A stretch of 64,000 bases of DNA, taken from assembly GCA_964016885.1 (NCBI GenBank), contig OZ024743.1:262260001-262324000 (forward strand), written 5' to 3'. The translations under genes were made by a program, and so were the position numbers. The stretch is from Eledone cirrhosa. Taxonomy: Eukaryota. Shown here in pieces: positions 1 to 64,000 of the stretch (the stretch's first letter is position 1; each line of letters opens with the position of its first letter). The notes under the pieces were generated by a model that was not told the origin of the DNA, made no database searches, and saw nothing but the letters and a program-made list of their open reading frames with translations.

Positions 1-960
1 TCTAGTTCTACCATAGATTCAGCTATGAGTGCGAGGTCATCAGCATACAGGAGTTCCCATGGGCATCCGGTCTTAAACTCCTCCGTTATTGCCTGCAGGA
101 CTATGATGAACAGGAGAGGGCTAAGAACAGAGCCCTGGTGGACCCCAACCTGTACGCTAAATTCCTCGCTATACTCATTGCCAATCCTAACTTTGCTGAC
201 TGCTCCCCTATACATGGCTTGTACCGCTTTCACAAGCCATTCATCTACTCCTAGTTTTCTAAGAGCCCACCAGATTACTGCACGTGGAACTCTGTCAAAG
301 GCTTTCTCAAGGTCGACAAATGCCAAGTAGAGTGGCTTACTTTTAGCTAGGTACTTTTCCTGTAATTGCCTCACAAGGAAGAGCGCATCAGTGGTGCCTT
401 TCCCTGGAACAAACCCAAATTGCATCTCGTCTATATTCACCCGGTCCCTAATCAGCTGTGCTATAACTCTTTCTGTTACTTTCATGACCTGGTCCATCAA
501 CTTTATACCTCTATAGTTTCCTCTATCTAGTGCATCGCCTTTACCTTTGTAGCAGTTGACAATGATGCTACTGCACCAATCTTTTGGTATGGCCCCCTCT
601 AGTATTACCTGGTTAACGATACGTGTGGTTATAGTGTGACCTACAGACCCAGATGCCTTCAGCATCTCGGCAGCTATACCCGATGGACCGGTTGCCTTCC
701 CTATCTTCATATCTCTGATTGCCTTACTTACTACGCTGCCGCTGACTTGTACTGCTGGTCCCTCTATAGGGTCTACGTGGGGTAGGGTCTCTTCTTCCCA
801 TGCATTCTCCTCATTTAGTAATCTATCATAATGACTCTTCCATGCATCTTTCTTCTCAGCACTTGTGAGGGCAAGCTCACCTTTATCATTCCGGATACAC
901 TTCTCTCCAATGACATCACAACTATCTCTGACACACTGCCTCGCAATCTTGAATACCTCA
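1..960 (-). mobile_element. RTE-clade LINE fragment (pre-RT and RT region, runs off the window edge)
   Basis: Minus strand reads EVFKIARQCV...AWKSHYDRLLNEE...GKATGPSGIAAEMLK...FVDLEKAFDRVPR...GVHQGS...LLYADDL, homologous to the RTE at 36514-39527. Confidence 0.9.
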
Positions 961-1059
961 TTATCTGAAGCTATTATTATTTATAGCGATTTCTTTGTTT
1001 GGATTCTAACATTTCAAATCATCCAAATGCCTCAATAAATCATTATATATATATATATA

Positions 1060-1131
<72 letters not shown>

Positions 1132-1460
1132 CACATGGCTTAGTGGTTAGAGCATTGGCCTTATAATCGAAAGTTAAATTCTCAGACCGGGTGATGTGTT
1201 GTTTCCTTGAGCAAGACACTTTATTTCACATTGCTCCAGTTTACTCAGCTGTAGAAATGAGATGATAGGGACTGAGGTCCTTATCATTCCACTGTAAAGT
1301 GGTCGTGCAGGTGCCACGGCAAAAAAGCACCCAGCTCTCACTGTAAGTGAGGTTGGTGTTAGGAAGGGCATCCAGCTGTAGAAATCAAGCCAGAATCAGT
1401 TCCCGTCCTACCCTTGCAAGCAGGGAAAAAGCGGACGTAAAATGAAATGATGAATGATGA
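1132..1460 (+). mobile_element. tRNA-derived SINE family A (CORE-like body, RTE-derived tail)
   Basis: A box TGGCTTAGTGG, CCTTGAGCAAGACACTT body, tail CCTTGCAAGCAGGGAAAA..GCGGACGTAAAATGA. Near-identical to the copies at 6263, 8484 and 9377. Confidence 0.85.
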
Positions 1461-1574
1461 TATATATATATATATGCTATATTAAGCGTTAACCTAATAT
1501 ATACCTTCCATATACTGTACCGATTGTGTTGTTATTTCTGTTTACCTTTTACATACATATATATATATATATAT

Positions 1575-3487
1575 ATCATCATCGTCATCGTTTAACGTCC
1601 ATCTTCCATGCTTGCATGGGTTTGGACGGGAGTTTTCCCACTTGAAGCAAGATTGGTTGTCTTGCTCGTATAGGACTGTTTGGTGGGTTTTCTACGGCTG
1701 GATGCCCTTCCTAACACCAACCACGTTTACAGTGTGGACTGGGAGGTTTTTACTGTGTTACCTACACGGCCACATTACAGCGTGGACTGTGTGTTATTTT
1801 GTCGTGACACCTACACGACCTCATTCTTTTCGGACTGGATGTTGTGGTACCAACATAACTTCATATTGAAGGGTGTGGATGGGGTGGGGGTAGTGGGAGA
1901 GGGGTGTATTTTTGTTAGAGGTGCCTACTGACTGTAGGTTTCGCTTTGTACTTAGGCAAGGCGGGTCTTCTGTATTACTGTGTAGCGCCAAAGATCTCGG
2001 TCCAGTGACATTGTCTTGGAGAGGTGTGTGTGTGTGAGGTCGGAATTTATCAAGTCGTCCCAGGTTTTTCTGGGTTTGCCTACTCCGTGGTTACCGTCCA
2101 TTTTTATTGCCCTGCACTTTTTTATAGAGCTGTCGTCTTTCATGCGCATCACGTGACCGTACCAACGTAGTCTTCTCTCGAGTAAACAACATCTGATCCC
2201 TCTTATTCCTAATTTCTCCCTTTGTTAGTTTATGCTTTGCCGTTCACGTATATTACTATTACACATCCAGCGGAGCATGCAAGCTTCGTTCCCCTCTAGT
2301 CTGCGTATTTCCTCTGTACACAATGCCCAGGCCTCACTGCCATGCAACATTGCTGTTCGTATGCAGGCATCATACAGCCTGCCTTTCATTTTTAGAGAGA
2401 ACCCTTTAGCGGCTAATAGTGGTATAAGCTCTCTGAACTTTTTCCATCCAGTTCTGACTCTAACTACTGTACTTTCAGAGCACCCTCCCCCACTGCTGAT
2501 TTTGTCACCCAGGTAACAGAAGGTGTCCACTATTTCTATAGAACCATCTGTGCAATGGAATGAGCTAGTATTCTGTGGGCACTTGCTGCTACTTATTGCA
2601 CCAGAGCACCGGCCACATATAAAATCTATATTCTTAGTTAGCTTACCCGTCATCCCACTACATCTTTTATGCACCCATACTTTGCATTTGGGACATAAAA
2701 TGGAGTTTCTACCTACTCTTTTCCTACACACTGAGCATGGCCATTTCCCGGATGGGACCGGCGCCCTATTTTCCTTCTTACAAACTAGAACTTTAGTCTT
2801 AGACAGGTTAATTTTAAGGCCTTTTGATTCTAGGCCATGCTTCCATGTTTGGAATTTCTTCTCTAGTTCGGCCATTGATTCAGCTATGAGCGTTAGATCA
2901 TCTGCGTATAGGAGTTCCCATGGGCAGCCGGTCTTGAACTCCACTGTTATAGCCTGAAGGGCAATAGTAAATAGTAGGGTGATAAGAACGGAGCCTTGAT
3001 GAACACCAACTTTTACGCTAAACTCTTCACTATATTCGTTGTTAATTCTAACCTTGCTGACTGTTTCTTTATATATGGCTTATATAGCTCTCACAAGCCA
3101 TTCATCAACACCTAGTTTTCTAAGAGCCCACCAGATAATGGAGCGGGGGACTCTGTCAAAGGCTTTCTCCAAGTCAACAAAAGCTAAGTATAGGGGTTTA
3201 CTTTTAGCTAGGTACTACTCCTGTAGTTGTCGTACAATGAAAAGAGCGTCTGTGGTACTTTTACCTGACACAAACCCGAACTGCATTTCATCTAGATCAA
3301 TTCGCTCTCTGATTAGTTGTGCTATTACTTTTTCTGTGACCTTCATGACCTGGTCGATTAATTTAATGCCTCTATAGTTACCCCTATCTAGGGCATCTCC
3401 TTTACCCTTGTAGCAGTTAATGATGATGCTGCTACACCAGTCTTTCGGAACGACCCCGTTCTGTATGATTTGGTTTACTATCCGGAT

Positions 3488-3490
<3 letters not shown>
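1575..3490 (-). mobile_element. RTE LINE subfamily A, 5'-truncated, with 3' UTR and (GAT)n tail
   Basis: Track ORFs 2225..2944 and 1952..2152 (LLYADD, RRLRWYGHV..., PRKTW) with stops; flanked by (TA)n on both sides. Confidence 0.92.
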
Positions 3491-3545
<55 letters not shown>

Positions 3546-3750
3546 GAAAAGAGTCAGGACCCCGACGGCTGAGCTCTGGCCGTTTCGACAGCTATTTCTG
3601 AACTCATTATATATATATATATCATCATCATCATCATTTTACATCTGCTTTTCCCTGCTTGCAAGGGTGGATATATATATATAGTGGTAGAACACTGGAA
3701 GGTAATATCCGTAGTGGTAGAGCACTCAGTCCATGGGATGAGTTAGGTAG

Positions 3751-3966
<216 letters not shown>

Positions 3967-5299
3967 TGTTCTGTTCTATGGGTACTGGAACTGTACAGAC
4001 ATCACATGCCAAATTCCCTTCAAATCACACCTTAACATCTATTGAGAGAAAGGACACATTGGATAATGTAGTTTTGGATACATTGTCTTACTGGAGCACT
4101 TTGATTATAGGTTTGCTTGATCAGAGCCTTAACATCTTGGGTAAAACAAGTTGTTTTACTGCCTGTCTATTAGAGAGAATTCAATTTGGTGTGTCAGAGG
4201 TTCACACACAATATTCTTTATATATATGTGTTTGTGTATATGTGTGTGCATGTCTGTTTGTGTATATGTGTGTGTGTGCATGTTTGTGTGTGTGTGTGTG
4301 TATATATGTGTGTGTATACCTTAGATATCTCTTGTTCACTATTTTTAATTCTTGTTCTGCCTGCCACTGCCTTTTCCCCCACTCACTCCCCCTCCGGCCC
4401 ACCCATCTTCCACAGACACACACATTAAGCCATGAATGATGTATTATGATAAACTTTCATTCTTTCAACATGGTAGTCAATGAAAATATTTACAACTGAG
4501 ACTGTTTTCTCTCTAAACAAGACATCAAAGAATGATAATATCCCACCATTGCATCATTCCACTACATGCTCCACTCACTCCCAACAGAATTATTATCATC
4601 AGATTGAAAATAAAGAAGCTGAGATTATTAATATCTGCTAATAAGTAGGAAAGAGCTGGAAACATTTTAATAGTCCATCCTTAACCCTTTGGAGACAAAG
4701 CCTTCTGATGAAGAGGCAGTCTAATTTTCCTTTTATGAAATATAACAATAACAATGGTGCTAGTTGAAATGTGTTTAAAATGTATCTGATCTCAATAGGC
4801 AAATAATGTATACACACACATGCACAAGCACATGCACACACCCGTGTGTATACATTCTGTGCCTATTGAGATCAGATGTTAACTACCCATGCTAACACAC
4901 ACTGACACAGATGTTAGTATGGGTATTTCAAATACCATTGTAGTTAAAACATTCAAGCATTAACTTAATAAGCACTCAATATGTATAAGCATAATCTAAA
5001 GTTTATTTTAAGTGACTATATATATATATAATCATCCCCCCCGTTTAATATCCCTTTATATATATATATATATCATCATCATCATCATCATCACCGTTTT
5101 ACGTCCGTTCTTCCACGCTAGCATGGGTTAGACGGGATATATATATATAAATAAAGTATTTCCGTCGGAAAGGTACAGGAAAAAAAGTGCTCTAAGTAGG
5201 CTACAGAGCATATTTTTTTGCCCGTTTTTTCAGCCTCACTTTTATATTTCCTAAATTTTGTTTTCAAATCCATATTTAATAAAAACACCATGTTATTTA

Positions 5300-5360
5300 T
5301 TCATTCTGACGACTGAAGACAGACATAACATCCGCCTTCATGAAACCACTGGTAAATGAA
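5300..5360 (+). ncRNA. Type I hammerhead ribozyme motif (Penelope-like)
   Basis: ttcatt-CTGACGA-c tgaagacaga..tccgccttca t-GAAA-ccactggt-A-aatgaa: 6-bp stem I, intact core, stem II 8/10 paired, short near-palindromic stem III, GUA cleavage triplet. Confidence 0.7.
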
Positions 5361-5397
5361 ATAATTATCTTATGTTGTTTATTACTTAACAAAATGA

Positions 5398-5429
<32 letters not shown>

Positions 5430-5861
5430 CATAATCGGAGAAAGCTAATAGCGATACTCCGGCCAAATTCCAACTCACTCAACAAACATTAGGAAATACC
5501 TGAGTATATTCCTAATTAAACATTCGGGGTGCTAACTAATTGTATTTTGTGGAAAATTGGCTGTATCATTTCATGAGATATATCAAATATATCACTTCTC
5601 AGACGACTCGGTTCATTATAAGATTTCTACAAGTTGGGTGCAATTATACCAAATTATGTAGAAGCTTGTATAAGATCAACAGATACTTATTCAAGTGGGC
5701 TCTAATAATTCTTCAGTGGGTGCCCAATAATATTAATATTGATAACCAAATCAACATCAATATTTAGCGATAATCACCATCAGTGCTTGAGGGAGCTGCT
5801 AGGTTGTTAGTCCAGCAGTTCTAAAGAAAATCTCACACTGTCTCGAAAATAGGAGGAGTGT

Positions 5862-5910
5862 GAGATATATCTAGTGAGGAATAAGCGTTGGGGAGGGAGA
5901 TGTGTGTGTA

Positions 5911-5961
<51 letters not shown>

Positions 5962-6007
5962 ACACACATCTCCCTCCCCAACCCTTATTCCTCACTCGAT
6001 ATATCTC
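5862..6007. repeat. Fold-back palindrome centred on (TA)n
   Basis: GAGATATATCTAGTGAGGAATAAGCGTTGGGGAGGGAGATGTGTG... is mirrored by ...CACACATCTCCCTCCCCAACCCTTATTCCTCACTCGATATATCTC. Confidence 0.88.
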
Positions 6008-6262
6008 TTCTGTCCAACTCATACATACATTGTTATACTTCACAATAATGGTGGCAGATCATCTGGATCTAGCGGTGGTTCTTGTATGTGTGTGTAGATA
6101 AAGTGTGTAACATGAGTTGGTCCCTCTGTTCCAGGTGTGTGTGTTATGTTTATCAGTCATAATATTATATGTATAAATCACTGTCCACATGCGTGTGAAG
6201 TTATCAGGCGTGTATTTTGTGTGTTTGTGTTGTGTGTATACTGCTTCTACCTTTCCTTTTCA

Positions 6263-6604
6263 TATCATCATCATCATCATAATCACATCCGCTTTTCCCT
6301 GCTTGCAAGGGTGGGACGGGAACTGATTCTGGCTTGATTTCTACAGCTGGATGCCCTTACTAACACCAACCTCATTTTTACAGTGAGTGCTGGGTGCTTT
6401 TTTGCCGTGGGACCTCCACGTCCATTTTGCAGTGGAATGATAAGGACCCCAGTCCTATCATCTCATTTCTACAGCTGAGTAAACTGGAGCAATGTGAAAT
6501 AAAGTGTCTTGCTCAAGGAAACAACACATCACCCAGTCTGAGAATTGAACTCACAACCTTTCGATTGCAAGGCCAATGCTCTAACCACTAAGCCATGTGC
6601 CTCC
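6263..6604 (-). mobile_element. SINE family A copy
   Basis: Reverse complement of 9377-9725, including the A/B-box head and the RTE-like tail. Confidence 0.88.
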
Positions 6605-8483
6605 ATACACACACACACACACACACGCACACACACACTTGGTTATCAACAGACACTCACTAACATCCACGAGACATTCATATATTGAATCCTGTTTTCC
6701 CAGGATATATATAATTATAGTACTCTAGTGCTGTAATGAATTACTATTAGTGTCACAACAAAGACACTCAGTCTAACCTGTAAGGTGGTTATGGTGGTTA
6801 CAAAATGCAAACAGTACCCAGTCCACACTTTAACATGGTTGACGTTAAGAAGGAAGAGCATCAAGCCATAGAAACCAAGGCAACATGCAGATCCGTATGA
6901 GCAAGATGTCGTAACCCATCTAACCCATGCGATCATGAAGAAAGTAGACACTAAATGTGATAATGAAAATGATATATATGAGAGAAAGAAAGAGAAAGTA
7001 TTTTTCATAGAAACTTCTTAGCTTTCTGGTCAAACTTTGTAGCTTGTTGTTTTGTGATCTTTCAGTTCAAAATTCTCTTCCTATGGATTTCTTAGTATAA
7101 GCATAAATCTACACACATCACTCAACCTCTTGTGGCACATTGTGACACTCAACTTCATGTGGCACATTGTCAAATTTGTAAGAGGTCATTGGTTACATTA
7201 TCTTTATTACTCTGGAATAAGTTGTATTCAAATAAAGCATGAAACTGTTTTTGAAAATGACATTTACAATGGCAAGGTGTGTCCCATTATTCCTGAAGCA
7301 CTAACATTGACAGTTGACAACAGTTAGCAAGGAAGAAAAGTTAACTTTTCTTTTTTTTATGGTTTAAATGTCAAGACAAAATACTGAAAATGCTTTTTTC
7401 TTCTTTTAAACTGTTCTCTTCAGACATACTTTTATACATACATACACACACGCACATACATTGTTATACTTTGCAATAATGGTGGCAAAGCATCTGGACT
7501 TATCAATAGTTCTAGTATCTGTAGATGAGATGCATTGTGTGAGCCATGCAAGAATGGAAAATAGATGGTAGACAGTAATGATAATGATGATTCAGATATA
7601 TATTCATAAAAAATAAACAATTTTTTTATGAGATCTCTGAATTTGTCTAGATAATAAAAAGACTACAACAATTTGATTGGTTCATCCATAGATGGAAAGA
7701 AGTTATAGCCGTAAATATAGAAGTTGACTCACACATGATTTATTATGTTCACTTAATTCGATGTCAGGTGGTGAATTGGTAGTCATTAGAACATCGGATA
7801 GAATACATTGCAGTATTTGTTTTGGTTATTTGCTCTCTGAGTTTAAATCCCAAAATCAACTTTACTTTTCATCTTTTCAAGGTCGATAAAGAAAAGAAGT
7901 ACCAGTATAGTACTAAGGTTGATTCTTCCTCTGTATCTCTTTCTCACTTCCTTTCTCTCACACTTTCTCACCTCTGGAAGAAATCTGCTGTGTTCAGACT
8001 TGGAGAGGGGCTTGGTTAAAAATAACCAAGAAACTCAGTATGTTAATATATTCCTATATACATATAATTCAATGTGATTTTAATTTATTCTGTATATATT
8101 GATATTTTAACCTGTACTTTTTTGTTTCAATTTAAAAAAAATATTTATTCTTTATGGGGTCTGTGAGGACTGTTCAGTCTGAACACTCATGTGATAGCAT
8201 TTCTAATGCTGGTGCCATGATAATATGCACCAGGTCAACTCTGTAAAATGGTACTACTGGTGCCTTGAAAAAACATCGACTACACCATGTAAGATGGTTA
8301 GTGTTAGGAAGGGTATCCAGCTGTTGAAATCATACCAAATATCGAACGTATGGACAAGATGAGGCCGTTCTGAGTCCTCTGCCAGCATGGAACGTGGACA
8401 TAAAAATGATGATGATGATTATCTGATTGGCATTGTCAGTATAGAGGGCCAGAAAATATTACGGAACACGATTATATATGAGA

Positions 8484-8828
8484 TCATTTCATCATTTTCA
8501 TTTCATTTTACGTCCGCCTTTTCCCTGCTTGCAAGGGTGGGACAGGAACTGATTTTGGCTTGATTTCTACAGCTGGATGCCCTTACTAACACCAACCTCA
8601 TTTACAGTGAGTGCTGGGTGCTTTTTTGCCGTGGCACCTGCATGACCACTTTTCAGTGGAATGATAGGGACCCCAGTCCTATCATCTCATTTCTACAGCT
8701 GAGTAAACTGGAGCAATGTGAAATAAAGTGTCTTGCTCAAGGAAACAACACATCACCCGGTCTGAGAATTGAACTCACAACCTTTCGATTGCAAGGCCAA
8801 TGCTCTAACCACTAAGCCATGTGCCTCC
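8484..8828 (-). mobile_element. SINE family A copy
   Basis: Full-length reverse-complement copy with (ATG/AAATG)n tail. Confidence 0.88.
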
Positions 8829-9256
8829 ATAAAAAAAAATTTTTATTTTTAATCCTTCTTCTCTTGAACTCTAAACATCTTATATATAAGTTGTACTTTG
8901 TAATATTTTCCCATCCTCTGTCCTGACCATGTCAGTGAGATAATGATTAATTTCACACAACCAACAAAGTTTTGGAGAAGGACAAGGTTGATTAAATCGA
9001 TACCAGTACTTGTATTATTTTATTTATCTCAGAAAAAGGAAAGGCTAATTGACATCGGGATTTGAACTCAAAATGTAAAGAGCCAGAACAAATATAGCAA
9101 TGGTATTTTATCCAATGCTCTTATTCTGTTAATCAACTACCCTCAAACAAATAATTAAAAAAAAAAAGGTTGAACTATCAACTTATTTAGAGTAAATTAA
9201 AATTAAATTAAATTAAATGAACATATAGTGTGTCAGCTTCTACATTGACTCTCATT

Positions 9257-9810
9257 ACTTCTTTCCACCTATGGATGAACCAATCAAATGGCAGCATTAT
9301 ATATAGAGATATTTCCACCTATAGATGAACCAATCAAATGGCAGCATTATATATAGAGATATTTCCACCTATAGATGGAGGCACATGGCTTAGTGGTTAG
9401 AGCATTGGCCTTGCAATCGAAAGGTTGTGAGTTCAATTCTCAGACCGGGTGATGTGTTGTTTCCTTGAGCAAGACACTTTATTTCACATTGCTCCAGTTT
9501 ACTCAGCTGTAGAAATGAGATGATAGGGACTGTGGTCCCTATCATTCCACTGCAAAGTGGTCGTGGAGGCGCCACGGCAAAAAAGCACCCAGCACTCACT
9601 GTAAAATGAGGTTGGTGTTAGGAAGGGCATCCAGCTGTAGAAATCAAGCCAGAATCAGTTCCCGTCCCACCCTTGCAAGCAGGGAAAAGCGGACGTAAAA
9701 TGAAATGATGAAAATGATGAGATGAACCAGTCAAATGGCGGTAATATATATAGAAACATTTCCACCTATGGACGAACCAATCAAATGTCTACAATATATA
9801 TAGAAATATA
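9257..9810 (+). repeat. Tandem repeat of about 50 bp interrupted by a SINE
   Basis: Unit TTTCCACCTATRGATGAACCAATCAAATGGCAGCATTATATATAGAGATA occurs about 4 times; the third unit is split by the SINE at 9377-9725. Confidence 0.8.
9377..9725 (+). mobile_element. SINE family A copy (cleanest)
   Basis: GGAGGCACATGGCTTAGTGG (A box) ... GAGTTCAATTC (B box), CORE-like segment, GGTGTTAGGAAGGGCATCCAGC block, tail matching the RTE-B 3' end. Confidence 0.9.
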
Positions 9811-11130
9811 TATATATATTGTTATACTTTGGGAGGGTCATGTTGACATTAAGAAACACGTGCACCAGTTGCTTTCACTTCAATTTATTATAAATTAAAT
9901 TATAAATTTAAAATTTATAAATTTCCGGTTGGTTGGTTGGTGCCACAACCGGACGGTTGTTCATATATTGTCAAAGTTCTTTCGTCACACATTCTGTGAC
10001 CTTTTCAGTGACTGGGGATTCTTTTTTTTGTTTTGTGCCTCTCCTTTGTTCTGTCCTACGCCATCTTGTTTTTGTGTGTGTTGTGTGCTTAGTTTGCGCA
10101 TGTATTACATCCGAGTGTCTGTGTGTGTTTTTATTTGTTTATTTATTTGTTTATTTATATGTTACTAGTTAGTTGTTTGTTCTATGTGTGTGTGTTTTCA
10201 TTTTGTCCTTATATACAGGTATGGATACAAACAAATGTAAAGAACAATTAACACACAACATTGAAGTTGAAAATATTTGTATCAACAGTTTGACTTATTT
10301 GTTTATTATCAGTGGTTTCATAGATATAAACATATAAACACATCTTTCAGGTGCTTCTGGAGCAGTTAAACATGCTTATATTGATGAAACTACTGGTAAT
10401 GTATGGGTAAGTGAAACTGTTCACACGCACATGGAGTGTATGATATTAATGATTAGAGGAAAGGAATTATTTCATGCCTGAGACATGTCAAATGTCACTT
10501 AGTGCATAAGACTGAAATATCTATCTAAGGAGAATCAAACCTCACTGGTACTGATTTAGTAATGTTAGAAATATATGACTTCTGGGAGAGGTTGCTAGAA
10601 ATAGAAATTCCTAGCCTCCAATATTACATTACTATTGGTTCTATAAATATTTCTCTTTCATCCCTAACTATATCACAGATATAGTTAGGGATGAAGAGGA
10701 ACATCATAGAAACACACCCATTGAAGCAATTATTCATTAAGTGAGTTGTTTATTTCAGTGATTATATCTGTATTGGTTCTTATTTGTTGAGGTATATGGT
10801 CTGGTTATTCTGATTGTGTGGCTGCATTGCCAGTTACGTCATGGGGTAGTGGTTGGTTAGGAGCTGTAATGAAATCACATAATGCGACAGCTGCAGTCTG
10901 ATGATTTTCGTTACCGCCATACCAATAATTAGTGTAGGGTTGTTTTTTGTTATGCTGAGAGTGTTTTGGGTAGGGTTTTGAAGGGTGTGATTGATTTTAC
11001 TTTAGTCTAGTGTGGTATGTTTCTAGAATGTAAAGTTGAATGTAAAGCTTACGTTTGCTTGAGTTTGGGGATAGCATTGGTTTGGTGTTGATTTGTTTGT
11101 ATTTGAGGGAAATTAAGTGATATATATATA

Positions 11131-12348
11131 TATCATCATCAACGTTTAACGTCCGTGTTCCACACTTGCATGGGTTTGGACGGGGGTTTTCCCACTTGAG
11201 GCAAGACTGATTGTCTTGCTCGCATAGAACTGTCTGGCAGGTTTTCTACAGTTGGATGCCCTTCCTAACACCAACCACATTTACAGTGTGGGTCTGAGAG
11301 GTTTTTACCGTGTTGCCTACACGGCCACATTACAGCGTGGACTGTGTGTTTTTTTTTTGTCGTGACACCTACACGATCTCATTTGTTTCGGCCTGGATGG
11401 TGTGGCACCAACATAACTTTACATAGAAGGGGGGCGGTGTGGATGGGGTGGGGGTGGTGGGACGGGGGTGTATTTTGTTAGAGATGCCTACTGACTGTAG
11501 TAGGTTTTACTTTGTATTTAGGTAAGGCGGGTCTTCTCTATTACTGAGTACCGCCAAAGGTCTCGGTCCAGTGACATTGTCTTGGTGAGGTGTAAGTGTG
11601 TGAGGTCAGAGTTTATCAGCTCGTCCCAGGTTTTTCTGGGTCTGCCTATTCCGTGGCTACCGTCTATCTTTATTGCCCTGCACTTTGTTATACAGCTATC
11701 GTCCTTCATGCGCATCACGTGACCATACCAACGTAGCCTTCTCTCTAGTAAACAACATCTGATCCCTCTTATTTCTAATTTTTTCCTTAGTTCGTTTATG
11801 CTTTGTCGTTCACGTATATTACTATTACACATCCATCGGAGCATGCAAGCTTCGTTTCTCTCTAGTCTGCGTATATCCTCTGCACACAATGCCCAGGTCT
11901 CACTGCCATGCAACATTGCTGTTCGTATGCAGGCATCGTACAGCCTGCCTTTCATTTTTAGGGAGAACCCTTTAGCGGCTAATAGTGGTATAAGCTCTCT
12001 GAACTTTTTCCACCCAGTTCTGACTCTAGCTACTGTACTTTCAGAGCACCCTCCCCCACTGCTGATTTTGTCACCCAGGTAACGGAAGCTGTCCACTATT
12101 TCTATAGAACCCTCTGCGCAGTTGAAAGAGCTAGTATTTTGTGGGCACTTGCTGCTACTTGCCCGAGAACACCGGCCACATGTAAAATCTATGTTCTTAG
12201 TTAGTTTACCTGTGATCCCACTACATCTTTTATGCACCCAAACTTTGCATTTGGGACACAAAATGGAATTTCTACCTATGCCTTTCCTACACTCTGCGCA
12301 TGGCCACTTCCCGGAGGGGACCGCCGCCTTATTTTCTTTCTTTCTTAC
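11131..12348 (-). mobile_element. RTE LINE subfamily A, 5'-truncated
   Basis: Track ORF 11518..12261 is nearly identical to the C-terminus of 36514..38019; same 3' UTR; (TA)n on both flanks. Confidence 0.92.
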
Positions 12349-12349
12349 A

Positions 12350-12383
<34 letters not shown>

Positions 12384-14699
12384 ATATGAGTGTGTTTATG
12401 CATGCATATATGAGAGTAGGCTGACTATGAAAGAGTGATGCTAGTGCATTGTTTCTTTCCAGAGACTACGTTGAAAAATAAACCTCATTTAGTCATTTCA
12501 TGAGAGTATCTTAGTCAACCTATGAACTTTTCAGCTAACCCATATGCATATATGTATACATCCATAAGAAAGGGATTGGTCTGTTGGAAACTTATGACCA
12601 ACAACATAGTTATTCAGAAATGTGTGACACAAATATTGATTTCTAACATAGGCAAATGGCCCCAAATTTAGTGTAAGGGAATAGTCGGTGATATTGATCC
12701 CTGTACATGACTGGTACTTTAGAAAGATAGAAGGCAAAATTGACCTCAGTGAGATTTATACTCAAGACATGATGCAAATATCACAAGGCATTTTGTCTGA
12801 CAGGCTAATGGTTGTGTCAAATATATAAACAGTATTTCTATCCCTCCTTTAAAACAATTTTGAGATTATAACCCCCACCCCTAAGTCTAATAACATTCGT
12901 GTTTAAGAACCAAAGGATCACAATTTTAATGTAACTGGATCTCATTAGCTTTGTTATGATTAGAGCCTCACCTGTGCTCTCAATCACTTCATATTTATAG
13001 AGGTGTGTGTCAACAACCAAAATAAATCACCTGGTAGTAGTTCCTAAAGGCAACAAATACTTTCTTATATAGAATTAATGTATCCTGTGGTGTGGGAGGT
13101 GATTAAAAAAAAAATACTAATTGCCAAATCTACTGTACCAGAATAATTATTCTGAATATTGACTGATATATAAACAGTGTGACTGAGAAAACATACATGG
13201 TTCTAGCTGATGAGACCCAAATAGGTTAAAAGTGCAATTATTTGGGAGTTGTTAGCCCCTCCATATGTTTTTTTCTTGTGATGATAACTCCAAGATTTTG
13301 TTTAAAGTAATATTATGAATACTTTTGTTTGTGTATATAATTAACGATATGTAGTTAGTAAATCTAGCTAGTATAGCAATCAAATTTCTTTTCAGCTTAT
13401 CTTTGACTTTGGAAGATATTCAAGAATAATGAAAGCAAAATAAAATGTAGTTCCTGTTTATAAATATATATATATATATATTTTTAGTATTAAATATATG
13501 AACCACACTGTTTTGGGAAATCAAAGGTGGAGATTTTGTGATAAATGTAATGAAGACTTTTTTTATTTAGTAGAAGAAATCCTGTTACATGTTTCGCTTT
13601 GTGGACTTTTGATCTTTTAGCAGTAAATTAATCTGAACTTGCTACCTTTTGAGAATCTTCTTAATTTTCTGTATCTTCTAACATTACATATGCATACAGA
13701 TATTACTTCTATATCAATGATTTCACTTATCTAAGATAATTCATGGCATGAGATATGCCTTCTTGAGTTCCTAGATTACTGCCAAAACATACATCACTCA
13801 CTCTTTTCCATTTATTTTATGTTTCTCTCTAGAGAATGGTATTTGGGTGTATTTCTGTCTTGCACAATAAATCTACATTGTTATATTGTCAAGACAGAAC
13901 TAGCTTAGTTGATAAGATGTTAGATGCCAGATGAGAACTCAATGGTTTATGTCTCACCTCTGCCAACTGCATTTATACTCAAGACACTTAGCTCATAACT
14001 TGTTCAACCAATTTGGCTGAAAATAGGTACCACGAATAGTTAACATTTATTGTTGTCTTGGTATCAAAAGGTAGATTGTATGAGGCATTTGTAATGATGC
14101 ATGTTAGTGATATATGGACACTGAATGTGGAATCTTTTTGGTGGCTGGTGAGAAATTAGTCAGCTATGACCTGTTGTATGAATCACATTAACTTATATGA
14201 ACATTGGAACGCAAATGAGTTGAGAAAGTGTCAGGGTATTAAGGACATCAAATATATAAAGATATAACTGTGCTGGGCTGACAGTGGACAGTTTTGGTTT
14301 TCAAGAAAGACATCAGCTGAGATATCTAGAAGATATGACTGTGCTGGACTGACAATGTTAGGGCATTAAAGATATCAGCCGAGGTATGTAGAAGTTATGG
14401 CTGTGCTGAACTGGCAATGGAAGGTTCTAGTTTCCAAGAAAGATATCAGTAAAAATAGTGGGGTCAGATCACAGACAAGATAATATAGGACCGACATAAT
14501 TGATTGTAACACAAAGTCAACCAATGAAAGCATGAAAAAATGATTATTAAAAAGTTAACAATAATGTAAGCAGCTGGAGAATTGACAAGTTTTATTAAAT
14601 TCAGTATATATGCAATTCCTATAATAGATTAATGGATATAACTTGGAGAGTGTAGGATAGACTCAGAGATACCATCTGCATGAAAAACAATAGTTATGT

Positions 14700-15092
14700 T
14701 AGTGTTAGAAATTTTGGGAGAGGTTAATTGATTAAATCAATCCAAGTATGTGACTGATACTTATCCCCAGAAGGATGAAAAGCAATGTTAACCATGGCAG
14801 GATTTGAACTAAGAATATAAATATTATAACTAAATACTAACTACAAGGTATTTTATGTAGTTCTTTGCCAATTCTTCCATCTACTGCCCTAGTATTATTA
14901 ATAATAATACTAGGGCAGCAATACAAGGCCAGCAATTACCCAGTGTATTACTGGTACTTTATTTTATCAACCCCGTAAGGATGAAAGGCAAAGTTAACCT
15001 CAGTCGGATTTGAACTCAGAACGTAAAGGGCCATAACTCTATGCTGCAAAGCATGGTGTCTGACGCTCCACCGATACTGTTAATCCAACAAT
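14700..15092 (-). mobile_element. Two adjacent SINE family B copies
   Basis: Shared motif TACTGGTACTTTATTTTATCGACCCCGTAAGGATGAAAGGCAAAGTTAACCTC..GGATTTGAACTCAG (B box on the minus strand); many further copies in the window. Confidence 0.8.
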
Positions 15093-15096
15093 AATT

Positions 15097-15410
15097 GAAC
15101 ACACAAAAACCTGATATTGTAGTTATGCACAAAAATAGGCATGAATATCAAAATTATTGATGTTACTATCCCAGGAGAACATAACTTAACTTTGAAGGAA
15201 GTTTAAAAAATGATAAAGTTTGAAATTGCACAAATGTGGTGAATCCTAGCTAAAAATATCAAGATAACTCCATTTGTCATTGGAACTTTAAGCTCAATAT
15301 TACTAAAACTAAGGGATTATCTTGAGCAAATAGTCCTTGAATCACAAATTCCTCTCCTATAAAAGACTGGGCACTACACATATATTCAGGAAACTCCTGT
15401 CTGTCTAAAG
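15097..15410 (+). pseudogene. Relic of a restriction-like-endonuclease non-LTR element (R4/Dong-like C-terminus)
   Basis: Degenerate translation KPDIVVMHKN../KIIDVTIPGEHNLTLKE*..FEIAQMW*..ITPFVIGTL fits the RPD..D-type RLE motif; contains stops and a frameshift. Confidence 0.65.
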
Positions 15411-15539
15411 AATATCCAACAATTTTGGGGGAGAGAAAAAGTTAATAACATCAATCCCAGTTCATGACTGGTACTTTTTTTTATCGACCCTGGAAGCATG
15501 AAGTAGTAGTAGTAATAATATAAATATTCCTTTTTGCAG

Positions 15540-15683
15540 GCGTACTATTTTGTGTCGGAGGTCGTGGAGCAGCAGGTGACCCTTTCAAAAGTATAGAATG
15601 TTATAACTACCGCAAAAATTCCTGGTTTCCAGTTGCTGAAATGAACACGCGCAGACGACATGTTGGAGTATGTGCAGCTTCAG
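15540..15683 (+). CDS. KLHL8: Kelch-like protein (KLHL8-like) internal exon A, kelch repeat 1
   Basis: Boundaries TTTTTGCAG|...|GTGAGT, 144 nt, phase 1-1. Translates (G)VLFCVGGRGAAGDPFKSIECYNYRKNSWFPVAEMNTRRRHVGVCAAS(G), matching the first kelch repeat of KLHL8 as I recall it. Confidence 0.93.
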
Positions 15684-16074
15684 GTGAGTACAGTGTTTGC
15701 TCTTTCTACTGCTATCTATTCATAACTATGCCCTTTCTTCTGTATTCAACATCATTTTACACTCACTTTCCATGCTGGCAGGGATTGGATAGATCATCAC
15801 AGTCCAAGTCAGTTCTATTTAGGAGTTACTTCACTCCTTGATATGGTGGGCATCCACATCTTACTTATACCTGTCATTTTTGGCAGGGTTTCAATGGTTA
15901 GATGCCTTTCCTAACTCCAACAACTTTACATATTGTATTTATCATAATAGCAGGCTTGTCAATTCTTCAACAATACTAAAGAGTCTTCTCAACTCTATAT
16001 TGTCTTTACTCATTTGCCAACCACTTTACAAATAATTCTGGATGCATTTTATTGAGACTCCAACATTAGAGAAA

Positions 16075-16734
16075 CTAGCGGAAAAACAACCTTCGGGTGG
16101 TTTTCCGCTAGCTTGTGTAGTGTGTATATTGATATTATATGCAAATATATGTGCATGTAGATATGATACATCAAATAAAACTGTAATTGACAATATACAC
16201 AGAAATTGAACGAAGACTGTGTTTACACTGTCTTCTGTAATCAGTAACGTAATCCATGATACATTAAAAAAGACGATATTATATATCTGCTAGCATGTGT
16301 AGTGTGTATATTGATATTATACACAAGTATATATGCATGTAGATATGATCAAATAAAATCGTAATTGACAATATACACAGAAATTGAACGAAGACTGTGT
16401 TACACTGCCTTATGTAATCAGTAACGTAATCCATGATACATTAAAAAAAGACGATATTATATATAAACTGCATTAGGAGAAAATTAGTGACAGAAATATA
16501 TGAATATTTATTTAAACGATCGCTAACCGGAAGTGTTGACATTTGAAAATTTTAAAGAAGTGAATCTTTAAATAAGTAATAAAATATATTTAATGAACAG
16601 CCACAAAATTTAGTAGATAAATTATGTAATATTCATTCATTATTTATTCAAAGTAATCCAACTTATTTTACTAAGGGGATAAAAAATTATAAGCTGTACG
16701 CAGTCCCGCGCTTCTTACTTTATTATAGTTTAGA
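16075..16734 (-). mobile_element. Non-autonomous Helitron (660 bp)
   Basis: Minus strand begins A|TCTAAACTATAATAAAG and ends with a GC hairpin and CTAG|T; no TSD; internal tandem duplication of about 180 bp (16107-16465). Confidence 0.78.
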
Positions 16735-17113
16735 TTGCCATGTTCTCAGCCATGGTAAATTATCCTCTCAATCCTATAATGTCCCCGTTCATTTACTAAT
16801 CTCTTTATAGAGAGTACTGTGTGTATTATATTGTGACACCAACACATGTGAGGTTGCCTAGTTCTATGTTCAATCATTTGATATCATGAATAAAGAAATA
16901 CGTTTAATTATAGTTCTTTACATGTGAGTTCAAATTCTGCCAAGGTTAACTTTGTCTTCATCCTTCTCTGGTTATTAAAATAAAGTATCAGTTAAGTTTT
17001 GTGTGACCATTAAATCTGCTACTACACTCCTCAAAGTTTGTGACTCTGTTTGTTCCTAAGTTAAAAAATCATTATTATCATGCATTTCCTCTCCACCTTT
17101 ACAATCAAATACT

Positions 17114-17339
17114 TTAACCCTTCAACATTTAAACTGGCCATATCCAGCCAGAATTCTCTCACCTCTTTCTGTTCAAACCAGCCCTAACTGGCCACTCGTA
17201 CCAATGATAATCTATTGCTCTCAGAATGAATATCAAAATCTCGTTGCTTTGATATTATGTGAGGTAATTATGTGAGATAAAGCCTTTACTGTGATATTAC
17301 AATAGTAAATATAGAGTAATGTAAATGGTAAAAGGTTAA
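17114..17339. mobile_element. piggyBac-like MITE
   Basis: Termini TTAACCCTTCAACATTTA ... TAAATGGTAAAAGGTTAA (TTAA-CCC type); a diverged second copy lies at about 31733-31944. Confidence 0.6.
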
Positions 17340-18660
17340 TGGTTGTGAGATTAATGTGCTACACTACTGAAACCAACAAGTCATGAGTTTAAACATTACT
17401 ACTGTAGTTATTGTTTAGCTTCCAGTTAATCTGGATTAATAGTTCTAGATGTGACAATCCCAGTTTGTTTTCAGACATAGTGTATACAATAACATTAACA
17501 ACAACAAGAACCATTTTTAGCCTTATGGCCCCCATGATAAGTTTCTCCATTTCTCTTTATCATATGCATCCCCACTTGTTGTCATTTGCTCCTCCATGTT
17601 TAGCCGGTTCTTTTCTATTTGGTGGTGTGGTGGAGTTTTCTTTTTTATTTTACTGCCCCCCCCCCCCCCCCCCCCCCCCACACACACACACTTTCATTTC
17701 CACCATTCCTCTCACCCAATCACTTTCATCTTTCTTCACCACATGACCCAACCATATCGTTCCATTTCTCTTCACAACATTCATCTAGTCACTTTCATTC
17801 CTCTTCAACACATGACTAATCCATCTCATTCTACTCTTCTTCACAACATTTATCACTGGCTCTATTCTTCTCACTCTGTCATTTTCATCCTCCCTCACCA
17901 TCTCATTCCATTTTTCTTCAGAGCATTTATCGCTGGCTCTGTTCTTCTCATCCAGTTACTTTTATTCTTTCTCAACACCTGACTAACCATCTTATTCCAT
18001 TTCTCTTCACAACATTCATCATTGGATCTGTTGCAATAATTTTCGACATAGTGTATTCAGAACTATATTACCCTTTTTAATACAGTACAGTGTAATTTGA
18101 GGAAGATTTGGCTACTCTTTCTAATAGATGAGGTGACTGCATAGACACTCTCTCACTGTCACAAGAAACTCTTTCATCAGCTCAAAATTGTGTTATATTA
18201 CTGGATTAAAACAACACTGTCTGTTTCATTTGGCCTGACAACTAAACATTTCTATTACTATTTTATGGTTCTGGAGCGTGCCAGTAGGAAGATTTCATCG
18301 TCATCGTATTAATGGTGACTGTTTACTTTAAAGATTCAATGACATTACATCAACAAAATTTCAAAGTAAGAAGTCATCTTTAACAACAAATATGGTTACC
18401 ATATTTATTGTATAGTTTATATGAAGTATTGTGAAATATGTGGTTAATATTGTTTTGCAAGTTACAAATATAGGAGTGGAAACTAGAGTAAAGTAAGAAA
18501 AACAAAACAGCAGTTTACACATTTATCTTATGTTTTATGATATTTTAGAGTTAGCACCTTGAGCAAGTGTCTTCTACCATAACGTCAGGTTGACCAATGC
18601 CTTATGAGTGAAATTTGATAAATGGAGACTGTACTTGAAGCCTATCGTGTGTGTGTGTGT

Positions 18661-20118
18661 GTGACCGCACATCACCTGTGAACTATCGTCCAGTCAGTCT
18701 TACTAGCTGCATTGCCAAACTGATGGAATCCTATGTCAGCGAAACGCTTTGGAACTTTTGGAACTCTCACAGTCTTATCCGGCCCTCGCAATTTGGATTT
18801 ATCCCTAACTCCAGCTGCAGTGATCAACTTATCGAGTTTCTTGAAGACATAACCCGGATCACTGATGGTGGCTCATGGGTGGATGTTGTTTACCTTGACT
18901 TTGCTAAGGCTTTCAATTCTGTGCCACACAAAAGACTTATGGCAAAACTCTCTGCAATGGGTGTGAAGGTGATCTTTTTAAGTGGTTGAAGTCCTTCATT
19001 CTCAGTTGAAGAGAGTTAGTCACGGTTCTAGGACAGCATTCCTCACCATATGAGATGTCATCTGGTGTACCACAGGGATCTGTTCTTGGCCCCCTTTTGT
19101 TTGTGGCATATATTAATGACATAGATGCCAACTTAAAGAATGCCACAGTACTGAAATATGCAGATGACATCAAGCTGTACCTTGAGATAAAAAGGACAGA
19201 TCCTGAACACTATAGATCTTGCCTGGACACAATGCAGCAATGGATCACAGACTGGCAATTCAAGCTAGCTGTGGACAAGTGTACCACCATGCATTTTGGG
19301 GGTAAAAACCCAGTGTCCACATACTCCCTCCACAGCACTAATATCAAGAAGTCTTCTTGTGAACGTGACCTGGGCATTACAGTCAGCAGCGATTTGCGTT
19401 GGACGAAGCACGTCTCTAAAATTGTCAAGAAGGCCGAGAGTGTCTTAGCATCACTCAGCAAGACCTTTGTCAGCCGCTCTCCAGCTATCTATTTAAAGCT
19501 GTATATAGCTATGGTGCGGCCACACTTAGAATTTGCATCACCAGTCTGGAACCCCTATCTTGCTCAGAACATTGACCGCCTGGAAACTGTTCAGAGACGT
19601 GCAACCAAGCGCATACCCTCCATCAGGCATCTACCATACTCTGAACGCCTTGCTTCCCTGGGCATGGATACATTGAAGCTCCGAAGCCTGGCAACTGACT
19701 TAGTAAACACCCACAAAATTGTTAACCATCTTGCCAACAACAATCCTGAGTACCTTTTTGATTTCCATGTGTCTAATACACGTGGGCATGTCCACAAAGT
19801 CAGAAAACATGACTTTCGGAAATATTTTTTCACGCTCAGAGTTGCTGAAGCATGGAACAAACTACCTGCATCAGTTGTTAGCTGTCGAGACACTGCATCC
19901 TTTAAAAACTGCATGCTTCCTGAGATTCGCCAACACTACACCTGATGTGCCCCCCCCCCCCCCCCCCTCCATACACATGCACACATGTATTTCATGACTC
20001 GTACACTGTTCATTTACCTGACATTTGTACATTATTCTATGTACTATACATGCACCTTTGATGAGTTGTAGTGCACCTGAGCACTGTACACAATAATTCA
20101 TTATTATTTTATTATTTC
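18661..20118 (+). mobile_element. CR1-group LINE, 5'-truncated RT fragment with 3' UTR
   Basis: NYRPVSLTS, YLDFAKAF, GVPQGSVLGP, YADD with frameshift and stops; 3' tail GTAGTGCACCTGAGCACTGTACACAATAATT-(TTA)n. Confidence 0.93.
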
Positions 20119-20144
20119 ATAAAATTGAGCCCTAATCCTTATAA

Positions 20145-20482
20145 AAAAGTGAATGAAATATATCCATACATGCATAAGTGTGCATTAAAATACATCAAAA
20201 CTTAAAACTAGAGACAATCTGTACTGAATGCACAATTACATAATTCGTTGAGTATCCTATTAAATTTAATAAAAAAAAGTTTGTTTTTAATGTTTTAAAA
20301 ATTAAAAAAATAAATAAAAAAATAAATTTTTTTAAACATTAAATTAAAAAAAAAAAATTAGATTTAATAGGATACTCAACGAAATTATGTAATCTTGTAT
20401 TCAGTACAGATTGTCTCTAGTTTTAAGTTTTGATGTATTTTAATGCACCCTTATACATGTTTGCATATATTTCATTCACTTT
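20145..20482. repeat. Long inverted repeat (arms about 125 bp)
   Basis: AAAGTGAATGAAATAT...GTTGAGTATCCTATTAAAT (20145-20265) is mirrored at about 20362-20482 around an A/T spacer. Confidence 0.9.
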
Positions 20483-20528
20483 ATATATATATATATATAT
20501 ATTTTTTTTATTGCTAATCTTTTTACAG

Positions 20529-20640
20529 GTCGCCTTTATGCAATTGGTGGACATGATGGATTTACACATCTGAACAGCGGTGAAGTGTTTGATCCAGTTA
20601 AAAATAAGTGGTCATATATTGCCCCTATGGGATCTCTCAG
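20529..20640 (+). CDS. KLHL8: KLHL8-like exon B, kelch repeat 2
   Basis: TTTTACAG|...|GTAACA, 112 nt, phase 1-2. (G)RLYAIGGHDGFTHLNSGEVFDPVKNKWSYIAPMGSL(R), in frame with exons A and C. Confidence 0.93.
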
Positions 20641-22649
20641 GTAACATAACATACATGTCTCTCTATTATATTTTTTCCTGGAGTTTCTAAACTGTCTGTG
20701 AAGAAGGGGATAAAGTATAGAAAATTGTTGTCGTTAATTCCAAGTTAATCCTGCTCTAGCAGAGCTAGGATCAAAAGCATCATGATTTTTTTCCAGACTC
20801 TGCATCTAGAACTACATTATTCAGCATGTCTCAGTATGCTGTGATTTGAAGATTTGGCTACTATGTCTAACAATTTGAATAGTAACTCATGGTAATGTTC
20901 TTTAGCTCCAGTTCAACCCTTAGCCAGCAGACCTATAGTGAAAGGCATTTTATCCTATCTTTTTTAAAATTCAGATATAGTATTCCTAGGACTACATTAT
21001 TCAGTGTATCTTCCATTTTTTTAAAGATGTTAGGGTGTGATTTAGGGGACATTTGGTTGCTATTTCTAGCTGGCCAAATGAGCCTGATTAAGCAGATCTA
21101 AGATCAAAATTGTTCGAAGTATGACCATCCTCTATATATTTTCAAATATAGGAAGGTTTAAATAATCAGTGTATCCTTATCTTTTTGAAACTGATAGCAT
21201 ATGATTTGAGGGTTGATTAGCTGCTATATGTAGCAGGTCAAGCAAACACATAAGTGATATCCACTAAGCTGTTTTGTGTACAGAACAAATTTCATTTGAA
21301 AGTATCAACACAAATAATGTGTGTTGAGACTAGTAAAAATATCATTTAAGTTTATTATTAGCTTTATCTATAGGCAACAAATTAGCAGAGTTATTAGAGT
21401 ATGACAAAATGCCATGTAGTCTTTGTTGCAGATCTGTGTGCTCTGAATTCAAATACCATCAAGATCAACTTTGCCTTTCATTCCTTCGGGGTTGGTTGAA
21501 TAAAATAGTTGTCCAGGACAGTGGAATTGTTAGAGCATCAGAAAAGATGCCTTGCAGTATTTAGTTTGGCTCTTTGTGTTCAAATCCTGGTGTGGCTTAC
21601 TTGGCTGGTACACCTAATCTGCCTCAGTTTAAACTCATCACCTGTACCATGGATGACTAGTAGACCTCACTCTGTTAGAAGCATTTGGGTAAGGTCTCCA
21701 GTTTGAGGATATCCCCACCAAACAGCAATCTTGGAGGCACCAAAAACGGTCATGAACACTACCTACCCACTAAACAGTTATCTATCTATCTCTCTCTCTC
21801 TATATATATATACCTATATATATATATATATATATTAGCAGTAACACTAACATAAATTGGTTCATAATACAGATGCAACTGTTTCACTCTGAATGTTTTA
21901 AGCTGTGATCATATCACACAAAAAAAGGTTTTAGCTTATTCTTGTCTCATTACCGAGTGAGTGAATGTCACTGATGATGGGTAAAACATTCCAAAAACAT
22001 GCCTGGCATTATCACACAATGAAAAGTGTTCCAGTCATGACCATTTCATCATTGTATTACAAAGACTGCATTGTCTAGTGTGTACTTACTTTAAGAGAGT
22101 AGATTGTGATTTGAAGGAATTTGGCTGGTAATTCTAGTATATCGAGTGACCATGCAGAGCAGTATTTTCCTACATTTCTATGACTTTGTCACCCTATCTC
22201 CTTATACTTAAAATATGTGGCCCTTTTAATGAATAATATTAAGCACCCTAACTACCTATGACACCATTAGACATCAAAACCCTCTCCCACCCCCTGCTCG
22301 GTTGGAAACCATTGACCTTGAGGCTTCCTTGTTCTTTTGTTAGATGCATAATGTGAATCTTAGTATATGATATGTTTATTTAATCAAAAGTTTTCTGTAA
22401 CATTTGTCAAAATTTAACTCTTAAACCTCCTATATTACATGAAACCACATGAGCAAGACATTCTTGAAAAGTACAAAACAAAACTACAACTGCATCACGT
22501 GAAAAATTAAAGTCTTTACTTTACATAGATCTGTCCTCTAGTAAAGATACTATAAACATTTGAATTGACAAACATGTTTTTAAATATTTTCAGATAAATT
22601 ATTCCAGGATGTTAAGAATTAATTTGAAAAAAAAATCTTCTACTTTCAG

Positions 22650-22818
22650 ACGTGGAATTGCCCTGGCCTGTTTAGGAGGTCCAATCTATGCCATTGGTGG
22701 CTTGGATGATACATCCTGCTTCAACACCGTGGAACGATATGATCCTTCAACAGATGTCTGGACGCTTTTATCATCCATGAAGGTTCCTAGAGGCGGTGTA
22801 GGAGTTACGTCACAGAAA
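22650..22818 (+). CDS. KLHL8: KLHL8-like exon C, kelch repeat 3
   Basis: CTTTCAG|...|GTAACT, 169 nt, phase 2-0. RGIALACLGGPIYAIGGLDDTSCFNTVERYDPSTDVWTLLSSMKVPRGGVGVTSQK; overlaps track ORF 22609..22866. Confidence 0.93.
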
Positions 22819-23049
22819 GTAACTATTGTTATTATTTTTGAAAATGATGAATGGCAGGAGTGGTAGAGCATTATAGTTAGTTATGTCTCTTAACATTGAG
22901 TTCAAATCTTACTAAGCAAGGGAGTAGCCAAGTTATAAATTTAGGGGACACAAGTTTATAAAAAAAAGTTGCTGTGTCTCGAAAGTTTGTCTCAAGCCCA
23001 AAGGCTCATTAGGCCAGTGCTTATTCCGGTTTCAATTTTTAGTGTAAAA

Positions 23050-26000
23050 TGCAAACAAAAGGAAGCAATGTGGAAAATAATATGAAAGAATTACAATAGT
23101 CTCTTTCATCTCGGCTTCATTCTAGCAATGTTATCTGTTACTATATTATAATCCTCCTCAGTAGCCATCTCTCTTTCAATGGAGAGCAATGCTAACTCAG
23201 ACAATCTATCTTTGCCCAATGTAGAGCAAAGGTAGGACTTTATGTGTTTCCACCAACTTAAAGGATTGTTCTGCAACTGTGCTGGTTATCGATAAAGTCA
23301 GAAAATGTAGTTCAATGTGGTCTGATTAAGATAAATGGAACACATCATTAGTGATCAAGAATTTAAGTACATTGTTGGTAAATTTCTCATCACTTGAATT
23401 TGCCTTCCTGAGAGTGTTCGTTATGTATTTTTATATTTCTTTGAATGAAAAAAATTCTTATACAATTTCAGTTTAACTGAATTCTAATTTGTTCATATAA
23501 TCTGCATTGTCAAAATGCTTTGGATCTAGAGCAGTAAATTTAGGAGCAACACTTTTTATTAAATGTTCAAATCTTTAACCTGTGTTATTTACAATAGAAG
23601 TTAAAGACAGTAGGTAAGATGTAACCATGAATTTCTTTTGAGCAACAGATATTCTTCATCCTCTGCAAATTTCACCTTGGAATCTTTTTCTTTTACATTC
23701 TTTAACCTATGCTGTACCCCACAACATAGGTTAGTCGTTAGTGATATCTCAGTAAGCAAGAGATGGAATGAGACATACAGGAAGGTGTGGAGAAGAAAGG
23801 TCTGGAAGCTAAAAAACCTTTCACTAAAATACAAATTTAGGAAAATCCTTCAAGATGTGTATGATGAAAAAGAAGACGATTTAGAGACGTATGACATAGA
23901 TAACTTGAATTTCTTATGTGACAACTTACTGCAGGCTACTGATGAAACTTGTGGCTGGAGCAGAGCTCCAACCAGACAGAGAGTGACCTGGTGGTGGAAC
24001 AGCACAGTAGATAAGGCCATTAGAGACAAAAGACTAGCATGGAAGGCTTGGAAAAAGGGTGTGAGTAGGGAAGGATATACAGCCGATAAGAGAGAAGCTA
24101 GACGTCAGGTGTACTTAGCATGTAGGAAGGCTGAGAGTAGGAGGTTTGCCAATGTTCTATGATGGGAAGATCAGAGGCGTGCGGTGTTCCACATTGCAAG
24201 GAATTCCAGATACAAGTAGGAGTACATCAAGGTTTGGTCCTCAGCCCGCTCTTGTTCATTATAGCCCGCCAAGCCATAACAGAGGAGTTTAAGACTGGCT
24301 GTCCATGGGAACTTCTCTATGCTGACGACCTGGTTCTTATAGCAGAATCAGTAGAGGAGCTAGAGAATAAATTCTGGCTATGGAAACAGCAGTTGGAAGC
24401 AAGAGGACTGAGAGTGAACCTAGCTAAGACAAAAGTGTTGATGAGTAGAAAAGAGGACAACACTCTGATTCCGTCAGGGAAATGGCTATGTTCGATATGC
24501 AGAAAAGGAACTGGCATAAATTCTATAAAATGCACACAATGCAGATCCTGGGTACACAAGAGATGTAGCGGGATAGCAGGCAAACTAACAGGTAGGGAGA
24601 AATATGTATACAGTAGATGTACAGGGAAATTAGACAGTAGAAATCGCATTGATAGACACATTTTTCAAATGTAGGTGGGTTCTATAGAAGTGGTGGATAG
24701 CTTCTGGTACCTAGGAGATCAGATTAGCATGGGAGGAGGGGGGTGTTCTGAGGCCATAGTATCTAGAATGACGGGTTGGAAGAAGTTTAGCGAGCTGCTT
24801 TCTCTGCTGCCGAAGAAGGGTTTCTCCCTGCGTACAAAAGGCCGGTTATATGATGCCTGTGTGAGGAGCGCGATGCAGCATGGTAGTGAGACATGGGCAG
24901 CAACTGCAGAGGATATGCAACGGCTAGAGAGAAATGAGGCAAGCATGCTCCGTTGGATGTGCAATGTCAATATGCGTGAACGGCCCAGCATGAATGTATT
25001 GAGAGAGAAACTGTGTCTGAGAGGGATAGAATGTAGTGTGTGAGAAAGGAGACAGGTGTCATGGACATGTGATGCGCATGGAGGATGACCGATGGGTGAA
25101 GAAGTGCCAGGAAATGCCAGTTGAAGGAAGACGTGGTAGAGGTAGACCATGAAAAACATGGGCGGAGATGGTGAGAACAGACCTCAGATCGCTGAAGCTC
25201 ACGGTGGAGATGACGAAGGACCGTGACAAGTGGAGAGATGCTGTACTGAATAAGACCCGTCCCACCCTTGCAAGCAGGGAAAAGCGGACGTAAAATGATG
25301 ATGATGATGATTCTCTGTGATGCTTGTCTTCTGAATTAATATATTTTTGAATCCATTCAGTAGCTTTATTTTAAATCTGTTTGAATTGGGATTCATTCTC
25401 ATTTCACATATTTTTCATATTTTTTTCAAAAAGCTGAATCAAATGAGCAGTTGTTACCAGATCTATGCCCCTTTTCTATAAATATGTGGATAAACTGAAG
25501 ATTTTGTTTAGAAATTTACTCCAGAATATAAGACCAACTAAGAATTTATAAGTACTGAGTGTTTCTTGTATATGCTTTGCCTTAGCAAACTGCTTAGAAG
25601 TACAGGTTTTTATCTCACTATCTAGAATCCTTTGTAAAGCAACTGCTAATGCTGATATATTCTGCAAAATTGTTTCTACTGCTGACTTTCTGGAGACCCA
25701 TGTAGTATCACAGTTTCTTTAGAGTTACTGTAAAAGAGTTGATTTGATTACATTGTTCTTTTTATACTGAAAGATCTTTAGAGTCAGTGTGAAAGATTTA
25801 ATTTAACTGCATCGTTCTTCCTTTAGTGCTGAAAGATCTTTAGAGTCAGTGTGAAGAATTTAATCTAACTGCATTGTCTTGCTTTTAGCACTTTAGATAA
25901 AGTAACCTGCCAGATAAAAAGATATAGATATTTTCTAGAATTCCAAAATACATCTTGGTTACTGTATCAATAAAATTCAAATTTAAATTATGTGCCCAGC

Positions 26001-26110
26001 AGTGTGTAAATAGTATAGGGAGCAACTCCCATAATCTTTGGAAACCAAATATTTCACTTAATATGGTGCTTGCTTTATCCTAGGCATGTCTATGGCATAT
26101 AGTAATTGAT
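23050..26110 (-). pseudogene. Degenerate hAT-family transposase, interrupted by an RTE insertion
   Basis: Minus strand shows FTHCWAHNLNL (CxxH, about 25975-26010), CDTTWVSRKSA (TRW-like, about 25680-25712) and hATC-like FLTLSITSTVAEQSF../HIKSYLCSTLGKDRLSELALLSIERE (about 23165-23310). Confidence 0.75.
23712..25310 (+). mobile_element. RTE LINE subfamily B, truncated, with an internal deletion
   Basis: Track ORFs 23638, 24159 and 24675 match 40617-42980; about 0.75 kb is missing at about 24200; ends CCCGTCCCACCCTTGCAAGCAGGGAAAAGCGGACGTAAAA(TGA)n. Confidence 0.9.
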
Positions 26111-26793
26111 AGTTCTAAGGTTTTCATTGACGGAAGAACAAGATATGAAAAAAGTACCAGTCCAATAATGGGAGTCAATCCCCCCCCCCCCCATCTCTCT
26201 CACTCACACACAGAGATGGGCTTTAAAAAATGCTCAAATACTTTCTGCCACTATAGCCCCAGCCCTCACTCCATCATAAGTTTCTGAGTAAGAAAGAAAA
26301 GAATATCCATGTCACACATATTTTTTCTTTGTCAATTTGTTATTAATGTCATCTAGCAATAGGGCTTTTAGCGGTATTATCTATGGACTTGAGGAAATTA
26401 ATTGAAACTTCGTTACAAATGCTTAACTCAACGTACTAGACTAGATAATAAATATAGTATGTACTTAGAAGGGAGATAACTTTGCAGAATTACATCCCCT
26501 GATAAAACGTTTGTTATAATAATAATAATAATGAAATTATTGTGTACAGTGCTCAGGTGCACTACAACTCATCAAAGGTGCATGTATAGTACATAGAATA
26601 ATGTACAAATGTCAGGAAAATAAACAGTGTATGAGTCATGATATAATAACAATAACAATAATGAAATATTGTGCACAGTGCCCAGGTGCACCACAACCCA
26701 TCAAAAAAGTGCATGTACAGTACATAGGGCAATGCACAAACATCAGTAAAATGAACAGTGCACACATGTGTGCATGTGTATGGAAGGGGCACA

Positions 26794-29559
26794 TCAGGTG
26801 TAGTTTTGGCGTATTTCGGGAAGCATGAGTGTCTTAAAGGATGCAGTGTCTCGGCAGCTAACAATTGACGCAGGCAGTTTGTTCCATGTTTCAGCAACTC
26901 TGAGCGTGAAAAAATGTCTGCGAAAGTCATGGGAGCTGTGCTGTTTTCTTATCTTGTAGGCATGTCCACGTGTGTTAGACACATGGAGATCAAAGAGGCG
27001 CTCAGGGTTGCAGTTGGCGAGATGGTTAAAAACTTTGTGGGTATTCACCAAGTCCACTGCCAGACGTCGGAGCTTCAATGAATCCATGCCCAGGGAAGCA
27101 AGGCGTTCAGAGTATGGTAGGTGTCTGATGGAGGGTATGCGCTTGGTTGCACGTCTCTGAACAGTTTCCAGGAGGTCAATGTTCCGAGCAAGATAGGGGT
27201 TCCAGACTGATGATGCGAATTCCAAGTGTGGTCGCACCATAGCTGTATACAGTTTTAAATAGATGGCTGGAGAGCGGCTAACAAAGGTCTTGCTGAGTGA
27301 TGCCAAGACACCCTCGGCCTTCTTGACAATCTTAGAGACATGCTTTGTCCAATGCAAATCGTTGCTGACAGTAATGCCTAGGTCACGTTCACAAGAGGAC
27401 TTTTTGATGTCAGTGTTGTGGAGGGAGTATGTGGACGCTGGATTTTTCCTTCCAAAATGCATGGTGGTACACTTGTCCACAGCCAGCTTCAGTTGCCAGT
27501 CTGTGATCCATTGCTGCATTGTGTCCAGGTCTGATTGTAGGAAAGAGTTGTAAATTTCAGGATCAGTCCTTTTGATTTCAAGGTACAGCTTGATGTCATC
27601 TGCATATTTTAGTACCGTGGCATTCTGTAAGTTGGCATCTATGTCATTAATATATGCCACAAACAAAAGAGGACCAAGAACAGATCCCTGTGGTACACCA
27701 GATGACATCTCATATGGTGAAGAATGCTGTCCTAGAACCGTGACTACTTCCCTTCGGCTGAGAATGAAGGATTTCAGCCAGTCGAAAAGATCATCCCTCA
27801 CACCCATTGCAGAGAGTTTTGCCATAAGTCTTTTGTGTGGCACAGAATTAAAAGCCTTAGCAAAGTCAAGGTAAACAACATCCACCCATGAGCCGCTGTC
27901 AGTGATCCGGGTGATGTCCTCAAGGAACTCGATAAGCTGATCACAGCAGCTGGAGTTAGGGATAAATCCAAACTGTGATGGCCGGATGAGGCTGTGAGAG
28001 CTCCAGAAGTTCCAAAGTGTTTCTCTGACACAGGATTCCATCAGTTTGGCCATACAGCTAGTAAGACTGACTGGACGATAGTTGACAGGTGACATGCGGT
28101 TGCCCTTTTTGAACAGGGGAATGACACTGGCAGTTTTCCACTGCTCCGGAGTAGCACCATTGCTGAGACAGTATTGAAAGAAAAAAGAAAGCTGGCGCAA
28201 AAGGAAATCCCCGCCACGTTTGAGAAGCAGGTATGTCACACCATCAAGACCAGGGGAGGCATAGTTGCGCTTATTCTTAAGGTGACGTCGCAACATTGCA
28301 GGTGTAAATTCCATAGTTGTTATGGAATTTGATGTTAGAGATGGTGGAGATGGTACATTCTGGTTTTCAACAGTAAAAATACTTGCATAGCACTCAGCAA
28401 TGAGTTCTGCGCATTCCTTGGGATCGTCAGTGATCTGGCTTGTGTGGGGATTGCGAAGAGGACCAACTGGAGAGTGAGGTCTCTGCTTTGAATGAACATA
28501 TTTCCAGAACACCTTACTGTCAGGATTGGTTGCGATGCACTGTTCAAATTCAAGCACTGCCTTCTTTGTCACTTGCTTGAGATGGTTAGAAGATTTATTC
28601 CGCTTTTTTCTGTTGGCATCTGATCTATGCAGTTTATATTCCCGTTCAGCGTTCCGACGTTCTTTCCTGGCAAGTCGGACTGCTGAAGTTTCCCAGATTG
28701 CACTTTTGGGGTGGTTATTTTTCCGCTTCCGTGGCACTGATGCTGCACACGCTATCCATATTGAGTCCAGGATGCTCTGGAGTATAGAGTTCACATCTCC
28801 AGAGTTATACATCTCATGCCAGTTTGGGCGCTGTAGCTCAGTGCAGTACAAGTTCCAATCCGCCCTCTTCCAATCAAAGCAAGCAGATTGGAGATGGCTC
28901 TGGTTTTTGTTGCTGCCCTCAAGTGCCAGATTGGCAATGATCATAGCATGATCAGAGTCGCCTAGAGGTTCCTCAGTAGTACAACTGATAACCACTTCAG
29001 GAGTAGTGGTGAAGATCAGGTCCAAAGTGTTGTCACCTCTTGTTGGAGAGGTGACTACTTGTGACCAGTTTGAGTCCAGCACTAGTTCAAGGAAATCGTT
29101 TGCACCCTGTGGCCAACGAAAGGTTTCCCAATCGATCTCAGGATGATTGAAGTCACCTGCAATAAACACATAAGTGGCTGTTTTCTTGGCAGCAACTCTG
29201 AGGATATCGCAAAGCTGTGTGTCCTGATGGTAGTTTGGGGGGCGATAAACAACACCAAGCAGAAGTGTTGACATGGTCATACGTATGTCACAGAAAAAAA
29301 CTTCTTCCTGTGATTCGTTCAAATCAACGCAAGGAATTACCGAAAAGTTTGAACGAACGTAGACCATCACACCACCACCACGGCGGTTAATGCGGTCCTT
29401 GCGGAAAAGGTTGTACCCAGTAATGGTGAAAACCCCATCACAGAGTAAGGAATGTGCCCATGTTTCCGTGACTGTGATGAAGTCAGGGTCGATGCTTCTG
29501 ACGTAGGATTCGAACAGATGTATCTTGTTGCATAAACTGCGAGCATTTAAGGACAACAA
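26794..29559 (-). CDS. CR1 ORF2: APE endonuclease + reverse transcriptase (frame open upstream through the ORF1 end; no initiating ATG)
   Basis: 921 aa without stops: LNARSL, TETW, GDFN, SDH (APE); NYRPVSLTS, DFAKAF, GVPQGSVLGP, YADD (RT); TRGH..FF..RVAETWNKLP CR1-type C-terminus. Confidence 0.95.
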   Translation of the reverse strand: MLSLNARSLCNKIHLFESYVRSIDPDFITVTETWAHSLLCDGVFTITGYNLFRKDRINRRGGGVMVYVRSNFSVIPCVDLNESQEEVFFCDIRMTMSTLLLGVVYRPPNYHQDTQLCDILRVAAKKTATYVFIAGDFNHPEIDWETFRWPQGANDFLELVLDSNWSQVVTSPTRGDNTLDLIFTTTPEVVISCTTEEPLGDSDHAMIIANLALEGSNKNQSHLQSACFDWKRADWNLYCTELQRPNWHEMYNSGDVNSILQSILDSIWIACAASVPRKRKNNHPKSAIWETSAVRLARKERRNAEREYKLHRSDANRKKRNKSSNHLKQVTKKAVLEFEQCIATNPDSKVFWKYVHSKQRPHSPVGPLRNPHTSQITDDPKECAELIAECYASIFTVENQNVPSPPSLTSNSITTMEFTPAMLRRHLKNKRNYASPGLDGVTYLLLKRGGDFLLRQLSFFFQYCLSNGATPEQWKTASVIPLFKKGNRMSPVNYRPVSLTSCMAKLMESCVRETLWNFWSSHSLIRPSQFGFIPNSSCCDQLIEFLEDITRITDSGSWVDVVYLDFAKAFNSVPHKRLMAKLSAMGVRDDLFDWLKSFILSRREVVTVLGQHSSPYEMSSGVPQGSVLGPLLFVAYINDIDANLQNATVLKYADDIKLYLEIKRTDPEIYNSFLQSDLDTMQQWITDWQLKLAVDKCTTMHFGRKNPASTYSLHNTDIKKSSCERDLGITVSNDLHWTKHVSKIVKKAEGVLASLSKTFVSRSPAIYLKLYTAMVRPHLEFASSVWNPYLARNIDLLETVQRRATKRIPSIRHLPYSERLASLGMDSLKLRRLAVDLVNTHKVFNHLANCNPERLFDLHVSNTRGHAYKIRKQHSSHDFRRHFFTLRVAETWNKLPASIVSCRDTASFKTLMLPEIRQNYT

Positions 29560-29615
29560 TTTGTACCCTGCTCGCAGTCTATGATGGTGTGTAGAGGGTG
29601 GCAGGTTGTTCTGGT

Positions 29616-30989
29616 TTAGTTTCCCAGAGTTGTAGCAGTTTTTACATTGCCAGTTATTGTGGGTAGATCACACTCAGACCAGCTGGTATCTCTCTTCCAC
29701 GTTTCACCCGCCTTGACAAACCTCCAGATCTGCCCATCATCACGCAGACTGAAATTTTCATCTTGTGCTGAGTTCCGATTCAAGGAGGCTGCAGCACGTA
29801 GTTTTGGACGTACATGGGGTGGTAGGCCTGGGCGTGTTCGGAAGGTAATCCGATTTTCACGCCCAGCTTTAGCAGAGGCCAGATGATATGAGGTTGCCTC
29901 TGCGGGGTCCGAGAAAGACAGCCTGATGAGTCTGGGTTTTGGACCAGGTCGACCAAGGCGGAGGGCACCCTTTGGGGGAACACAGCCTAGGTCTTTGGCC
30001 GAGCTGGCAGCAAATGCCTGAAGATCGGCCTTGTCCTCTGGTACCCCAATGGCAATCACTTCATGGGTAGCAGATTCCGCAGTCTTTTCAGTCTTTCCAG
30101 CAAGAGGTACAGGGAGATTCTTTAGCAAGGCATTCCGATAAGACCCCTCATTGTGGGGTCCTACCCGAATGCTTGCCTCTATTCCTGCAACTTCCCTTCT
30201 CAGAGCAGAAATCATTAGTTGCAGTTCCGCAAAATCTGTACTGGTCGGTTGTTGTTGTTGTTGTTGTTGCTGCTGCTGCTGTCGTTGTTGGTGATGATGT
30301 TCCTCCACGGGAATGGCAGGGGAGGACACAGTCGCAGGTTGTTGCTGTTGTTGTTGTTGTTGGTGATGATGATGTTCCTCCACGGGAATGGCAGGGGAGG
30401 ACACAGTCGCAGGTTGTTGCTGTTGTTGTTGTTGGTGATGATGATGTTCCTCCACGGGAATGGTAGGGGAAGACACAGTCACCAGTTGTTGGTGTCGAGA
30501 TGTACTGGGAGTGGAAGACATGGGTTGTTGTTGTTTCTGATGTTCTCCCACAGGAATAACAGTAGAAGCCAGTGTCATAGGTTTTTGCCGTTGTTCAGTA
30601 ACAGTGGTAGAGGAAGACACAGTCATTGGTTTTTGTTGTTGTTGTTGTTTTTCAATAACATTAATAACATTCGTGGAGGCAGGCACACAGGCCAGACACT
30701 GAAAGGACCAGGATTTTAGCTGGACCATCTCCCATATTCCATCCATCATAGCATTATGGTGTCTCTTTTTTTGGCCTGGGATCCTCCGGAAGCCTGTGGC
30801 GCATTGAAGGCAGACAGAGATGCGACAGGTTCCACATTCGACCCAGCGATTACGGAACGAGTTTTCGGGTTCCGCACAGATATGGCAGATGTGATTTTCT
30901 GGGCAATGTTCTATCTTGGGACATCGGCCGGTTTTGTCACATATTTCATCGATGGATATCACCATGGCAATTTTGTTATTTCTACCCAT
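29616..30989 (-). CDS. CR1 ORF1: PHD-like Cys finger, Q/H-rich repeats, coiled coil, RRM-like region
   Basis: First ATG gives MGRNNK (30989). CHIC..WVECGTCRISVCLQC..WSFQCLAC, tandem PATVSSPAIPVEEHHHHQQQ units, LQLMISALRREV, RLGRPGPKPRLIRLSF. Confidence 0.85.
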   Translation of the reverse strand: MGRNNKIAMVISIDEICDKTGRCPKIEHCPENHICHICAEPENSFRNRWVECGTCRISVCLQCATGFRRIPGQKKRHHNAMMDGIWEMVQLKSWSFQCLACVPASTNVINVIEKQQQQQKPMTVSSSTTVTEQRQKPMTLASTVIPVGEHQKQQQPMSSTPSTSRHQQLVTVSSPTIPVEEHHHHQQQQQQQPATVSSPAIPVEEHHHHQQQQQQQQPATVSSPAIPVEEHHHQQRQQQQQQQQQQQPTSTDFAELQLMISALRREVAGIEASIRVGPHNEGSYRNALLKNLPVPLAGKTEKTAESATHEVIAIGVPEDKADLQAFAASSAKDLGCVPPKGALRLGRPGPKPRLIRLSFSDPAEATSYHLASAKAGRENRITFRTRPGLPPHVRPKLRAAASLNRNSAQDENFSLRDDGQIWRFVKAGETWKRDTSWSECDLPTITGNVKTATTLGN

Positions 30990-32138
30990 CCGTAGAAAAA
31001 CACAGAATGTAAACAATATAGGTTTAGCGCACTTGATTACGATAGAAATAAAATGTCTGTTTTTTTGTGTATTTTGTTTCCGTTTTCCTAAATGTTGTGT
31101 GTGTACAGAAGAGTCTGAATTACATTACATGTAAACAAATAAATATGCTGCGTAAGTTAAATGAAACGTACTGTAGAAGGCAGTTGTTTATTAACAGCGA
31201 AATAAGGTTTTTTAGTATTTAAGTATTCTGTCGTCGTCATATTAGTCGCTTTGGGTGATGAAGGGATGATTACATAGGCAGAAGACGGCTAATGAGAGTG
31301 ATTGAGTAGTGTTCAAGCCTTCATGAAGGGAATTAACTTTAGTTTAGAATCGGATTAGGTTTGCTGAAATGTTTAGCTTCAGAATATGTTAGTACGTCCA
31401 ATCTGTGTCAGTATGGAAAGCAGACATTTAAATGATGATGATATTATTAGTAAAAACCTTATTGCATTCTTGTTGCCTTATGAGCCATTTAAAAATTAAA
31501 ATATTTTTTTTTACACAAAATACAAGTTTAGTTGATAGGAATGAGATTGAGAAACTAGGTTTACATGTGGCACAATCCTGGCAAGAACACAAGTCAAATG
31601 ACTATAGCTACTATATATAAAACTAGGAGCAATAACACATTTTACAAATATCCTTATTTCTATTTTCACTCATAAATACATAGTTTTATTAATGATATAT
31701 GTTAAAGATTTCAATTATGTCATCAATTTTGCTCCTTTAAGTTTGTTTAAATCGGCTGTATCCGGCCAGAATTCTCTCACCTCTTTCTGTTCAAACTGGT
31801 TGTAACTGGCCACTCATACTGACGTTAAGGCATTGTTCTCAAAATAAATATCAAAATCGCATAGATTCGATATTATGTGAGGTAAAGCCTTTACCATGAA
31901 AATAAAATAGTAAATATAGAGTAATGTAAATTCTAAAGAGCTAAAGTATAACATTTAATGTTAAAGATTTTGATTGTAACTTGAATTTTGTTCCATCGTT
32001 AAGGTTGTTAAATGAATAACACTTGAACACATTGTGACAAGCAGAACCATATATATTTTGCTTTTATCTGATGCTGCATGTGTTTTAACAATATGCCTAG
32101 ATTCCATAATTTTTTTAAAATCCTTTGCACACCTCTAG

Positions 32139-32298
32139 GGTTACCTCTATGCTGTTGGTGGCAATGATGGATCAACCTCACTGGATAGTTGTGAGAGATA
32201 CAACCCACTAACTAACAAATGGACCACAATTGCTTACATGAACAAAAGGCGGGCAGGTGCTGGAGTCACCGTGCTCAATGGAATGGTGTATGTTGTTG
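32139..32298 (+). CDS. KLHL8: KLHL8-like exon D, kelch repeat 4
   Basis: CCTCTAG|...|GTGAGT, 160 nt, phase 0-1. GYLYAVGGNDGSTSLDSCERYNPLTNKWTTIAYMNKRRAGAGVTVLNGMVYVV(G). Confidence 0.93.
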
Positions 32299-32929
32299 GT
32301 GAGTTTTACTGTCTTTGTATTTTTAGAATCACTAATAAAATGTTTTCTTCATTGTTACAGGAAACTCAGATGCAGAAAATAACTGTAAACACAGTTGGTT
32401 TCTATAAACAATAACTTCGAAAATCAAGTAAAATATCTCTATTGATGGAAAAATGTGAGCAGCGCTCACTACAAAAAATTGAACTTCATATCTTTCAGAT
32501 ATCAGTTGACTGTTCTAACCATTGACCTAAACAGCCCCTAATGAAAGTTTGATACTTTTCATATATATATATATATATATATATCTAGGGCAGGTAAAAT
32601 TCCTGAGATCCATGAACAAGTTCATCATTGTTGCAGTACCCCACATCTCCCAGAGACCAATGTCAGTCCTTGGGGTATCAACATATGTCATCCTCAGTCT
32701 CCATCTTCCAGGAGGATGCTGAAGATGGCTCTGAACATTAATCAATATGCACTGAGGATGAAGAATTCAGAGCTGCATGGGAGCCCCCCCCCCCCCCCCC
32801 CCCAGTCAGCTCAAAAGTGACACAGAGGAGACTGAGGTGAGCTGGACATCTTCACTGACATTCAGAGTTGACACTGCACTTAGTGGTCTTGTAGGAGCCC
32901 TTACATAGACACACTGAATGTGTATATAT

Positions 32930-33742
32930 ATAATAATAATAATAATAATGAAATTATTGTGTAAAGTGCTCAGGTGCACCACAACTCGTCAATATAGTAC
33001 ATAGAATAATACACAAATGTCAGGGAAGTACATGTGTGTATGTGTTAGCTGTAGTGTTGGCGGATCTCGGGAAGCATGGAGGCTTTAAAGGATGCAGTGT
33101 CTCGACAGCTAACAACTGATGCAGGTAGTTTGTTCCATGCTTCAGCAACTCTGAGCGTGAAAAAATGTTTCCGAAAGTCATGGGAACTGTGCTGTTTTCT
33201 TACTTTGTGGGCATGTCCACGTGTATTAGACACATGGAAATCAAAAAGGTACTCAGGGTTGTTGTTGGCAACATGGTTAACAATTTTGTGGGTGTTTACC
33301 AAGTCAGTTGCCAGGCGTCGGAGCTTCAATGAATCCATGCCCAGGGAAGCAAGGCGCTCAGAGTATGGTAGATGCCTGATGGAGGGTATTTGCTTGGTTG
33401 CACGTCTCTGAACAGTTTCCAGGCGGTCAATGTCCTGAGCAAGATAGGAGTTCCAGACTGGTGATGCAAATTCTAAGTGTGGTCGCACCATAGCTGTATA
33501 CAGCCTTAAATAGATATCTGGAGAGCGGCTGACAAAGGTCTTGCTGAGTGATGCTAAGACACCCTCGGCCTTCTTGACAATTTTAGAGACGTGCCTCGTC
33601 CAACGCAAATCGCTGCTGACCGTAATGCCCAGGTCACGTTCGCAGGAAGACTTCTTGATATTAGTGCTGTGGAGGGAGTATGTGGACGCTGGGTTTTTAC
33701 TCCCAAAATGCATGGTGGTGCACTTGTCCACAGCTAGCTTGA
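32930..33742 (-). mobile_element. CR1-group LINE 3' fragment
   Basis: Track ORF 33045..33731; 3' UTR has the same shortened form as 57520-57630; (TTA)n tail. Confidence 0.92.
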
Positions 33743-34408
33743 GTTATGTGGTAGCTGTGGGTCAAATATTTTTGTCTTAATAGTGACCAAATTTAGCCAA
33801 TTAGATTAACCAACAAGGTTAATTCTATTCAAACACAAACATAACGGTGTAATTCATCAAGATTATCCTTTAATGTCTATTTTCCCTAACTAGCAAGGGT
33901 TGGATAGGTTATCACAGACTAGGTTAGTACTTAATCAGAGGTACTTACCTATAGGTTGGGCTGCAGGAAGGGCGAGGGGGGAGGGGGGGGGGGCTCATCC
34001 TGCTTACATGTGGTCTTTTCTTTTGCTGAGTACACTGGCTGCATTTTATCATGGCACTAATACTAAAGAAGTTGTAAGGCATTTGACACAACTGAAGTGT
34101 CCTCTCAACCTTTTGTTTGACAAGTTGTCTATGACTAGATGCTCTTTTTGAATGTACTGGGTGTGTTTTATCTTGTCACCAACACTAGAGACATAGTCAT
34201 GCCTTTGACACAACTGCAGAGCTCTGTTGACTCTTTTTTTCTGTGATTTCTATGGCTAGATGCGCCACCCACTTCCAACCATTTTACAGGGTGTACTAGA
34301 TGCATTTTATCATGTCATCAACATGATAGGTATTATCTTAGGAGTCATCTTCTCACCCTAGTTATGTTATTGAGTGAATTGTATTTAGTCACCTTTGCTA
34401 TATTTCAG

Positions 34409-34610
34409 GTGGTTTCGATGACAATGCTCCACTACACTCTATGGAACGTTACGATCCAGCATCTGATTCATGGACGTTGATGCCATCAATGTCATGTTGC
34501 CGGGGAGGAGTCGGTGTTGCTACGCTTGGAGGTAAAATTTTCGCTGTCGGTGGCCATGATGGATCCAGTTACTTGAATTCTGTTGAGACCTTTGATCCAA
34601 GTACTGGGAA
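34409..34610 (+). CDS. KLHL8: KLHL8-like exon E, kelch repeats 5-6
   Basis: ATTTCAG|...|GTAAGT, 202 nt, phase 1-2. (G)GFDDNAPLHSMERYDPASDSWTLMPSMSCCRGGVGVATLGGKIFAVGGHDGSSYLNSVETFDPSTG(K). Confidence 0.93.
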
Positions 34611-34639
34611 GTAAGTGGACTGTTTCTACCATCCTCTGC

Positions 34640-34922
34640 CTCCTCATCATCATTGCCACCACCACCACCACCATCATCGCCACCACCACCACCACCATCA
34701 TCATCACCACCACATCCTCCATCAACACCATCCTACCTATCCTCACTACCATCATCATCATCATTACTATCTTCATCACTATCATAAATCATCAATTCCA
34801 CCACCATCACCAGCTCCACCATTATCATTACTTCATCACTATCATCATCAACACCACCACCACCACCACAATCATAATCGACATCACAATCATCACCAGC
34901 ATCATTACCACCGCCATCATAA
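34640..34922. repeat. (CAT/CAC)n compound microsatellite just after the exon E donor
   Basis: Directly visible; it generates the spurious poly-H/T/I ORFs in the track. Confidence 0.9.
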
Positions 34923-35079
34923 TTATTTTCTCTTTTTTTGCTGTTTTTACCCAATCAATTGATGAGCTTTTACTTGTAACCTAAGGCAAGAGAAGCTAAC
35001 TCAGTGAGTAGTTTCTTTTAGCTACCTGTATAGGTGGGTGCCATAAAAGTACATTATTTACTGGAAGATTTATCCACTC

Positions 35080-35305
35080 AGGGTGAGGAGATTGGTTGTA
35101 TCAGTAGAGCATCGGACAAAATGCTTTGCAGCATTTAGTTATGGCCCTTTATGTTCTGAGTTCAAATCCCAACGAGGTTAGCTTTGCCTTTCATCCTTAC
35201 GGGGTCGATAAAATAAAGCACCGGTAAGTACTGGGTTCGATTTAATCGACTTTCCCCTCCCCTTCAAATTGCTGGCCTTATACCTATAGTAGAAATCATT
35301 ATTTA
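35080..35305 (+). mobile_element. SINE family B copy
   Basis: ..TCTGAGTTCAAATCCC..GAGGTTAGCTTTGCCTTTCATCCTTACGGGGTCGATAAAATAA..GCTGGCCTT..AGTAGAAATCATTATT. Confidence 0.8.
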
Positions 35306-35340
35306 CTGGAAGAAATGTTCTGTCCATATAACCTAGTATA

Positions 35341-35376
<36 letters not shown>

Positions 35377-35380
35377 GATA

Positions 35381-35704
35381 TTAAACAAATGGAAACTATA
35401 TTTATAAAACCATATTTATTTCATTATATATATGGTATGCCTTCCTCAGACAAAATACAATATATAAACCATTTTATAAATAAATTTGACATACCTAGAA
35501 CAGTGCAACTTCCATTTAAATCAACTTCCAAATCAACTTTTTAAATGGAAGTTGCACTGTTCTAGGTATGTCAAATTTATTTATAAAACGGTTTATATAT
35601 TGTATTTTGTCTGAGGAAGGCATACCATATTTTTAATATGGTATCCCTGAAATATATATAATGAAATAAATATGGTTTTATAAATATAGTTTCCATTTGT
35701 TTAA
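35381..35704. repeat. Long inverted repeat (arms about 140 bp) carrying a hammerhead motif; Penelope-like terminal repeat
   Basis: TTAAACAAATGGAAAC...CTTCCATTTAAA is mirrored by TTTAAATGGAAG...GTTTCCATTTGTTTAA; the left arm lacks about 23 nt. Confidence 0.9.
35603..35668 (+). ncRNA. Type I hammerhead ribozyme motif
   Basis: tattttgt-CTGAGGA-aggcataccatat tttta atatggtatccct-GAAA-tatatat-A-atgaaata: 8-bp stem I (two G-U), stem II 12/13 paired, palindromic AU stem III. Confidence 0.6.
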
Positions 35705-36004
35705 ACCTACTCCAAAATCTGTTGAGTGCTTTTATATCAGTTATAAAATATTTACTCGTTGTAACCCTACAATTTTAAATAAAAGTTTTGCATATATATA
35801 TATTCTATACTATGTATATATGTCTCTCCACCACTCCCCTACACACCTTTTGAACTCTGTTCCCACACACTTCTCACCTGAGGAAGGGCTTATGCCCGAA
35901 ACGTCGTCCCCCACCTACCCCCCACTCCCCTGAGCGTGAAATTAATAAACATTTATTGTACTGCCTCTCTGTTTTGTCCCTGTTCAAATTTTTCCATTAT
36001 ATAT

Positions 36005-39000
36005 ATCATCATCATCATCATCATCATCAGGTTTAGCGTCCGTGTTCCACGCTTGCATGAGTTTGGACGGGGGTTTTCCAACTTGAGGCAAGAGTGGTTG
36101 TCTTGCTCGCATAGGACTGTCTGGCGGGTTTTCTACAGTTGGATGCCCTTCCTAACACCAACCACATTTACAGTGTGGGGCTGGGAGGTTTTTACCGTGT
36201 TGCCTACACGGCCATATTACAGCGTGGACTGTCTGGTGGGTTTTCCACAGCTGGATGCCCTTCCTAACACCAACCACATTTACAGTGTGGGGCTGGGAGG
36301 TTTTTACCGTGTTGCCTACACGGCCACATTTACAGCGTGGACTGTGTGTTTTTTTGTCGTGACACCTACACGATCTCATTTGTTTCGGCCTGGATGTTGT
36401 GGGACCAACATAACTTTACATTGAAAGGGGCGGTGTGGATGGGGTGGAGGTGGTGGGACGGGGGGGGGGGTGATAGAGATGCCTACTAACTGTAGTAGGT
36501 TTTTACTTTGTATTTAGGTAAGGCGGGTCTTCTCTATTACTGAGTACCGCCAAAGGTCTCGGTCCAGTGACATTGTCTTGGAGAGGTGTAAGCGTGTGAG
36601 GTCGGAATTTATCAGCTCGTCCCATGTTTTTCTGGGTCTGCCTACTCCGTGGCTACCGTCTATCTTTATTGCCCTGCACTTTGTTATACAGCTGTCGTCT
36701 TTCATGCGCATCACGTGACCGTACCAACGTAGCCTTCTCTCGAGTAAACAACATCTGATCCCTCTTATTTCTAATTTTTTCCTTAGTTCGTTTATGCTTT
36801 GCCGTTCACGTATATTACTATTGCACATCCAGCGGAGCATGCAAGCTTCGTTCCTCTCTAGTCTGCGTATATCCTCTGCACACAATGCCCAGGTCTCACT
36901 GCCATGCAGCATTGCTGTTCGTATGCAGGCATCGTACAGCCTGCCTTTCATTTTTAGGGAGAACCCTTTAGCGGCTAATAGTGGTATAAGCTCTCTGAAC
37001 TTTTTCCACCCAGTTCTGACTCTAGCTACTGTACTTTCAGAGCACCCTCCCCCACTGCTGATTTTGTCACCCAGGTAACGGAAGCTGTCCACTATTTCTA
37101 TAGAACCCTCTGCGCAGTTGAAGGAGCTAGTATTTTGTGGGCACTTGCTGCTACTTATTGCACCAGAGCACCGGCCACATGTAAAATCTATGTTCTTAGT
37201 TAGCTTCCCTGTGATCCCACTACATCTTTTATGCACCCATACTTTGCATTTGGGACATAAAATGGAGTTTCTACCTACGCCTTTCCTACACACTGAGCAT
37301 GGCCATTTCCCAGATGGGACTGCCGCCTTATTTTCTTTCCTACAAACTAGAACTTTAGTCTTAGCCAGGTTAATTTTAAGGCCTTTTGATTCTAGGCCGT
37401 GCTTCCATGTTTGGAATTTCTTCTCTAGTTCGGTCATTGATTCAGCTATGAGCATTAGATCATCTGCATATAGGAGTTCCCATGGGCAGCCGGTCTTGAA
37501 CTCCTCTGTTATAGCCTGAAGGGCAATAATAAATAGTAGGGGGCTAAGAACAGAGCCCTGATGGACACCAACTTTTACGCTAAACTCTTCACTATATTCG
37601 TTGTTAATTCTAACCTTACTGACTGTTTCTTTATACATGGCTTGTATAGCTCTCACAAGCCATTCGTCAACACCTAGTTTTCTAAGAGACCACCAGATAA
37701 TGGAACGGGGGACTCTGTCGAAGGCTTTCTCCAAGTCGACGAAAGCTAAGTATAGGGGTTTACTTTTAGCTAGGTACTTCTCCTGTAGTTGTCGTACAAT
37801 GAAAAGAGCGTCTGTGGTACTTTTGCCTGACACAAATCCGAACTGCATTTCATCTAGATCAATTCTCTCTCTGATTAGTTGCGCTATTACTTTTTCCGTG
37901 ACCTTCATGACCTGGTCGATTAATTTAATGCCTCTATAGTTACTCCTATCTAGGGCATCTCCTTTTCCCTTATAGCAGTTAACGATGATGCTGCTACGCC
38001 AGTCCTTCGCCAACCCCATTCTGTACGACTTGGTTAACTATCCGGGTGACCATGGTGTGTCCCACCGAACCAGATGCCTTCAGCATCTCAGCAACTATTT
38101 CCGAAGGACCAGCCGCTTTACCCGTCTTCATATCTTTGATTGCCTTGCTTATTGTACTACCCTGGACTAACACTGCTGGTCCCTCTATTGGGTCGATGTG
38201 GGGGAGACTGTCTTTCTCCCATTTGTTCTCCTCATTTAGAAGCCTTTCGTAGTGACACTTCCAAGCTACCTTCTTATCAGCGTCGGTGATGGCAAGTATG
38301 CCATCATCGTTAAGTACACACTTCTCCCCGACAATATCACGGTTTTCCTTGACACATTGCCTGGCAATCCTGAACACCTCACGTTTTTGGTCCTCACGTT
38401 GTAGAACATGCTTGAACTTTCTTTCCTCTGCTTCCCTTCTTGCGAAGTACACTTGTCTCCTAGCTTCCCTCCTGGCCACTTGATAGTCTTCTCTACTTCC
38501 CCCATCCCGCCATGCTTTCCAAGCCTGCTTTTTGGCCTTAATTGACTCCTCCACCTTACTGTTCCACCACCATGTTACTCTCCTCCTACCTACAGGCCTG
38601 CTCCAGCCACAGACTTCGTCTGCCGCCGTCAGCAGGTTTGCTCTCAGGAATTCCCACTGTTCCTCTATATTATACGACTCTAATTGCTCTTCCTTACTGT
38701 CGAAAGCGTCAAGTAATATGCTTTGAAATTTATTTCTGGCTATGGGGTCCTTTAGCTTCCATATTTTTCTCCTGAGGATAGTCCTCTTCCGCTGTCTAGT
38801 ACGTCTCGTCCTGACTATGAGGTCGCTAATTATCAGTCTATGTTGGGAGGTGAATTCTTCATTGGGGAGGGATTTAGTGTTAACAGACACTCTGTCACGT
38901 CTTCTGGTAAGGATATAATCTACCTGGCTTGTGTGTTCCCCCGATCTATAGGTGATCAAGTGATTGTCTCGTTTTTTGAAGTTAGTGTTACAGATAGTTA

Positions 39001-39527
39001 AGTTATTTGCGTCGCAGAATTCCAGGATTCTGGAGCCTTCCTCATTTCTAGTACCGAACCCATAGCCTCCATGGATTCCGTCATAGCCGTCACAATGTTG
39101 TCCAACGTGACCATTTAGGTCGCCTGCAATAACTATATAGTCACTGTCGGTTATTTGGGAGGTAGCGAGCATCAGTGTCTCGTAGAATCTGTCTTTTATA
39201 GCACCGGGCAGTGCGGATTGTGGTGCGTACGCAGATATTACTGTCACCGTAGTTTTATTGAGGACAAGTCTTATTTTAATTATTCTGTCGTTCACTCTAT
39301 TTACGTCTATTATCTTATCTGCCCACTTTTCTGCTACCATGATTCCTACCCCACCCAACCCATTGTCATTTCCCACCCAGAAAAGCTTATAGCATCGTTC
39401 TTTACCCACGATGAATCTAGCCGACCCTCCCCTCCACCTGGTCTCTTGAATACAACAAACATCGACCTCCTTACGTTCAAGCATTTCTACAACCTCGTTA
39501 GAGCGACCCTTTAAGGTGCCTACATTC
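36005..39527 (-). mobile_element. Near-complete RTE LINE subfamily A (APE + RT ORF broken by one frameshift at about 38010)
   Basis: Track ORFs 37994..39538 (NVGTL, QETRW, GDLNGHVG, SQHRL) and 36514..38019 (VDLEKAFD, GVHQGS, YADD); 3' UTR with an internal duplication of about 110 bp; (GAT)n tail. Confidence 0.95.
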
Positions 39528-39629
39528 ATTTGAAACAAATTGTCAGCAATTGAAAATATATGTATTCATGAATCATTATTGTTCTCTCCAGCATTTTATT
39601 TATGATACATATATATATATATATATGAC

Positions 39630-42600
39630 GAGTGATGGGTAGAGAGGGCTCCTGAGTCCAGTAAGACAACCTCTCTAGTGCTGGTGGCATGAATAAAAGC
39701 ACCCAGTCTATGTTGTAAAGTGGTGCTGGTGTTAGGAAGGGCATCCAACCAGTATATATACTACTGCAAAAGACTATGAGCACAACAAATGAGAATTGTA
39801 ACAACTGCGTAAACAGCAATAACACTAACCATGTTAGGGCTACACACGGTAGTGGGGTGGCTGGTGCGGCCATGTGCGAGAACCCCCTGACCATCACCAA
39901 GCAATCGCACAACAGGAACAAGAATATGAAGACGTTGCATCTCAGAGTTGCCACACATAATGTTGGCACTCTAACAGGTAGATCTGGTGAGATAATGGAG
40001 ATGCTGGAGAGAAGGCATGTGGATGTGTGCTGCGTGCAAGAGGTGAGATGGAGAGGTGCCTCTGCAAAACTAATCGCAGGCAAACATCTTAGTTATAAGC
40101 TTTTCTGGGTGGGTAATGATGATGGGTTAGGTGGGGTAGGTATGTTTTACTGGCTGAAAGATGGATCGATAAGACAATAGAGGTAGTTAGAGTTAGTAAT
40201 AGAATAATTAAGCTTAGATTAGTTGTAGGCAAGAGACTGCTGGCAATCATCTCTGCCTATGCTCCCCAGGCAGGCATCGGCAAAGAAGAGAAAGACTGCT
40301 TTTACGAGCAACTTTTAGAAACAGCCACAATGACAGAGGATGGGGACATCGTTATGCTAGCAGGGGACTTCAATGGTCATGTTGGACAGCCCCAGGATGG
40401 ATACATTGGGGTACATAGTGGGCATGGTTATGGTTCAAGAAATGAAGAAGGCGTGAGGCTCCTTGAATTTTGTGATGCAAGTGCACTAACCATTTGCAAC
40501 ATTAACTTCAAGAAACCTACCAACCACCTAATAACCTAAAAATCAGGCGAGCACATAAGCCAGATTGACTTCTTGCTAGTTAAGCAGTGAGACAGACAGA
40601 TGGTGTCAAATACTAAGGCATACCTCGGGGAAGAATGTACCCCACAGCATAGGTTAGTCATTAGTGACATCTCAGTAAGCAAGAGACAGAATGAGACATA
40701 CAGGAAGGTGTGGAGAAGAAAGGTCTGCAAACTAAAAGACCTTTCACTAAAATATAAATTTAGGAAAGCCCTTCAAGATGTGTATGACGAAAAAGAAGAC
40801 GATTTAGAGTTGTATGACATTGATGATAACTGGAATTTCTTATGTGACAACTTACTGGAGGCTAGTGAAGAAACTTGTGGCTGGAGCAGAGCTCCAACCA
40901 GACAGAGAGTGACCTGGTGATGGAACAGCACGGTAGATAGGGCCATTAGAGATAAAAGACTAGCATGGAATGCTTGGAAAAATGGTGGGAGTAGAGAAGG
41001 ATACACATCCGCTAGGAGAGAAGCTAGACGTCAGGTGTACTTAGCACACAAAGAGGTTGAGAGTAGTAGGTTTGCCAATGTTCTGCGATGGGAAGATCAG
41101 AGGCGTGCGGTGTTCCACATTGCAAAGCAGTGTGTTAGTGCAAATCAGGATGTTGTTGGAGATAAGTGTGTCCAGAATGATGCTGGTGTTCTTAGTTTCA
41201 CAAATGATCAGAAAAAGGAGGCCTGGAAATGTCATTATGTGGAGAATGAATGGGAGAGAGAGAAATTACCCCCAGTAGACCCGACAGAGGGACCAGCTAT
41301 TGAGATTGACGAATATAGGGTCCAAGAGGCGATTAAGGAAATGAAAAATGGTAAGACCGCTGGACCGTCGGGGATAGTTGCTGAGATGCTGAAGGCATCA
41401 GAAGTAGACACTAAACTGGTTGCACGCATCATCAATCAAGCTATATATGGTGGTGTCATACCCAAAGACTGGTGTAACAGTATTCTCATAAATTGCTACA
41501 AAGGTAAAGGAATGCTCTGGAGAGGAGCAAATATAGGGGCATAAAGCTGATGGATCAGGTTATGAAAGTGGCAGAGAGAATATTAGCACAACTGATTAGA
41601 GAAAGGGTCAAATTAGATGAGATGCAGTTTAGTTTTGTGCCTGGGAAAAGTACAACAGATGCCCTCTTCTTAGTGAGACAACTACAAGAGAGGTTCTCAG
41701 AGAAGAATAAGCCACTATACTTAGCCTTTGTTGACCTAGAGAAGGCCTTTGATAGGGTACCCCGATCTGTCATCTGGTGGTCCCTAAGGAAACTAGGTGT
41801 AGAGGAATGGCTTGTGAGGACAGTGCAAGCTATGTCCAGAGGTGCTGTCAGTAAAGTGAGAGTAGGAATAGAGTTTAGTGAGGAATTCCAGATACAAGTA
41901 GGAGTACATCAGGGTTCGGTCCTCAGCCTGCTCTTGTTCATTATAGTCCTCCAAGCCATAACAGAGGAGTTTAAGACTGGCTGCCCATGGGAACTTCTCT
42001 ATGCTGATGATCTGGTTCTTATAGCAGAATCAGTAGAGGAGCTAGAGAATAAATTCTGGCTATGGAAACAACAGTTGGAATCAAGAGGACTGAGAGTGAA
42101 CATAGCTAAGACAAAAGTGTTAATAAGTAGAAAAGAGGACAAAACTCTGATTCCATCAGGAAAATGGCCATGTTCGATATGTAGAAAAGGAACTGGCATA
42201 AATACTATAAAATGTACGCAATGCAGATCTTGGGTACACAAGAGATGTAGTGGGATAGCAGGCAAACTAACAGGTAGGGAGAACTATGTATGCAGTAGAT
42301 GTACAGGGAAAGTTGACGGTATTAATCACAATGATACACACATCTTTCAAATGCAGGTGGGTTCTATAGAAGTGGCTGATAGCTTCTGGTATTAGCATGG
42401 GACGGGGGGGGGGGGGGGGGGGTCCGAGGCCATAGTATCTAGAATAAGGACAGGTTGGAAGAAGTTTAGGGAGCTGCTTCCTCTGTTGACAAAGAAGGGT
42501 TTCTCCCTGCGTACGAAAGGCCGGTTATATGATGCCTGTGTGAGATATGCGATGCTGCATGGTAGTAAGACATGGGCAGCAACTACAGAGGATATGCAAC

Positions 42601-42980
42601 AGCTGGAGAGAAATGAAACAAGCATGCTCTGTTGGATGTGCAGTGTCAATGTAGATGAACGACCAAGCATAGATGAGTTGAGAGAGAAACTGGGTATAAG
42701 AGGGATAAGTTGTGGTGTGCAGGAGAGAAGACTGAGATCGTATGGACATGTGATGCGCATGAGGATGACTGCTGGGTAAAGAAGTGCCAAGAAATCCCAG
42801 TAGAAGGAAGATGAAGTAGAGGTAACCCATGTAAAACATGGGTGGAGGTGGTGAGAGCAGACCTCAGATTGCTGAAGCTCACGGAGGAGATTACAAAGGA
42901 TGGTGACAAGTGGAGAGATGCTGAATAGGACCCGTCCCACCCTTGCAAGCAGGAAAAAGCAGACATAAAATGATGATGAT
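39630..42980 (+). mobile_element. Full-length but degenerate RTE LINE subfamily B
   Basis: 5' UTR, then fragmented ORFs 39776, 40330, 40600, 41035, 41550 and 42486 (APE + RT) with stops and frameshifts; (TGA)n tail; (TA)n on both flanks. Confidence 0.93.
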
Positions 42981-43071
42981 ATGTATATATATATATATAT
43001 TAGAAAATGAGGTTTTTTTTTACAATATGAAAAATAACCGAGGTGTCCTACACGAGTGAAAGTATAAAGAA

Positions 43072-43326
43072 AAAAAGATGAAATCGAAAATGCAACTGGA
43101 GTCTTATTTTTAAAAAAATATATATATTTATTTGGTTCCTTTACCGGTTTCGCAGTTCTTCTGCTCTTCAAAAGTAGAGTTGAGATGGAGGGTCTGTGAA
43201 AAACCACAGACCCTCCATCTCAATTCTACTTTTGAAGAGCAGAAGAACTGCGAAACCGGTAAAGGAACCAAATAAATATATATATTTTTTTAAAAATAAG
43301 ACTCCAGTTGCATTTTTGATTTCATC

Positions 43327-43331
<5 letters not shown>
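43072..43331. repeat. 260-bp near-perfect inverted repeat with mirrored hammerhead-like motifs
   Basis: 127-bp arms around a 6-nt loop (43199-43204). Each arm contains TTGAAGA-gcag aagaa ctgc-GAAA-ccggt-A (43224-43267 on +, 43136-43179 on -). Confidence 0.92.
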
Positions 43332-43361
<30 letters not shown>

Positions 43362-43980
43362 CTTTCTCATCCTCTCACTTCCCCTCTCTCTCTCACTCTC
43401 TCCACACACTTCTTCCATGGTTATTGGCATGACTGTATGATTAAGTAAATCACTTCAGAACAAAATGGTCTCTGTTTGGTTCCACTGCATGCTACCATAG
43501 GTTTCAGTTGACCCATGTCTTATGAGTGAAATTTGGCAGACAAAAACTGTATTAAAAGCCCATCAAAAGGACTTTACTGCCTTTACTAGGGTCCAGTCTC
43601 TTGTAAGAATTTGGGCTAGGTTTCTGATCTGAGGATAAGTTCTTTCTTTCCTTCCACCCATCAGATAAGATCTGAAAAGTGTCATGTCACCTTTCTCCTG
43701 TGACTAAATCAGTCTCTTCCCCACATGTTTTCTCTCCCTCTCTCATCTCACATTCTTCTACACTACACTCTCTAGCCTTCCTCTAATCTCTTACTTAACC
43801 CTCGACCTCACCCAGCTTTCTATCTCTCTCCCTTTTATATATCACCTCAATTACTCATTCTCTCTTTCTCTCTCATCCTCAGTCTCTCCATGCTATCCTG
43901 AAAGCCTCTACCCCATCCTCCCATTTTGATTTCCACTCTGATGTTCCATTGTTAATAGTATATCTGTCATATTTCTCCAG

Positions 43981-44096
43981 GTGGGTGATGATGTCAAACA
44001 TAGAAGTTTGTCGTGCTGGAGCTGGAGTTGCTGTTTTAGACTGTTCCACAGAACAGTTAGAAGACATTCGAAAGACAGTCAATACATCCAGTGCTG
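43981..44096 (+). CDS. KLHL8: KLHL8-like exon F, end of kelch repeat 6 and C-terminal tail
   Basis: TTTCTCCAG| acceptor, phase 2. WVMMSNIEVCRAGAGVAVLDCSTEQLEDIRKTVNTSSA followed by G|GTAAGT. Without splicing the frame reads GK then stops at TAA 44102-44104. Confidence 0.88.
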
Positions 44097-44294
44097 GTAA
44101 GTAATTCTTACTCTATCTTCTCATCATCTCACCATCAGCTGCTATCTTTTGTCAATCTGTCATCTGTTTCCTTCATCCTGCCTTTCGTAGTAACCAATTT
44201 TACCTATCAACACAGATTTTGGTTGAAGTAGACAGGTAGGTAAGGGGGATCATTACTCATTCTCATATTTTTCTTTTTTGTGTTTTTTGTTTCA

Positions 44295-44760
44295 TGGATT
44301 GGCAGTATCGGTAGAGAGTCGGACGCCATGCCTTGCTGCATAGTTACGCTCCTTTATGGTCTGAGTTCAAATCAAGCCGAGGTTAACTTTGCTTTTCATC
44401 CTTACAGGGTCGATAGAATAAAGTACCAGTAATGCACTCAGATAATTGCTGGTCTTGTGCCAAAAGTAGAAGCAATTATTATTATTACTATTATTATTAC
44501 CACCATCCAAAGGGTGGAGAATTGAAAGTATTGGTAGTGTGTCAGACAGCATGCTTTGCCTTCTATCCTTACAGAGTCGACAAAATAAGGTACTAGTAAT
44601 GCACTGGGTTGATTTGATTTCCCACTTCCATTCAAATTGCTAGCTTTGGGTCTCGCAGAAATATTAGGACATTGGACAAAATGGTTTGTGGTATTTGTTC
44701 TGGCACTTTACATTCTGAGTTCAGATGCTGCTGAGGTCAATTTTGCCTTTTAGCCGTCTG
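44295..44760 (+). mobile_element. Cluster of SINE family B copies
   Basis: GGATTGGCAGTATCGGTAGAG..GAGTTCAAATC..GAGGTTAACTTTGCTTTTCATCCTTACAGGGTCGAT..(ATT)n, followed by partial copies. Confidence 0.78.
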
Positions 44761-46459
44761 TTTATTGATTGTATGTATGGCATGTATGGTCCTATAACTT
44801 CCGAGGGAGGTGTAGTGGCGCCATATTAACATATAGCATTTCTAGGGTATTCTTAAACATGGCAGAGCCCATCAGCTCTCCATGTCTGACTATAGCAGAT
44901 TTCTTTCAGAGAAGAATAGAGAGTGAGGGAATGGAAGGGAGAAAGAGATATAGAGGAAAGAGAATCTACCCTATTGACTAGTACTTTTTTTATCAGCCTC
45001 GAAAGGATGAAAAGCAAAGTTGACCTCAGTTTATTGATTAGGGATGCACAATAAGCAAATTGATCAATTACAAATTAACTGACCTTGCCTTATCAGCAAA
45101 TACCAATTAATCAGCTGCTGGTTATCTATCCATAATGTAATTATTTATGTATTGTGATTTGAAAATTCAAATTATAATTAATTTTAAGTGATGAATTATA
45201 TTTCATTAAAAACTCACAATTATTTAAGAGTACAGGGTGAAAAAATTAGCCTTCAATAAATCAGCTATGCTTCGAAAATGGAGAAATTTTGATGTTTTTA
45301 TACTATCATTTAAAAGTGCTTAATATGATCATTAAATCTATTTTTTTTGTTTGAGTAAGTTAAAATAACAGCAATCATTATATCGTGGATAACAGCAATC
45401 ATTATACCTTTAATAAAATATGTAATTTGAATTTTTATAATTTTTAAATTAATATTTTTAGATCAAATAAAATATATATCCTCTCAGGTGGTCTACTTTG
45501 ACATTCTTTAACCTACAGAGTTATGCCCCCTGTGCAATCCTGAGCCATTTCCAGCTGTGTAGATCAACACTTTCAAGCACTAGGAATTTGGTTATATTAC
45601 ACCAGTTGGCTTAGTTTGGGTGTCCTAGGAGATAATATATATTTCTTACGTATTTCTAACAGTTGAATTCAATGTTTTCTGAAATTCTGTCAACTATGTT
45701 TTTTTTGCTCCAAAACAATACTAACCAATTATCAAAACCAATTAATTGTGGTGTGAAGCACAACGTCTATAAGTGAAGTTAGGATTCTGGACAGCTAATC
45801 ACATTAGAGAGGTTGTCATAACCCGTTATTTTACGCATGGAATAAGTAATGTTTGGGTTGATCAATGCTTTGTGAGTGAAATTTGGTAGATTGAAACTGT
45901 GCAGAAGTTCATTATATATGTATGAGAGTGTGGTGTGGGTTCATATTTATTTCATGCTGGCTTTATAACTAAAGGTTTCCATAAACAGATATCAATAAAA
46001 TAAACACCAGACTTAAAAAAAAAACAGTTACTGGAGTTGACATTTTTGAATACATCTCTTCAATGCAGTGTCTAATGACTGAAATCAATAAAAGAATAAA
46101 AGAATCTTTTGTTTTTTTAATATATGAATAAATTTTCCGCCCCAAACATCTTTTGTTTCATCTAATGTCTTACTAAAATTAGGAAACTATTGATATGGAT
46201 AACAAAAATATATCCATTTTCCCCTTTAAAGTGTTTTCTGTATATTATTCTATTTGTGTCGGAGTTGTACTTATCTGGCAAGTGACTTGATCTGAGACCA
46301 TGTGTTGAAACTAAAATAATTACTACATGGAAGAGTCATTTTAGCCATTTTAAAAATATAAAAACTGTTAAATTTACTATATATTTATTATGCAATTCCT
46401 GGTTCAATATTGTTGCCACAGTGTTTGGAAATGATTATTGGGGTTCTGTGTATGTATAT

Positions 46460-47290
46460 ATCATCATTGTCATCACCGTTTAACATCTTATTTTCCATGC
46501 TTGCATAAGTCAGACAGATCATTCACGTTATGAAGCAAGTCTGGCCAGTTAGCCATGCCAAACCTTGCTCAAGTGGGACTGCATTTTGGCTGCTTTTTTT
46601 TTTTTTTTACAGCTGGATACCCTTCCACTTTACAGTTTGTACTGGGTACATTTATTGTGTAGATCACCAACATTTGGGAGGCTGTCATGAAGGGTCTTCC
46701 CAACCCTTTATTTGTTTGCTTGGCAAGCTCTCCATGGCTAAGAGCCCTTCCTATAACCAACCACTTCAAGGTGGAGGGTGGAATGTGTGTGTGTGGGGGA
46801 GGGGGAGTTGTGATGAACTGTTAGTGGAAGGGGGAAGGGTAGGTCAGGTCACATTGTAAGCTGCAGGTTAGGTCTTTTTCAGCACTGCATAGCGTTGGCC
46901 CTCACAATCTTTAGTCATTACACATTATGCTCACTAACATTGCATATCCATCGGAGCATACTCAACTCATTTCTTTCTAGCCTCTGCAGGTCTTCTGCAG
47001 TCAAGGCCCATGTTTTACTTCTATGTAAAATTGTGGGTCACACACAGGCAACATACAGTCTACCCTACACTCTGAGAGAAAAGCATTTTGTTGTTAGCAG
47101 TGGTAATAGATCCCGAAACTTGTTCCAGCTAGATCTTATCCCAGCTATCACACTTTCAATGCAATCCCCACTACTAATTTGATTGCCTAGGTAGCAAAGA
47201 GCTGTCCACAACTTCTAGAGTCCTCCCCTGACGTTGACAGAATCTATTTTATGTATGTTGTTTGTGCTTACTTCCCCTGTGCATCTGCCT
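46460..47290 (-). mobile_element. Old degenerate RTE 3' fragment
   Basis: Minus strand resembles LEVVDSS.CYLGNQISSG..KFRDLLPLLTTK..MLRWICN; RTE-type tail ATGCTTGCA../(GAT)n. Confidence 0.7.
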
Positions 47291-47754
47291 CATTTCTACC
47301 CACCCCTCTATATATATACATATATAAACTGAATATAAAGTTTGATTGGTTTTGGCATATTTCATCTGCATATTGTTAGGTGTAAACCTGTCTTATCCAT
47401 TTGGATACAATGTTGGGCTGTAATATAAGAAAGCTTATATAATTTAGGTTTACAATCCAAAATTATCTCTGATCTTTTGTTTAAAATACATCCGTTGGTG
47501 TAGAGGATTTCTAAGGTTGCAGCAGCACAAATATCATGGTGTTTATTTATTGTTGTTGTAAGATCTATCTTTAGCTAGAATCTCCCATTATAACCTATAT
47601 CATATTTTTCTGTTTCTCAAATTCTAGATATAGGCTGACAGTGAAGTCTCATTCTTTCTGATAAGATTTTAAATTGAATGTGTGTGCATGTGTAAATGCT
47701 GTTTAAATCCATCTATCTATATATCTCACTATCTATGCAACTGTCTGTCTGCCT

Positions 47755-48430
47755 GGTTTCTGATTTAGGCACAAGGCCAATAGTTTTGGGGAAGGGGAAA
47801 GTAAATTAAATTGACCTCATTGCATTACTGGTACTTTGTTTTATTGACACTGTAAGGATGAAAAAGAAAGTTAACCACGGTGGGATTTGAACTGAGAATG
47901 TAAAGGGCTGTAACTAAATGCTACAAAGCATTTTCATCAATGCTTTAACAATTCTGACTATCCATCACCCTAGTAATAGTGATAATAGTGGCTTCTGATT
48001 TAGGCACAAGGTCAACAATTTTTTTGGGGGAAGGGGTTAGTTGGTTAAATTGACCCTGTGCATTACTGGTGCTTTATTTTATCATTTACCTCATCAGGAT
48101 GAAAGGCAAAACTAACCTTTGGCAGGATTTGAACTCTCAACATAAAGGGCCGTAAATGTATATTACAAAGCATGTTGTCCATTGCTCTACTGATTCTCTA
48201 CTGAATAATAATTGTTTCTGCTTTTGGCATAAGGCCAATTTGAAGAGAAAAGGAAAGTCAATTAAATCCTCCTTAGTACATTACTGGTGCTTTATTTTAT
48301 CGACCTTGTAAGGATGAAAGGCAAAACTAACCTCAGCAGGATTTAAACTCGGAACATAAAGGGATGTAACTACATGCTACAAAGCATGTTGTCTGACTCT
48401 AACGATACTGCCAATCCACTGCCCTCTCTA
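47755..48430 (-). mobile_element. Three tandem SINE family B copies
   Basis: A unit of about 235 bp (GGCACAAGGCCA..TTACTGGT..AAGGATGAAAGGCAAA..GGATTTGAACTC..CCACTGCCC) occurs three times; another copy is at 49070-49265. Confidence 0.8.
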
Positions 48431-50289
48431 CTGAATAATAATAAGACTATTAACAACACACGTTAATTCTTACATAAACTTTATTATAGATTCCCCATTC
48501 CTCTCCATCCAACATGCTTCTTTTTCTTTCTCTTCAATTTTTTCATAATTTAACCTCAATAAAATGATGACACTATACATTTCTTTCCCCTTCAGGATCA
48601 TTGTTACAGAGACAACATGGGAATAAATGAAATAGACATTCCAAAGATGTATCTCCCAGTTCGATATTTTGGCCCCTTTTTTTTTCTTCTTTTCCTTCAT
48701 AAAATATTTCTTATACTTCTTTTTGTTGTTCTCATAAGAAAACAAAAACAAGCCAAATCCTTATATTGACATGTAAGTAAATAAGATATAAAATCAACTA
48801 AAGAAACTCTCTCTTCTACCTTTCAAAATTGCAGTAGATTTAGTAAGGTCTCAAAATAGGTGCTGTTAAATCATACTGCCTCCTTAACTTACTGAATGCT
48901 TGTAATAACTCCCTACAATACCCACCAGATACCTGGTTGGGTAAACTCTAACTTGCTATGTATTTACTAACAAACTAACATAATATTTTATTTATTATTC
49001 ATATTATTAACATAGGGTGACAGACAGGCAAAATCATTTGACAAAACGTCTAGCAATATTTATGATAATAATAATTGTTTCTACTTTTGGGACAAGGCCA
49101 GCAATTATCCCAGTGTATTACTGGTACTTTATTTTATCGACCTCATAAGGATGAAAGGCAAAGTTAACCTCAGCGGGATTTGAACTCAGACCATAAAGGG
49201 CCGTAACTCTTTGTTGCAAAGCATGGCGTCTGACCCTCTACCGATACTACCAATCCACTGCCCTAATAATAATAATAATGAAAATTATTGTGTACAGTGC
49301 TTAGGTGCACTACAACAAGCCAAATCCTTTAGTTATGACTCTTTACATATGTTTTGAGTTCAAACCTCACTGAGGTCAAGTTTATTTTTTTGTCCTTCCA
49401 GAGTTGATAAAATAAAGTACTAGTCAAGTACAGGGTTGATAGCATCAACTGTTCACTACCCCTAAATGTCTGGCATTGTGGTTTGGAAGTATTGGTAGAG
49501 TGTCAGACAACATACTTACATTCTAAGTTCAAACACTGGAATTATTTTAATAAACTTTCTCCTCCCTCAAATTGGTGGCCATGTGCCTAAATCAGAAACT
49601 ATTATTATTATTTATATCATCATCATTATTCATCATCAGACACAAGTGCCGTCAAATGGAGCTGTCCAAGATGTACACACAACAAAGAAACTATTCTGCA
49701 CACATTTGCCCAGTGTCTGGGTATTGCTGATTTGTTGAGTTTTCTTAAACAGCTGTTGTCAAATGTAGGGTGGATCTGGCTATTGGCTGACTCCATCGAA
49801 TAGATTGCCTCACTACCTTCCTTTGGTCAGGAAGGATAGGCAGTTCTCCTCTGTCTGTTGGCTAGGGTGAAAGAGGTTGTGTGGTGAACTTGAAAGAAAT
49901 GACTGAAGATACATTCCTCGTTGGCCAAACCCTGATTGACTTTTTCAAATTCCATTTAGAAAGGAAGGTGATGGCGGAGAGGAAAGTACCCCCACCCCAC
50001 CCCAGTGCTTTTGTTAAAAGGTGGGTAAATGTAGTGAGGATGGCCTGACTTAGTGGGCCTACTGGTGCAGGGAGAGGAGAGGGGTATTTTCCTATGGTGC
50101 TCTTGGTGTTGAGTATTGCTTCAGATCTGTGGAGTTCCAAAATGACCGCAAGGTGGTGCTCCTCCCTAACAGGGATTTCCTTTGTTTTAAATTTTCCATT
50201 GTTTATTGTTACTTATCTTTCTTTTAACTTGCATTTATATATAAATCCCAACTATCCCTGTCTTTTCTATTGTCCATAATGTTTTTAAC

Positions 50290-52305
50290 CCTAGTGGGCA
50301 ATAAAGCTAGATATAGAAGCTTACTCTTAACTAGGAACTTCTTTTGTAGTTGTCTCACTAAGAAGAGGGCATCTGTAGTACTCCTCCTTGGAACAAAACC
50401 AATCTTCATTTCATCTAGTTTAACTCTTTCCCTTATTAAATGTACTAGAACTCTTTTTGTCATTTTCATAGCTTGATCCATTAGTTTTATGCCCTTGTTA
50501 TTGCTCCTTTCTAGCACATTACCTTTTCTCTTGTAACAATTAATGATTATACTGTTGTACCAGTCATTAAGAATGACCCTGTCCTGTATTATCTGATTGA
50601 CTATGCTGGTGACTAGTTCAGCATCTCAATGACTATCTCTGACGGTCAAACAGCTTTACCCTTCTTCATTTCCTTAATTGCTTCTTTGACCCTATAACAC
50701 TATTGCTGTACTGGTTCCTCTGTTGGGACAATTGGGAGTAGTCTCCCTTTCTCTGAATAATTTTCACATTTATCAACCTTTCATAGTAACATTTCCAGGC
50801 TTCATTCTTTGAACCATCAGTGGTGCTAAGTGCGCTAGTGTCATTTGGAACACATTTTTCTACAATATCATCCTGATTTTCACTTACACACTGCTTTGTG
50901 ATGTGGAACACCTCTTGTCTTCGATCCTCATGTTCTTTAAGTCTTCTTGCGTATTTGTCATCTAGCTTCTCTCTTAGCTACCTGGTACTGGTCTCTGCTA
51001 CCCTCATTTTTCCAGTCTTTCCATACCTGTCCTTTGTCCTTAATGTCTTTATCCCCTGTGTTGTTCCACCACCAGGTCATTCTGTTTGGCTGGAGCAAAG
51101 CTCCAGCCACAAGAGTCACCATTAGTCTGTAGTAGGTTGTCACAGAAGAACTTCCAATTGCCTTGTCATATGTATCTCCCCTCTCATCGTAGAGCTTTTC
51201 TAAACCTATACTTAACTGAAACGTCCTTTAGCTTCCATAATTTCCCCTTCAGATTTTCCTTCATTTTTTGTTGCCTTATTCTTATTTTGATGTCACTAGT
51301 AACTAATTTATGTTGAGCTGTGCATTATTTCCAAGGAAAGACTTAACATCCATAATCATTCTTCTATCCTGTTTTCTTACAAGTAAGAAGTCAATCTGGC
51401 TTGTGTGTTCACTAGATTATTAGGTGATCAGATGGCTGGCCAGTTTCCTGAAATCAGTGTTCCAAATGGTTTGTTCATTTGCATCACAGAATTCCCAGAG
51501 CGTCACTCCCTCTTCATTTCTTGAACAAAAGCCATTGCCACCATGTACCTCAGTGTAGCTATTCTGGTACTATCCATTGAAGTCGCCAGCTAGGAAGATG
51601 AGGTCCCTGTCATGTCACAGATGTTGCCTGTATAAGTTCTTCACAGAAATGATCCTTATCTTCTTTACTCAACCCTGTTTGTGGTACATTGTCATTCTAT
51701 TACCTATAACCATTCTGAGTTTGATAATTCTGTCACTCACTCTAACTACCTCAATTACCTTATCTACTCACTGTCCAGCTAGTAGAATGCCTACTCCATT
51801 ATCATTTGCTACCTAAAAGAGCTTGTATCTACACTTTTTGCCTGTGAGTAGTCTTGTTGATGCAGCCATCCAACTTCTTAAAAACAGCATACATCCACAC
51901 TCTTTTGCTCAAGCAAATCCTCAAGTTCTTCAGATCTACCTCTCAATGTGCCCACATTGAGAGTGGCAGCCTAGAAGTGTGTTACCTGATGATTATGTCT
52001 TCTAGTATTCCTTCCTTATACCTGGGAGGGAACAAAGTTGTGCAATTCCTTGATAAAGGTTGAGGGGTTCTCACTTATGGCTATATGAGCCACCCCACTA
52101 CCATAACATGGCTAGTGTTAGTCCTGTATGTGTAGTTAGTGAGAATCTTAAATGATACATTTTTCATATTTGGCAGGCTTTTTTCTGGTTGGATGCCCTT
52201 CCTATCACCAACCACTGTACAGCATGGACTGGGTGCATTCTTCCTTCCACCAGCACTAGAGAGGTTGTCTGACTGGACTCAAGAGTCCTCCCCACCCTGT
52301 ATCAG
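50290..52305 (-). mobile_element. Highly degenerate RTE LINE, 5' portion including the 5' UTR
   Basis: Fragmentary ORFs 50224, 50666 and 50958 are homologous to the RTE APE/pre-RT region; 52175-52300 is the reverse complement of a sequence like the RTE-B 5' UTR (39630-39755). Confidence 0.82.
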
Positions 52306-52317
52306 TTTTTTATTCAG

Positions 52318-52676
52318 CGCCGTTGGATATGCAATGTCAATATGCATGAATGACCAAGCATAGACGAGTTGAGAGAGAAACTGTGTATAAGAGGTATAGG
52401 CTGTAGTGTGCGGGAGAGAAGACTGTGTTGGTATGGACATGTGATGCACATGGAGGATGACCACTGGGTAAAGAAGTGCCAAGAAATCCCAGTAGAAGGA
52501 AGATGAAGTCGAGGTAGACCATGAAAAACATGGGCGGAGGTGGTGAGAGCAGACCTCAGATTGTTGAAGCTCACGGAGGAGATGACAAAGGACCGTGACG
52601 AATGAAGAGATGCTGTGCTTAATAAGGCCCGTCCCACCCTTGCAAGCAGGGAAAAGCGGACGTAAAATGATGATGA
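52318..52676 (+). mobile_element. RTE subfamily B 3' fragment
   Basis: RWICNVNM..WYGHVM..RADLRLLKLT and the canonical tail GCGGACGTAAAA(TGA)n. Confidence 0.88.
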
Positions 52677-53272
52677 TATAGCCGGCCAAAATGGCGACAA
52701 GGAAGGTCGCTTGACCACGTCTTGACCAAACAAAATATAATATTTCCACCAAAAACTGCCCTTTAAACACATGTCAGATGGATTACAATATTCATTATTA
52801 CAATTACTTTGATCCCTGACAACTAGTACCAGTTTCAAGATAGAATTATCTTAACAAAGTATATATAATTTGACTTGATTTTCGCCAACAAACCACGTGT
52901 GGACATGGACGGGGAAAAAAGGAAAAAAAACAAAACAAATCACTACATCCCTTAAGGATCGCAGTAAGTACTCCACAAAACATATAAACAACAATATACA
53001 CACAGATTTATATACAGATATATACCATATGCATATACACACACGTGAAAAGAAACCACACTATTTCGTGTGAGACACTATACCGGCCAATTTTACCAAT
53101 TTACATTGGTAAAATATTTCTTAACATTGACTTCGCTTCTAACCCACATACACCTTTTAATTATATATATATACTAGCAGCTGAAAGTTAATAATTTGAA
53201 AAAAAAATATTATTGAAAGTTTATTATAAAGAAGCAGTATCAGGGGGAAAAAAAAAAAAAAAAAAAAAGAAC

Positions 53273-56200
53273 GTTATTTCGCTGCTAATAAACAACTGCC
53301 TTCTACAGTACGTTTCATTTAACTTACGCAGCATAATTATTTGTTTACATGCACAGACTCTTCTGTACACACACAACATTTAGGAAAACGGAAACAAAAT
53401 ACACAAAAAGACAAAACAAAAAAACAGACATTTTATTTCTATCGTAATCAAGTGCGCTAAACCTATATTGTTTACATTCTGTGTTTTTCTACGGATGGGT
53501 AGAAATAACAAAATTGCCATGGTGATATCCATCGATGAAGTATGCGACAAAACTGGTCGATGTCCTAAAATAGAACATTGCCCGGAAGATCACACCTGCC
53601 TTATCTGTACGGAACCCGAAAACTCGTCCGTAATCGTTGGGTCGAATGTGGAACCTGTCGCATCTCTGTCTGCCTTCAATGCGCCACAGGCCAAAATAAG
53701 AAACATCATATTGCTACGATGGATAGACTCTGGGAGATGGTCCAGCTAACAAACTGGTCCTTTCAGTGCCTGGACTGTATGCCTGCTTCTCCCATTGCTG
53801 CGGAACAACAACAAAGACCGAAGATCGTGTCTTCTACCATTGTTCCTGAACAACAACAACAAAAACCGAGGATCGTGTCTTCCTCTACCATTGTCCCTGA
53901 ACAACAGCAAAAACCAACGACCGTAGCTTCTGCTACTACCCCCGTTGAAGGACTTCATCAACAACAGCAACCCATGTCTTCTTCACCCGTTACTTTTCAA
54001 CAACAACAACCGACGACTGTGTCTTCTACCATGCCTGTTGAAGGAGAAGAACAACAACAAAAACCGACCGTCAATACGGAGTTTGAGGAAATACGGCAAA
54101 TGATTTCCGCTTTAAGTCAAGAAATAGCGGAAATAAAATCAAGCGTTCGTGTAGAACCCCACAATGAGGGATCTTACCGGAGTGCCTTGTTAAAAAATCT
54201 CCGCGTACCTCATGTTGAACCTAGACGCATTGAGAATGCCACTGAATCTGCAAACCACGAAGTGATTGCCATTGGTGTGCCGGAAGACATAGTTGATCTT
54301 CAGGCATTTGCTGCCAGTTCATCCAAAGACCTGGGCTGTGCTCCCGCAAAGAGTGCTCTACGCCTTGGCCGACCAGGCCCAAAACCCAGGTTAATTAGAC
54401 TGTCGTTTTCAAACTCAACTGAGGCACGTTCATACCTTGTAGCCTCTGATAAAGCTAGGCGTGAAAGTCGGATTGCTTTCCGAACACGTCCTGGTCTTCC
54501 ACCTGATGTCCGCCCAAAGTTGCGTGCTGCAGCTTCCCTAAACCGCAGCTCAGCAGAACATGAAAGCTTCAGCCTACGAGATGATGGGCAGATATGGAAG
54601 TTTGTTAAGGCTGGCGAATCATGGAAAAGAGACACCAGCTGGTCTGAAAACACTGTACCCACAACAACTGACAATAAAAAAACTGAAAAAACTCTGGGAA
54701 ACTAAATCAGAACAACCTGCCATCCCCTGCACATAATCATAGACTGGAATCAAAGTACAAATTGTTGTCCTTGAATGCACGTAGTCTATGCAATAAGATT
54801 CATCTTTTTGACTCCTACGTCAAAAGTATCAACCCGGACTTCATTACAGTCACGGAAACTTGGGCACATCCCTTACTCTGTGATGGGGTTTTCAGCATGA
54901 CTGGCTACAACCTGTTTCGTAAAGACCGTATTAATCGTGGTGGTGGTGGTGTAATGGTCTATGTTCGGTCAAATCTGTCGGCAATTCCTTGGGCTGATTT
55001 GAACCAATCACAGCAGGAAGTTTTTTTCTGCGATATACGTATGACCATGTCAACACTGCTACTTGGAGTCGTTTACCGTCCCCCAAATTACCATCAGGAC
55101 ACTCAACTTTGTGATATCCTCAGAGCTGCTGCCAGGAAGACAGCCACTTATGTTTTCATTGCAGGTGACTTCAATCACCCTGAGATTGACTGGGAGACCT
55201 TTCGTTGGCCGCCAAGTGCAAATGACTTCCTTGAGCTGGTGCTGGACTCGAGTTGGTCCCAGGTGGTCACCTCCCCAACGAGAGGTGATAACACTTTGGA
55301 CCTACTCTTCACCACTACTCCTGAAACGGTCATTAGTGTTACTGCTGAGGAACCTTTAGGTGACTCTGATCATGCTATGATCATTGCCAATCTATCCCTC
55401 ATGGGCAGTAACAAGAACCACAACCATCTCCAAACTGCTCACTTTGACTGGAATAAAGCAGACTGGAACTGTTACTGCACCGAGTTGGAACGGCCAAACT
55501 GGCTTGAGTTCTACGACTCTGGAGATGTCAACACTGTACTCCAGAACATCCTGAGCTCAATATGGACAGCATGTGCAGCATCGGTGCCATGTAAGCGGAA
55601 AAAACATCCCAAAAGCGCAATTTGGGAGACTGCAGCAGTCCGTCTTGCCAGAAAAGAACGGCGCAATGCTGAACGTGAGTACAAACTTCACAAATCAGAC
55701 ATTAATAGGAAGAGGCGAAATAGATCGTCCAACCACCTCAAACAGGTGACAAAAAAGGCAGTGCTTCAATTTGAGCAGCGCATAGCAACCAGCCCTGACA
55801 GTAAGGTGTTCTGGAAGTATGTTCACTCAAAGCAGAGGCCTCACACTCCAGTTGGTCCTCTTCGCAATCCCCACACAAGCCAGGTTACTGACGACCCCAA
55901 GGAATGCTCAGAGCTCATTGCTGAATGCTATGCAGGCATTTTCACTATTGAAGACCAGAGTGTATCATTCCCACCACCTATGACACCGGACTCTATTACA
56001 ACCATGGAATTTACACCTGCAATGCTGCGACGTCACCTAAAAAATAAACGCAACCATGCCTCTCCTGGTCTTGATGGTGTTACGTACCTGCTTCTTAAAC
56101 GTGGTGGGTACTTCCTTCTACACCAGTTATCACGCTTCTTCCAATTCTGTCTGAACAACAGTACTACTCCAGAACAGTGGAAAACTGCCAGTGTCATTCC

Positions 56201-57632
56201 TCTGTTCAAAAAGGGTGACCGCACATCACCTGTCAACTATCGTCCAGTCAGTCTTACTAGTTGCATTGCCAAACTGATGGAATCCTGTGTCAGAGAAACA
56301 CTTTGGAACTTCTGGAGCTCTCACAGTCTTATCCGGCCCTCGCAATTTGGATTTATCCCCAACTCCAGCTGCCGTGATCAACTTATCGAGTTTCTTGAGG
56401 ACATCCGGATCTCTGATGGCGGCTCATGGGTGGATGTTGTTTACCTTGACTTTGCTAAAGCTTTCAATTCTGTGCCACACAAAAGGCTTATGGCAAAACT
56501 CTCTGCAATGGGTGTGAAGGATGATCTTTTTAACTGGTTGAAGTCCTTCATTCTCAGTCGAAGAGAGGTAGTCACGGTTCTGGACAGCATTCCTCACCAT
56601 ATGAGATGTCATCTGGTGTACCACAGGGATCTGTTCTTGGCCCCCTTTTGTTTGTGGCATATATTAATGACATAGATGCCAACTTAAGGAATGCCACAGT
56701 ACTAAAGTACGCAGACGACATCAAGCTGTACCTTGAGATAAAAAGGACAGATCCTGAACACTATAGATCTTGCTTGCAGTCTGACCTGGACACAATGCAA
56801 CAGTGGATCTCAGACTGGCAACTCAAGCTAGCTGTGGACAAGTGCACCACCATGCATTTTGGGAGTAAAAACCCAGCGTCCACATACTCCCTCCACAGCA
56901 CTAATATCAAGAAGTCTTCCTGTGAACGTGACCTGGGCATTACGGTCAGCAGCGATTTGCGTTGGACAAGGCACGTCTCTAAAATTGTCAAGAGGGCCGA
57001 GGGTGTCTTAGCATCACTCAGCAAGACCTTTGTCAGCCGCTCTCCAGATATCTATTTAAGGCTGTATACAGCTATGGTGCGACCACACTTAGAATTTGCA
57101 TCACCAGTCTGGAACCCCTATCTTGCTCAGGACATTGACCGCCTGGAAACTGTTCTGAGACGTGCAACCAAGCGAATACCCTCTATCAGGCATCTACCAT
57201 ACTCTGAGCGCCTTGCTTCCCTGGGCATGGATTCATTGAAGCTCCGACGCCTGGCAACTGACTTGGTAAACACCCACAAAATTGTTAACCATGTTGCCAA
57301 CAACAACCCTGAGTACCTTTTCGATTTCCATGTGTCTAACACACGTGGGCATGTCCACAAAGTAAGAAAATAGCACAGTTCCCATGACTTTCGGAAACAT
57401 TTTTTCACGCTCAGAGTTGCTGAAGCATGGAACAAACTACCTGCATCAGTTGTTAGCTGTTGAGACACTGCATCCTTTAAGGTCTCCATGATTCCCAAGA
57501 TCCGCCAACAGAACAGCTAACACATACACACATGTACTTCCCTGACATTTGTGTATTATTCTATGTACTATATTGACGAGTTGTAGTGCACCTGAGCACT
57601 TTACACAATAATTTCATTATTGTTATTATTAT
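53273..57632 (+). mobile_element. Full-length CR1-group LINE, second subfamily, inactivated
   Basis: ORF1 from ATG 53495 to 54705 with a 1-nt deletion at about 53627; ORF2 54762-57520 with a frameshift at about 56582 and a TAG at 57371; 3' UTR and (TTA)n. Confidence 0.94.
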
Positions 57633-58597
57633 GATGATGATGATGATGGCAGTTATCCCAGATGGGTTGCTTCCACAGTGGTTTGGGGAGCCCCCGTCTT
57701 ACCCCATGCAGTCTTATTTATTCAAAGTGCCTGCTCTGCTAGGCAAACTGCATTTTCATAGCTCACACACCCTGCATCTACCTAGTTTATATACAGATAG
57801 GGGGTTAGTGTCTACCTGATGCAGCCATTGAGTTTGAGTGGATGGGGGAAAGTTAGATGGATAGGAATGGGTTAGGAGGTGGTATGTGGTGGAAAGGGGG
57901 TTGGAGGGTGGTATATGGCTTCAATCTGCTGTAGTTCATGAACAAGTTTTCAAAAAAAGATCTTAACTACAGTTTTCAGCAACAACAGATCTTCTTACCA
58001 GAGGCTAGAAAGTTTTGGTTGAGTTTGTTGTGAGAAAAGAAAGGGCCGTTGATAGACAGACTTTCAGAGAAAGTGGAGGAGGCAGATAGATTGATAAATA
58101 AATAAATAGATAGATAGATGGCAAGACACGAAGCACATTACAGTTCAGAAAAATGTTCAAAAATATACTATAATAGGAATACTATCATTAATTGAGAGAG
58201 AGAGATGATCTGAAACAATAATGAAACTAAAACAAAAATGAAATACGCAATACAACAAAGATTGCAGCTGCAGTTTTCAACACCAAATTGGCTGGCTAAA
58301 CACACACATACTTTCTCAACCCACAAAAATATTTTTCCATTTCTTCTTCTTACTTTCACTTATATTTTAATTTCTTGTATTGCTCATTCGATCTTCTGAT
58401 GAAGAGTTCTGAAATGTTAAGACTCTTTTCTTACTAATATATATCTTCATTGATATATATCTTTTCTCTGTTGTTTATCTGTTTACTTTCTGTGTATATA
58501 TATATATATATATATAATATATATAGTGTAGGTGATTCAGTGAGTTACTGATGGTATTACCAAAACAAGCACTCTGTGCACAGGCAGAGTGTATATA

Positions 58598-58628
<31 letters not shown>

Positions 58629-58630
58629 TT

Positions 58631-59008
58631 TAAAAAAACGATGAAGTTTTGTTTACATGTATTAGATTTTTATTGTGTATCGACCTGTAAGTTGGGTTTC
58701 GCAGAGGATTGGCTCAGGGTCACCCATAGGAGTTATGGAATCGACTCCATTATCGATCTGCTCTTCAGACTGGTGATGCGACAAAACAGCAGATCAATAA
58801 TGGAGTTGGATCCATAATTCCTATGGGTGATCCTGAGCCAATCAGTATATTTTTGTCACATTGCCTGTTGGAAGAGCAGATCGATGATGGAGTCATGTCC
58901 ATAACTTCTATGAATGACCCTGAGCCAATCCTCTGAAATGCGCATAACAGGTTGTTATACAATAAAAAAAAATCTAATACATGTAAACAAAACTTCATTG
59001 TTTTTTTA
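58631..59008. repeat. Complex inverted repeat with hammerhead-like motifs (Penelope-like)
   Basis: Arms 58631-58786 and about 58850-59008 are reverse complements; a third copy of the inner 60 bp lies between them; flanked by (TA)n. Confidence 0.85.
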
Positions 59009-59520
59009 ATATATATATATATATTTATGATTCATATACATAACATATATTGCACTACATTAGGTATCAAGGCATTGTTGTTGCAGCAATTGCAACCTGA
59101 ACGTGATGGTGCAGAATACTTAGGTCTAATAGTTTCTGTCTATATTGTGTTGTATAGACCTAAGTTATTATGTAACTGATTAGATATATCTGCATTAGTT
59201 TTTGCCACTTATATCTGTATTGTTCTTAAACTACAAATGGCAAAGGGAGGGTTTATTTGAAAGATAGTAATGAATTTATTAAGAGAGGTCCAGTTGCTAG
59301 ATTGAGCAAGTAAATCAACTACATATATGCTCACATCTTTTTGTTTAGAAAACTGTTCATATTCTTTGTCATTTTGCATTGTTTGTTTTGCAGTTTTAGA
59401 ACTACTCTTTATTGTGTGTGTGTCTGTTGGTTTTGTTTTGTTAACTCTTACATTGTTTTTTTTTTCTGTTTGTTTTAGAAGAATCTTAATATTTCTATAT
59501 TTTTGTTTTATTTTTTGTAG

Positions 59521-59534
59521 CTGTCCGCCTATAG
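59521..59534 (+). CDS. Candidate terminal coding exon of the KLHL8-like gene (adds AVRL-stop)
   Basis: Long T-rich tract ending TTTTTTGTAG|CTGTCCGCCTATAG, phase-compatible with the exon F donor, followed by about 3 kb of LINE-poor UTR-like sequence. No homology support; other AG acceptors lie nearby. Confidence 0.35.
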
Positions 59535-60386
59535 CAAACATTGGAAGATGTATTAAGAAAGAAAAAAAATATTGCCTAGTTATTTGACTAAGCAAAAAAA
59601 ACGAAAAAACCCTCTACTAAACTCTGACTGCCAATTTCTACTGGAAACCTTTTTTAAAATCTTTGGTGAGACTTTGCCAAAACCACAGATATGGGATTTC
59701 TCTTCTCTTCTGGCTTGTCAATGAAATTTCGCACAAAAATCCTGAAGTCAACCCAAACAAGTCACAAGTCAAGAAAGAACAGCTCAACTCGAGACAACAG
59801 TTCATCTCAAGGCAGAGCAGCTCCAGTCAAGACCACAGCTCAAGTAATGAGCCAATGGATCAAATGAAAACTTAACAGGACAGATCAAGCCAAGCAGGCC
59901 TAGTCATAAATTTGAAAAAATGGTATGAAACCAAACTACAAAAAATGTAAACTATCCAATGTTATAAAATGACATATAAATAGAAAACAGAGAGAGGTGT
60001 GGTGTCAAGAAATGGAAATGAAACACAGAAAAACATGTATTTTTCAGTTGTTTTATCCAAAGTTATTTGGCTTTTTTTCCATTTTTTAAATACATTGTTC
60101 ATGTTTATGTAATGAAGAAAATGACTTTAACACATAGCACAAGCAAAAAATGGACAAACCTTCCTTTGATTAGGAAATTATCATGAAATTTGCATTGTAT
60201 TTATCATACATTCTCTGATTCATAATTTCTTATTTTCTAAACCAAACAAACATGTGTATATATTAGTCTGTATATATGTATACATGTGTATGTATGTATG
60301 TGTGTGCATGTGTATATATATATATACGTGTGTATGTGTGGGTATGCCTATATAAATATATATATTTTATTATGGCTAAACGGTGA

Positions 60387-60439
60387 GCCTTGTTAGTCTG
60401 GAGTTTCACCTGTGTACACACAGGATCATCAGACAAGAC
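60387..60439 (-). ncRNA. Type I hammerhead motif (left, antisense copy)
   Basis: Minus strand: gtcttgt-CTGATGA-t cctgtg tgta cacagg t-GAAA-ctccagact-A-acaaggc. Confidence 0.62.
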
Positions 60440-60440
60440 A

Positions 60441-60493
60441 GTCCTGTCTGATGATCCTCTGAGTATATAGGTGAAACTCCAGAGTTACAAGAC
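60441..60493 (+). ncRNA. Type I hammerhead motif (right, sense copy)
   Basis: gtcctgt-CTGATGA-t cct..agg t-GAAA-ctc ca gagt-T-acaagac; mirror of 60387-60439 within the inverted repeat 60370-60510. Confidence 0.62.
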
Positions 60494-60653
60494 TCATCAT
60501 TTAGCCATAACAAAGAATATTTAAACTCTATTTCGGTATTGAGTACTAATTTTCATGTTAGTCAATAACACATGGATATCTATCTATCTACGCGCACACA
60601 CGCACACATGCACACACACACACACGCACGCACATGCACACACACATGCGCGC

Positions 60654-60803
60654 ATGAGGTGCTGAAAAGTTCTTGCTTTGGGGAAAAGAAGATACAGTAA
60701 GATCAGTTAATTATGATTTTATTCAGCATATTCCCTTCTAAAGGTAACAACTCTACTCTTTCGCAATACCCTTAAAGTCAGGAACTGACTTTAAGGGTAT
60801 TGC

Positions 60804-60804
<1 letters not shown>
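60654..60804. mobile_element. Mariner-like MITE relic ending in a perfect 20-bp hairpin
   Basis: GAGGTGCTGAAAAGTTCTTGCTTT resembles a mariner TIR, with a partial complement AAAGTCAGGAACT; hairpin CGCAATACCCTTAAAGTCAG-gaa-CTGACTTTAAGGGTATTGCG at 60762-60804. Confidence 0.5.
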
Positions 60805-60837
<33 letters not shown>

Positions 60838-62408
60838 GAATGAATGAATGACATTGTTTTTCTTAAATAATCCCAGTCAGGTCAGCTTAAATAGAAACCA
60901 ATTAGCAACAGATAATAGAAAGCAGCTGATGACTTGATGTCAATGTTTCTGTCTATATTCATCTCATTTATTCAGTATTATACAATTGTTGAAGCAATGC
61001 TGTCTTTAGATTTTAGGGACTTGAACTACAAATGTTTGTACTTACTTCAAAAATAGTTGTGTGTTTGTTGAAGAGAGATTGCTACTTTTCGTTGCTGCTA
61101 TGTTGAAAATGTAGTGAAAAGTATTGAATAAATACTACAGATAGATATATAGTTGGTTGTATTGTATTAAAGTTGATGTTATGATGCTTTCATTTTAAAT
61201 GCCACTTAGACTGGTATTGTTGGTTTAAATTGGATTTCATTTTAGAGCATCAAAAATGGTGGTGGACTCGCAGAATTGGTGGAGCATCGGGTAAATGTCA
61301 TTGTAGTCCAAACCTCGTCATGGTCAACTTTGCCTTTTATCCTTATAAAATAAGTATCAGTCAAGTACTGGAGTTGATATAATTAACCTTGCCATTTCCC
61401 CCAAAAAATGTGCTGGCCTTTTTGCTTAAATTAGAAATTAATAGTAGAGCATTAAATCCCAATAGCTCCAAAGACATTGAAACATATTAGTAACACATTG
61501 TAACATATTAGTCCCATGTGCCTAGGACAAAGTACATTGTGTGTATATATTTGTGGTGAGAGGGTAATTTTACAACACACATTCACATTTACATGCATAC
61601 ATATTGTACCTCATAACAAACATTAAATTTTCCTTCGTAAGCATGATAATAATTTTGAGAAATTACTATGCAATTTCTTAGAATTATCTCCTCCTTTTCT
61701 TTGAGAGTCACCAACAAGTGTTTAGTTATTTTCTTTTTCCAACTAAATGGCAAATTTCGTATATTTTTCTTTTATATATCACCACCTATCTGATTTATAC
61801 ATGTATGTGAGAGAGAGGTAGAGAGTAGTTCTCTAAAAACTTTTAGATAAGGAAAAAACAAGTTCTGTAAGGGTTATTAATTTAATAAATGAAAATATAG
61901 TCACTCAATTTAATGTATTGAGTACTTTGTAGTTCTCTCCATTTCAAAAGGGAACATTAACATTTTCTTCTCCTTTATCTACATATACGTCTTAAAAACA
62001 AAAATAAATTTTCCATAATGTAATTGTTTCCCAAAGAATTTCAAGGAAAAATCTTCAAAGGAATCGTTAGTGAGTATATTTATCACAAATTGTCAAATAT
62101 TTGTTAGATTAATTTCATTGACACCTACTTCTTTTCTTGCTTTTCAAGTGGTTACTGCTTGTGTAACTGAATCACCATCTACTACCTATCCACTTAGGCT
62201 AAATGGTGGGGCTTCGTGCACATAGAACTTAACCAGTCACTGCGAGATGCTTAGCAAGGCAGTGAGAAAAATACCAAAATACCTCCCAGGCATAGATGAA
62301 GGCAATACCTATTTAAGTATTGCTTTTGTTTTTGCTGGGGAGGTATTTTTTTAAAGAATTTGGAGGTTTTTAGGAGCTAGTGAAGGACAGAGGATGGTTC
62401 TGTTTTGG

Positions 62409-62440
<32 letters not shown>

Positions 62441-63440
62441 CTGTGTATGTGACAGAGTGGGGATTGGAGTCTGGAGCATGATTGTATATATATATATGTT
62501 CATTTATTTTAATTCCAGCCAGTGGATTGTGGCCATGGTGGAGCACCGACCAAAGAAATTCTGTAAAGGAATCTTGGATGTGCCTATTTATAGTAGTTAT
62601 GATATAAATCCTTAGACATGTCCTCTACTATCAAGCATGGTTAAAATATCAAAACAGCTTAATAAGTAGAAGAAATTTTTGAGTATATAATATATATATA
62701 TATACATACACACATGTATATATTTTTCATATGTACATTTATATATACATTAACAATATATAAATGAAAATAAAATATTTGCAAAAGAGGAATATTCATT
62801 AATAATAAATAAAAATAATTTTATGAAAATGTGAATAAAACATATATGTATTAAATTTTCATGGTTTCAACATGCAGTTAATAATAGCCTCATACCTATT
62901 TATGTACATATAATGTGTATATGTCAGTTGTTTAATTATATACACTAATAAACTAGTGTAATCAAACTCACGTCATTTGCTTTTATTTGTGTGTATTTAT
63001 TTATTTATTTATTTGCATATGTGTGTATATGTATGTTTTGTCTGTTTCTCTTAATTTTGAGTATATTTTGGACCTGCCACCTTCCTCATGGCAAGGTTGT
63101 AAAGAAAATATTATATTTTTTCTTTGTTTTATGATGCATAGTGGACATCTGACAGTTGCACCAAGCTGACCAGACAAAAAAACATGGAATTTCTAAAACC
63201 TACTTTTTTGAGTGAGCAATGCCCTTCACAACTGGGACTGTTCAGACATAAATTTACACAACAACCAAATCCCATCACTGGGAGATGACATTGAGTGTAA
63301 CATGAGCCAACTACATGTAAGCTGGTGACTACATGCTCCCAACCCATCTGCCTGCACATGTCATTGCCTTCCCATCATCACTGGAGAAAAATAAAAACCA
63401 GGTTAAATTAGGTAAAATTAGTAATTACCTGTATAATAAT

Positions 63441-63627
63441 TGTTTCTACTTTTGGCATAAGGCCACAATTACCCAGTGCATTACTGGTACTTTATTTTAT
63501 CGACCCCGTAAGGATGAAAGGCAAAGTTAACCTCGGTGGGATTTGAACTCAGAATGGCAAGGGCCGTAACTCTATGCGTCAAAGCATGGCGTCCGACCCA
63601 CTACCGATACTGCCAATCCACCGCCTT
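63441..63627 (-). mobile_element. SINE family B, young copy with target-site duplication
   Basis: Flanked by ATTACCTGTATAATAAT at 63424-63440 and 63634-63650. Confidence 0.88.
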
Positions 63628-63642
63628 TTTATTATTACCTGT

Positions 63643-64000
63643 ATAATAATAATAATGAAATATTGTGTACAGTGCTCAGGTGCACTACAACTCATCAAAA
63701 AGTGTATGTATAGTACATAGGGTAATGTACAAATGTCAGGAAAATGAACAGTGCATGAGTCATGATATACATGTGTGCATGTGTATGGAAGGGGTACATC
63801 AGGTGTAGTTTTGGCAAATTTCGGGAAGCATGAGGGTTTTAAAGGATGCAGTGTCTCGGCAGCTAACAACTGGCGCAGGCAGTTTGTTCCATGCTTCAAC
63901 TCTGAGCGTGAAAAAATGTTTCCGAAAGTCATGGGAGCTGTGCTGTTTTCTGACTTTGTAGGCATGCCCATGTGTGTTAGACACATGGAAATCAAAAAGG
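63643..64000 (-). mobile_element. CR1-group LINE 3' end (continues beyond the window)
   Basis: SNTHGHAYKVRKQHSSHDFRKHFFTLRVEAWNKLP..NYT*, CR1 3' UTR and (TTA)n tail. Confidence 0.92.

Follow-up and report, generated by a model that had tools for sequence, protein, structure and literature searches.

A conserved G_GGA_AAC heptamer at the ORF1/ORF2 junction of an Eledone cirrhosa LINE, a candidate site of programmed -1 frameshifting

LINE copies in the window and their ORF junction

The window, a 64,000-nt stretch of Eledone cirrhosa DNA (contig OZ024743.1, positions 262,260,001 to 262,324,000), contains two copies of a LINE, referred to as copies A and B, which are 84% identical across 3.6 kb. 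Their reading frames are as follows (window coordinates):

29616..30989, minus strand: ORF1 of copy A, 457 aa, with a Cys-rich N-terminus that looks PHD-like by eye, Gln-rich repeats, and coiled coil-RRM-CTD
26794..29667, minus strand: frame of ORF2 in copy A, lying -1 relative to ORF1 and running 957 codons from stop to stop, encoding an APE endonuclease and a reverse transcriptase
53495..54705, plus strand: ORF1 of copy B, its frame broken by a frameshift near 53626
54687..57373, plus strand: ORF2 of copy B, in the -1 frame relative to ORF1, with a break near 56581 and a premature stop at 57371

ORF2 matches the Pfam domains PF03372, PF14529, and PF00078 above cut-off, which places an APE endonuclease ahead of a reverse transcriptase. 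No curated Pfam family was found for ORF1; modeled as a structure, its C-terminal 213 aa resemble human L1 ORF1p (best E 1.8e-6), and the last 11 residues of the copy A model have pLDDT < 50. With this RNA-binding-type ORF1 fold, an APE-RT ORF2, dispersed copies that show 5' truncations (some cut off near the junction), and a short (ATT)n tail at the 3' end, the element is an APE-type LINE (non-LTR retrotransposon). We take it to be a probable CR1 element from its architecture and its C-terminal motifs, the reverse transcriptase tree comprising unnamed relatives. Copy B is full length, as originally predicted for both copies, but it is broken at the positions listed, including the late stop; an intact B-type copy is present elsewhere in the genome (L246).

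The junction between the two ORFs has the following features:

29619..29625, minus strand: slippery heptamer G_GGA_AAC of copy A, in ORF1 phase
29616..29618, minus strand: ORF1 stop TAA of copy A, adjoining the heptamer
54696..54705, plus strand: heptamer G_GGA_AAC and TAA of copy B
29599..29631, minus strand: 33-nt block around the site, with one difference between subfamilies A and B
29365..29367, minus strand: first ORF2-frame AUG, which falls within the endonuclease
29602..29604, minus strand: first in-frame CUG, with A at -3, a possible near-cognate start
29575..29577, minus strand: second in-frame CUG, AUG in the commonest variant of one related organism
29531..29583, minus strand: hairpin of copy A, beginning 35 nt past the heptamer, with a 15-bp stem (z -4.5), kept in B only partly
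54738..54790, plus strand: copy B hairpin corresponding to that of copy A, but weaker (z about 0)

The original prediction described a heptamer shared by both copies, an ORF2 in the -1 frame, a linker of equal length, and a first ORF2 ATG lying too far downstream, and each of these can be read in the DNA. GGGAAAC occupies 29625-29619 (minus) and 54696-54702 (plus), and the ORF1 frame reads CTG GGA AAC TAA in both copies, so that the heptamer, which has the X_XXY_YYZ form, is in phase with the upstream ORF. ORF2 is -1 to ORF1; its frame opens 49 nt ahead of the ORF1 stop in A and 16 nt ahead of it in B, and the stop lies 71 nt upstream of the NARS motif in both copies. The first ATG, in GGGVMVY at 29367, is downstream of LNARS and TETW; before residue 87 the ORF2 frame contains near-cognate CUG/UUG codons and no AUG, and the -1 ORF is open from the site with no start codon of its own before the first needed motif. 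No ORF2-frame AUG is present within -60 to +90 of the ORF1 stop in A or B, so that a stop-adjacent AUG of the SART1 type is absent.

The weight originally placed on two "clearly diverged" copies did not hold up, because at a background identity of 84% seven shared bases mean little (0.84^7, about 0.3), and we rejected the shared heptamer as proof by itself. Subfamilies A and B differ at 1 position across the 33 nt around the site and at 24 of the 75 positions that flank them (for this window, picked after inspection, Fisher p = 5e-4).

Conservation of the site in the genome and in distant relatives

Heptamer and -1 phase, on whose conservation the original prediction depended, are conserved: heptamer plus stop is kept at 85 of the 87 A-type and 81 of the 87 B-type loci that cover the site. 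Two related organisms have contigs that differ at 29626 and 29615, the bases on either side of the site, and nowhere within 29625-29616. A junction pattern search gave 411 matches and by design leaves out subfamily B; protein searches for more divergent subfamilies in the same genome yielded, among the top candidates scored, A and B types only or none. Twelve CR1-like loci with other ORF1 types also have a -1 overlap, and a heptamer stands beside the stop in only 1 of them, a point against the frameshift.

Of 54 ORF1 homologs (27-63% identity), 45 have a scorable tail beyond the last conserved motif. Each of these tails contains Gly-Asn (36), Lys-Asn (5), or Glu-Asn (4), as read in protein sequence and for a set of dipeptides picked after inspection of the tails; a further homolog fragment (P0191) is without the dipeptide. 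Its position floats, from 1 to 33 residues past the last conserved motif, and 0-20 unrelated residues follow. Shuffling within tails (10,000 shuffles) gave Gly-Asn in a mean of 5.8 and a maximum of 17 tails vs. the 36 observed, and Gly-Asn or Lys-Asn in a mean of 8.7 and a maximum of 20 vs. 41. The residue preceding Gly-Asn, most commonly Ser (20/37), is in all 37 cases one that a G-ending codon can encode and never one of the seven amino acids that lack such a codon, which make up 20% of tail residues (p about 2e-4, relatedness ignored).

A dual-frame test of 8400 ORF1-ORF2 pairs found five -1 overlaps of 10-14 aa, the rest and the +1 control being at most 8 aa. Judged by DNA deduced from the proteins, the overlaps force G_GGA_AAC in P0186+P0085 and P0137+P0086, and A_AAA_AAY in P0132+P0005, all in -1 phase; the members of P0186/P0085 and of P0132/P0005 agree in source and in the length of the longest contig. 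The ORF2s of the two heptamer-forced lineages are 30 and 42% identical to that of the A/B family. Site and phase are thus conserved in divergent relatives, at the protein level in 45 of 45 tails and, as deduced DNA, in two distant lineages only.

A further point against the frameshift is that P0001, the closest ORF2 relative (61% identical), has no GK/KK plus L, P, H, Q, or R in its 59 upstream residues, on a short contig that may lack the 5' end. This pattern occurs in 12 of 67 ORF2 N-termini, a count that is uninformative because most of them have other ORF1 types. No DNA of ORF1 relatives was found in viral contigs, prokaryote genomes gave one weak 22-residue match to ORF1 that was left out of the evidence, and a metagenome scan with ORF2 returned 80 loci, 0 of them with the ORF1 motif.

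Possible routes to the ORF2 protein

As ORF2 has no usable start and distant relatives keep the signature, a retrovirus-style frameshift is the likely source of its protein, and we consider it probable, from the sequence, that a programmed -1 ribosomal frameshift at G_GGA_AAC makes ORF2 as a 1398-aa ORF1-ORF2 fusion. Most ribosomes would read Gly-Asn and then stop, yielding the 457-aa ORF1 protein, while a minority would slip one base back, from GGA AAC to GGG AAA, and go on to translate the linker, endonuclease, and reverse transcriptase. The predicted fusion junction is ...TATTLGN-LNQNNLPP..., with 941 aa after the shift and a predicted tryptic junction peptide TATTLGNLNQNNLPPSTHHHR/K. A Pfam search found no protease domain, so the fusion would remain joined unless a host enzyme cuts it. 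Site, phase, and conservation hence support the gag-pol-like frameshifting originally suggested; the slip itself and how often it occurs, along with the fusion protein and any stimulator, are what we infer, and near-cognate reinitiation keeps a share of the probability.

That no downstream structure is shared by the two copies, as first reported, applies to the usual distance: simple folding found no stimulatory stem-loop or pseudoknot common to A and B at 5-9 nt downstream, the pseudoknot score of B was matched by 251 of 300 shuffles, and no long-range pairing exceeded shuffles. It does not apply to the partly shared hairpin 35 nt past the heptamer, which has one compensatory pair, mismatched in 14 of 87 B loci.

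This hairpin could instead assist termination-reinitiation as in SART1/L1. Ribosomes would stop at UAA and restart 14 or 41 nt downstream at a CUG, and ORF2 protein would be made separately with its endonuclease complete. Both CUGs have A at -3, lie in the frame of ORF2, and are kept in A and B (166/174 and 170/174 loci); the first falls within the conserved 33-nt block, and the second reads AUG in a related organism, G (depth 153,804/179,833, 29 contigs). The hairpin after the stop is strong in A, though weak in B, and in the available text of PMC3708506 and PMC10275272 downstream RNA structure is required for SART1 ORF2 initiation, while that of PMC1965478 has L1 tolerating the loss of its ORF2 AUG. 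We nevertheless regard reinitiation as unlikely, since it leaves unexplained why Gly-Asn/Lys-Asn persists with heptamer-forming codons in relatives of 27-43% identity, and since the stretch of P0086 from the site to the endonuclease core contains neither Leu nor Met, so that the CUG positions are not family-wide; the single compensatory pair and the z about 0 in B also speak against a role for the hairpin.

A decidedly less probable reading is that Gly-Asn is retained for the sake of the protein, as a C-terminal motif of ORF1p, and that codon choice yields the heptamer incidentally. The evidence from the 45 tails is indeed protein sequence, and Ser-Gly-Asn is its commonest form, but the Gly/Lys/Glu exchange fits heptamer-ending codons better than chemistry, the preceding residue is never one of the seven that lack a G-ending codon, the motif has no fixed place in an unaligned tail that is modeled with low confidence in copy A, and deducible DNA gives the heptamer in 2 of 2 cases (by chance about 1/36 and 1/4 if codons are used equally). 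Least probable of all, and very unlikely, is supply of the ORF2 protein by rare in-frame fused genomic copies or by polymerase slippage in a nearby A run. Natural copies with a single open frame of 1381 codons do exist (L243 and L287), but among B-type junctions 266 are normal, 5 carry an extra A (fused), and 7 are one A short. The fused form has thus failed to spread, and on these counts we rejected fused copies as master elements. Subfamily A is without such an A run, yet has many copies with an open 957-codon ORF2, and G_GGA_AAC itself is no long homopolymer.

Comparison with known systems

Gag-pol type -1 frameshifting at G_GGA_AAC is known from retroviruses and PEG10. The Eledone LINE has the identical heptamer and phase, with a structural RNA-binding protein upstream and a polymerase downstream, and differs in being non-LTR, in that no stem-loop or pseudoknot was found at 5-9 nt, and in the absence of a detectable protease domain. 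The description of G_GGA_AAC as a canonical -1 signal agrees with the available text of PMC5009743, which places it, along with A_AAA_AAC, among the most shift-prone heptamers.

We lean, by a small degree, toward a broader interpretation, in which the genes of a widespread LINE ORF1 family end in a -1 frameshift cassette of the retroviral type; the cassette would follow ORF1 ahead of ORF2s on distant branches of the RT tree and give a Gag-Pol-like ORF2 fusion without a classic adjacent pseudoknot. If so, slippage would determine the ORF1p:ORF2p ratio of many LINEs, and the endonuclease-RT would be tethered within the ORF1p trimer. For the Eledone family, frameshifting would mean gag-pol logic in some LINEs, with the enzyme delivered fused to ORF1p, and ORF2 annotations starting at the first AUG would lose part of the endonuclease. 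With its conserved -1 slippery site, this young and high-copy family offers a precise and cheap test of how the second LINE gene is translated.

Type IIC CR1/L2 elements, with a PHD + transposase-22 ORF1 (Metcalfe and Casane, PMC4120745), resemble the Eledone LINE in the Cys-rich N-terminus, the L1-like coiled coil-RRM-CTD, the APE-RT ORF2, and the short (ATT)n tail; the words "frameshift" and "overlap" are absent from that paper, and the available passages of PMC1925062 and PMC5006619 contain nothing on LINE ORF2 frameshifting. The worked-out cases of LINE ORF2 translation, SART1 and L1, use reinitiation according to the available text of PMC3708506, PMC10275272, and PMC2881922, the last stating that ORF2 of such LINEs depends on ORF1 translation. 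SART1 and human L1 share with the Eledone LINE a bicistronic RNA, the ORF1p-like fold (L1), and a hairpin past the stop, but the Eledone element has no UAAUG stop-start and no AUG, its ORFs overlapping -1 on a conserved heptamer.

The contrast originally drawn with well-studied LINEs holds for SART1/L1 and needs one addition, as, according to the available part of a review (PMC5911963), ORF2 of Dictyostelium TRE5-A and TRE3-A requires a -1 frameshift. These are likewise APE-RT elements with two ORFs; the passage gives no slippery site or assay, and host, ORF1, and ORF2 C-terminus differ. In the relatives of the Eledone LINE, by comparison, the heptamer is conserved over an ORF1 family.

The ORF1/ORF2 junction in the two window copies

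The window holds two copies of a CR1-like LINE, referred to here as copy A and copy B and representing the A-type and B-type subfamilies respectively. The relevant features are:

29616..30989 (-): ORF1 of copy A
29625-29619 (-): slippery heptamer G_GGA_AAC of copy A
29367: first AUG in the ORF2 frame
26515-26770 (-): copy A 3' UTR, with an imperfect ~125-nt direct repeat preceding the (ATT)n tail
53495..54705 (+): ORF1 of copy B
54696-54702 (+): slippery heptamer G_GGA_AAC of copy B

As originally predicted, ORF1 closes with CTG GGA AAC TAA in both copies, ORF2 (with APE and RT domains) is in the -1 frame, uninterrupted through the heptamer, and its first AUG falls 3' of the LNARS and TETW motifs; the distance from the ORF1 stop to NARS is 71 nt in each copy. 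The prediction also took both copies as full-length, which holds for copy B in extent, but both of its ORFs are broken. The shared heptamer had been noted in ORF1s described as otherwise clearly diverged; the copies are 84% identical, so a match between these two is weak on its own. The C-terminal half of ORF1 is predicted to fold like human L1 ORF1p, with pLDDT < 50 for the last 11 residues, and its named relatives are predicted proteins of Octopus vulgaris.

Conservation of the heptamer

The junction is a real, deeply conserved recoding signature. In its own genome the element is both young and numerous: an A-type endonuclease pattern matches 411 times and the exact B-type junction 266 times, and the 226 loci fetched (180 distinct contexts) are all of A or B type. 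In agreement with the expected conservation across genomic copies, heptamer and stop are kept in 85/87 A and 81/87 B loci covering the site, counts that rest on top-ranking loci rather than a random sample and in which dead copies reflect descent, not selection. More telling is the comparison of the two subfamilies: the 33 positions surrounding the site contain a single difference, vs. 24 among 75 flanking positions (p = 5e-4, for a stretch picked after inspection). Further, contigs of the related organisms J and K retain the ten bases of heptamer and stop unchanged, with both adjoining bases altered. In one 5'-truncated copy (L226), a 16-nt unit containing the heptamer is tandemly repeated at the 5' junction.

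The conservation anticipated for related elements was also seen at the protein level. A search with the ORF1 C-terminal domain against 50%-identity cluster representatives yielded 54 proteins, nine of which were left out because automated scoring could not locate the last conserved motif (eight stop short of it or have already diverged; the ninth, P0175, has a variant motif and the C-terminus PGN). All 45 scored tails carry Gly-Asn (GN, 36), Lys-Asn (KN, 5) or only Glu-Asn (EN, 4), located 1-33 residues past the motif and 0-20 residues from the end, while within-tail shuffles gave a GN mean of 5.8 and a maximum of 17 in 10,000. The residue preceding GN is S, Q, A, E, P, V or T in 37/37 cases, each having a codon ending in G, whereas 20% of tail residues have none (p about 2e-4, relatedness ignored). 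A stop directly follows GN in only 6/37, so an adjacent stop is no family rule. GN is present in six of seven further homologues, the other being a fragment. In protein sequence, this pattern is the trace expected of a conserved G_GGA_AAC or A_AAA_AAC; the EN tails would require G_GAA_AAC, and G_GA is listed among tolerated exceptions in PMC5009743. No such signature precedes P0001, the closest ORF2 relative, whose contig may be missing the 5' end.

The underlying DNA can be deduced where one sequence must encode both proteins in an overlap. Among 8400 pairs (70 ORF1 x 120 ORF2 proteins), five gave -1 overlaps of 10-14 residues, while the remaining pairs and the +1 control gave <= 8. TCG GGA AAC CAG stop is forced by P0186 with P0085 and by P0137 with P0086, and CAA AAA AAY stop by P0132 with P0005. 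P0186 and P0085 share a source and the size of its longest contig (4110), as do P0132 and P0005 (4299), so each of these pairs is probably on one contig. The deduced -1 phase, too, recurs as predicted, in two distant lineages whose ORF2 identity to the window element is 30% and 42%. With P0085 and P0086 on a far branch of the midpoint-rooted RT tree (114 sequences), the putative frameshift cassette therefore travels with this ORF1 type, or is old.

Probable frameshifting and its alternatives

We consider a programmed -1 frameshift, which would produce a 1398-aa fusion, the likely route to ORF2. Dictyostelium TRE5-A and TRE3-A need a -1 frameshift according to PMC5911963, and +1 frameshifting, reinitiation or readthrough is suggested for Paramecium LINEs in PMC5405496. 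In the mostly open-access literature covered, which besides the papers cited here included PMC1925062, PMC1965478, PMC10294476, PMC4120745, PMC2881922 and PMC5006619, we found no report of a -1 heptamer conserved in CR1-like LINEs, though frameshifting may have been proposed when elements were first described in earlier papers.

The original prediction saw no stimulatory structure shared by both copies, and at the usual spacing 3' of the heptamer there is none common to A and B. A hairpin does begin 35 nt 3' of the heptamer, strong in A (15 bp, z -4.5) and with z about 0 in B, where the middle of the stem is broken; a single compensatory change links the two stems, but at that pair 14/87 B loci are mismatched. 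Long-range pairing, the 3' end included, did not exceed that of shuffled queries. The heptamer may suffice alone at a low rate, or act with a stimulator beyond the reach of simple folding.

The serious rival, to which we give a distinctly smaller chance, is reinitiation at a near-cognate codon. In both subfamilies two CUGs, each having A at -3, lie in the ORF2 frame 14 and 41 nt 3' of the heptamer, and the second is AUG in the commonest variant of the related organism G (window 29577; depth 153,804/179,833 over 29 contigs, contig depth being no copy number), 12 nt 5' of YKLL. A sister lineage may thus have switched to initiating at AUG, and no heptamer change is among the variants listed for that organism. 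In SART1, reinitiation depends on downstream structure (PMC3708506 and PMC10275272). However, reinitiation leaves the family-wide dipeptide unexplained, and P0086 has neither Leu nor Met at the CUG-equivalent places. Frameshifting and reinitiation could both operate. That the dipeptide is instead conserved as a protein motif seems improbable to us, and a supply of ORF2 from fused master copies or slippage very improbable. Naturally fused copies, in which a single frame spans both ORFs, do exist (L243, L287 and L288, joined by small indels immediately upstream of the heptamer), fully open over 1381 codons in L243 (C4, 367.25 Mb) and L287 (C3, 19.22 Mb), yet at B-type junctions the A run gains a base (5) as seldom as it loses one (7), against 266 normal junctions.

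Other elements and arrangements

Among CR1-like elements with other ORF1 types (L121, L123-L125, L127-L131, L140, L147, L161), 22 loci have an ORF upstream of ORF2, which is in the -1 phase in 12 of them, and the overlaps are often 150-400 nt. In-phase heptamers occupy 9/800 places in these overlaps vs. 6/2948 outside (p = 0.0013), but these places are unaligned and coincide with protein motifs; only in L121 does one stand beside the stop. In three loci (L160, L148, L175) the N-terminus of ORF2, upstream of the endonuclease, carries NPGP motifs resembling 2A, as described for LINEs in PMC3708506.

About 25 A-type copies lie on one strand, roughly 32-135 kb apart, in C28 (124.7-126.35 Mb) and also in C178 and C1185 of the same genome, with the 957-codon ORF2 open in nearly all; they are probably a single insertion within a large tandem repeat. 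The window also contains broken copies of another LINE with a Cys-rich insert in the RT region, which its motifs suggest to be RTE-like:

2225-3079: broken copy
11518-12465: broken copy
36514-39565: broken copy
40921-42395: broken copy
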